Assembly (NCBI GenBank): GCA_964016885.1
Contig: OZ024741.1
Location: 134,602,001 to 134,666,000, forward strand
Direction of reading: 5' to 3'
Length of the DNA stretch: 64,000 nt
Source: Eledone cirrhosa
Lineage: Eukaryota
The stretch's first letter is position 1, and each line of letters begins with the position of its first letter. The notes below the pieces were generated by a model that had not been told where the DNA came from, did not search any database, and saw only the letters and a list, made by a program, of their open reading frames with translations. Of this stretch, positions 1-64,000 are shown one piece after another. Both the position numbers and the translations under genes were made by a program.

Positions 1-550
1 ACCACCATCTCTACACACCACCACCACACCACCATCTCTATACACCACCACCACACCACCATCTCTATACACCACCACCACACCACCATCTATACACACC
101 ACCACACCACCATCTCTACACACCACCACCACACCACCATCTCTACACACCACCACCACACCACCATCTCTACACACCACCATCTCTACACACCACCACC
201 ACACCATCTCTATACACCACCACACCACCATCTCTACATACCACCACCACACCATCATCTCTACACACCACCACCATACCACCATCTCTACACACCACCA
301 CCACACCACCATCTCTACACACCACTCCCACACCACCATCTCTACACACCACTACCACACCACCATCTCTACACACCACCACCACACCACCATCTCTATA
401 CACCACCATCTCTATACACCACCACCACACCACCATCTCTACACCACACCAACATCTCTACACACCACTACCACACCAACATCTCTACACACCACCACTA
501 CCATCATACCACCATCACTACACACCACCACCACATCACTATACACCACC
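1..550. repeat. C/A-rich minisatellite, ~27-30 bp unit (ACCACCATCTCTACACACCACCACCAC)
   Basis: About 18 tandem units read directly; runs off the window start. Confidence 0.95.
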
Positions 551-1488
551 ACTCCAGTACTCTATACTAAATCACATTTATCCCCATCTCAAGCCAATTA
601 TGTTTGATCTGTCCTTCCAGCAACTTTAACTGACCAATAACTCTGGTTCTATTTATGTCCATTGTTTACATATTTTGTTTGTTGTCTCAGAATTTAGGTT
701 AAGGCAAATGTGTGTGTATCTGTGTATGTGCATATGTGTGTTTATGTGCATGTGCGTGTTTATGTATGTGCATGTGTGTGTGTTTATGTATTTGTGTATG
801 TGCATGTGTGTTAGGAGGGTGTATATGAGAGTGTTTAGGTAGGTGGCTGCAAGCAAATTGCTATCCAGACATGTGTTTATCCATGTGCTTTTGTGTATGT
901 ATTACACACACACACACACATTAAGTATTTGTCTCTATCTATGCACTTCTATACATATGTGTGTTTGTAACTTTGTACATGTGTGTGTGTCTATATCTGT
1001 ACACCTATATGTATGTGTTTGTGTATTTGTGTACATCCATGTGTGTGTGTGTGTATTTGTGTACATCCATGTGTGTGTGTATGTGTTTGTGTATGTGTGT
1101 ACATCCATGTGTGTGTGTGTGTGTGTGTATTTGTGTATTTGTCTACATCTGTATGTATCTCTCCCCCTCCTACCTCCTCATGTTTTAGAATTCATAAGTG
1201 ATTAATAAACTAAGACTAATTAACAGCTTATTCATTGGCTACATCAACCATCATCAGTAACTTAATCTATCTCCATCCAAGGATAAACTTGAAACTCCTA
1301 TCACTTTCCTCTCATCTATTTTACCTCTTTAAATGATTTTCTCGTTAATTAACACATTAGTTTTATAATTAACTTATGTTGACTAATAAAACTATTTCTG
1401 TAATTAATTTAAAGACATTCTTTAGCTGTCACTACTGTCAGGAGGTTGTTTACTGGGCTATTGTTAACTTAGTACTACAGTCTATAGG

Positions 1489-1705
1489 ATGGATCAACAC
1501 TATAGCATTGGATCAGCTTCCTCTGGCTGGATTTACCCTCAAGCCTACCCAAATACTTATACCAACTACAACTACCCCAGCGGCCCTTATACCTATAGTT
1601 ATGGTCAGAACTTCTCCCCTGCCCTTTATTCTAATGGAAGTGGTGCCCACAGCAACTGGGAGACACCTGCCTTAGAAGCAGTCTCTGAAGAACGGCCGCG
1701 AACAT
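1489..1705 (+). CDS. Candidate alternative (first) coding exon of the RhoGAP gene, Y/S/P/N-rich peptide MDQHYSIGSASSGW...EERPRT
   Basis: Non-repetitive ORF island; ATG at 1489 with in-frame TAA at 1465 upstream; ends at a consensus donor GTAAGT (1706); phase 1 matches the phase-1 acceptor at 13429/13432. Confidence 0.5.
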
Positions 1706-1874
1706 GTAAGTAGAGAAAAACACATGCATATGTATGTGTGCATGCACATACACATGCACACATGCATACACATATGCACATACATGCTTACAAACATATA
1801 CACACATTAATACATACTAACATGCATACACACATACACATGCATGAACACATGTACATATATATGTATATATA

Positions 1875-1948
1875 CAGGGTGTCCTCAAAAATGTATATAC
1901 AGTTCAACAGCATTCTAATAAATGTGTATATACATTTGGGACACCCTG
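1875..1948. mobile_element. 74-bp Tc1/mariner-type mini-MITE
   Basis: TA|CAGGGTGTCCTCAAAAATGTATATACA ... TGTATATACATTTGGGACACCCTG terminal inverted repeats. Confidence 0.65.
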
Positions 1949-1986
1949 TGTGTCTGTGTGTGTGTGTGTGTGTGTATGATTATATA

Positions 1987-2017
<31 letters not shown>

Positions 2018-2165
2018 ATAACTTCTAAAGGACTAGAACTATTTCATTCATACCAGGAAAGTCCATTAGAAGTCATTTCTATAATAAAATAAAGATGCCT
2101 ATAATCTACCAATGTATTGAGTAGGTTTTTTAAATTGTCACCGCCTGATATACATTTTTAAGCTA

Positions 2166-2210
<45 letters not shown>

Positions 2211-2339
2211 GTATGAATGTATGTATATATATATATTGTTTATATAGAAGTAGTTCCACAACAGTTATTTCTCTGTTACCGAGAACAATTGTTTCACCTT
2301 ATTTGGATCATCAGCTCGGTTTAATATATATATATATAT

Positions 2340-3725
2340 TATCATCATCATCATTTAACGTCTGCTTTTCCCTGCTTGCAAGGGTGGGACGGGTCTTATT
2401 CAGCACCTCATCTCTCCACTTGTCACGGTCCTTCATCATCTCCTCCGTGAGCTTCAGCGATCTGAGGTCTGTTCTCACCACCTCCGCCCATGTTTTTCGT
2501 GGTCTACCTCTACCACGTCTTCCTTCAACTGGCATTTCCTGGCACTTCTTCACCTATCGGTAATCCTCCATGCACATCACATGTCCATACCACTTCAGTC
2601 TCCTCTTTCGCACACTACATTCTATCCCTCTCGGACACAGTTTCTCTCTCAACACATTTATGCTAGGTCGTGCACACATACATGCTTACAAATACATACT
2701 AACATGCATACACACATACACATGCATGAACACATGTACATATATATGTATATATACAGGGTGTCCTCAAAAATGTATATACAGTTCATGCTGGGTCATG
2801 CACATTGACATTGCACATCCAACGGAACATGCTTGCCTCATTTCTCTCCAGCCGTCGCATATCCTCTGCAGTTGCTGCCCATGTCTCACTACCATGCAGC
2901 ATCACGCTCCTCACACAGGCATCATATAACCCACCTTTCGTACGCAGGGAGAAACCCTTCTTTGTTAGCAGAGGAAGCAGCTCCCTAAACTTCTTCCAAC
3001 CCGTCCTTATTCTAGATACTATGGCCTCGGAACACCCCCCCTTCCATGCTAATCTGATCTCCTAGGTACCGGAAGCTATCCACCACTTCTATAGCACCCA
3101 CCTGCATTTGAAAAATGTGTCTATCAATGCGACTTCTACTGTCTAATTTCCCTGTACATCTACTGCATACGTATTTCTCCCTACCTGTTAGTTTGCCTAC
3201 TATCCCGCTACATCTCTTGTGTACCCAGGATCTGCATTGTGTGCATTTTATAGAATTTATGCCAGTTCCTTTTCTGCATATCGAACATGGCCATTTCCCT
3301 GACGGAATCAGAGTTTTGTCCTCTTTTCTACTTTTGTCTTAGCTAGGTTCACTCTCAGTCCTCTTGCTTCCAACTGCTGTTTCCATAGCCAGAATTTATT
3401 CTCTAGCTCCTCTACTGATTCTGCTATAAGAACAAGATCGTCAGCATAGAGAAGTTCCCACGGACAGCCAGTCTTAAACTCCTCTGTTATGGCTTGGAGG
3501 ACTATAATGAACAAGAGCGGGCTGAGGACTGAACCTTGATGTACTCCTACTTGTATCTGGAATTCCTCACTAAACTCCATTCCTACCCTGACTTTACTGA
3601 CAGCACCTCTGTACAAAGCATGCACTGTCCTCACAAGCCATTCTTCAACACCTAGTTTCCTTAGGGACCACCAGATGACAGATTGGGGTACCCTATCAAA
3701 TGCCCTCTCTAGGCCAACAAAGGCT
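2340..3725 (-). mobile_element. RTE-clade LINE, 5'-truncated and degenerate
   Basis: RT motifs [13 protein letters not shown] and ELLYADDL (ORF 3308-3634); C-terminal GRGRPRKTW; (GAT)n 3' tail near 2341. Confidence 0.9.
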
Positions 3726-3799
3726 AAGTATAGTTATTTTTCTCTAAGAACATGTAATTGTCTCCAACTTCTCCCCTCCCATACACCTCCCTTTGCAGT

Positions 3800-4068
3800 A
3801 ACCATCCCTCCCTTATTACGTATGCATGCAATTTCCACAAGCCCCCTCCCCCATCCTAGTTCCAAGACAAAAGTGCCCAGTCCACACCGTAATGTGGTTG
3901 TGTCGGTGACACAACAAAAAACACCCAGCACACACTGTAAATGTGGTTAGCATTGGGAATGGCATCCGGCTGTAGAAACCAAGTCAAAATCTGCCCCGGG
4001 TGAGCTAAACATGGTTTTCTGACCTGATTCTCTCCTTAAAGATGGACATTAAACGATGATGATGATGA
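3800..4068 (+). mobile_element. SINE with GGGCATCC-type core and RTE-like (GAT)n tail
   Basis: GGAATGGCATCCGGCTGTAGAAAC core and GGACATTAAACGATGATGATG tail; related to 7180-7510 and 57230-57600. Confidence 0.65.
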
Positions 4069-4084
4069 AATATATATATGATAT

Positions 4085-4604
4085 ACTTGAACTCGTATGG
4101 CGTATCAAATTTTGAGAGAGGAGCAACTCCTTCCAACAGGATATGAAATATAGCATCTGACTGATTATGGATTCTAATACTGTGCATGTTCACTCCAATA
4201 AAACCTGTAATCTATACCAAGTAGAGAGGAGTATACCAGCAATTGCCACATAATTCTATGACCAAAGATTACCAGGAAACCGATCAGAGTGTTATTAACT
4301 ACATCAACATTGGTGATTTAAAAATCATTTTGGAACTTAATATCCAGGACTGGACAGAACCTCTGGACCCCTATTTCACCTGATTTTATTCTGAAGGATC
4401 ATAAACCAAATTTTGTTAACTCGTTTATTCGGCTCATTGAGCCCCTAAGTCTGATTTTGGTAGACCTAGTTAAAGAATTTTAGATAGGATTATTCCAAAA
4501 ATTAGAGGTATGGCCCCTCTCGCACTGTGGAATAATTCATTTGTGGTGATTGAGTGGTTCAGTGGCATATGTAACAAGGAACATTGCTGTTTTATCCAAT
4601 TTGT
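4085..4604 (+). mobile_element. Penelope-like element (Naiad-like) reverse transcriptase fragment, frameshifted
   Basis: Manual translation gives NKTCNLYQV..., LKDHKPNFVNSFIRLIEP.KSDFG, RILDRIIPKIR...LWNNSFVVIEWFSGICNKEHCCFIQF, a pattern recalled from PLE RT N-termini; flanked by (TA)n. Confidence 0.7.
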
Positions 4605-5103
4605 ATATATATATATATATTTATGTGTATGTATATGTATATGTACGTATTTGTATGTAAGGTACTCAATACATAGCAGAGTATAAAGGTTTTAATATAG
4701 ATGAGATTCTACAGGACTAGAACTGTTTCATTCTTTAGAAATCATCATATATGTATATGTAAGTGTATGTATATACATATGTATGTGTATGTATATGTAT
4801 GTATATATATATGGATATATGTGTATATATGTATGTGTATATATGTATGTATATATATGTGTGTATATATATATGTGTATATATGTATATGTATGTATAT
4901 ATATATATATATATGTGTGAGTGTGTATATATATATATGTAAGTGTGTATATATATATATGTGTGTATATATATATATATATGTGTATATATATATATAT
5001 ATGTGTGTAAATATATATATATGTGTGTATATATATATATATATATGTGTATATATATATATATATGTGTGTAAATATATATATATGTGTGTATATATAT
5101 ATA

Positions 5104-5138
<35 letters not shown>

Positions 5139-5193
5139 GTGTATATATATATATGTGTATATATATATATGTGTATATATATATATGTATATA

Positions 5194-5226
<33 letters not shown>

Positions 5227-5383
5227 GTATATGTGTGTATATATATATGTGTGTATATATATATGTGTGTATATATATATATGTGTATATATATATGTGT
5301 ATATATATATGTGTATATATATGTATATATATATATATGTGTATATATATGTATATATATGTATATGTGTATATATATGTATA

Positions 5384-5416
<33 letters not shown>

Positions 5417-6130
5417 GTGTATATATATATATATATGTGTATATATATATATATATATGTGTATATATATATATATGTATATGTGTATATATATATATAT
5501 GTATATGTTTATATATGTATATGTGTATATATATATATATGTATATGTGTATATATATATATGTATATGTGTATATATGTATATGTGTATATATGTATAT
5601 GTATATGTGTATATATGTATATGTGTATATATGTATATGTATATATATGTATATATATATGTATATGTATATATATGTATATATATATATGTATGTGTAT
5701 ATGTATATATGTATATGTGTATATGTATATATGTATATATATATATGTGTATATGTATATATGTATATATATATGTGTATATGTATATATGTATATATAT
5801 ATGTGTATATGTATATATGTATATATATATGTATATGTATATGTGTATATGTATATATATGTATATGTGTATATGTATATATATGTATATATATATATAT
5901 GTATATATATGTATATGTATATGTGTATATGTATATATATGTATATATATATATATGTATATGTATATATGTATATATATGTATATGTATATATGTATAT
6001 ATATGTATATATGTATATATGTGTATATGTATATATATGTATATATATATATGTGTGTATATGTATATATATATAGCTATATGTATATGTGCATATGTGT
6101 ATGTCTATGTATATTTGTATATGTATGTAT
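4605..6130. repeat. (TA)n/(TATG)n microsatellite tract containing a short PLE-tail fragment at ~4660-4750
   Basis: Direct reading. Confidence 0.95.
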
Positions 6131-7510
6131 TCATCAGGGCTCTGTCCTTAGCCCCCTCCTATTTATTATTGCCCTTCAGGCTATAACAGAGGAGTTCAAG
6201 ACTGGCTGCCCATTGGAACTTCTATATGCAGATGACCTAATGTTCATAGCTGAATCCATGGCTGAACTAGAGAAGAAAATCCAAACATGGAAGCATGGCC
6301 TAGAATCAAAAGGCCTTAAAATTAACTTCTCTAAGACTAGTATGTAGGAAGGAAAATAGGACACTGGTCCCCTCTGGGAAATGGCCATGCTCAGTGTGTA
6401 GGAAAGGAGTAGGCAGAAACTCCATTTTATGTCCCAAATGCAAAGTATGGGTGCATAAAAGATGTGGGATCACAGGTAAGATAACTAAAAACATAGATTT
6501 TATATTTGGCCGGTGCTCAGGTGCAATAAGTAGTAGCAAGTGCCCACAGGATACTAGCTCCTTCCATTGCCCAGATGGTTCTATAGAAATAGTGGACACC
6601 TTCTGTTACCTGGGTGACACAATCAGCAGTGGTGGAGGGTGCACTGAAAGTACAGTAGCTAGAGTCAGAACGGGATGGAAAAAGTTCAGAGAGCTTATAC
6701 CATTATTGGCCGCTAAAGGTTTCTCTCTAAAAATGAAAGGCAGACTGTATGATGCCTGCATATGAACAGCAATGTTACATAGCAGTGAGACATGGGCATT
6801 GTGTGCAGAGGATCTACACAGACTAGAGAGGAATGAAGCTTGCATACTCCGTTGGATGTGTAATAGTAATATACATGAATGGCAAAGCATAAATGAACTA
6901 AGTGAGAAATTAGGAATAAGAGGGATCAGATGCTGTTTACTTGAGAGAAGACTACGTTGGTATGCTCACGTGATGCGCATGAAAGACGACAGCTGTATAA
7001 AAAAGTGCAGGGCGATCAAAATAGACGGTAGCTACGGAGTAGGTAGACCCAGAAAAACCTGGGACGATTTGATAAATTCCGACTTTACACACTTACACTT
7101 CTCCAAGACAATGTCACTGGACCGAGATCTTTGGCGCTACACAGTAATAGAAAACCTACAGTCAGTGGGCACCTCTTAACCAAAATACACCCCCATCTCC
7201 CCACTCCCATCTACACCACCCCTTTCGCTGTAAAGTTATGTTGGTACTGCTACATCCAGTCCTAAATAAATGAGGTTGTGTAGGTGTCACGACAAAAGAA
7301 CACAGAGTCCACGCTGTAATGTGGCTGTGTAGGTAACACGGTAAAAACCTCCCAGTCCACACTGTAAACGTGGTTGGTGTTAGGAAGGGCATCCAGCCGT
7401 AGTAAACTTGCCAGACAGTCCTACACGAGCAAGACAATCTTGCCTGAAGTGGGACAATTCCCGTCTAAACTCATGCTAGCCTGGATGATAGACATTAAAC
7501 GATGATGATG
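6131..7510 (+). mobile_element. RTE LINE fragment fused to a SINE-like 3' end
   Basis: [18 protein letters not shown], Cys-rich segment, GRPRKTW; then GGAAGGGCATCCAGCCGTAG core and GATGATG tail. Confidence 0.9.
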
Positions 7511-7519
7511 TATATATGT

Positions 7520-7945
7520 AGTGGAGTCTGTGCTGCTGTATGGGTCTGAGACTTGGACACTGACCAAGAAACTCACTCAGATGGTGGATGGGTGCTACAC
7601 GAGAATGCTGAGGATGGCTCTGAACATTAATCAGTATACACTGAGGATGAAAAACTCAGAGCTGTATGGGAGCATCCCAAAAGTCAGCTCAAAAGTGACA
7701 CAGAGGAGACTGAGGTTAGCTGGACATGCTCACCGACATCCAGAGTTAACATTGCACTCAGTACTCCTTTGGGAGCCCCTACAAGGACACACTAGAAGAG
7801 GAAGACCAAGGTTAACGTATGTTTATGCCCTAAGGACAGACACTGGTCTGTTGGAGATGCAGGACATGGCAGCGATAATGAGGGACAGAGACCGCTGGAG
7901 AGAACTCGTCCATGGATCTCGGGAATTTTACCCGCCTTAGATTAG
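7520..7945 (+). mobile_element. RTE-type LINE 3' fragment (second family)
   Basis: ESVLLYGSETWTLT...RRLRLAGH...RRGRPRLTY. Confidence 0.85.
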
Positions 7946-8002
7946 ATAGATGTATATGTATATATATATATGTATGTATATGTATATATAGGTATATATA
8001 TG

Positions 8003-8039
<37 letters not shown>

Positions 8040-8084
8040 GTATGTATATATATATATATATATGTGTATATATATATATATGTG

Positions 8085-8118
<34 letters not shown>

Positions 8119-8150
8119 TGTATGTATATATATATATGTGTATATATATG

Positions 8151-8211
<61 letters not shown>

Positions 8212-8474
8212 ATATATGTATATATATTTATTAAAATAACAGATTAAAGTTATTTGCTCTACGGTTCTTATATATTTGATATATATTTATCCTTATCGAG
8301 CCCTCTTTGGATTTTACTCTTCAAATTTATTATTATTACTATTATTATTAATCCCGCCGAGGTTGGCTTTGCCTTTCATCCTTACGGAGTCGATAAAATA
8401 AAGTACTAGTAATGCACTGCGTAATTGCTGGCCTTGTGCCAAAAGTAGAAACAATTATTATTATTATTATTATG

Positions 8475-9512
8475 TGGTGACGCTGATAAGGAAAGACGAG
8501 AACAAGAGGGATACATTAGACAACTTCAGGCCCATAACTCAGCTCAACACAGAGTTTAAGATTTTGGCCAAGGTGTTAGCAAAGAGATTGGCATTTTTCA
8601 TCGAGGATTTGGTTGGGGAGGCGCAATCCCAGCCAGGTCCATACACGACAATCTCCACCTCATGCGATACATCATAGAGAGGGTAGGGTGTAAACCTGGC
8701 TTCGGTGGGGCACTGATCAATTTAGATCAATCGAAAGCATTCGATAGGGTCGACCATCGGTTTCTGGAGTTTGTCCTCAAAGCAGCTGGCTTCGGCCCTG
8801 TCTTCAGAAGCTGGATCACTGCAATGCACAGTGGCACACGCTCGGTGGTCAAAGTTAATGGCCACCTCTTGGAACCATTTCGGCTCTCCCGATTGGTCCG
8901 TCAAGGGTGCCCTCCCTCTTCCTTTCTGTACGTATTGACTCTCGAGCCTTTACTGCGGAAGCTGGAGCTGTTGTAGGGCATCCCGCTCGAACCGGGACGT
9001 GGAAGGGTGGTGTCAGCTTATGCGGACGACATCACCGTGATGGTGTCAAATACCTCAGAAATCGAGGTGGTCGGCACCTTATTGAAGGAATATGAAAGGT
9101 TGACAGGAGCCAAACTTAAGCCAGAAAAGTTGGTGGCCTTGCCCATGCCGTCCAACAGCATTGTGGGGCGCTGGACGGACCGGTAAAGTTGTTCGGGGTT
9201 TGGTTCGGACCAGACCTCCAGGTGGAAAAGAATTGGGATGAGGTACGAGCAGAGTAGCCAGTCTCACCCAAAAGTGGGCTGAGAGGAAGCTATCACTGAA
9301 AGGTCGCGCGGAGGTGGCGAATGCGTACATCGTGTCCGTCATCTACTACCACCTGACCATCGTGCCTTGCCCCCGTCCGCGCCTCGTCAAGTTTGAACGG
9401 CTCCTCTTCAAATTCTTGTGGACAAGTTCCATCGGTGACAAGTTCCGAGGGGAGAAGTTCCATTGGTGAGGCGGTCCATCTGCTGCCAGCACCCTCTACA
9501 TGGAGGGCTGGG
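8475..9512 (+). mobile_element. L1/Tx1-like LINE RT fragment, degenerate
   Basis: NFRPITQLNTEFKILAK, LDQSKAFDRVDH, VRQGCP, AYADDI motifs across frames. Confidence 0.85.
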
Positions 9513-9519
9513 CATATAT

Positions 9520-11710
9520 GTATAAAATTCCAAGTTTGAAGAATTATTAGATAAAATATATCCAGTCTTTCTTCATCCTAGTCCGTAGAAATCATTCATC
9601 ATCATCAGGTCGAGTTTGCTCGACTTTCTATGACACGTTTCCTCCATCCATCTCTGTCTCTCATAGCGTTTGCCAGTTCTTCCGCAGTGCATCCAATATC
9701 GTCCTCAAGTTGCTTGACGTATGTCTTCTTGGGACGACCAGCGTTTCTTGCTCCATGAGATGAACTCCATAACAATACATCACCTGCTATTTCTTCCTTG
9801 CTGCGCCAACAGTGGCCAGCAAATCTGAGTCTCTGTCCACGTATTGACCTGCTGATTGACGCTAACATCGAAACTGGAGAAAAAGCTAGACGGGGCATAC
9901 ACACATATGCTCCGTGCTGCTTTAAACGTGTCTTGGAGGGAATACCCAACAAATAAGGATCTCTATGGCAATATACCACCTATCAGTAGAAATCAACTAG
10001 ATAAATAATCATTTAAAGGAACTTTAGCAGTTAAGATAATATATAACCAGTAGCGCCACAAGTAACCAGTTATGTAGAAAGATGTAAGAATATCGACAAC
10101 AACTTTGGTTTGTTTTACATTATTTATTAACAAGGTTGAGCTGAGTAGAACTGATTAGAGCAGGCATGCCAAGAGAGATAAAACAAACGAATTAAGAATT
10201 TCAGAAGGCACGGTCCACTGGCTGAAGTGTTGCCAGGCCGTGGTTATGTTGTTGTGTTACATATTGGCTAGTGATTTCACGACGAAAGAAAGTTAGTTGT
10301 TTACCTTTCCACGGACAGGATGCAAGAGAGAGATTTCTTGAATCGATGCAGAAATTTTTCCCTCAGGGCGCGTAGAGATACATTCTCCTCCGCTGGCGGT
10401 CATTGGCTGGGCTGAGCCAAATAACGCACGGCATGTAATACAGCAAAAACAATGTGTGCGTGCAGTCATATATATACAATGATAAAATAAATGAATTTTC
10501 ATATAATGCAGTTTTAAAAGAATAAATGTCCGAACATTGCCTGTAAAAAGAGAAAAAAAGAAAGAATTGTTTTTTTAACAAAAAGTTCGCTTTTTCATTT
10601 CTTTGGGATCGCTCTTACTAGGAAGCTAGTAGAGTTGTTATTGCTATCGAAGCGAAGTCACAGTAATCCTCTGTAGAATCGAAGTCGAATTCACCATGCG
10701 TTGTCTATGGTTAGTGGTTAACCAATGTTGTCGCTGCTGCTGATGGCGCCGAAGTTGTCATTGTAGCCGTGTCGAAGCTGTTGTAGTCACTGTAGTGGTA
10801 AATGTGTTACCAGAAGCTTTAGGTGACTGCTATCCGTTGTGGTGGTAGTCGCGGCGGTATAACCACAAAGGTGTGACTATGCTGCGTCAGTTGCTGCTGA
10901 TGGCTGGTAGTAGAGAAGTACTTGGTGGTAGCCATTTTGAAATTTCCTTGTGGCGAACATTTTTTTAAATACTGCTAATTTTTTTAATTTTAAAAGGAAT
11001 ATTTTGTATTTAAAATATTCCTCACGTCAGGTCACCAATTTAGCAGTTAAGATATGTTATAGCTAGTAACGCCACGAGTAACCAGTTCGGTAGAAAGATG
11101 TGGTAAGAACATATCGACAACGACTTTGGTTTGTTTTATGTTATTTATTAACAAGGTTGAGCTGAGTAGAGCAGGCATGCCAAGAGAAATAAAACAAACG
11201 AATTAAGAATTTCAGAAGGCACGGTCCACTGGCTGAAGTGTTGCCAGGCCATGGTTAAGTTGCTGTGTTACATATTGGCTAGTGATTTCACGACAAAAGA
11301 AAGTTAGTTGTTTACCTTTCCACGGTCAGGATGCAAGAGAGATTTCTCGAATCGATGCGGGAATTTTTCCCTCAGGGCGCGTAGAGATACCTTCTCCTCC
11401 GCTGGCGGTCATTGGCTGGGCTGAGCCAAATAACGCACGGAGAATGTATGTGAGCCCGCGGAATGTAGATCACTACAGAACTATAAGTTTAAAGTGTAAC
11501 TTTGAAGAAATAATAGACAAATGATACAGACTATTTTCAGCGAGGAACAGTCAGATAAAATTTATCCAGTCTTTCCTCTTAGCCCATAGAAATTAACTAG
11601 ACAAATATATTTTAAACTTAGCTCTGTTTAATTGATTAAGTTAGAAGAAAAAATGCATATAAACTTTACCAAAATTCCTCTAGTCCCGACTATCGATAGT
11701 TTCGCTCGTA
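9520..11710 (-). mobile_element. Probable PLE-derived non-coding element with ~410-bp internal direct repeats (10022-10430 / 11039-11440)
   Basis: Bounded by TA-rich tracts; starts on - with a truncated hammerhead 3' half GAAAC-TATCGATA-GTC (11703-11688); repeats are closely similar by eye. Confidence 0.5.
9595..9985 (-). mobile_element. RTE LINE 3' fragment with 10-bp target-site duplication
   Basis: RLRFAGHCWRS...GRPKKTY; (TGA)n tail; TSD GTAGAAATCA at 9585-9594 and 9986-9995. Confidence 0.9.
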
Positions 11711-11984
11711 CTATATATGTATATATATATGTGTGTGTGTGTGTGTGTATGTATATCATTGTCATCATCATTTTACATCTGCTTTTGCCTGCTTGCAAGG
11801 GTGGGATGTGTCCTCCGTGAGCTTCAGCGATCTGAGGTCAGCTCTCACCACCTCCGCCCATGTTTTTCGTGGTCTTCCTCTACTGCATCTTCATTCCACC
11901 AGCATTTCTTGTATATATATATATATATGTATATATATGTGTGTATATGTATTTATGTGTATGTATATATATATTTATATATAT

Positions 11985-12495
11985 ATGGAATTCAAAAAAG
12001 TGGTCAGGGTTGTTGTTGGAAAGATGGTTAATAATCTTGTGGGTGTCTACTGAGTCAGTTGCCAGACATTGGAGCTTTAATGCATTCATGCCCAGGGAAG
12101 CAAGACATTTAGAGTATGGTAGATGTCTGATGGGAGGGGGTAGTCGTTTGGTTGCACATTTTTGAACAGTTTCCAGGAGATCAATATTCAATAGGGGTTC
12201 TAGACTGTTGATGCAAATTGTAAGTGTGGATGCACCATAGCTATATACAGCTTTAAATAGATAGCTGGAGAGTATTTGACAAAGGTCTTACTGTGTGGTG
12301 CTAAGACACCCTTGGCCTTCTTGACAATTTTAGAGATCTGCTTTCATCATTGATTAACATCCATCTTCCACACTAGCAAATGCCCATGTCACGCTCACAA
12401 GAAAACTTCTTGAGATTGGTGTTGTAGAGGGAGTATATGAAAGCAGGTTTTTTCCTCCCAAAATGCATGGTGATACACTTGTCCTCAGCCAGCTT
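11985..12495 (-). mobile_element. CR1/Jockey-like LINE 3' fragment
   Basis: DLLETVQKCATKRLP...YSKCLASLGMNALK and ERDMGI motifs. Confidence 0.7.
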
Positions 12496-13431
12496 GAGTT
12501 TGTTGATAACCCTAATTAATATTGTCACCACACCACTGACACCACTGATTCTGTAAGAGAAGTACTCTGTTCCTGGATTCATTTCAGTTAGCATTGATGA
12601 AGACAGGATGTGGCATGCTGTTACAATGCCATGGATGCACAAAGCACCTAGTGATAAATCTGATTTCATGAATTTAATATATATATTTAGTTGCATAATA
12701 AACAACACAATATAATTATTCCATTACCAAAGGTTTTCCTGAAACCTTTGGTAATGGAATAATTATATTGTGTTGTTTATTATGTAATTAAATAGTTCTG
12801 TACTATACTTAGAGCACTCTTCTTTCCTTTACCTTCTCTACGGAAATACTTGACACACACACAGTGAGAGAGAGAGATCAATCTTGCCTTTGGGGCAATT
12901 CCCATCTAGTCCATGCTAGTGTGGAAGATAGATATTAAACGATGATGATGATGATATATATATATATAAAGTAAATAAAATATATGTGATTATAGTGTAG
13001 TACTTCACTAAATTTTGTGTGAATATATATATATAATTCATACTAGTGTGGAAAATAGACATTAAACAATGATGGTGATGATGATGGATATATTAGTTAT
13101 ACACATATTTTGGCAAGGCATTGGCAGAGTCAGCAGAATGTCAGGTAGAATGCTTTGAGTTATTTGTTCCAGCTCTTTGCACTCTGAGTCCAAATCCTGG
13201 TAGGGTTAACTTTACTTTTTATTCTTTTGAGAAATTGACTGTATTCAGTACTGGAGAAGAGAAGGGCTTAGCCAGGTTTAAAATTCCCCAGACACTATGA
13301 TGCTCCTATGATTCCATCATAAGTATTACATAAATATAAATGTGTTTGATTATTCCTAATCCTCAGTAAATATTAGAAAATATCTCTGTTTTCAAATGTT
13401 TATGATCAGTTCTATTTATTCTCTCCAGCAG

Positions 13432-13608
13432 ACACAACATTTGGTGCTCTCCTCAAAGATGTTTGCTTCAGAGATAATTCCACAGTACCAAACTTTGTAG
13501 AGAAATGCATCAAGAGTATAGAATATCGAGGGCTTAAACAAGATGGTCTGTACCGAGTTAGTGGTAACCTCGCTGAAATACAGAAACTGCGTCTTTCTGT
13601 AGACAAAA
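13432..13608 (+). CDS. RhoGAP (ARHGAP9/12/15/27 family) exon A: TTFGALLKDVC...VPNFVEKCIKSIEYRGLKQDGLYRVSGNLAEIQKLRLSVDK
   Basis: Arginine-finger motif GLYRVSG; NAGNAG acceptor CCAG/CAG (13428/13431); donor GTAAGT at 13609. Confidence 0.93.
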
Positions 13609-14304
13609 GTAAGTAGATTATGGCTTTAATATTTGTTTACCCTGACTTATAATACTGTAAGTGGCCTTTTTACTTGATAATCTACTATAATCTTTCTAGA
13701 TTTGCCCTCAAAACATCACAACAACTATAGAAAATAGTGTTATGTTTGAAAGCTACCACAATGTGAATTAGACACTAAATGTTAAAAATATAACAATGAT
13801 GTTGTGGTGTTACATTAGTTCTTTAAAGGTCCTTATATTTCAGGATGAAATCCATTCATTAAAACCCTATTTTTTTCAGTTTTCACAATGCTTCAAGCAA
13901 ACTACAACATCTTATACTAAACTATATGAAATACATGAATTTGTATATATGGCGATATACAGTATGTTTATAAATTATGTTATATATGTTTATAAATTAT
14001 GTTTATACAGTGTTTACAAACATTTTGAAAGCCTTCAGCTATGAATTTGAAAACTGATGGTGTAGTGCCATCTAGTGAATTCCAACAGAAGCTAAGAACA
14101 GGTAGCTAGCGAGGATGATGTCATCATTTCTGACTCTGGTCGTTATCAAGCTAGTGCTCCCTGACCTGCTTGCTGCTGGAACTTAACATAAGTGGAAACA
14201 CATAAATTTATCCTGTTACTATACTGGTTGTTTTTTAGTGACCATAGTAGACTAATATATATATATTCTGTCTGAATTATCCATTATTTCTTCTTCTATT
14301 TCAG

Positions 14305-14445
14305 TTAATGCAAACAGTCAATACAACTTGGATGATGAATGTTGGGATATTCACACATTAACTGGAGCCCTAAAACTGTTTTTTAGGGAACTAAAAGAGC
14401 CTTTGGTGCCATTTAATAAGTTTGATAAACTAATGGAAGTTGTCA
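14305..14445 (+). CDS. RhoGAP exon B: ...YNLDDECWDIHTLTGALKLFFRELKEPLVPF...
   Basis: DIHxxTGALKLFFREL.EP motif; TTTCAG acceptor, GTGAGT donor, phase consistent with neighbours. Confidence 0.95.
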
Positions 14446-14486
14446 GTGAGTGAATGTTTAAGTTTTTATATTAGTGTTTTCAGATC

Positions 14487-15255
14487 CAGGCAGTGAATTG
14501 GCAGAGTTGTTAGAATGTCAGATAGAATTCTTTGTAGTATTCATTCCGGCTCTCTACTCTCTGAGTTCAAATTCTGCCGAGGTCAACTTTGCCTTTCATC
14601 AATTTGAGATAGATAAGAAAAAGTACTGGGGTTCAATCCTTTCTTTATATCTCTTTCTCACATCCTTTCTCTCACTCTCTATCATTTTCTGGAAGAAATC
14701 TGCTGTATTCAGACCTGGGGAAGGTTTAAAAACGTCTCTAGAAATGCTGTATGTCAAACAACACCCCTATAACTCTCTCAGGAGTTACAGAACCATGCAT
14801 GCATTTTCAGATATTATTATTATTATTATTATTATTATTAGAGGGCGATAGGGCAGTGGATTTGCAGTATCAGTAGAGGGTCAGATGCTATGCTTTGCAG
14901 CATAGAATTTCGTCCCTTTACGATCTGAGTTCGAAACCTGCTGAGATTAACTTTGCCTTTCATCCTTACGGGGTCGATAAAATAAAGTACCAGTAATGCA
15001 CTGGGATAATTGCTGGCCTTGTGCCAAAAGTAGAAACAATTATTAGAGGGCGATAGATTGGCAGGATTGGTGGAGCATTGGACAACATGCTTTTATATAG
15101 TTATGGCTCTTAAAGTTCTGAGGTCAAACACTGCCCTTGTTGGCTTTGCCTTTCATTCTTACAAATCCATAGTACCAATAATGCACTGGGGTCAATTTAA
15201 TTGATTTTTTCCCTCTACGCAGAAAGTTTTGGCCTTGTCGCTAAATCAGAAACCC
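14487..15255 (+). mobile_element. Cluster of three tRNA-derived SINEs (core GCCTTTCATCCTT.CGGGGTCGATAAA, Meta/MESC-like)
   Basis: B-box-like GAGTTC(G/A)AA followed by the conserved core; the same family occurs at ~8350, 13110, 21815, 27100, 35175, 36890(-), 37520(-), 51510(-). Confidence 0.8.
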
Positions 15256-15567
15256 TTATTATTATTATTATTATTATTATATTTCATATCTGTATTTTTG
15301 TCATTTTCATAGTATTAATTAAAATTTCCCTTTAATGTGTGTGTGTGTATGTATGTATGTATGTATGTATGTATGTATGGATGGATGTATGTGTGTGTGT
15401 GTGTCTGTGTGTGTGTATGGATGGATGGATGTGTGTGTGTGTCTGTGTGTGTATGTATGTATGTATGGATGGATGGATGGATGGATGTGTGTGTGTCTGT
15501 GTATGGATGGATGGATGGATGTGTGTGTATGCATATATATATAATATATTTCTATATTGTTATTCAG

Positions 15568-15682
15568 GAGCAGAAAGTGGAACAAACCGCGAGGAAACTT
15601 TAAGGAAATACAAAGAAATTATTCATGGCTTCCCCAAGTGCCACTTAGAGACACTTAAGATGCTTCTTCAACACCTACTAAG
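15568..15682 (+). CDS. RhoGAP exon C: AESGTNREETLRKYKEIIHGFPKCHLETLKMLLQHLLR
   Basis: TTCAG acceptor, GT donor at 15683; in frame with flanking exons. Confidence 0.9.
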
Positions 15683-15768
15683 GTCAGCATATTGCGATTT
15701 TATTTGATGTGTAACTGCCTCTAAAACTCTGACCCATGCCCAAAACAGGGTCAACAGAAACTATTTTG

Positions 15769-16212
15769 TTAACTCTTTTGATACAAAACTAATTGTTTTA
15801 AAGTGTTTATATTTATCTAAAAACCTTCTATCATTATTTTAATAACCTTTAAGTTATGTTCCAAATATCAACTTGATAATGAGAAAATTAGTTATATTAC
15901 TAAATCCTTCCAAATTTTTTGTAATTTTCAAAATTATTTCAAAATCATATGCAATGTATTTCATTAGAAATATGGTAATGAAAGGGTTAAAATGTTTATA
16001 TTTATCTAAAAACCTTTCATCATAATTTTAAGTAAGAACCTGTAAGTTATGCTCTAAACACCAGCTTAATAAAAAGAGAGTTAATTATATTATTAAATCC
16101 CTTCAAATTCTTATTCTCAAAACTATTTCAAAACCATATGCAGTATCTTTCATTAGAAATCATCATCGTTTAACATCCATTTTCGACGCTAGCATGGTAA
16201 TGAAAGGGTTAA
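15769..16212. mobile_element. piggyBac-like MITE with ~195-bp internal tandem units
   Basis: TTAACTCTTTTGATAC ... GGTAATGAAAGGGTTAA ends; related copy at 42135-42787. Confidence 0.55.
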
Positions 16213-16543
16213 AATGTTTAAACTCTTTTATAACTGTCACCACCCTTCATACATGTCTTCATTTCTGTTGAATATCTTTGTCTTTTAAAACCTCCCACTC
16301 TATCTCTCATCTATTTCTCTGTAGCCATATTCATATTATATAATATTTATACTAGTACATTACCTGTTCTTTTATGGAGAGAATGAGTGGTATTAGCTTT
16401 CATCGCCAAATTGTAACAAGCTACATTTGTGGATTATATGTGTGTTTCTGTGTGTGTGTATCTATGCTTACAATGTGCATTTAACAACCAGTTTGGTTTG
16501 TTTTATGACCTGTAATGTCATCAAGCTTATATATATATATATA

Positions 16544-19500
16544 CTAGCAGTGGTACCCGGCGTTGCCCGGTATAACTCTCAATGGAGTAGTTGTTCAAAT
16601 GAACCAAAAGACTTCCGTTAAACACGGCTATAGAAGTAACAATTTATAGGTGTTGGTGCTAAAGAGGGCCTTTGAACGTTCACTTTGAAATATCTCTGCG
16701 GCAGTGCTGCCAGCAAAGATGAATCCGATGGTAACAATTTAAACTTGGTGGCCCTGAAGAGGGCCTTGGATTGTTCACTGTTAAAAGTCCCAGTGGCAGA
16801 GCTGTCAGCAAAGATGACTCTGATTAGAGGTGGTGGCCCTTAAGAAGTCCTTCACACCACTTTGGTGTGTCGTATTTGCTTTGCTTGTTATTTGAGATTG
16901 TAACCTAGAAAAGCATGTAACAGTCGGTAGCCACACAAACGGCCTTGGCAAGATCATGCTGGAATGTCAAAAATATGTGTAAATAAGATGTAGGGAAAAG
17001 TAGATTAATTAGGTTAAAACTACGGAACATCGATAGCAAAGCGTAATAGCAACATATAAATGCGGAAAACGGAGACATTGAACATTTATAATGTATAGCA
17101 AAAGCAACCTCAGAGGCGTACGTGGTATTGTCAAAAGGACAAAAATGGCACACAGATACAGCAAATGTAAGCACTTATACAAAAAAAAAAACAGCGATTA
17201 CTTGTTGGCGGATGGGGTGCCTACAAAACTTCCTTATAGACTATATTTTGGGTTTTCTCGCGAGTTGCAAAAGCAAATTGGTTATATCGGCTACCCCCTC
17301 GAGAGCAGCCAACATATAGTTGACCATGGGAGAAGCACGGTTCTTCTAAATTAAGCCCTACGACCGTCAGTGTCTGACTTTGTGATTTGTTAAACGACAT
17401 GGCGAAACTGAGCCGGAGAGGGAATTGCAGCCTTCTGAATGTGAAAGGAATGTCTTTACCGGATGGAATGAGAGGTATCCTTGGTATGAAGACAGTATCC
17501 TGTAATAATTGTTGCCTCAATAACATGAGGCATCGCCTTTGGACGACCAGACGCGTGCCGTTGGAAAGCCTTCGGGGTTCCAAATTCCTGAGGAGCATGA
17601 CAGGGGCACCTTTCTTAAGTCGCAGTAAGTGTGGTGGCAATCCAGGAGGGTCTAGGGAGTTAAGAAATTCTGTGGGGTAATTAACAACTTCGTCCGAATC
17701 AGCCATAGAGTCAAGGGACTTATAGACGTGCAGGTTTCCAGGCAAGTACAGCATGAGCTGTTCATTGATGTTTCCAACTATGTGGTTTTTCGAAGCCAAT
17801 CTTGCGCGTTCACACAACCACTCTTGATTTGTGTAGTCCTCCTCAAGATTAGGAAAAACAGACGTCCGCAACTCAGCAATTGACTTAATGCATCTGCAAA
17901 TCGCTGTGTAGTTCGTGCCTCCAGGTGCGTCCAGGAAGAATATGATTACGGATGGAATCAACGACAATGTTGTAGGCTTGTTTTTTATCCATTAGAAGTT
18001 TTGGTTCATTTTCTTCAACATACCTTTTGAGTTTGTCGACATCATATGACGTTTCACGTATAATGTCGTTGGGAATGTCAGATGGCCCATCTCAAAGTGT
18101 TTGCGGAAGCCCATATTTCTCCAAGACATCTCCGCCCATTGAAGCCACTCTGTCTATCAATCAGAGCTCTGTTATATATAGCATCTGAAAAGCCGACATC
18201 TCAGTTTGGAGATTGCAATTGAGCGAGACGCCTATATTCGTCTGCGAAATCATCTTTAAACTTTTGCCATAAAGAGTAAGGATCACTGAATTCACAGACG
18301 TGCAAGAGGATAGCAAAAAGTGCCCTTAGACTACGGGATGATTGTGAAATGGCAGCTTCCGTCAAGGTTGCATCCCATTGTGCATCATCTTCTAAAAGTC
18401 CACGCCTCAAGCAGGCTTCCCTGTACGTTCTGCATGCGTATCCATCGACGGTTCTCAGATGAGTGAAGCTGGTCGGCCCTCTTACCTCATGAAGTAGAAG
18501 TCGCAAGTAGAAGCATTCGTGTTGGGTAGGGTGGACTGTATAAACTCGCCCAAGGCAATTGTCGAATTTGATGCCTGGATGTCCAGCCACCTCTTGCCCT
18601 ACCTTCCTTCGTAGCCATTTTGTCGATGTATAGTAAGATGGTATTTCAGAATACAGCAGAGTTTGAGCGAAGTCTTCGTGTTGACAAAGTTTGAAAAAAG
18701 CTGTGAGTGTAGTTTCCTTTGGTGAAATCGCTAGCTGAGCAGCTGTTGCTTCGTTGAAATACACCTATTGACCGTTTTCAAGGTGAACGGCAAGTTGTTT
18801 AATGACAGGGTGTCGTTGGTGCAGTGGGAAACCAAAAATGCGCCAAAAGGCTTCATTGCTGCTAATGTATCGGCCTGCTTAGTAGTCAGATACCTCGTCT
18901 CTACTGTTTTCATGACAAAGACCAAAGACGTACTTTGTTTACGTACTTACAAACGTATTTAATTGATTTTACTGAGTTCAAAATTCTAGTTTATATGGGC
19001 GTTGATCGCTTTCAAGAATAGGGGGCAATATGGCACTATCCAGCTGTTGTTGATTTCGCGTTCGCCAACTTTTGCTGTGAACCCACTGTCTTCAGGTCTC
19101 CTGCGCCTATACAACGGATATCCGTCACCGCCAGTCTGTGTTTCCTGTAAAAACGGCCTGGGATATTGTTTTGTACACTTTCCGTCGTGTATGCAAGGGG
19201 ACTTCATATTGAGTCCATGTCCGCAAGGACCATGGACCATGTTTGATGTGACTATAGAGAAAAGGTCCTTGTCAATTGATGGATCAGGTAGTTCGGCAGA
19301 AATGAATTTGTCGATATAGTTTGAACTGATTTTTGAACCAACCAAATCAAGATATGGGCATGCGGCAGCCCTCGTTTCTGCCATTCAACCGTGTACATGT
19401 CACACCTGACAGGCCCAAATACCTGTCCTTTCTTTAATAAATCCATTAATTTGGATAATTTCAGACGAAACACTCTTGCTATGAGATCGTGCCTGTGTCT

Positions 19501-21343
19501 TGGCGCTTGACCGTGAAACAGTTCGTTTGTAATCTCCTTCCACTTGGGATTGAATGTAAACGTTATGCAAAGGTCGGGGCGTCCATAATGTCGTACGTAA
19601 GTCATGGCGTCCTGAGTCCTCTCGTGCATGTATTGGGGTCCCCCTGTGAACGTTGAAGGCAAAATACACACTTGCCCTAAATTGTCTGGGGATACGCGTT
19701 GTTAATTCCATCGCGTAGATGAATGTAGCATTCAGATCGAAGTTTCTTTTGATTTAATTTAATGAAGCATAACCTCTAGGACACCATTTTAACGGTCATA
19801 TCAACAGCAAATTGTTGGAAAAGGTCCCGAGAACGGTGTAGATGGTTGAATGAATTGTCCCTTACCATAAATCGGAAAGCGTAGAAATCCATGCAGGTGA
19901 CAATTTTGTTAAGATGTGCCTCGCCATTTCCTGCTGAATGTTAAGGAATGCCGAAATGGTATCCGTCCTCGCCGTTGACAAATAGCAATGGCTACTGGAG
20001 TGCATCGTAGGACCTGTGTGTCTCATTGATACGCTGTAATGTACTGTCTCGGTGCTTTAGAATGATATCTCTCTTGTTGTGCTGTTCACCACAAATATCC
20101 GCAGCAATCTCATTACATGTTGGTGCGTTGAACCGACCAGCGTGTTCTCCAGTTGGCCTTCGGTCAGCATGTATGACACACAAAAGTTTGGGTCGGTGGC
20201 TGTTTCCAAAGCGTACTTGAAACTGCGAACATAGCTATTTTTGTTATGAAGCATTTCTTGAAGTTTTATTATGGTTCCAATGTTAGTTTCGGACGAAATA
20301 GAGTTTCACATCTCTGCCTGCTCTGATAGTTTCCAACGAAGTATAACTAGAGAAATTGAGGATCCTTTTCTGCCAGAGGCTGAATAGACCCATCAAGTGG
20401 TAAATTTGCCCCTGGACCTTGAAAGTAGGCATGAACCCACGTTCCGAGGCAAGCTTTGCTCTGAAGGATGTCATCTGAAATGCGCAATTGTAGCAGCGGA
20501 TATTACGCAGAAACTTTGATTACTCCTCCGTTGTGTCTATCAAAAGAAGTTGCAATGTCTCTGGAGGGTCGGGAATAGGAGGTAGTCTAACTTTACCGTT
20601 TGAACAGCACATTCCATCTCTCTCCCCTGGCCACTTTTTCGTACGACAAAACTGGCAAGTAGAGGTCATTTTCCCAATTTGAATATTTGCATGGACGGCG
20701 TAGTCGGAGGAGGGGTTATAGTTAAAGGCCTTCAACAACCATCGTGAATTGCAAGTCCTAGAAATGCCATGTAACGATGATCACCGCTGTTCACTTAGCA
20801 GAAGTCAGCCACGTTGTTGCTCTATGGTTTCAGTATTTTGTGCAGTAGCAGCGGCATCCCTGCTTTGTCGAACGGCACATTGTCCTTCATCCTCTCGAGC
20901 GCGAGCAGCGGCTGTTGCATGGCGTCCCTGCTTCATCAAACGGTGTGTCGTCCTTCATCCTCTCGAGCGCAAGCAGCGGATGTTACAATGGCGTCCCTGC
21001 TTCATCGAACGGCGCGTTGTCCTCTCGAGTGCGAGCAGCAGCAGTTGCAGCAGCATCTTTGTTCTGTCGAAGTTCACGCCGACTGTCATCCTCCTCGATG
21101 TATGGAAAAATAACAAACAAGCAGAAATCTATAAGATTCTAACTTACTTTAGCCTCAGTAGAAGTAGGCTGATATGTAATCTTGATAAATTCTAATAAGT
21201 GAGAAACAATAATATTAGTTACTTGCCCCTTGCTTTTGCTGAGCTGGGTATGTGGTAATGGTCACAACCTTAAAAACCAATAGCGAAAGGCCTTCAAATG
21301 TTTTTAATAAATGTACGTTTATATCTATACCGCTATGTAGGAG

Positions 21344-21350
<7 letters not shown>
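16544..21350 (-). mobile_element. Helitron (RepHel), degenerate, antisense in the last RhoGAP intron
   Basis: 3' end CCGGGCAACGCCGG hairpin then CTAG|T at 16544; Zn-binding CQFC...CC segment; Rep HUH motif EWQKRGLPHAH; PIF1 helicase motifs (RLQFPLRLSFAMS, HGQLYVGCSR); 5' end not resolved (~21350 or ~21815). Confidence 0.93.
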
Positions 21351-21379
<29 letters not shown>

Positions 21380-22267
21380 CATAAAAGTTCGTTTCATACA
21401 AGAAAACATAAAAATCAGTGAAGAGAGATTACAGCTCAAAATATGAAATTTATCACTATAAACCATTCAGAAACGCTAAATACAATTCAGGTTTGAGTTG
21501 TATGAAATCCATGTTTAAAGATATTTAAGTAACAATATAAACTCATAGAGCATAAATATTATAATACAAAAGACCAAAACGGTTAATTATATTTCATTCT
21601 AATTAATTAACAAACCTTACATCCATATTTTGAGTAGATACATAATTAATTATCACTCAATTAAATAAAACAAAAAATTGGAATCAAAACTATTAAATGA
21701 AAATATAAATCAATTGATACCTCGTAAACACACCCACTCACACGCACCCTTTATTCAGTATTCATTTTGCTCTGGATTTTTGTCTATGTATTTATTATTA
21801 CTATATATATATATATTGGAAGAGTTGTTAGAATGTTGAATAGAATGCTTTATAGTATTCGTTCTGGCTCTCTGAATTCAAATCCCGCCGAGGTTAACTT
21901 TGCCTTTCATCCTTTTGAGGTCGATAAAAAAAAAAGTACCACTCTAGTACTGGGGTTGATTCTTCCTCTCTCTGGAAGAAATCTGCTGTACTCAGGCTTG
22001 GAGAGGAATGGACTCCACCAGGCTTAAAATGTCCAAGAAATGCTGTATGTCAATACAGCGCACCTACAACTCTATCAGTCGCATATTACCTTTCAAAAAT
22101 GGCGTTTATAGTAGAAAAATGCTATGTAAAATGCTTGCATCCTCGATTATGCCTAACCTCCTCCCTCTTGTCACTGGCCATTGCCATATTTCTGTGTACC
22201 TTCTTGTCAAATAGTGTTCCCAGTTCATATCCACACCTAACTAATTCATATTTCTCTTCTTTTTCAG

Positions 22268-22436
22268 AGTGATAAGATATTCTGAACACAACCGAATGCT
22301 CACTCAAAATGTTGCTATTGTCTTCGGGCCAACATTGATGTGGCCAGAACGAGAATTACACAATCTTGCCATCAGTATCACATACCAGAGTCAAATTGTT
22401 CAGTTTCTTCTTCAAAACTATGGAAGCGTCTTTTGA
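22268..22436 (+). CDS. RhoGAP terminal exon: VIRYSEHNRMLTQNVAIVFGPTLMWP...QFLLQNYGSVF*
   Basis: NRM..N.AIVFGPTL motif; strong polypyrimidine acceptor; TGA at 22434-22436. Confidence 0.95.
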
Positions 22437-24399
22437 TATCATAGATATACTTGCAAACTATGAGATGGACGTCTTAGACGGCCTGTAACCTATTTTTTTA
22501 GGTTAACTCTCTGGGTTGACATAACCCAAACCATTCCAGCTTATTTTCATGACAATAAACAATTGTGCAACATTTGTGTATACATGGAGTGTGATGTGGG
22601 AGAGAGAGGGGGTTGTTTTTTTTTCTTTTTTACTAAAAAAAAAGAGGAAAAAACCTCCCCCTCCGCCCTTGAATTTTCTGGAACAGAAAAAAATCTGTAA
22701 ACTATATACATCAAGAGTTCATTTACTTGAAGAAACAATTTTAATTTTTTTATTTTCAGTTGAAAGTTTTTTCTTGGAGATTTTGTTTTGTTTTGTTTTT
22801 TTTCTAGGTGTTTTACAGTTGCTAAATTAAATTTTAATTAACTCTAAATTAAAGTCAAAATATAAAAATTCTTCTCGCCATTCCTCAATGGTATTTCCCA
22901 TTCTTTTATTATTGAGAATTTATTTTTGTAATTCTTATTTTTCTTCTAAAGATATAGTAAACAGTTTTTATTACACCTTTCTTTGTTTAAAGACAAGAGG
23001 AGAGACTAACAATTGTCCTGCGCTGGAAGGGAGATAACTCTGGCTGTGTTCTTTATTGCAGGCTTTTCTTGTGATGAGTGTACAGGTAGCTGACAGTGAT
23101 TTTTGTGTATATACTTTCGTTATATATATATATATAATGTTTGGAATGACAAAATTCTGTCAATATAATTCGTTTGTATTTCCATTTACTTCTGTTTTAT
23201 CAAACTTTTACAAACCAAATGCTAACACGTTGTGTGTGTGTATGTGTTTGCAGTACACACACACATGTGAAATATTAACACACATACGCACACTAGTAAG
23301 CCAGTCTTACAGTTGTTGATGTCGTTTAACCCCAAGTCAATCTTGGTCGAGCAGACCCATGATTAAAGGCATTCCAGCCCTACCCATCTCATTTTTTATA
23401 TATAAGATTACACTGTCCAATGTGTCTTTTAAAACAGTTATTTGAAGGATTTTGACTGCTATCATTAGTAGGTCAACTGACTGCATAGAGGCTCCCTAAT
23501 TATATGGAAGTTATAAGTATTATTTTGTATCATAGGGTTATATGTAATATATTTTGGTTGGTATTTTCCACATTCTACCCATGTTTTGATTTGATTTCTC
23601 ATCTTCCAGTACTTTTCTTCCATGTTAGAGACAAACTAAGAGGTACTTATGCTAAGTACCACTTCCAGCTTAACTGAAACTCTAAGTTAATGTGGTTAAA
23701 CAGAGTACCACTTCCGGTCTTGGTCTCTTTTCTCTTACTCATTGCTGAGGATCAGAGACCAATGCTCATCTATATGGTGCCGTATGTTCATGATTCTCAT
23801 CAGGAAAAAAGTGACGTTGGTGGGTTCTGACCATTACTCGGAAGTTGGCTAGTGAGCTGCAGCTCATCCATTCTCATCTCAAGGATGAAGCCATTGGTCA
23901 CTTGAAGGGTAGCCACCAAGCTGACTAAGGAGTCCTGTCTATCCTAGTTTTGAAATTAGTCATTCTTCTAGACAGACTACTAACCATGGCTAACGAGCTC
24001 TGGTTACCTATTTTTTTTTTTTTTTTTTTTTTACACACTATTGGATGGCTGTTGACTCTCCTGAATTCCTCTACCCTTTGACTTCCAGTCTAAGTTGTAC
24101 TATAAGTTAATATGATTTAACAGGATGTATTCACTTCCAAATGATTGTAATTACAGGTTTATGAGGCAGTAATTCGCACACAAACAACAAACGTTTTAAG
24201 GGAACCTTAAACAGGAGTTAACCTGTTGATTTTTACTGAGGGACAAAATGCCGTCATCAGTCTGTTGGTTTACTGTTCCACCATTATTTTGTCTTGAATG
24301 GTTTTTTTTATCCACAATCAAGGAACATTTTTCATTTTTTTTTCATTTCACCATCCCCAAATGTAACGGATTTAAGAAATTCATGATGAAAATTATAAT

Positions 24400-24580
24400 T
24401 GTTGCCAATTGATGACCTCTACTTGGGACAGTGTCCAAATATTTAGATATAATTGTTGTCAATTCATGACTTCTACTTGGGACAGTGTCCAAGTATTTAG
24501 ATATAACTGTTGTCAACTGACGGCCTCCACTTGGGGAAGTGTCCAAGTGTTTAGATATAATTATTAACTGATAGGACACT
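24400..24580. repeat. ~57-bp tandem repeat x3
   Basis: Recurring CTACTTGGGACAGTGTCCAAGTATTTAGATATAA. Confidence 0.8.
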
Positions 24581-24627
24581 AACATTTCTTCTTTATTCCA
24601 TTTTCCACTATATAACTTAATTATAAA

Positions 24628-24669
<42 letters not shown>

Positions 24670-24677
24670 CATTTTGA

Positions 24678-24734
24678 GTGAGTGTCACTGATGAAAGATT
24701 ACCAAATCATGAAACAGTGATGTATGACATTCAC
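24678..24734 (+). ncRNA. Type I hammerhead ribozyme motif
   Basis: Stem I GTGAGTGTCA/TGACATTCAC; CTGATGA; stem II (A)AGATT/AATCA(T); GAAA; stem III ACA-GTGA-TGT; GUA cleavage site after 24724. Confidence 0.85.
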
Positions 24735-24939
24735 AAAACATACTGGCAACTCTGTATATTCACAGAGGAAAATAAAGAAAAATAAATTTTTTTATTCTAA
24801 TAACAAAATATTTTACTTTAGCAGTGAGGCTACTCTTATGTTTATTGTATATAAACATACTATACATGATTAAATACACCTCTATTATGCTTAAATGCTG
24901 TCTTAGTGCTACTGCAAATTATATGTATATATGTATGCA

Positions 24940-26048
24940 TATTAAGTTGGACAGAAAGCTCTTGCCGTTTTTCAAATTTTTGATTGACTTAAGATTTTTT
25001 TAACATTAGGAAAATTTTACAAGATAAATTACAAAATAATTGTCATTTGCAATTACTAGTTGCCATTGTTTAGGAAGGCACATGATTTCATCCCTGAAAC
25101 AGAGGTCTTTGACTACATAGCATTGCTCATTAGGAGAAAAAGGTAATAGGTGGGAGATCAGGTGAAGTCAGTGAGTGGGGCAGAACCTCCCAACCTACTT
25201 CCAGTAGCTTTTTATGGGTCATCTATGATGTATGCAGCTAGGCATTATCATGAAGGAATCGAACAAGACCATGGTGTTGGCACACCTGTCAATTTTCGTT
25301 GCTAATCTGTCAAGTTGTTGGCAATAGACATCAGAGGTTATTCTTGTGTTCAGTGGGAGTTGCTCATAGTGGATGACACCTTTCCAGTTCCACCAGACAC
25401 TCAGCAGGGCCTTGTGAGGTTGGAGGCCAGTGTTTGCTTGCTGTTGTGGTGCACTCTATTTATCAACATAATTGCTTGCAATTGACATTAATGTAGAGAC
25501 ACCCCTTTTTCATCACCAGTGATAACAGAATCTAACCAGTTGATTGTGTGATGGTAAGAGAACAGAGAGTCACAGCTGCTACCTGACATTCACAAATATG
25601 GTCAGTCAGATTGTGGGGCACCCATTGTTCCAACTTGAAACCTCCCTATTGCATGCAAGTGTTTGAGGTTGGCTCCCACCAGCTCATACAGTTGCTTGTC
25701 ATTGAAGTCGGAAGGACATGCTGTGCAAGGTCAATCTTTAAGGCTGTAATCACCAAAACAGAAGTGTGTAAATTAGTCCTTGGCATTGTGACACAAATGT
25801 ATTGTTAATGCGATGACTTGATGCTGTTGCACTTGGGCCAGATTTGTAGTCATAAAGTAAACAGCTACGAATAAACGATTTGGATAATCCATGTTGCTTC
25901 CCCTTTGATGGTGTAACAGAAAATGAGTAATGCACATAGTGCATCCCAATGTCACTTACGTGCACATATGCAACCTTCAACATTTCTAGAAAACTCTATC
26001 AAAATACCTCCTTTGGAAAAACTGGGAACTTTGTGTCCAACAAAATAT
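24940..26048 (-). mobile_element. Mariner transposon remnant
   Basis: TIR-like ends (ATTAAGTTGGACAGAAAG / ACTTTGTGTCCAACAAAAT); WVPH.L, VITGDEK and SPDL motifs on -. Confidence 0.8.
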
Positions 26049-26784
26049 ATTCTTTATTATGGCTAAGTGATGTCTTGTTACTCTGGATATCCACCTGTGC
26101 ATTCACTTGTCTGATTATCCTCTGAGGATGCAGGTGGAACTCCAGAATAACAAAACCCATCACTTAGCCAAAATAAAGAATATTTAATCACTAATTCGAC
26201 AGCTGAGTTCTTGCCGTTTCAACAGCTAGTTTCAGACATATATATATATCTTTCTTTCATTATAGAAAGGACTTCTACAGGACTAGAATCGTTTCATTCA
26301 TAAGAAATCATAAAGATGCCTATACTCTACTAATGTATTGAGTAACATTTATAACTGTGGTCACCTCCCGTATTCATATATGTGTGCACATGCACGCATG
26401 CATGCATGAGTGTTCTGCTTAGATAGGGCAGGATTTATAACAATTTGAGAACGGGATGTAGTGTTGATGTAAATATTCAATTAAAGCAGTCTGGCATCTG
26501 TTTTTGTAGTAAAATAATATTGTCATATATGTCATTGAATATTCAAAACGAAAGAGTCTGATATACAATGAAACAATAAGCAACACAATGAAAGTAATTA
26601 TTAATTCATTGTTTATGATTGTCAAACAATGGAATAATTGATACTTAACTTCATTTTTTGTATTCTTTCATTGTTTAACATTGTATGCGTGTATATGTAT
26701 GTGTATGCGGGAGAGTACTGATATATGTATGTTGATGCATGTGCGTGTGAACATGAACGTATATGTCTGTGCGGTAGTTATGTT

Positions 26785-26830
<46 letters not shown>

Positions 26831-27393
26831 TATATATACACGTTTGTGTGAGGTAGCTGTATATATATATATACATACATACACATGTTACTTCACACAC
26901 ACATGTATGTATATATATATATGTATATATGTTTGTATGTATATATGTCTATATACATGTGTGTATTAAAAGATTAATCCTATTTGATGTGACTATTCAC
27001 AATATTTACTTCTGTCAAATCTAAAGAAATACAGGAAGATTTTAAAAAGAAATAATTCTTACTCAAGAAATCATCTGTCTGTAATTGACAGTAAAGATGG
27101 TGAATTGGCAGAGTCATTAGAATGTTGGATAGAATACTTTGTGGTATTAAACTCAGATCACAACGAGTTGGAATAAATTCTGACTCTTTGTGCTCTGAGT
27201 TTAAGTTTGGCTGAGGTGAACTTTACCTTTCATCCTTTTGAGGTCGATAAAAAAAAGTACCAGTCCAATACTGGGGCCTAATTCTCCCTCTATATCTCTT
27301 TCTCACTTTCTCTCTAATCCTCTCTTTCTATCCTTCTCTGGAAGAAATTGGCTGTGATCAGATCTGGTTAGGGGATGGGTTCTGCCTGGTTTG

Positions 27394-27424
<31 letters not shown>

Positions 27425-27929
27425 CGAGACACACTGTATGTCGCTACAGCACCCATACAACTCCACAAAGAGTTACAGGTTCATACATATATAGAATTGA
27501 CAGAAAATTAATTAAACTTCCACTGTTTGTTGATCAAATCAAGAATATCAATTATCAAAATGTTTTTCTCACCCCCTCCACTTTCCTTCATTTTATTGTA
27601 AAAGCACCCCCTTCTTTTACTAATAATTTCCAGGTTGACATCATCATTGTTATTGTTGTTGTTATGTTATCATGTGGCAAATTAATAACAAACAATACTG
27701 TTGTGCCTGGGGAAAAAAGATAAAACTTAGTATTTATTGACATAAATCTATTTGATGACCAAGGATCTTTTTTGTTTGATTTGATTATCATAAATTGTCA
27801 AAAAAAAAGAAGAAAAAAAAAGGCAAAATACCAAGAAAAACATTTTTATTAAAAGTGAATAAATATCTTGAAATATCTATTAAAAAAAACTATCAAAAGT
27901 TGTTTTGTTTTATCGTTGTCATTTACTAA

Positions 27930-29470
27930 AAATGAAGTACCAATCATGTACTGAGTCGATATAATTGATTTTCTCCTTCCCCCAAATGCTGGCCTTGTGC
28001 CAAAATTAAGAACCATGGTGGATTGGCAGTATCGGTAGAGGGTCGGACACCATGCTTTGCAACATAGTTATGGCTCTTTACGGTCTGAGTTCAAAACCCG
28101 CTGAGGTTAACTTTGCCTTTCATCCTTATGGGGTCAATAAAATAAAGCACCAGTAATACACTGGGGTAATTGCTGGCCTTGTGTCAAAAGTAGAAACATT
28201 TATTTACTAAAAATAAAGCACCAGTAACGTACTGGGGCTGATTTAATCGACTTTCCTCTCCCACCAAATTACAGACCTTGTGCCTATACTAGAAATCATT
28301 ATTGTTGAGGGTAGTGAATTGGCAAAATTGTTTGTGTCAGGTAAAATGATTTGTGGCGTTTAGTTAAAACTTTCTGTGTTCTGAGTTTAAATGCTGCTGA
28401 ATTTCACTCTGCATTTCATCCTACTGGGGTTGATGAAATAAAGTACCTGTTAAGTTTTGGGGTAGATTTAATCGATTTCCCTTCTAAAAAATTACTGGTC
28501 TTTTGCCAAAATTAGATCATTAAAATAATTATCTATTTGACTTTTCCCTACCCCCAAATTACTGATGTCACAAACTTATAAACTATTATGGATTAGTAGT
28601 ACGTTCTGAGTTCTAATCCTGCTGAGATTAGCTTTGCCTTTCACCCTTAAAATAAAGTACTAGTCATGCACTGACGGTCGATTTAATCAGGTTTCTCCTC
28701 CCCCCAAATTGTTGGCCTTGTGCTTAAATCAGAAACCATTATTATTGTTAGGGTAGCGAATTGGCAGTATCGGTGGAATATCGGATATGATTTATGGCAT
28801 AGAATTACGGATCTTTACGATCTGAGTTCAAATCTTGCCGAGGTTAAATAATAATAATGAAATTATTGTGTACAGTGCTTGACTGCACTATAACTCATCA
28901 AAGGTGCATAGAACAATGTACAAATGTCAGGAAATTGAACAGTGTATGAGTTCTGATATACACAGTGACATGCATGTATGGTGGTGGTGGTGGGGTATTG
29001 GGAAGTGTTGACGGATGCAGTGTCCCGACAGCTAACAACTGATGCAGGTAGTTTGTTCCATGCTTCAGCAACTTTGAGCGTTTTCCTTTCATCCTCACGG
29101 AGTTCATAAAATAAAGTACCAGTAATTCACTGGGAGTCAATTTTAATGGACTTTCTCCTTCCCAAAAATGATTGGCCTTGTGCCTAAATCAGAAACGATT
29201 ATTATTGTTAGGGTGGTGGATTGGCAGTATCGGTCAGACATGCTTTGCAACATATAGTTACCTCCCTTTACGTTCTGAGTTTAAATATTGCCGAGGTTAG
29301 CTTTGCCTTTCATCCTTCCAGGGTTCATAAATTAAAGTAAGAGTATTGGGGGTAGATTTAATCGCCTCCCCTTAAAATTGTTGGCCTTCTGCCAAAATTA
29401 GAGGTCTTTATTATTTATTTATTTGATTTTCTCCTACTCCATATTGTTGACCTTGTCACAAAATTATAAA
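27930..29470 (+). mobile_element. Head-to-tail array of ~8-10 tRNA-derived SINE copies and fragments
   Basis: Repeated TTGGCAG...GAGTT...GCCTTTCATCCT...AAAGTACCAG...GGCCTTGTGCC modules. Confidence 0.85.
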
Positions 29471-30016
29471 CTATTATTATTGTTGTTGTACTTGAATCAG
29501 ACTGCTATCTTGCCCAAAGTGTATATGGTGGGGAGTTTTGTTCACCCAGTTGCTCAACATCAACAAAATAATTTGAAGCCAGATGAGTCTCTAAACTTGA
29601 GTAAAACTACGTAAAACTAGAAATGGCGAAGAGGTATAATAGATCTATAGTAACATAGACATGGGATATAGGCTATTTAATGAGCTGTGTATAACCCCAA
29701 TAGAGGTTATAAGTTTTTAAAGTAAATAATCCCTTGTAATGTCAATTCAATCAAGTTCCCATAACTGGTGCAACCAGTCTAGACGTTTCACTGGCATGAA
29801 TGGGTGACTGCTTGTCTTCCACAAAATACCTTGCCTGGAGAAGAACTTTTAGATAAGTAGAGTTAAGTGTATAAATTAAAATGGACCACAAATTACGGCA
29901 GACCTGTGATACTTGACATAGATATTTGAAATTAATATATAATAAAAATTATTCAAAGAAAAACAAAACAAATCATAAATGGTGTCTATGAATCAGGTTT
30001 ATTCATGATATAACAT

Positions 30017-31336
<1,320 letters not shown>

Positions 31337-31743
31337 TTACATCTTAGTGAATTTTCGAATATTTACATGTAATATTTTAAAATGTTTATATCTGCATCAC
31401 CAGAATCTCTGCTTTCACCCATTCCATTAAATCTTCAGAAACTGAGATATTCTAATGTGAGGTTATAGTGTAATAGTTGACTATTTTCATTGGCAAGATG
31501 AGTAAAGTTCAATGCACATTTTAATTCTTCGTTCTTCAGGTGCGAGCAGTTCAGTTATAATTCCAAGTTCACAAGGATTAGAATAATTAGTATAATATCT
31601 GTTTTTTCTCCACAATTGATGAAATATAGCCGTGTTGAAACTACTGTAGATGTATAAATAAATACTACTACTACTAATCCTTGGTCTTATTGAATTTTGA
31701 ATTTTATATATATAAAATTCAAAATTCAATAAAACCAAGGATT

Positions 31744-31823
<80 letters not shown>

Positions 31824-32089
31824 ATGTAGTGTTTGTGTGTATATGTATATACATATATATATAATGTGCGTGCATGTATATAATAACATGCTTGATTTAT
31901 TGATTTATGATTATAAAAAATACCTATCTGAGAGAGAGGACATCTTGAAACTAGTCTTTAAAAAACGATTAAGATTGGAGGTACAATTTATTGTCAAAAA
32001 TTTACGAACTATAAATAAGATCTTTCAGTGTATAGAGGCTATGAAATTATTCAACAACAGACGTTTTTAGCTGCTTTATAGCTATTCAT

Positions 32090-33092
32090 GTTTTTCACTT
32101 TTTGTGAAACTTGAAAAATTTAATTAGGGATTCGCCGAAGAGGAAAGTGTCTGTCTTTAACCCTTTCAACCTTGTCCACCACACAATCTCTTTCACCCTG
32201 GCCACCAGGCAGATGAAAACCACCTGCCCTTCCTCCTCGAAGGAAGACGGCGAGACCATCTGCACAATGGACTCCGTCGATAACTGGATCAGTCCTACAC
32301 GCGACAGCAACTGTTCGACATAGCTCTACAAGTCAGCAATGCTTGGGCACTGAACGAGTGCGTGCACGACGGTTTCGTCGCTCTGCGCACATCTCGGACA
32401 GGCTCGGCTGACGGCACTTCCGTGCCTGTAGAACTTATCTCGAACCGGCAACGCTCCCCGGTAGCACAGCCAGGACAGGGATTTTGGGAAGTTATCCATA
32501 GGCCCTGGGTTGAAAGTTCTCTGGAAGAGAGCAAACAGCTGATCTTCTTTGACGCCCAGGATCTCTCCGAGAACGTTGTCGCTCTTCCCCTCCACTAGTC
32601 CTCTATAGAACACCGAGGTGGATGTTCCACTGATACTGGAGCCCAGCTGGCAGAGGGTAGTGAGCGCCTGGAGACATTCCAGTTTCCAAGCGCTATCCCT
32701 CGGTCTTTTTCTGACCCAGGACTGCAGCTCCATCAAGGAGACGAGCTGTGGGAAAACGTGCCTGGTGAACGGCGACCACACCTGTTCACCGTCAAGGAAG
32801 CACCAGAGATGTCGCAGCCTCAGCGCATCATCAGCCATGGCATGCCCAGTCCTCCACGCAACGGGCGTTGACAGCAGATGGATCGTCTGACCATGGAAGC
32901 GCGTCCCTTCCACAAAAAGCGGAAGAGGAGGCGCTCCATTTTGGTGAGAGTTGGGTCAGGGCAGGGGACGACGGTGAGGCAGTAGCAGATGACGGATGCG
33001 ATGTACGCATTCGCCACCTCCGCCCGGCCTTTCAGGGACTTTTTCCTCTCGGCCCATTTCTGGGTGAGGGAGGCCACCTTGCTCGTCACCTC
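32090..33092 (-). mobile_element. L1/Tx1-like LINE 3' fragment (same family as 8475-9512)
   Basis: SLTQKWAERK.SLKGRAEVANAYI; GGLGMP; CPRC...ETVVHALVQC zinc knuckle. Confidence 0.85.
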
Positions 33093-35779
33093 CCTTCTAT
33101 AGTCACTCTCTCTTTTTCTTTTTCCCTTCTCTCTTACTCTGTACTTTCTACTTCCCTCTCATTCTCAAATCCTTCTTTCTCTTTATGCCCTCCCCTCCGC
33201 CGTTTTCTCTCTGTCTCTTCTTCTTTCCCTCTCTCTGTCTTACCTCCTATTCACTCAATATCCTCCTCTCTCTATGTGTCTATCTGTCTCTCTGCAGCTC
33301 CTCTTTATTCCTCTGCCTTTCTCTCCCTATCACACCCTCTCTCTGTGTCTGCACATCTGACCCACTCTTACCACTACACTATCTCCTTTTTCTCTCTCTC
33401 ACCGACCAAACATAAACATTCTCAGCTCACCTCTTCTCCGTTCTCTCGTCTTGAATAAACCTGCGGGGGTGGAGGTGTGTACAAAATCAGATCAATTTTA
33501 CAGTGAAGGGGAAGTAAATCTGTAAACACACAGAACGACACCAAGTCCTCACATAGGCCCGCTACCAGATAAAAATAAAACTCGAACAAAATAAATAAAT
33601 TAATAAAACACGACAATAATAGAAATACAGAGGAGTTGCATATATATATATATCCATAGTTAATTTATTTGGCAATCAATGTTTATCATTGACTGACCAA
33701 CGGTTAGAAATACAGATGATGTTGCAGATGTGAAACGAAAGAATTTTGACTATATATATATATATATATATATTTATATCTGTATTTATATCTGTATATA
33801 TATATATATTTATATCTGTATATATATATATATATTTATATATATTTATATCTGTATTTTTTACCGTTGGTCAGTTAATGGTAAACATTGATTGCCAAAT
33901 AAATTAACTATGGAGATATAAAGGATGCAGTAATGAAAACCAACCAAACAGTGAGTGTGTTCTGTTATTATTTCTGTCAATATCATTACAATATATATAT
34001 ATATATATTTCGTTTCTGAATTTGTTTAGCAAGATTCTTTATCTGAAAACGTGTGTTGAAACCGATATTGTTATATTTTTGCAAATACGACGATAATTTA
34101 TATACACAAATACATACATTCATATCTGGAACAAAGTAAATACATGTGTGTGTATATATACAAATATACCCGTAAACATGTGTACATATATATATGTATA
34201 TAGATTATTGTCTTATTTACAAAAACATTTTTCTTATATCGTGTTTAATATTTCATATTGTGTCGTCTGGTTTTCTTCCATTTAATAACGACTTAACTCT
34301 CAACTCACTCCCCTTTATTTATTTACTGTCTCATTCTCTCTCTCTTTGCCAGCCCTTTCTCTCTCCCTTTCTCTTTTCCTTCCTTCTTTGTCTCTTTCAC
34401 TCTGTCGCTGTTTCCGTGCTATAGTCACTCTCTCTCTTTCTTTTTGTTTTGTTCTGCGGTGTGCAAAATCTGATCAATTTTACAGTGTAGGGGAAGTAAA
34501 TCTGTAAACATACTGAAGGAGACCAAGTCCAAACTTGGGCGCTGTACCAGGTAAAAATATCTCTAACAAAATAAATAAATTAATTGTTTCTACTTTAGGC
34601 ACAAGGCCAGCAAATTACCCAGTGCATTACTGGTACTTTATTACAAAATAAATAAATTAATAAAACCTGACAATAAAATAATAATGCATTCGCCATAACT
34701 ACATTAACAACATATTAATAAACATATTAATAAAACATTGATAATGAAAACTAACGAAGTAAAGGTAAAATGTAAACCTAAACTTAGTGAAATTCTGATA
34801 AGACTATTCGTGTTGCCTTGGCAGACGATCGTTATAAGTTTGTGTGTGTATGTGTTTGTGCATGCATTTGTGAGTGTACGTACGTATGTTTGCGTGTGTG
34901 TGTATCTATATTTATGTATATATGTGACTCGAATTCTCTTTGTGGTCGCCCGGTGTTAGAAAGAGCAGCCACGTCTTACTGAGAAGATCTTTGAATTGTT
35001 CGCCAAACGAAATGACTGAAATTAACGTATATACGGCTGAGTATTCCATAGACATATGAACGCAACGCAGTTTTGGAGCCGAATTAGTAGACTGACGACA
35101 GACGATAATTGCTTAATAAATTTATTTTTTTCTCCTTTAAATTGTTTTTATAATATACGTACGTATATTATATATGTCTGAGTTCAAATCGCGCCAAGGT
35201 TAACTTTGCTTTTTCTCCTTACGGGGTCGATAATATAATGGACCAATAATGCACAGGGATAATTGTTGGCCTTGTGCCAAAAGTAGAAACAATTATTATA
35301 TACATACGTATGTGTAAATGTCTGTGTGTATGTATGAATATGTAAATATAAACGCACAAACACCGATGAACTCAGACAAATACACACGCATACAGACACA
35401 GACATACACTCACATAAATGCATACACACATATACATTCACACAAACGCAAACGTACTCTCACGCAAACACATACATACACATACTTTGAAGGAAACATG
35501 CACAAACACATACATACATTCACACAAACACACGCATACATTCACACAGAGAGTAGCAAAGTTGGGAACTCTCTTCGCTGTTTCTACTGCAGTTTTTTCA
35601 TCATCCCCATCCTTCCTTTTAACCCATTCATCTCAAAAGAACTGAAGCACGGATGGACACTAAACGGCAATTATCATATAAGATAGAAATGACTTCTTGA
35701 CTTCTACATGACCAGAACTGTTTCGTTCGTAGATTCCATACGAATGAAACAGTTATAGTCTTGTAGAGGTATATATATA

Positions 35780-35841
<62 letters not shown>

Positions 35842-36261
35842 CATTTAATGTCCATTTTCCCAGCATTCATGGGTTAGCTGGGTTGTCAATATAAGACGTC
35901 AGGTTAGGTGACCCTGTATTTTGGCTTAGTTTCTATGATTGGATGCCCTTCATAACACCAACCATGTGACAGGGTGTACTTTTTTGTCGTGTTACTAGCA
36001 TGACTACCTTGCAGGGTGGACTGAGTGCTATTTTCTCGTGTCACCAGCGCGCGCACACACACACACACACAAATATATATAATAAGAAAAAACAATGACG
36101 TTTCATTTACATGTTTATGTTTTTATTGAGCATTGACCTGTTTCACAGCTGATTGACTCAAGGTCACCTATGGAAGTTATGGACCTGACACCAGCATCAA
36201 TTATTCAATATGTTTCTACTCACACATACACACACACACATACATACAATGTGTGATATTA

Positions 36262-36666
<405 letters not shown>

Positions 36667-37029
36667 TCACATGTAAATAGATTTATTGAAGAGAGTAGCG
36701 GGTTTATTGTAAGCTTGAGGTCCCACCCAACCCAACTAAATTTCAATAAAATATGAACATAAAATTATTTTAATGAAACAGCAGATATATATTTAGTGAA
36801 AGAACAGATTTATATTTAGCCACCCACCAGCTAGTTTTAGATTCAATCTTCATTATAGTTTGAAAGTCACACCAATTAATGGTTTCTAATTTAGGTAGAA
36901 GGAGTGGATATTCAATTATATCAAATCCAACACTTAACTGACACTTTATTTTATCGACCGCAGAAGGATGAAAGACACAGTTGACCTCGTCTGGATTTGA
37001 ACTCAAAGTGCAGAGTACTGGAATGAATG

Positions 37030-37337
37030 CTGTCCACCTCCAACTTAGTCATTTCGGCCACAAACGCCGGCATCACAGCCTGCCTCGCAGTAGACATAAA
37101 ATAAACAAATACCGGGGTTTGTCCAGCCGCTTCCTTTTTGCACTGGTCGGCGTCAAGACGTCAGGCGTACCCCATACTACCGAGCTCCTCTGCAAGATTG
37201 GAGCATCAGCGGCCCATCTGAGGAAGGAGCCCCACGAGGTTGGGTGGCTGTTGCAGCGGGTGTCACTGGCCATCATCTGGGGGAATGCTTTTGTCGTCTT
37301 GTCAGCAGAGCGCAGCACTTCTGCCCTCTTGCCCTAG
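37030..37337 (+). mobile_element. Non-LTR retrotransposon C-terminal restriction-like endonuclease fragment (CRE-like)
   Basis: GVKTSG...EPHEVGWLLQRVSLAIIWGNAFVVL resembles the WL.QR.S.A..RGNA..L end of CRE-clade elements. Confidence 0.6.
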
Positions 37338-37919
37338 GCCTAAAGCGCAATCACCCTCCCCCTTCACCCCTCCAGTAATGAACTGGGATAATTGCTGGCC
37401 TTGTGCCAAAAGTAGAAACAATTAATAAAAGATTATTATGAAAAAAAAAAATTAATAAAGATTAACAAAAAACAAACCAAAAAAGGAGCTTCTGAAATGA
37501 ATCAACCCCTAGAAATATATTGATTTCTAATTAAGGCACAAGGCCATCAAATTTGCGGGGGGGTGGGGGGTGGGTAAAGTTAAGTAAATCAACCTCAGTA
37601 CTTGACTGGTACTTTATTTTATTGACCTTGAGAAGGATGAAAGGTAAAGTTGACCATACAGGATTTGAGTGCAGAATTTAAGGAGCCAGAACAAATACCA
37701 CAATAACATTTTACCCAATGCTCAACCAATTCTGCCAATTAACTACTTTTGATCTACTAGAAATATTAATCAGATCTTTCTCATATCACATCTTACAAAG
37801 GAGAACATATTAATTAATTTTGTCACTGATATAAGACACCATTGGATGCCTGCCACTTAATAAACCTACAGCTATGCTCATGACCATATACCTCTTAACT
37901 AATACTCCACAGTGATGCA

Positions 37920-38160
37920 GTGGGATGTAGGGTATATAATGAACTCTCTAGAGGAATATGGGGTAAATACTGAACCCTCTAGGGGAACATAGGTCACATA
38001 ATACTCTCTCTAAGGGAAGATAGGCCACATAATACTCCCTCTAGGGTACATGGGCCACATAATAATCCCCCTGGAGGAACACAGGGTATATAATAAACCC
38101 TTTTGGGGAAAGTAGGATACATAATGGATCCTCATGGAAACATATGGTACATAATGTACC
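37920..38160. repeat. Degenerate ~32-33 bp minisatellite
   Basis: Recurring GG..ACATAAT..CCCTCTAG.GGAA. Confidence 0.65.
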
Positions 38161-38596
38161 TGCTAGAGCCATGCTGGTTGATTTAGACCACTCTGTTAAA
38201 TCATGATGAGCATTCTATGTTTCATGGTTACACCAGGGTATGTAGATTACTTACCAAATGCTCTATAGCCATGTCAGAGAGCACAAGATACCTATGTAAC
38301 ACTCTACATCCATGTACGGCAGAAGTAGGCTAACTACTAAACCTCCTGTTGCCATGGTAGGATACATAAGCCCTTAAATGATCTTCCTATGGTCACACAA
38401 AGGGACATATATTGTTTCAAACACATATATGTAAATGATTCTGTAACCCAGACAGATTTTCTTTGAGGATATCGTAGTCAGTGATCACCTACCACAAGAA
38501 CTACTGGTCACACTGCCGAATCTCACTGCAGCTACCCTTCCAAGGACACATTGAGTTCTAACAATGTTATCAACCCCACCGCAACCAGGTGGACTT

Positions 38597-38642
<46 letters not shown>

Positions 38643-39116
38643 ACACACACATATATATATATATATAAGACTGGGCAGTGTGTTGTGTCCTTGAGCATCA
38701 CTTCAGTCCACTCAGTTGGAAAAGTGAATTGCAATCAAGATGAAATAAAATATCTTGCTCAAGGACACAAACTGCTGCCAGGAATTGGACTCATGACTTT
38801 ACAATTGTTAGCCAAACACTCTAACCACAAAGCTACATGCCACTATAAAAACTAGACTACAGGAATGTGTAAATACTGAAAGGTTGACAGTGAGAGTATT
38901 GTACTCAAGAGAGATTGTACTTATTTGGAATATGAGAAGCTAAACATTTGTGTCTTGATTATTTAATTATTATATGTATGTCATCTTTCTATTGTAACTT
39001 CACAAAGTTATTGTAATATTGTAAACATGTTTTAATTTATCTGCCACAAGGACACTTTAGCTATTATAATAATTTCAACATTTATCCATCACAGGGACAC
39101 CTTAGCTATTATAATA

Positions 39117-39311
39117 CCATATATACTCGAATATAAACTGAGGAATATGAGACAAAAAAAAAATCGATGGTAGAAGTGAAGCTGTCTTATATTTGGGGTC
39201 AATATTTTGACGATTTTCACCAACTTCAAATTCTATGTAAATAAGGTTTGGATTTTTGCCCATTTCTCAGACATAAAATAGTGGCGTCAGCTTATATTTG
39301 AGTATATACTG
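39117..39311. mobile_element. Tc1/mariner-superfamily MITE
   Basis: TA|CCATATATACTCGAATATAA ... TTATATTTGAGTATATACTG|TA. Confidence 0.7.
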
Positions 39312-39942
39312 TAATTGTAACATTTATCTGCCACAAAGACACCTTATTTATTGTTTGTAATGTAATGATTTGAAAGCTTTTCTCCCATTAAAAAAACACA
39401 CATTATATCCCCTTTTTACACCCTGGTATAAACACCATATACCTACTATTACACCCAGATAAAAGCAGATTGCTTATTTTGAGGCAACTAGTGCGCATAT
39501 GTAGTACTATGGTAACTGATACCATGGTTACCAATCAACATATAATCCTTTCTCCACCCCACCCACCCTGCTCTTTGTATTACACAATGACAAATAGACA
39601 TTTGCACATACACAGAGATACAAATCTACACAAACACATATTTACATATATATCTATATATACATATATATATACATACATCTCTACACATACATATATA
39701 CATACATCTCTACACATTCACATACACATCTCTACATATACATATACACACACACATAGATACACCTCCACACATGTACATATATAGATACCTCTACACA
39801 TACATTTCTATATGATATATATCTATATATATATATATATATATACATATAAACACACATATACTGTATATACATAATTATGTGTATGTGTGGACATATA
39901 TGCACGCACACACATATACACATATATATATAAATATATATA

Positions 39943-41130
39943 TATGATATGTGTCAGAAAAGAAACAGGTTTGGGGTCACAAAAAACATATTTCAAATCC
40001 AAACTACAAATTACAAGTTTTCCCCTTCGAAATAGTCAGCCTCAAGTCTAAAACACTTTCCTATCCTTCTCCATCATGCCTCCATGCACTCCTGGGATTT
40101 TCCACAGCTCCATCATCACGGCCCTCTTGATGGCTTCCACATCCAGAAAATGGGGCCCCTTGATCTTGGGGAAAAAGAAAAATTACACAGAACCAGGTTG
40201 GGTGAGTAGGGAGATTGCATCAGCATGGTGATGTTCTTCTTAACCAGGAACTATCGGATGTTCAGGGTGTTGTGAACTGGCGCGTTGTCATAGTGAGACA
40301 ACAATGAGTTGTCCTGCCACAATTCATGCACTGAATGAAGCAAACGCTGCAGGATCTCTTTTTCGACATGCTGGTTGATTGCCAAGAACTTTATATGGAC
40401 AATGCCCCTCACATTGGAGAATGCAATCAACATGACTTTGACTTTGGACTTTGACTGTCTTGCTTTTTTGGCCTCGGTGACTCTGGACTCCTCCCCTGAT
40501 GGCTCTGGTGCTTGGTCTCTGGGTCGTACTCAAAAATACATGATCATCACCCGTAATGACTCTCTCCAGCAAGTCTGGTTTCCTTTCAAGGTGCTCGGGG
40601 ATGTCCTGACACACTTGCATGCAGTGCTCCTTCTGGTCTTTATTTAGCAGCTTTGGCACCATCTTCGTGCAGATCTTCTGCATGCCCAAATCTTCGGTAA
40701 TAATCTTCCAAATGCTGTCACGGTTCATGCCCAGCTCATGTGTGATCAGTTGAACAGTCAGCTGAAGATCACTATGCACCACCTGCCTCAGTCCTGCTTG
40801 TTGAAGGCCTTCCACTCCTGGGGTTGTCTTTCACATCCCTGCATCCCTCTTTGAACCTTTTGTGCCACTTGAAAAGCCGTGAGCATGACATCATCTCATC
40901 TTCATACAGATGAATGCTTCTGGTGGAGTTTTTCCCCAGCCGGATCAGAAACATGATGGCCTAAAATTGAGAAGCTGTTAACAAAAGTATGTGAAAAAAC
41001 AAACAATGGCTGCAGAGAGCTGAGATCGCAGTTATATACTTCCATGGTATCAGGTCACATGGTGATGCAACCTATCACAGTCATAGCTCACGCAGCACAC
41101 TAAGCCCTGTTATTTTTGTGACATACCTCA
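39943..41130 (-). mobile_element. Mariner (DD34D) remnant in tubulin intron 1
   Basis: TIRs GTGTCAGAAAAGAAACAGG / CCTGTTATTTTTGTGACA; MVPKLL, VITGDD, HYDNAPVH and PYSPNL motifs. Confidence 0.85.
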
Positions 41131-41139
41131 TATATATAT

Positions 41140-41693
41140 ATATCATCATCATCGTCATCGTCTTACGTCCGCTTTTCCCTGCTTGCAAGGGTGGGACGGG
41201 TCCTATTAAGCACAGCATCTCTCCATTCATCATGGTCCTTTGTCATCTCCTCCGTGAGCTTCAGCGATCTGAGGTCTGCTCTCAACACCTCCGCCCATGT
41301 TTTTTGTGGTCTTCCTTGACTGCATCTTCCTTCTACTGGGATTTCTTGGCACTTCTTTACCCAGTGGTCATCCTCCATGCGCATCACATGTCCATACCAA
41401 TGCAGTCTTCTCTCCCACACACTACAGCCTATCCCTCTTATACAGTTTTTCTCTCAACTTGTCTATGCTTGGTCGTTGACATTGCACATCCAACAGAGCA
41501 TACTTGCTTCATTTCTCTCTAGCCATCGCATATCCTCCACAGTTATATATATACATATACATATATATATATATATATATATAATATATAAGAACAAAAG
41601 ATGGGTAGAGTGCTTCTTATCCGATATCTGCATTGCTTTATTGTACTACAATAAAACTCACCTCCTACATATATATATATATATATATATATA

Positions 41694-41736
<43 letters not shown>

Positions 41737-42030
41737 ATATGTATTTGTATATATATATAATATATATATTTATATACAGGAGAGAAGACTGTATTTGTAG
41801 GACATGTGATGCACATGGATGGTGAAAAAGTTCCAGGAAACCCCAGTGGAAAGAAGCTGCAGCAGAGGTAGATCAAGAAAGACCTGGGCAGTTGTTGTGA
41901 AGCTGACCTCCTATCCCTGAGATTCACATAGGAGATGATGAAGGAATGAGGTGAATGGAGAAATGCTGTGCTGAGAAGGACCCGTTCAACCCATGCAAGC
42001 ATAGAAAAACGGACATAAAAACGATAATGA

Positions 42031-42035
<5 letters not shown>
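41140..42035. mobile_element. Two RTE 3' fragments in opposite orientation (41140-41540 on -, 41780-42030 on +)
   Basis: RRLHWYGHVMRM...GRPQKTW and a degenerate counterpart with GATGAT tails. Confidence 0.8.
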
Positions 42036-42095
<60 letters not shown>

Positions 42096-42134
42096 TTATT
42101 ACAACAGGTTTTGTTTCAATTTTACATATTAAAT

Positions 42135-42787
42135 TTCATAACTTTTTTGGTATCAAACTGCCTAAAACTCCTCTGCCCATGGTTCTATGATACAAAGCCA
42201 AGTATTTTAAAGTGTTTATATTTATCTAAAAACCTTCCTTCATGATTTTAATAACCTTTGTTAAGTTATGTTCCAAACACCAACTTAATAACGAGAAAGT
42301 TAGTTATATTACTAAATCCCTCCATATTCTTAATTTTCAAAATGATTTGAAAATCATAGGCTGTCTTTCATTAGAAATATGGTAATGAAAGGGTTAAAAT
42401 TATTATATTTATCTAAAAACCTTCGATCATAATTTTGGGTAAAAACTTTTAAGATATGCTTTAATTATCAGCTTACTAATGAGAAAGTTAGTTTTATTAC
42501 TAAATCGCTCCAAATTCTTGATTATTTTCAAAATGATTTGAAAACCACAGGCAGTGCTTTTCATTAAAGATATGGAAATGAAAGAGTTAACATGTTTATA
42601 TTTATCTAGAAACCTTCTATCATAATTTTATGTAAAAACTTTTAAGACATTATTATATGCTCTAAACTTAATAATGAGGAACTTAGTTATATTATTACTA
42701 AAGCCCTCCAAATTCTTGATTATTTTCAAAATGATTCGAAAACTACAAGCAGTGTCTTTCTTTGGAAATATGGTAAGAGAAGAATTA
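42135..42787. mobile_element. piggyBac-like MITE family copy with three ~195-bp units
   Basis: Same units as 15769-16212, each ending GAAAGGGTTAA or a variant. Confidence 0.55.
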
Positions 42788-42822
42788 AAACCCATAATAC
42801 TCTAGTGGTAAAATAGACTTAC

Positions 42823-42825
42823 CAT
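42823..42825 (-). CDS. TUBA: Alpha-tubulin exon 1 coding part (ATG only); spliced CDS 1356 nt, 451 aa
   Basis: Minus strand reads CAAAC-ATG|GTAAGT; an ATG-only first coding exon is typical of animal alpha-tubulins. Confidence 0.88.
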
Positions 42826-42884
42826 GTTTGTAATTTAATGGATCGTTGTATTTGTTTCTAGTTGGTTTCTTTGAAAAACTTGAG

Positions 42885-43022
42885 AAGTTGTACACAGGTA
42901 AATGGATTAGTTGTATATACAAGTTAGTTGTACACGGTAAATGAACTAGTTGTACATACAGGTGAGATTGGCGGCTGCTCAATAGGACTTAATGTGATCC
43001 GGCGTGAGTCAGATATGGCAAC
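42885..43022 (-). promoter_or_regulatory. Alpha-tubulin proximal promoter / 5' UTR region
   Basis: Four AGTTGTA(C/T)A repeats; CCAAT on - (~42967-42971); TGAGTCA at 43005-43011 overlapping an X-box-like GTCAGATATGGCAAC at 43008-43022. Confidence 0.45.
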
Positions 43023-44126
43023 GAGAGGGAAACAGCAAGCTTTATTATACATGGATACCAGGACACCAACACATTCACATAACTAACACCACATTGATAG
43101 TTGTCATGGTAGAAGGTACTGGTGGTGGTGGTGTTGGTGGTGGTATGATTGGTGGTGGTAGTGTTGGTAGTGGTGCTGGTGGAGGTTTTGGAAATGGTAA
43201 TGTTTGTGATTGCGGTGGTGGTGGTGGTATGTGTTTGGTGATGGAGGTCTTGGTAGTGGTAGTGTTGTGATTGTAGGTGTGGTGTTGGTGGTGGTATGTG
43301 TTTGGTGGTGGTATATGTTTGGTGGTGGAGGCTTTAGTGGTGGTGATGTAGATGGTGGTAGTGATTATGATTGTGGTGGTGGTAGCAACAGAGATGAGTG
43401 CGGTTCCATAGACCAGTGAGTGGTGACAGGCAGACAAGCAGGGACCCGCCCTCTCCTACTATGTGTATGTTGATGTGTGTATAAATATATATATATGCTT
43501 ATAATGTGTGCACATATACACACAGACTTATACATATAAATGTGTGCGTTTGTGTGTGTGAGTATGTATATATATACATGCACACCACAATGTGTGTGTA
43601 TATATACAATACATATACATATTTAATTTCATGTGTCCACCTGCTTCTGGCATTCATCCAATCTTGATACACTTTCTACTTGAGTTAAAACATGCACCTG
43701 TGTGTGTGTGAGTGAGTGTGTGTGTGTGTGTAGGTCCATGAGAGTGTGTGTGTGTGTAGGTCCATGAGAGTGTGAGTGTGTGTATTGCGAAAGAGAGAGA
43801 GTGAACGTGTGTTTGAGAGAGAGTGTGTGTGTGTTTATGTGTGTATGTGTATGTGAGGGAGAGGGAATGTGTGCGTGTATGTGTGTGTGCATATGTGTAC
43901 GTGTATGTGTGTACGTGCGTGTGTATGTGCATGTGTGTATGTGTTGTGTGTGTGTGTGTGAGTGTGTGTGTGTGTCACTGTAACTAGTACCAGAGTAGAC
44001 AAGTTAGAACAGGTATCCCCATCTGACGGTTGCAAAGCAACAAATACATAATGCAATCTCTTTCTCTCTCTCTCTCTACCCCTCTCTCTTTTGTATTGTT
44101 GTAAGGATGGTTGGCTCTCTGTTGTA

Positions 44127-44139
44127 GTTACCTAGCAAC
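44127..44139. promoter_or_regulatory. Consensus RFX X-box GTTACCTAGCAAC, 1.3 kb upstream of the tubulin ATG
   Basis: Matches GTNRCC-N-RGYAAC and lies in a unique island between microsatellites. Confidence 0.6.
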
Positions 44140-44327
44140 AACAATGACAACACACACACACACATACACTCACACACACATATACATGTTTATGTATGTA
44201 TATCATACATATATACAGTATATATATGTGTGTGTGTATATATATATGTATATATATATATATGCATGTATATACATATATATAATATACAAGAAATTCA
44301 ATATCTATCTATCTATCTATATCTATA

Positions 44328-44375
<48 letters not shown>

Positions 44376-44836
44376 AATATATTTATGTATATATATTGTG
44401 TGTGTATGAGTACATATCCAGTGTTTGTTAGCAACAAAATATTTTCAAGAAACTACTGGTAAAATACTTTAAACAAGTGGTTGCATGTATTAAGAACTTT
44501 ACACTGCTATCTCTCACATTCACATCTGTACATACACACACGCACACGTACACACACACGCACGCACACGCACGCTCACTCACACATGTATATATGTGTG
44601 TGTTGGACCTCCATCGATTCTGACTTCTAGTTGATTCGATTAACAGAACAAACTGCTTGTGAAATTAACATGCAAGTGTCTGAGCATTCTACAGTCACGT
44701 AGTTCTCAGGGAGACTCAACAAGACACAGGGCATGATAAAGAGCGTTCTTTTAAGTAAGAGTATAACTAATTTTTGTTAGCTGAGTGAACTGGATCAAGA
44801 TGAAATAAACTGTCTTGCTTAAGCATATATATATGG

Positions 44837-44962
<126 letters not shown>

Positions 44963-45132
44963 ATTAACCTCGATATCACGTGATTGATTCTTTTGAATTT
45001 GCCACCGAACAAGAAGGCAGTGATTTTTTCAGTGGCTTGGAATTTAGTCGCCGCTTGCTCTTTTCCATCCACCGAATATTTTTGTATAAGTTCCCTGTGT
45101 CCGCGCATCGCCAGGTATCTTAGCTGAGAATG

Positions 45133-45215
45133 ACTCCCTGATGACGAAAAGGTTTCTCCATGATCTCCATTTGGAGATTATGTATATTCCCTTTCAGAAA
45201 CTAATTAGTTGGAGT
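45133..45215 (+). ncRNA. Type I hammerhead motif with extended stem II
   Basis: ACTCC-CTGATGA-[52 nt]-GAAAC-TAATTA-GTT|GGAGT. Confidence 0.7.
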
Positions 45216-45262
45216 GGAATTTAAGTAAGTAAGCTAATTACTATAATTTTCTTATTTTACGT

Positions 45263-45317
<55 letters not shown>

Positions 45318-45538
45318 GGCATGTTGCTTATGGGTATATATATATATATATACAAACTGCTTGTGAAATTAACATGAAAGTGTCTGAGCATTCTACAGTC
45401 ACCTACTTCTCAGAGAGACTCAACAAGACACAGGGCATGATAAAGAGCGTTCTTTTAAGTAAGAGTATAACTAATTTTTGTTAGCTGAGTGAACTGGATC
45501 AAGATGAAATAAACTGTCTTGCTTAAGCATATATATGG

Positions 45539-45641
<103 letters not shown>

Positions 45642-45800
45642 AAAAAGAGATGAAATCGAAAATGCAACTGAAGTCTTATTTTAAAAAAAAATATATATAT
45701 TTATGTGGTTCCTTTACCGGTTTCGCAGTTCTTCTGCTTTTCAAAAGGTGAGTTGAGATGGAGGGTCTGAGAAAAACCACAGACCCTCCATCTCAACTCA

Positions 45801-45838
45801 CCTTTTGAAAAGCAGAAGAACTGCGAAACCGGTAAAGG
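45801..45838 (+). ncRNA. Type I hammerhead motif, U3-A8 variant (inverted copy at 45711-45748)
   Basis: CCTT-TTGAAAA-GCAG aagaa CTGC-GAAAC-CG-GTA|AAGG. Confidence 0.7.
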
Positions 45839-45974
45839 AACCAAATAAATATATATATTTTTAAAAAAAATAAGACTTCAGTTGCATTTTCGATTTCATC
45901 TCTTTTTCTTTATACTTTCACTCGTGTAGGACACCTCGGTTATTTTTCATTTTGTAAAAAAAACCTCACTTTCT

Positions 45975-49695
<3,721 letters not shown>

Positions 49696-49698
<3 letters not shown>

Positions 49699-51468
49699 CG
49701 TTTCTGAATTTGTTTAGCAAGATTCTTTATCTGAAATCGTGTGTTGAAACCGATATTGTTATACTTTGGGAGGGTCATGTTGCCAATAAGAAACACACGC
49801 ACCAATTGCTTTCACTTCAATTTATTATAATAAATTTAGAAATTTAGGAATTTATAAATTTCTGGTTGGTTGGTTGGTTCCACAACCAGATAGTTGTTTA
49901 TATATTGTCAAAGTTCTTTCGTCACACATTCTGTGACCTCTTCAGTGACTGGGGATTCTTTTCTTTGTTTTTGTGCCTCTCCTTTGTTCTGTCCTACGCC
50001 ATTTTGTTTCTGTGTGTGTGTTGTGTGCTCAGTCTTCGCATGCGCCACATCCGGGTGTCTGTGTGTGTTTATATTTGTTTATTTATTTGTTTATTTACAT
50101 GTTACCGGTTGGTTGTTTGTTCTATGTGTGTGTGTGTTTTCATTTTGTCCTTAATTGTAAGTTGTGATGTTGCTCTTCCACTCATATTTTCTATTTAATT
50201 TTGGTTGTAATTCTTTTATGTTTATTGCCTCTGTGATTTGTCAAAACATTGCGTCTTTTCTGTGTGTAGATTATATTTTTATTTCTATGTTCTCTAATTT
50301 ACCCTTATGTTCTATTTTAGCATGTTGGTAGAGTACAGATGATTCTTTACTATCTTGAAGGTCTCGCCAGTGTTCATTTATCCGTTCCCCTACACTACGA
50401 GCTGTCTCACCTATGTACACTATATTTTTGTCTCTACATTGTCCTTCAGTACATCTTATGCTATACACTACATTTCTAGTTTTACAGTTAATATGGGGGC
50501 TTATTTTACAGGTTATACATTTCTTATCTATACAGGGGGGTCTTTGGAAAGGGTATGTCTTGCTAAAAAGTGTTTTTACGGAGGTACCTGGTCTTTCTAC
50601 TATCTTAATATTGAGTTTATGTTTATCTAGGGCCCTTCTAAATTTGTAAGCTAATTCACCTCTAGGGGTTGTATCGATGAACATTACACTCTGGTATTTA
50701 TTGCTATCATACCATGAGTTTATTGTATTAGCCTTATTCCTAGTTCTTTCTATTCTATTCCAAAATTTGCTCCTATACAGGGGGCAGGTCTCATTTGTGT
50801 CATTATTTACCATTTTTTCCCATTTGGTTCTGGCTCCTCTATACACTCTGATTCTATCTCTCTGATTGTAACCAGAGAACTGCATACGGTGGATGAAGTG
50901 TTGTATGTATCTCTCTAGTTCTTCGGGGTTGCACATGCGGGACACGTTTCTCATCACCCGTACCAAATCCGCAATCAGTATGTTGATTTTGGTATGGTCC
51001 GAAACAGCCGAGTTTCGGTGGATCAGATGTTTGGAAGTCATGGGTTTGGCATAATGGGAATGGAGGATTTGTTTTTTGTTATTAATGGTATCTAACCAGA
51101 GCTCTGTGTCTAGTACAGGTAATCGATGGTTGGGGTGTTTACTTGGGTAGTCTATAGTAACTCTAATACTCTGGTGGATGGAGTTAGCTATTTGCTGGAT
51201 GCTTTCCATTGTGTTTTTCTCTAGTTCCTGACTGTTCTCTAGTGGGGGTGTCTTAACTAAAAGAATCCCCAGTCACTGAAGAGGTCACAGAATGTGTGAC
51301 GAAAGAACTTTGACAATATATAAACAACTATCTGGTTGTGGAACCAACCAACCAACCAGAAATTTATAAATTCCTAAATTTATAAATTTATTATAATAAA
51401 TTGAAGTGAAAGCAACTGGTGCGTGTGTTTCTTATTGGCAACATGACCCTCCCAAAGTATAACAATAT
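49696..51468 (-). mobile_element. Penelope-like element 2, 5'-truncated, with inverted pseudo-LTR
   Basis: ORF 51209-50271 encodes RT thumb plus GIY-YIG endonuclease (NVVYSIRC...VYIGET.RS..ER..EH); ~210-bp inverted repeats at 49755-49962 and 51258-51468. Confidence 0.9.
51272..51314 (+). ncRNA. Type I hammerhead motif in the PLE2 pseudo-LTR (element-sense copy at 49907-49949 on -)
   Basis: GTCA-CTGAAGA-G GTCAC...GTGAC-GAAAG-AA-CTT|TGAC. Confidence 0.7.
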
Positions 51469-52359
51469 ATATATATACATATAAGTATGTGATTTTGTAT
51501 AATAATAATAATTGTTTCTACTTTTGGCAAAAGGCCAGCAATTACCCAGTACATTACTGGTACTTTTATTTTATCGACCCCGTAAGGATGAAAGGCAAAT
51601 TTAACCTCGGCGGGATTTGAACTCAGATCATAAAGGGACGTAACTCTATGCTTCAAAGTATTGTGTCCGACTCTCTACCGATACTGCCAATCCACCAATG
51701 AAAATTAATGTGTACACTGCTCAGGTGCACTACAATTCATCAAAGGTGCATGTATAGTACATAGAATAATGTACAAATCTCATGGAAGTGAACAGTGTAT
51801 GAGTTATGCTATACACGCAGATATACATACACACATGCGTGTGTGTGTGTGTGGAGGGGAATATCTAGTGTAATGTTGGCGAATTTCGGGAAGCATGGAA
51901 TATATAATGTTATACGGTATGTTTACGAATAAACATTAAAAAAGCCCTTTAGCTAAGAATCTGAAAGCTGATGGCTATAAACCAGAAACGCACCGACAGT
52001 TATTCTCTACTACCACCGCTGGAATCCACTAGAGGGCTCCTTGAATGTTCTCTCTATCTTTTCCTTTTCTCTTTTCAGCAACCCCTTGTATTTTAGTGGC
52101 TTTTTGCCTTATTTGGGATGAATAAATTAAAATTAAAAAAACCTTGAAGAAAATGCTGCAGCATGGCCATAATCCAAGGACTGAAACCAATAAAACAATG
52201 TGAAAACATTGACAAATTCTTTGCTTTGTTTTAGCTTCTACATCTAAGTCATTAGAGGGGGCTACTTACTTGTGGAGCACTTATCATCAGAACCGACAGT
52301 GGTCCAATGTAGTTTTTTTCTGGTGTCCCGCAGCTTAGTCAGCAGAGTAGGGTGTAATG

Positions 52360-53760
52360 CAGGGGTCTCAAACTCAAGGAGACTCAAAAGGGCCATTATG
52401 TCCTGGGGGGGGGGGGGGGGGGAGGCTCAGCGGTTCAAATTACTATTTTAACAGAGGCGTGGTACTCAAGATGATTAATTATTCAATTATTAATGGAAAC
52501 TGTTAATGTCATAATTTATTCAAAATTTCATCAATCGCCCCACCTGTTGTGAGGCTATGTGGCTAAGTGGTTAGGGTGTTTTGTTAACAATCATAATTCC
52601 TGAACTGAGCAGCATGTTTGTGTCATTTTGCTCTAGTTAACTCAGTTTTTAAAAAAATGTCTACTAGCAGTAGGGGTGGATCTACTAGTCTCAGTAATCA
52701 GTAACAAAAATGGAGCTAAAGGCGATCGAGGCAATGTTCCCCAGAGTAGATACAAACAATGCAGTGTGGAAATGCCTAAACAAACTAAGATCTGGTGTTG
52801 GATGTGCAAAAGTCAATCTTGCAAACTGGGGATATTTAAAGGATGAGAACGCTGTGTGTGACTGCAACATTGAACCACTAGCTACGTAGCACCTCCTGAT
52901 ATTCCCCCTACTGGATCACCCCTGTACAGCATTGGACTTGGCAGAGTTTAATGAGAAAGGACAGCAATGTGTTCAGCTGTAGCTGACACTCTTGTGGATA
53001 AAATAAGAAGTGAGGTAACCAATGAAACTAGGATATGCACCATCCTGGTGAAACTCTAGGCCTGGGACATCTGCTACACAAGGAGATTCAAATAGGCAGC
53101 CAATGGGCCACTGACTATTTTTCTATGCCCTGTGACAGATACTTTTTTTGATATGGATTAAAAAAGTTTTGTTTTTTGTAATCTTTGTTGAAGCTATATG
53201 TTATTTCTTTAAATAATGATAATAATAAAGAAAATTATTGTATACAGTGCTCAGGTGCACTACAACTCATCAAAGGTGCATATATAGTACAAAGAATAAT
53301 GTACAAATATCAGGAAAGGAAACAGTGTATGAGTCATGATATACACTCAGATACGTGCATGTGGGTGTATGGAGGGAGAATATTAGGTGTAGTGTTGGTG
53401 AATTTCGGAAAGCATGGAAGTTTTGAAGGATGTTATGATAAAACTTTGTATTTTCCTTTTATTTTCCCTATTTTAATATTTATAATATAAGTTATTGCAT
53501 TTTCCCATGAAATACAATAAAGTGGAAAAACAAAAAACTTTACCAAAAGTAAAAATGGAATTAAGAAAAAATTTGAAATGAAAAATTTGGCTCCCTAAAT
53601 TTAGTACTAATTCACATATCACACTATCATATTCAGTTGTATTGCTGATTCGTATTGTAAATGGTGGACTTCATGCCCACTTTATCTCATATTTGAACCG
53701 CTGAGCCTCTCCCCCAGGACATAATGGCCCTTTTGAGTCCCTTTGAGTTTGAGACCCCTG
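52360..53760. mobile_element. Pair of hAT-like ends in inverted orientation
   Basis: CAGGGGTCTCAAACTCAA at 52360 and its reverse complement ending at 53760; no direct 8-bp TSD. Confidence 0.55.
52700..53010 (+). mobile_element. Non-LTR retrotransposon C-terminal fragment
   Basis: WKCLNKLRSGVG.AK.NL..WG...CDC....T.HLL zinc-knuckle remnant. Confidence 0.55.
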
Positions 53761-53972
53761 CATTACACCCTACTCTGCTGACTAAGCTGCGGGACACCAG
53801 AAAAAAACTGCATTGGACCACTGTCGGTTCTGATGATGAGTGCTCCACAAGTAATGACTTAGATGTAGAAGCTAAAACAAAGCAAAGAATTTGTCAATTT
53901 TTTCACTTACTATAGTTACCTTTGTGTAGGAACACATATTCTATATATATATATACCCATAAGCAACATGCC

Positions 53973-54033
<61 letters not shown>

Positions 54034-54034
54034 A

Positions 54035-54069
<35 letters not shown>

Positions 54070-57000
54070 AATTAATAAAATAATGAATAAACAAAGAAAC
54101 AGTTCCTTATATTAAAAAAATTCATCATTTTACGATCGTTTCTAGGATATATATGTGTTAGAGTTGGTATGCATATTCTATAGATCTATGTACAATATTT
54201 ATACAAACTATCAGAGGGAATATACATACCTACACATATATATGCTGTCTTCAGAAATAATGATATTTGTTTATTGAAAAAAAACAAAGATTCAATACAA
54301 TAGGTCTGTTTGGGAACAGGTTTTGAATTGACCAATAGATAGATAGTGAGGGTCAAGATAGTAATATAGTAGTAGAAGAACCTTAAATTATGGGTAGAGG
54401 AAGGTAGATTTCAGTTTTGGATGGAAAAGAATATTATGAATAAAGGATTATTTTAGGGAAGAAATAGGTCTTATGCTGACCTCAGAAATAATTTTATTTG
54501 TTCATTGAATAAAACCAACAAAGATCTAATATAATCTGTCTGTTTGGTAAGAGGTTTAGAATTAACCAATAGAAAGTTAATAATTGGCCAAATGGTGAAA
54601 TAGTAGTAATTGAAGCTTATTTTAGGGGTGAAAATAGGTCAGGTGGTCAGTAAAAGGTATACAAGCAGTTGCTGTTATAAAATAGTAATGCCAATACAAA
54701 TATCTAAGGTGACTAAAGTTTTACGATAAGAATGTTAGTGAAAAAATATATCTATGAAAAGAATATAAATTAATTTAATTGATAGGTATATTTATATTGA
54801 TAAAATTATACTAATACATATAGATATGATAAATAAGAGTTAGATGCAGTTGAAAAATGCTGTTAAAGATGAGGGGAAATTAAAAGAATATAAAAATAAT
54901 ATATATATATATACTTATATATATATATATACATATATATACACATACACACACACATATACACACATATATATATATATACACACATATATATATACAT
55001 ATATATATACATGCATATATACATACATACATATATATATACACACACACATACACACTTACATATACATATAATTATTGGGGGGGGGGATTAAATTTAT
55101 TAGTGAGAAATAATAAATATATATAGTTTTCAAGGAACATAGAGTCATAACCTGAAGTTAAAGCATTATATATGTTTACTTAATGGTATCAGTTTTAGGA
55201 AATGATAGTTGTAAGAAGGAAAGCAAAATTATGTAGTTCATCAGTAGTAGAATATTAATTATAGGTTAACTAAATTAAAAATAGTTTATATATTAATTTC
55301 TAAAGTGTATATTAATTAGGTTTATAATATTTAAAGGTTTTTCTCAGTTTATGATTACACGATATTATTAATTCCTGTCGCTTATTTAATAGGATATCCT
55401 TAGATTTCATTATTTCAAAAAGTTCTTGGGAACATAATCTACATTCATATCTACTATTTTGATAAGGGGTGGCCCTTTTGAGCACACTCCAGGTCAGGTG
55501 ATAATCTATATTCCTCTTTCTATAACTATTAATTATTTCAGCTAGAGATGTTGTATTAGCTAGTGCGGCATTTTTAAAACTATGTTTGTGGGTATTAAAT
55601 CTTACCTTAAATTTGTTAGAGGTAGCTCCTATATATGAATAAATTGAGTCCTTAGTGTTAACTTTACATTTATATACTATGTTATTAACAAGGCAATTTC
55701 CTTTTAATGGACAGTTTGCCTTGTTTCTACAGTTACAATTTTTCGTGAATCCTGTATCTGAGGAGATATTATGGTTAGTTTGATGTACTGGTGGTATACT
55801 CATGGTTTTTTTTACATTTATATGCATTATAGGCACTTATATTTTGTTTTATGTTTTTGGTTGTTGATAAATGTTAATAATAAAACTCCTAATAAACAAG
55901 CTAAAACACCTAAATCAATAAATCTAACTAAAAATGTGTGTGGTGAGGTCATTAACAATAATTCTCTTAATAAACATCAGGATGCATCCTATAATAACAA
56001 TAAACAACATCGAAACCGTAATAGACGAGTTACTTGGTATAATGCTCCATTTAATTTACAAATTAAGGATAATATACCTAAAAAATTCTTTAATATCCTA
56101 GAGAAAAACTTCCTGCCAAACCACAAATACCATCAAATTTTAAATAGATCAACGGTTAAATTCTCCTACTCAACAACCAAAAACATAAAACAAAATATAA
56201 GTGCCTATAATGCATATAAATGTAAAAAAACCATGAGTATACCACCAGTACATCAAACTAACCATAATATCTCCTCAGATACAGGATTCACGAAAAATTG
56301 TAACTGTAGAAACAAGGCAAACTGTCCATTAAAAGGAAATTGCCTTGTTAATAACATAGTATATAAATGTAAAGTTAACACTAAGGACTCAATTTATTCA
56401 TATATAGGAGCTACCTCTAACAAATTTAAGGTAAGATTTAATACCCACAAACATAGTTTTAAAAATGCCGCACTAGCTAATACAACATCTCTAGCTGAAA
56501 TAATTAATAGTTATAGAAAGAGGAATATAGATTATCACCTGACCTGGAGTGTGCTCAAAAGGGCCACCCCTTATCAAAATAGTAGATATGAATGTAGATT
56601 ATGTTCCCAAGAACTTTTTGAAATAATGAAATCTAAGGATATCCTATTAAATAAGCGACAGGAATTAATAATATCGTGTAATCATAAACTGAGAAAAACC
56701 TTTAAATATTATAAACCTAATTAATATACACTTTAGAAATTAATATATAAACTATTTATAATTTAGTTAACCTATAATTAATATTCTACTACTGATGAAC
56801 TACATAATTCTGCTTTAAATATTATAAACCTAATTAATATACACTTTAGAAATTAATATATAAACTATTTTTAATTTAGTTAACCTATAATTAATATTCT
56901 ACTACTGATGAACTACATAATTTTGCTTTCCTTCTTACAACTATCATTTCCTAAAACTGATACCATTAAGTAAACATATATAATGCTTTAACTTCAGGTT

Positions 57001-57099
57001 ATGACTCTATGTTCCTTGAAAACTATATATATTTATTATTTCTCACTAATAAATGTAACCCCCCCCCCCCAATAATTATATGTATGTATGTATATGTGC

Positions 57100-57153
<54 letters not shown>

Positions 57154-57209
57154 ATATATATATATATGTGTGTATATGTGTGTGTGTGTATGTGTATATA
57201 TATGTATAT

Positions 57210-57212
<3 letters not shown>

Positions 57213-57243
<31 letters not shown>

Positions 57244-58280
57244 ATGTTTAATGTCCGTGTTCCACACTTGCATGGGTTTGGACGGGGGTTTTCCCACTTG
57301 AGGCAAAAGTGATTGTCTTGCTCGCATAGGACTGTCTGGCAGGTTTTCTACAGTTGGATGCCCTTCCTAACACCAACCACATTTATAGTGTGGGTCTGGG
57401 AGGTTTTTACCGTGTTACCTACACGGCCACATTACAGCGTGGACTGTGTGTTTTTTGTCGTGACACCTACACGATCTCATTTGTTTCGGCCTGGATGGTG
57501 TGGCACCAACATAACTTTACATAGAAGGGGGCGGTGTGGATGGGGTGGGGGTGGTGGGACGGGGCTGTATTTTGTTTGAGATGCCTACTGACTGTAGTAG
57601 GTTTTACTATGTATTTACGTAAGGCGGGTCTTCTCTATTACTGAGTACCGCCAAAGGTCTCGGTCCAGTGACATTGTCTTGGAGAGGTGTAAGTGTGTGA
57701 GGTCGGAGTTTATCAGCTCGTCCCAGGTTTTTCTAGGTCTGCCTATTCCGTAGCTACCGTCTATCTTTATTGCCCTGCACTTTGTTATACAGCTATCGAC
57801 TTTCATGCGCATCACGTGTCCATACCAACGTAGCCTTCTCTCGAGTAAACAACATCTGATCCCTCTTATTTCTAATTTTTTCTTTAGTTCGTTTATGCTT
57901 TGTCGTTCACGTATATTACTATTACACATCCAGCGGAGCATGCAAGCTACGTTTCTCTCCAGTCTGAGTATATCCTCTGCACACAATGCCCAGGTCTCAC
58001 TGCCATGCAACATTGCTGTTCGTATGCAAGCATCATACAACCTGCCTTTCGTTTTTAGGGAGAACCCTTTAGCGGCTAATAGTGGTATAAGCTCTCTGAA
58101 CTTTTTCCATCCAGTTCTGACTCTAGCTACTGTACTTTCAGAGCACCCTCTCCCACTGCTGATTTTGTCACCCAGGTAACGGAAGCTGTCCTCTATTTCT
58201 ATAGATCCCTCTGTGCAGTTGAAAGAGCTAGTATTTTGTGGGCACTTGCTGCTACTTATTGCACCAGAGCACCGGCCACA
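57213..58280 (-). mobile_element. RTE+SINE composite inserted in the (TA)n of PLE1's sense arm
   Basis: Closely similar to 6510-7510; absent from the inverted arm. Confidence 0.88.
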
Positions 58281-58938
58281 TATAAGTATATATATATATA
58301 TATTATTTTTATATTCTTTTAATTTCCCCTCATCTTTAACAGCACTTTTCAACTGCATCTAACTCTTATTTATCATATCTATATGTATTAGTATAATTTT
58401 ATCAATATAAATATACCTATCAATTAAATTAATTTATATTCTTTTCATAGATATATTTTTTTCACTAACATTCTTATCGTAAAACTTTAGTCACCTTAGA
58501 TATTTGTATTGGCATTACTATTTTATAACAGCAACTGCTTGTATACCTTTTACTGACCACCTGACCTATTTTCACCCCTAAAATAAGCTTCAATTACTAC
58601 TATTTCACCATTTGGCCAATTATTAACTTTCTATTGGTTAATTCTAAACCTCTTACCAAACAGACAGATTATATTAGATCTTTGTTGGTTTTATTCAATG
58701 AACAAATAAAATTATTTCTGAGGTCAGCATAAGACCTATTTCTTCCCTAAAATAATCCTTTATTCATAATATTCTTTTCCATCCAAAACTGAAATCTACC
58801 TTCCTCTACCCATAATTTAAGGTTCTTCTACTACTATATTACTATCTTGACCCTCACTATCTATCTATTGGTCAATTCAAAACCTGTTCCCAAACAGACC
58901 TATTGTATTGAATCTTTGTTTTTTTCAATAAACAAATA

Positions 58939-59080
58939 TCATTATTTCTGAAGACAGCATATATATGTGTAGGTATGTATATTCCCTCTGATAGTTTGTA
59001 TAAATATTGTACATAGATCTATAGAATATGCATACCAACTCTAACACATATATATCCTAGAAACAATCGTAAAATGATGA
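58939..59080 (+). ncRNA. Type I hammerhead motif with 105-nt stem II (inverted copy at 54122-54263)
   Basis: TCATTATTT-CTGAAGA-[long hairpin]-GAAAC-(G/A)ATC-GTA|AAATGATGA. Confidence 0.75.
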
Positions 59081-59266
59081 ATTTTTTTAATATAAGGAAC
59101 TGTTTCTTTGTTTATTCATTATTTTATTAATTTATCTTGACTCTGTTTTCCGTTTATTTTTCACCGAAAGTAGTTTTTGAATGCATCTTCTCTTTTCATG
59201 ATATCCGGATTACATTGAGTTCTTCATACGGATTGGACACTACCGTAAACTTTTGGTAGATTTATC

Positions 59267-59327
<61 letters not shown>

Positions 59328-59492
59328 CCATATATAAGCTTAAGCAAGACAGTTTATTTCATCTTGATCCAGTTCACTCAGCTAACAAAAATTAGTTATA
59401 CTCTTACTTAAAAGAACGCTCTTTATCATGCCCTGTGTCTTGTTGAGTCTCCCTGAGAACTACGTGACTGTAGAATGCTCAGACACTTGCAT

Positions 59493-62400
59493 TGTTGTTG
59501 GTGGTGTTGGTGTTGTTGGTGGTGTTGATGGTGTTGATGGTGGTTTTGGTGGTGTTGGTGTTCTTGGTGGTGTTGGTGGTGTTGATGGTGTTGGTGGTAG
59601 TGGTGTTGGTGTTGTTGGTGGTGTTGGTGGTGTTGGTTGTGTTGGTGGTAGTGGTGTTGGTGGTGTTGGTGTTGTTGGTGGTGTTGATGGTGTTGGTGGA
59701 GTTGATGGTGCTGGTCTTGTTGGTGGTGTTGGTGGTGTTGGTGTTGGTGTTGGTGGTGTTGGTTTGTTGGTGGTATTGATGGTGGTGGTAGTGGTGTTGG
59801 TGTTGTTGGTGTTGTTGGTGGTGTTGGTGGTGTTGGTGGTGTTGGTGGTGTTGGTCGTGTTGATGGTGTTGGTGGTGTTGGTGGTGTTGATGGTGTTGGT
59901 GTTGTTGGTGGTGTTGATGGTGGTGGTAGTGGTGTTGGTGTTGTTGGTGGTGTTGGTGGTGTTGATGGTGTTGGTGTTGTTGGTGGTGTTGTTGTTGGTG
60001 GTGTTGGTGGTGTTGGTGGTGTTGATGGTGTTGGTGGTGTTGGTGGTGTTGGTGGTGTTGGTGGTGTTGGTGGTGTTGGTGGTGTTGATGGTGTTGGTGG
60101 TGTTGGTGGTGTTGATGGTGTTGGTGGTGTTGGTGGTGTTGGTGTTGTTGGTGGTGTTGGTGGTGTTGGTGGTGTTGGTGGTGTTGATGGTGTTGGTGGT
60201 GTTGGTGGTGTTGGTGTTGTTGGTGGTGTTGGTGGTGTTGGTGGTGTTGATGGTGGTGGTAGTGGTGTTGGTGTTGGTGGTGTTGATGGTGTTGGTGGTG
60301 CTAGTGGTGTTGGTGTTGTTGGTGGTGTTGGTGGTGTTGGTGGTGTTGGTGGTGTTGATGGTGTTGGTGGTGTTGGTGGTGTTGATGGTGTTGGTGGTGT
60401 TGGTGGTGTTGGTGTTGTTGGTGGTGTTGGTGGTGTTGGTGGTGTTGGTGGTGTTGATGGTGTTGGTGGTGTTGGTGGTGTTGGTGGTGTTGGTGGTGTT
60501 GATGGTGGTGGTAGTGGTGTTGGTGTTGTTGGTGTTGTTGGTGGTGTTGGTGGTGTTGATGGTGTTGGTGGTGCTAGTGGTGTTGGTGGTGTTGGTGGTG
60601 TTGATGGTGTTGGTGTTGTTGGTGGTGTTGGTGTTGTTGGTGGTGTTGGTGGTGTTGATGGTGGTGGTGGTGTTGATGGTGTTGGTGGTGCTAGTGGTGT
60701 TGGTGGTGTTGATGGTGTTGGTGTTGTTGGTGGTGTTGGTGTTGTTGGTGGTGTTGATGGTGGTGGTGGTGTTGATGGTGTTGGTGGTGTTGGTGGTGTT
60801 GGTGGTGTTGATGGTGTTGGTGTTGTTGGTGGTGTTGGTGGTGTTGGTGGTGTTGATGGTGTTGGTGGTGTTGGTGGTGTTGGTGGTGTTGATGGTGTTG
60901 GTGGTGTTGGTGGTGTTGGTGTTGTTGGTGGTGTTGATGGTGTTGGTGGTGTTGGTGTTGTTGGTGGTGTTGGTGGTGTTGATGGTGTTGTTGGTGGTGG
61001 TGGGTGGTGGTGGTGGTGGTGGGTGGTGGTGGTAGTGGTGTTGCTGTTGTTGGTGTTGTTGTTGGTAGTGGTGTTGTTGTTGCTGTTGGTGGTGGTGTTG
61101 GTGTTGTTGGTGCTGGTGTTGTTGGTGTTGTTGTTGTTGGTAGTGGTGTTGTTGGTGTTGTTGTTGTTGGTAGTGGTGTTGTTGTTGTTGGTGTTTAGGT
61201 GCTGTTGGTGTTGGTGGTGGTGTTGTTGGTGTTCTTGTAGCAGGTGGTATTGTTGGTGTTGTTGGTGGTAGTGTTGGTGGTGGTGTTGCTGTTGTTGTTG
61301 GTGTTGTTATTGTTGGTGTTGGTGGTGTTGGTGTTGTTGCTATTGTTGTTGTTGGTGGTGTTGGTGTTTGTGATGTTGCTAGTGGTATTGGTGTTGTTGG
61401 TTTTGTTGAAGTTGGTGTTGTTGATATTTGTGTTGTTGTTATTGGTGGTGTTGTTTTTGTTGTTATTGGTGTTGTTGTTAGTGGTGTTGGTGGTGGTATT
61501 ATGGCTGTTGTTGTAGTTGTTGTAGTTGTTGGTGTTGTTGGTGGTGTTGGTAGTATTGATGGTGGTGGTAGTGGTGTTGGTGTTGTTGGTGTTGTTGTTG
61601 GTGGTGTTGATGGTGGTGGTAGCGCTGTTGTTGTTGTTGTTATTGTTGTTATTGGTGTTGTTGCTATTGTTGTTGTTGGTGGTGTTGGTGTTGTTGTTGG
61701 TGGTGATGGTCTTGTTGTAGTTGGTGTCATTGTTTGTGTTGTTGGTGGTGTTGGTGATGGTGTTGTTGTTAGTGTTGTTGTCATTGTCATTGTCATTGTT
61801 GTTGTTGTTGGTTTGGTGGTGTTGGTGGTGTTGTTGTTGGGTGTTGTTATTGTTGTTGTTGGTGTTGGTGTTGTTGTTGTTGTTGGGTGTTGTTGTTGTT
61901 GTTGTTGGTGGTTTGGTGGTGTTGTTGTTGGGTGGTGTCAGTAGTGTTGTTGTTGCTGTTGTTGATGTTGTTGGTGGTGTTGTTGTTGTTACAAGTGTTG
62001 TCTTTGTAGGCGTTGTTGTTATTGGTTATATTATTGATTTTGGTGTTGTTGTTTTTATTGTTGTTGGGTGTTGTTGTTGTTGATGTTGTTTTTGGTGGTG
62101 GGGTTGTAGGTGTAACTGTTGTAGGTGGAGTTGTTGTTGTTGTAGGTATTATTGTTGTTAGTGTTGTTAGTCTTGTTGTTGTAGTTGGTGTTGTTTTGAT
62201 GTTGGTGTCGTTGTTGGTGTTGTTGGTGGTGTTGGAGGTGGTGTCGGTGTTGTCGTTGGTGGTATTGTTGTTGTTGTTGGTAGTGGTGGTGTTGGTTTTG
62301 GTGTTGTTTTTATTGTTGTTGTTATTAGTGTTGGTGATGTTGTTGGTGTAGTTGTTGTTGGTAGTGTTATTGCTATTGATGTTATTGTTGGTGGTGATAT

Positions 62401-62752
62401 TTTTGCTGTTGTTGTAGTTCTTGGTGGTGGTGGTGTTGGTGTTGTTGTTGGTGGTGTTGGTGTTGTTGGTGTCAGTGTTGTTGGTGGTGTTGGTGGTGTT
62501 GATGTTGGTGGTGTTGGTAGTGTTGTTGTTGGGTGTTGTTGGTGTTGTTGTTGGTGGTGGTGTCAGTAGTGTTGTTGTTGTTGTTGGTGGTGTTGGTGTT
62601 GTTGTTGTTGGTGGTGGTGGTGGTGGTGTCAGTAGTGTTGTTGTTGCTGTTGGTGGTGTTCTTGGAGGCGTTGGTGTTGTTGCAAGTGTTGTCTTTGTAG
62701 GCGTTGTTGTTGTTGGTGTTATTGGTATTGTTGTTGGGTGTTGTTGTTGTTG
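59493..62752. repeat. Cryptic (GGT/GTT/GAT)n trinucleotide repeat, 3.2 kb
   Basis: Direct reading. Confidence 0.95.
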
Positions 62753-64000
62753 ATGCAATTGTGCAAGGTCAACTTTTATCACTTCATCCCCAGTCTTCCT
62801 GAGTCTTCGCACTCTATGGCTCTCATCATCTTTGAGCGCTCTGCACCATTTTATGCAGCTGTTATTCTTCATATGCATCACATGTTCATACCAATGCAAT
62901 CTCCTCTCCTGTACACTGCATCTGGTTCCTCTTATGCCTAGTTCCTCTCTCAGTTTGTTTATGCTTTGCCGTTGACGTATATTACTATTATACATCCATC
63001 GGAGTATGCAAGCTTTATTTTTTTCCCATCTTCGCAAGTCTTCTGCACACATGGTCTCACTACCATGTAACGTTACTGTTCGTATGCATGCATCATACAG
63101 TAAGCCTTTCATAGCTAGCTGTGGTAGTAGCTCCCTGAACTTCTTCCATCCCATTCTCACTCTGGCTATTGTACTTTTGGAACCCACCTCCACTGCTAAT
63201 TTGGTTACCCAGGTAGCAGAGACTGTCTACTGCTTCTACTGAACCTTCCCAGAATTTGATAGCACTTATTTCTTGTGGTTATTTACTACTTACTGTTCTG
63301 GTGCAAGGGCTACATGTAAAGCCTACGTTCTTAGCTAAGCTACCTGAGATCCCACAACATCTCTTGTGTACCCATAGTTTACATTTGGGACAGAAGATAG
63401 AATTTCTACCTAGACCTTTCCTACACACTGAGCAAGACCATTTCCCCGAGAGGTCCAGGGGTCTATTTTCCTTTCTACTTACTAGGATCTAGAGTCTTTG
63501 TCAGATTGACTTTAAGACAATTTGTTTTTAGGCCATGCTTCCAGGTTTGGAATTTCTTCTCTAATTCTGGCATAGATTCAGCTATGAGTGCAAGATACTC
63601 CACATACAGGAGTTCCCATGGACAGCCAGTCTTAAACTCCTCTGTTATAGCCTGCATAACAATAACAAACAGGAGAGGGCTAAGAACAGAGCCCTGGTGG
63701 ATGCCAACTTTCACACTAAATTCCTCTCTATAGTCATTGTTAATCCTAATTTTGCTATACATGGCTTGTACAACCCCCACAAGCCACTCATCTACTCCTA
63801 GTTTTCTAAGAGCCCACCAGATTATGGCATGGGGGAACTCTGTCAAAAGCTTTCTCCAGATCAACACATGTCAGAAAGAGTGGCTTACTTTTAGCTAGGT
63901 ACTTCACTTGTAGCTTTTTCACAAGGAAGAGAGCATCGGCCATGCTTTTACCTTTAATCCTAACTGCATCAAATTTAGATTAACCTGATCCCTAATCAGC
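62753..64000 (-). mobile_element. RTE LINE, degenerate
   Basis: [33 protein letters not shown]. Confidence 0.88.

What the first reader, a model, noticed from the sequence alone, without database searches (positions are those of the whole stretch)
24678..24790. Near-textbook hammerhead in sense orientation 2.2 kb downstream of the RhoGAP stop, just before two AATAAA signals
Seen: 10-bp stem I, intact CUGAUGA/GAAA core, 3-bp stem III closed by a GNRA loop (GUGA) so it could fold as a monomer, GUA site after 24724, and AATAAA at ~24771 and 24781. Established: 3' UTR hammerheads can lower mRNA output (rodent Clec2 genes). Inference: if a long RhoGAP 3' UTR reads past the proximal AATAAA at 22554, cleavage would remove the poly(A) tail or act as a terminator between the convergent genes.
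Basis: partly seen in the sequence, partly recalled or inferred. Interest (0 to 1): 0.75.

Follow-up and report, generated by a model that had tools for sequence, protein, structure and literature searches.

The report
Decayed retrozyme hammerhead downstream of RhoGAP
The hammerhead self-cutting RNA motif downstream of this RhoGAP gene is real, but it is one worn copy of a short repeat scattered through the genome, so it is likely a leftover of a jumping element rather than a gene regulator; cutting and expression are untested.

Summary
The type I hammerhead is there as described (core 24688-24714, cut after A24724). It sits in a 268-bp, 5'-truncated copy (24665-24932) of a dispersed non-coding repeat with a unit of about 360 nt: 40 of 40 scored genome hits match, the 39 others at 85-90%. 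The family has a fixed 3' end beside (TA)n, terminal redundancy and inverted partial copies, like animal non-LTR retrozymes. The GNRA loop (0 of 57 other copies) replaces a palindrome, the unbroken 10-bp helix I replaces a bulged one, and one AATAAA comes from AATAGA. An unmentioned change breaks helix II. The hammerhead has drifted as much as the rest of the element (5/59 against 9/141, p=0.56). Hammerhead motifs are common here: 29 in 400 kb, 0 in 10 shuffles. A sense motif within 2.3 kb of a stop is expected about 4% of the time. Whether the 3' UTR reaches it is open; one run of unrecorded type has a contig across the cut site. The scan found other hammerhead retrozyme families in this genome before, but not this family. 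Verdict: ordinary; co-option is about 7% likely.

The parts
22268..22436 (+). Last coding exon of a RhoGAP gene (ARHGAP12/15-like C-terminus), stop at 22434-22436
   Evidence: Translation; Pfam RhoGAP E 5.3e-05, just under the curated cut-off; PDB ARHGAP12 E 7.9e-12
22554..22559 (+). Proximal AATAAA, in single-copy DNA, followed by U/G-rich sequence
   Evidence: (22440-23310 has no other genome match among 40 scored)
24638..24665 (.). (TA)14 tract at the 5' junction of the repeat copy, the likely insertion target
   Evidence: junction
24665..24932 (+). 5'-truncated copy of a dispersed non-coding hammerhead repeat (positions 214-465 of a 465-nt reference copy; unit about 360 nt)
24678..24687 (+). 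Helix I, 5' strand. In the family majority a 2-nt bulge at 24679-24680 interrupts it
   Evidence: bulge read from the majority letters
24688..24694 (+). Hammerhead core CUGAUGA, intact
24695..24710 (+). Helix II: A-U, A.A mismatch (24709; 52 of 57 other copies have T), 4 bp, 4-nt loop with a further change at 24702
24711..24714 (+). Hammerhead core GAAA, intact
24714..24723 (+). Helix III, 3 bp with a GNRA loop. The family majority is a 10-nt palindrome; A24720 is found in 0 of 57 other copies
24724..24725 (+). Predicted cut site after A24724 (C in 46 of 57 other copies, A in 7)
   Evidence: position from the hammerhead consensus
24725..24734 (+). Helix I, 3' strand. A24733 (T in 54 of 57 other copies) closes the family's bulge
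24771..24786 (+). Two AATAAA inside the repeat's own A-rich tract. The first comes from AATAGA (G in 80% of aligned copies); the second matches the majority of the pile-up
24850..24929 (+). 3' segment of the unit that recurs upstream of the hammerhead in longer copies (terminal redundancy); the family's common 3' end
30017..31147 (-). Last exon of the convergent tubulin gene (alpha type by recalled motifs); context only

Best explanation
This is a real type I hammerhead motif inside a 5'-truncated, roughly 9% diverged copy of a dispersed 360-nt non-coding repeat, likely a non-LTR retrozyme that Penelope-type machinery copied into a (TA)n tract and whose place behind RhoGAP is likely chance. 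Shown: the motif, the family, its layout and this copy's changes. Inferred life cycle: multimeric RNA of an active ancestor was cut by the hammerhead, probably as a dimer through the palindromic helix III. It was circularised and reverse-transcribed from a fixed start for a variable length, which gives a fixed 3' end, variable 5' ends and more-than-unit copies. Inferred present state: this lone copy decays neutrally. It has lost the palindrome, the helix I bulge and the second pair of helix II, so it is predicted to cut slowly at cellular magnesium and to have little effect on RhoGAP mRNA even if a long 3' UTR runs over it.
For: Family: 373 first-look candidates, 40 of 40 scored match, the 39 others at 85-90%; 1329 candidates for a 542-nt copy, best other hit 75% over its length; 34 exact matches to a 35-place family pattern and 0 to its control. 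Layout in 68 loci (window copy and reference copy included): (TA)4 or (AT)4 within 40 nt of the 3' end in 32, of the 5' end in 11, background 12%; inverted partial copy in 15; two or more hammerheads in 5. The 3' end falls at unit position 445-465 in 32 of 67, 5' starts are spread over 0-240, and 41 of 67 carry the redundant segment upstream. No shared ORF: no other sequence is shared by most of the 30 first loci, and the Penelope-like ORFs found next to 3 copies (L063, L042, L056) differ from each other and are not continuous with the unit. Neutral decay: this copy differs from the majority at 5 of 59 hammerhead positions and 9 of 141 other positions, p=0.56; in loci picked with the long query the core differs at 26 of 302 cells and the non-ribozyme part at 508 of 4648, p=0.25. 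The centre of helix III varies as CG, TG, CA, TA, the pattern of CpG decay (inference). 31 of 57 copies keep an intact core and 15 of 57 are at least as intact as this one. Density: 29 type I motifs in 9 of 40 arbitrary 10-kb stretches (13 dispersed, 16 of one 310-nt array family), 0 in 10 shuffles; chance of a sense motif in 2289 nt is 3.7% (2.0-6.2%). Penelope-like machinery is in the genome: the window holds a GIY-YIG fragment (E 5.4e-4, under the cut-off) between inverted hammerhead-bearing repeats. Literature: mussel retrozymes of 350-390 bp and dimer-dependent axolotl motifs (PMC7229834); dispersed monomers, with the few exonic copies mostly in 3' UTRs (10.64898/2026.07.22.740005).
Against: All 11 core positions are intact and the site is GUA, so some cutting is chemically possible. 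The GNRA loop and the 10-bp helix I could favour a monomer fold. None of the 13 dispersed motifs in the 400-kb sample has this 3-bp plus tetraloop helix III, so the 3.7% figure is for hammerheads of any family; this family is rarer (fragments in 2 of 40 stretches, no full hammerhead). No tandem array or young copy of this family was found among the scored hits, so the defining tandem layout is not shown. The neutrality tests have low power (5 changes). Loci were chosen by likeness, which biases conservation and length. Run X1, of unrecorded type, has contigs over 24044-25400 with almost no repeat pile-up (10 laid against 427-472); if it is RNA, the hammerhead is transcribed on one strand or the other. 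Rfam does not recognise the motif.
Confidence: 0.78

Rival explanations
1. Active passenger: a long RhoGAP 3' UTR runs over the copy and the hammerhead cuts a measurable share of the distal isoform, but this is an unselected side effect of the insertion.
For: Intact core in sense orientation. Contigs of run X1 (library not on record, 88 million letters against about 1400 for X2-X4) cover 24044-24619, 24674-24907 and 24878 to beyond 25400, and X1 holds 0.95 of the sampled words of 22260-25200. 22200-27900 is poorer in common repeats than 27900-29400 (weak). A mussel retrozyme without the usual tertiary-contact nucleotides still cut at about 0.1 per minute (PMC7229834).
Against: Helix II pairing 0.42-0.68 and the 10.1-11.1 pair 0.13-0.26 by prediction; helix I falls to 0.23 in a 400-nt context. 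The X1 contig bridges the cut site with no difference, and its kind and strand are unknown. The proximal AATAAA at 22554 and three ATTAAA lie upstream.
Confidence: 0.13
2. Co-opted regulator: after insertion the copy was tuned into a monomeric ribozyme that removes the tail of a long RhoGAP isoform or ends read-through towards the tubulin gene, and selection keeps it.
For: Three of this copy's changes can be read as gains: GNRA loop (0 of 57 others), closed helix I (1 of 57 others), AATAGA to AATAAA 47 nt behind the cut. Precedent: the Clec2d ribozyme lowers reporter output by 80% (PMC2950038).
Against: The hammerhead has drifted as much as the rest of the element (p=0.56). One change breaks helix II and another alters loop 2; loop 1-loop 2 contacts are needed for fast cutting at low magnesium (PMC6155905). 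About 4% of stops would have a sense motif this close by chance. AATAAA occurs 81 times on the + strand of the window and in the A-rich tract of 15 of 70 aligned copies (rough count).
Confidence: 0.07
3. On origin only: the repeat is the solo terminal repeat (pLTR) of an autonomous Penelope-like element that was not found, not a free retrozyme.
For: Inverted partial copies (15 of 68) and (TA)n junctions are Penelope-like traits (PMC8557442 passages). Three copies lie near Penelope-like ORFs. Retrozymes are reported to derive from pLTRs (10.64898/2026.07.22.740005).
Against: In L063 and L042 a (TA)n tract separates the unit from the ORF, the L063 ORF has its own different hammerhead repeat, and the three ORFs differ. 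41 of 67 copies show the unit's own 3' segment upstream of the hammerhead, where a pLTR would have ORF sequence.
Confidence: 0.1
4. Chance motif or assembly artefact.
For: No Rfam match; folding z-score 0.07.
Against: 0 descriptor hits in 10 shuffles; a family with a well-formed hammerhead majority (helix II pairing 0.96); contigs of four runs give the same letters.
Confidence: 0.01

Closest known systems
Metazoan non-LTR retrozymes (Cervera and de la Pena 2020, PMC7229834: parts 2-3 of 6 and passages read; Li et al. 2026, 10.64898/2026.07.22.740005: part 1 of 5 and passages read)
   Same: Non-coding unit of about 360 nt (mussel 350-390), GC under 50%, one type I hammerhead per unit with a short helix III, many dispersed monomers, Penelope-like elements in the same genome.
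   Different: No tandem array or young copy of this family was found; RNA, circles and cutting are untested; 10.1-11.1 is A-U, not G-C; copies often end beside (TA)n.
Hammerheads in the pLTRs of Penelope-like elements (Cervera and de la Pena 2014, PMC4209133: parts 1-2 of 4 read; Craig et al. 2021, PMC8557442: passages read)
   Same: Type I order, palindromic helix III in the family majority, 6-bp helix II, inverted partial copies, microsatellite junctions.
   Different: Helix III has 3 bp plus a tetraloop and helix I is long, unlike minimal motifs; there is no extra base between positions 9 and 10.1; no ORF is attached.
Clec2 3' UTR hammerheads of mammals (reviews PMC6155905 and PMC2950038: passages read; the original paper was not read)
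   Same: A hammerhead in sense orientation downstream of a stop codon.
   Different: Clec2 motifs are discontinuous type III, found in mRNA sequences, shared among species and active in reporters. This one is a contiguous type I inside a decaying repeat; UTR membership, conservation and activity are not shown.
Intronic type I hammerheads of amniotes (RECK, CTCL, DTNB; PMC6155905 passages)
   Same: Type I motif of likely retroelement origin inside a gene's region.
   Different: Those are conserved across amniote lineages; this copy shows no more conservation than the rest of its repeat.

Membership tests
Type I hammerhead ribozyme | Core CUGANGA, GAAA and UH around three helices, open at helix I | tested here: met
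Type I hammerhead ribozyme | Stable helix II with G10.1-C11.1 (called highly conserved in PMC4209133) | tested here: not met
   A-U then an A.A mismatch; predicted pairing 0.42. The family majority has 6 bp but also A-U.
Type I hammerhead ribozyme | Loop 1-loop 2 tertiary contact for fast cutting at low magnesium | tested here: inconclusive
   The family has a 2-nt bulge in helix I, 7 bp from the core; this copy closes it and changes loop 2. That the bulge makes the contact is inference.
Type I hammerhead ribozyme | Match to an Rfam hammerhead model | tested here: not met
Type I hammerhead ribozyme | Self-cleavage | not testable with these tools
   Needs an in vitro assay
Non-LTR retrozyme | Non-coding unit of 150-450 bp, GC under 50%, with a type I hammerhead | tested here: met
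   Period 359 nt in L042; no shared ORF; 36% GC over 24001-26000
Non-LTR retrozyme | Tandem repeats with at least two complete hammerheads | tested here: inconclusive
   5 of 68 loci have two or more hammerhead-bearing pieces, mostly inverted; 41 of 67 are more than unit length; no long array among the scored hits. The window copy has one hammerhead. Only the best 40 candidates per search were scored.
Non-LTR retrozyme | Expressed as linear and circular small RNA | not testable with these tools
   No run on record as RNA was available
Penelope-like element pLTR | Repeat continuous with an RT plus GIY-YIG ORF | tested here: not met
   Not seen in 80 loci of about 3 kb or in 3 extended to about 10 kb
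Penelope-like element pLTR | Palindromic helix III for dimer cutting | tested here: inconclusive
   Met in the family majority, lost in this copy: predicted self-dimer energy -3.0 kcal/mol here, -12.4 for the near-palindromic copy L006, -0.8 to -9.0 for five others
Clec2-like co-opted 3' UTR hammerhead | Lies in the mRNA 3' UTR | tested here: inconclusive
   2.3 kb behind the stop, past one AATAAA and three ATTAAA; contigs of a run of unrecorded type cover it
Clec2-like co-opted 3' UTR hammerhead | Discontinuous type III layout | tested here: not met
   Contiguous 57-nt type I
Clec2-like co-opted 3' UTR hammerhead | Conserved at the orthologous locus, or under selection | tested here: inconclusive
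   No relatives are held for this genome. Within the copy there is no excess conservation (p=0.56, low power).
Clec2-like co-opted 3' UTR hammerhead | Lowers mRNA or reporter output | not testable with these tools
   Needs a reporter assay

The most novel reading that the evidence does not exclude
A retrozyme monomer caught being domesticated: it landed in a long RhoGAP 3' UTR, and three point changes turned a dimer-type palindromic hammerhead into a GNRA-capped monomer with a new poly(A) signal behind it, so that it now cuts the tail off the distal isoform. This would be an invertebrate counterpart of Clec2 with a traceable mobile ancestor.
Probability: 0.07. Interest if true: 0.68.

Novelty: new member of a known kind. 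Interest (0 to 1): 0.22.

Why it matters
As it stands, little: it adds one old retrozyme-like family to a genome that holds on the order of 100,000 dispersed hammerhead motifs (52,000-167,000 extrapolated from 13 in 400 kb). It is a useful warning that a sense hammerhead near a 3' end is expected by chance for a few genes in a hundred here. If the UTR does cover it and it cuts, the locus would be a simple test of how mobile ribozymes become gene regulators, because the ancestral state can be read from the other copies.

Tried and rejected
Expression: no RNA holder listed; this is no evidence either way. Whether run X1 is RNA could not be settled, because the intended comparison over introns gave no result. 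Contig depths are not used as copy numbers or expression levels. Rfam scans gave only chance matches. A first 35-place pattern had the loop one letter too short and found nothing; the corrected one found 34. Pfam did not name the Penelope-like ORFs well: 0 families for the three candidates; RVT_1 at E 0.0014 and 0.016 and GIY-YIG at E 5.4e-4, all under the cut-off, for 3 of 6. Their assignment rests partly on recalled motifs. The bacterial promoter/terminator scan is not relevant to an animal and showed nothing above shuffles. Alignment A1 had one row in the wrong orientation and was not used; no covariation count was made. Dropped rows: 6 self or duplicate loci; 13 and 12, of which L078 was not in fact a duplicate. 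A first descriptor scored helix II badly and was replaced. The scan's own notes hold no look-alike of 24665-24932. Paper searches for octopus or cephalopod hammerheads and for retrozyme exaptation in UTRs listed no paper on this family; only the listings were seen. Supplements were not read; those of PMC7229834, PMC4209133 and the 2026 preprint may list related families.

Full report
Observation. The sequence holds a type I hammerhead: helix I 24678-24687/24725-24734, CUGAUGA 24688-24694, helix II 24695-24710, GAAA 24711-24714, a 3-bp helix III with a GUGA loop, and GUA with the predicted cut after 24724. AATAAA stands at 22554, 24771 and 24781. The exon 22268-22436 ends a RhoGAP domain like the C-terminus of ARHGAP12, and a tubulin gene faces it with its stop at 30017. 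Contigs of four public runs give the same letters over 24674-24784. The motif is not chance: a descriptor finds nothing in 10 shuffles of 400 kb. Against 'near-textbook': helix II begins with A-U and an A.A mismatch, the hammerhead is not the minimum-energy fold, and Rfam does not match it.

What it is part of. A search of the own genome with 93 bases gave 373 candidates; all 40 scored match, the 39 others at 85-90%. Likeness runs from 24665, at the end of a (TA)14 tract, to about 24932-24944. Other copies go on 5' of that point, and further upstream they repeat the segment that ends the window copy. In locus L042 this gives a period of 359 nt, and the window copy is positions 214-465 of that 465-nt reference. 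In 67 loci with a hammerhead, 32 end at position 445-465, 5' starts are spread, and 41 carry the redundant segment upstream. In 68 loci, 32 have a TA run at the 3' flank (background 12%), 15 have an inverted partial copy and 5 have two or more hammerheads. These loci were picked by likeness, part of them with a long query, so long copies are over-represented, and the unit's own end is AT-rich. No copy was continuous with an ORF. Penelope-like ORFs lie near three copies, differ from each other, and in the two read in detail are separated from the unit by (TA)n. No young copy or long array of this family appeared among the scored hits.

What this copy has changed. Against 57 other copies, the window differs at 24702 (loop 2), 24709 (helix II; T in 52), 24720 (A in 0), 24724 (C in 46) and 24733 (T in 54). 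The majority has a 6-bp helix II, a GUC site, a palindromic helix III and a helix I with a 2-nt bulge followed by a long extension. So the GNRA loop and the unbroken 10-bp helix I are this copy's own changes. Palindromic helix III is the mark of dimer-acting animal hammerheads (PMC4209133, parts 1-2 read). The first AATAAA comes from AATAGA; the second matches the pile-up majority, though only 15 of 70 copies had AATAAA in that tract by a rough count. Predicted helix II pairing is 0.42 here and 0.94-0.98 in the 10 copies with all stems intact. In wider contexts helix I falls from 0.91 to 0.23. Folding programs do not see tertiary contacts, and they leave helix III unpaired in the 15 other copies shown too, so these numbers compare copies and do not predict rates.

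Selection. The hammerhead differs from the majority at 5 of 59 well-defined positions and the rest of the element at 9 of 141 (p=0.56). Across loci picked with the long query, the core differs at 26 of 302 cells, stems at 96 of 810 and the rest at 508 of 4648 (core against rest, p=0.25). 31 of 57 copies keep an intact core; 15 are at least as intact as this one. This fits neutral decay, but five changes cannot exclude recent selection.

Chance of the position. Forty arbitrary 10-kb stretches held 29 type I motifs in 9 stretches: 13 dispersed and 16 of a 310-nt array family. That gives a 3.7% chance (2.0-6.2%) of a sense motif within 2289 nt of any point, and about 97,000 dispersed motifs in the genome. 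Those 13 are of other families, mostly minimal ones; this family is rarer. The window itself holds two more descriptor hits, in the inverted ends of a truncated Penelope-like element at about 49700-51460, and remnants of two further families.

Is it in the UTR? Open. No holder is on record as RNA. Run X1 has an unrecorded library, 88 million letters of contigs against about 1400 for X2-X4, and laid 10 contigs against 427-472. Its contigs cover 24044-24619, 24674-24907 (bridging the cut site, no other letters) and 24878 to beyond 25400. I infer that it may be a transcriptome. If so, the region is transcribed past both AATAAA and molecules that span the cut site exist, but strand and level cannot be read from contigs, and tubulin read-through could give the same cover. 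The test over introns gave no result. The proximal AATAAA lies in single-copy DNA with a more U/G-rich downstream stretch.

Mechanism. Shown: motif, family, layout, private changes. Inferred from the retrozyme model (PMC7229834, parts 2-3 read; 10.64898/2026.07.22.740005, part 1 and passages): an ancestral multimer RNA was cut into units, probably circularised, and copied into (TA)n by a Penelope-type enzyme from a fixed start, leaving 5'-truncated and more-than-unit copies. This copy is a single truncated unit that cannot regenerate a unit RNA on its own. It is predicted to cut slowly, since fast cutting at low magnesium needs loop contacts (PMC6155905 passages). One caution from the same literature: a mussel retrozyme lacking the usual contact nucleotides still cut at about 0.1 per minute.

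Comparison and novelty. It works like a retrozyme hammerhead and is filed as a likely decayed monomer of a non-LTR retrozyme family; the tandem layout and the RNA are not shown. It is not a Clec2-type element: those are discontinuous type III, shared among mammals and active in reporters. In Xenopus 0.24-0.32% of retrozyme copies overlap exons, mostly 3' UTRs, so a UTR position alone would not be new. My paper searches listed no description of this family. Earlier notes of this scan describe other hammerhead retrozyme families in this genome and none like this sequence; I had reached my reading before seeing them.

Verdict. A real but ordinary hammerhead in a decaying repeat. Interest 0.22. 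The co-option reading stays possible at about 7% and would deserve 0.68.

Noticed in passing
window 49700-51460: Truncated Penelope-like element between TA-rich flanks: a minus-strand RT-end plus GIY-YIG fragment (open 50274-51263, then stops) with inverted terminal repeats that each carry a minimal hammerhead (cores at -49945 and +51276). Close copies (93-95%) in L114 and L120.
   Followed up: partly
window 26255-26335 and 4653-4747, minus strand; L063:1641-1860: Remnants of a second hammerhead family with the first core box broken. An intact version sits just before a 585-aa Penelope-like ORF in L063/L081.
   Followed up: partly
window about 2280-2326, minus strand: A further type I hammerhead-like motif with a palindromic helix III and weak helix II between TA tracts; related sequence in L088, L094 and L115.
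   Followed up: partly
L097:281-3381 and L098:8630-9683: Tandem arrays of about 310-nt units, each with a minimal hammerhead that is identical within the array (11 in L097; 4 plus 1 inverted in L098): a young retrozyme family.
   Followed up: no
window 24394-24562: A 54-nt unit repeated 3.1 times (86% match), with no repeat pile-up, just upstream of the TA tract. Unexplained.
   Followed up: no
window 23758-24082, 23310-23400 and about 24980-25400: Other dispersed repeats between the RhoGAP stop and the tubulin gene, so the possible long UTR is not repeat-free.
   Followed up: partly
window 13377-13613 and 14256-14450: Frames with upstream RhoGAP-domain exons (motifs recalled, not scanned).
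   Followed up: no
window 24252: A 2-base insertion in contigs of X1 and X4 against the assembly, probably an allele.
   Followed up: no
L081:4842-6362: A 507-aa open frame with RT end and GIY-YIG-like motifs, of the same kind as the window's truncated Penelope-like element.
   Followed up: partly
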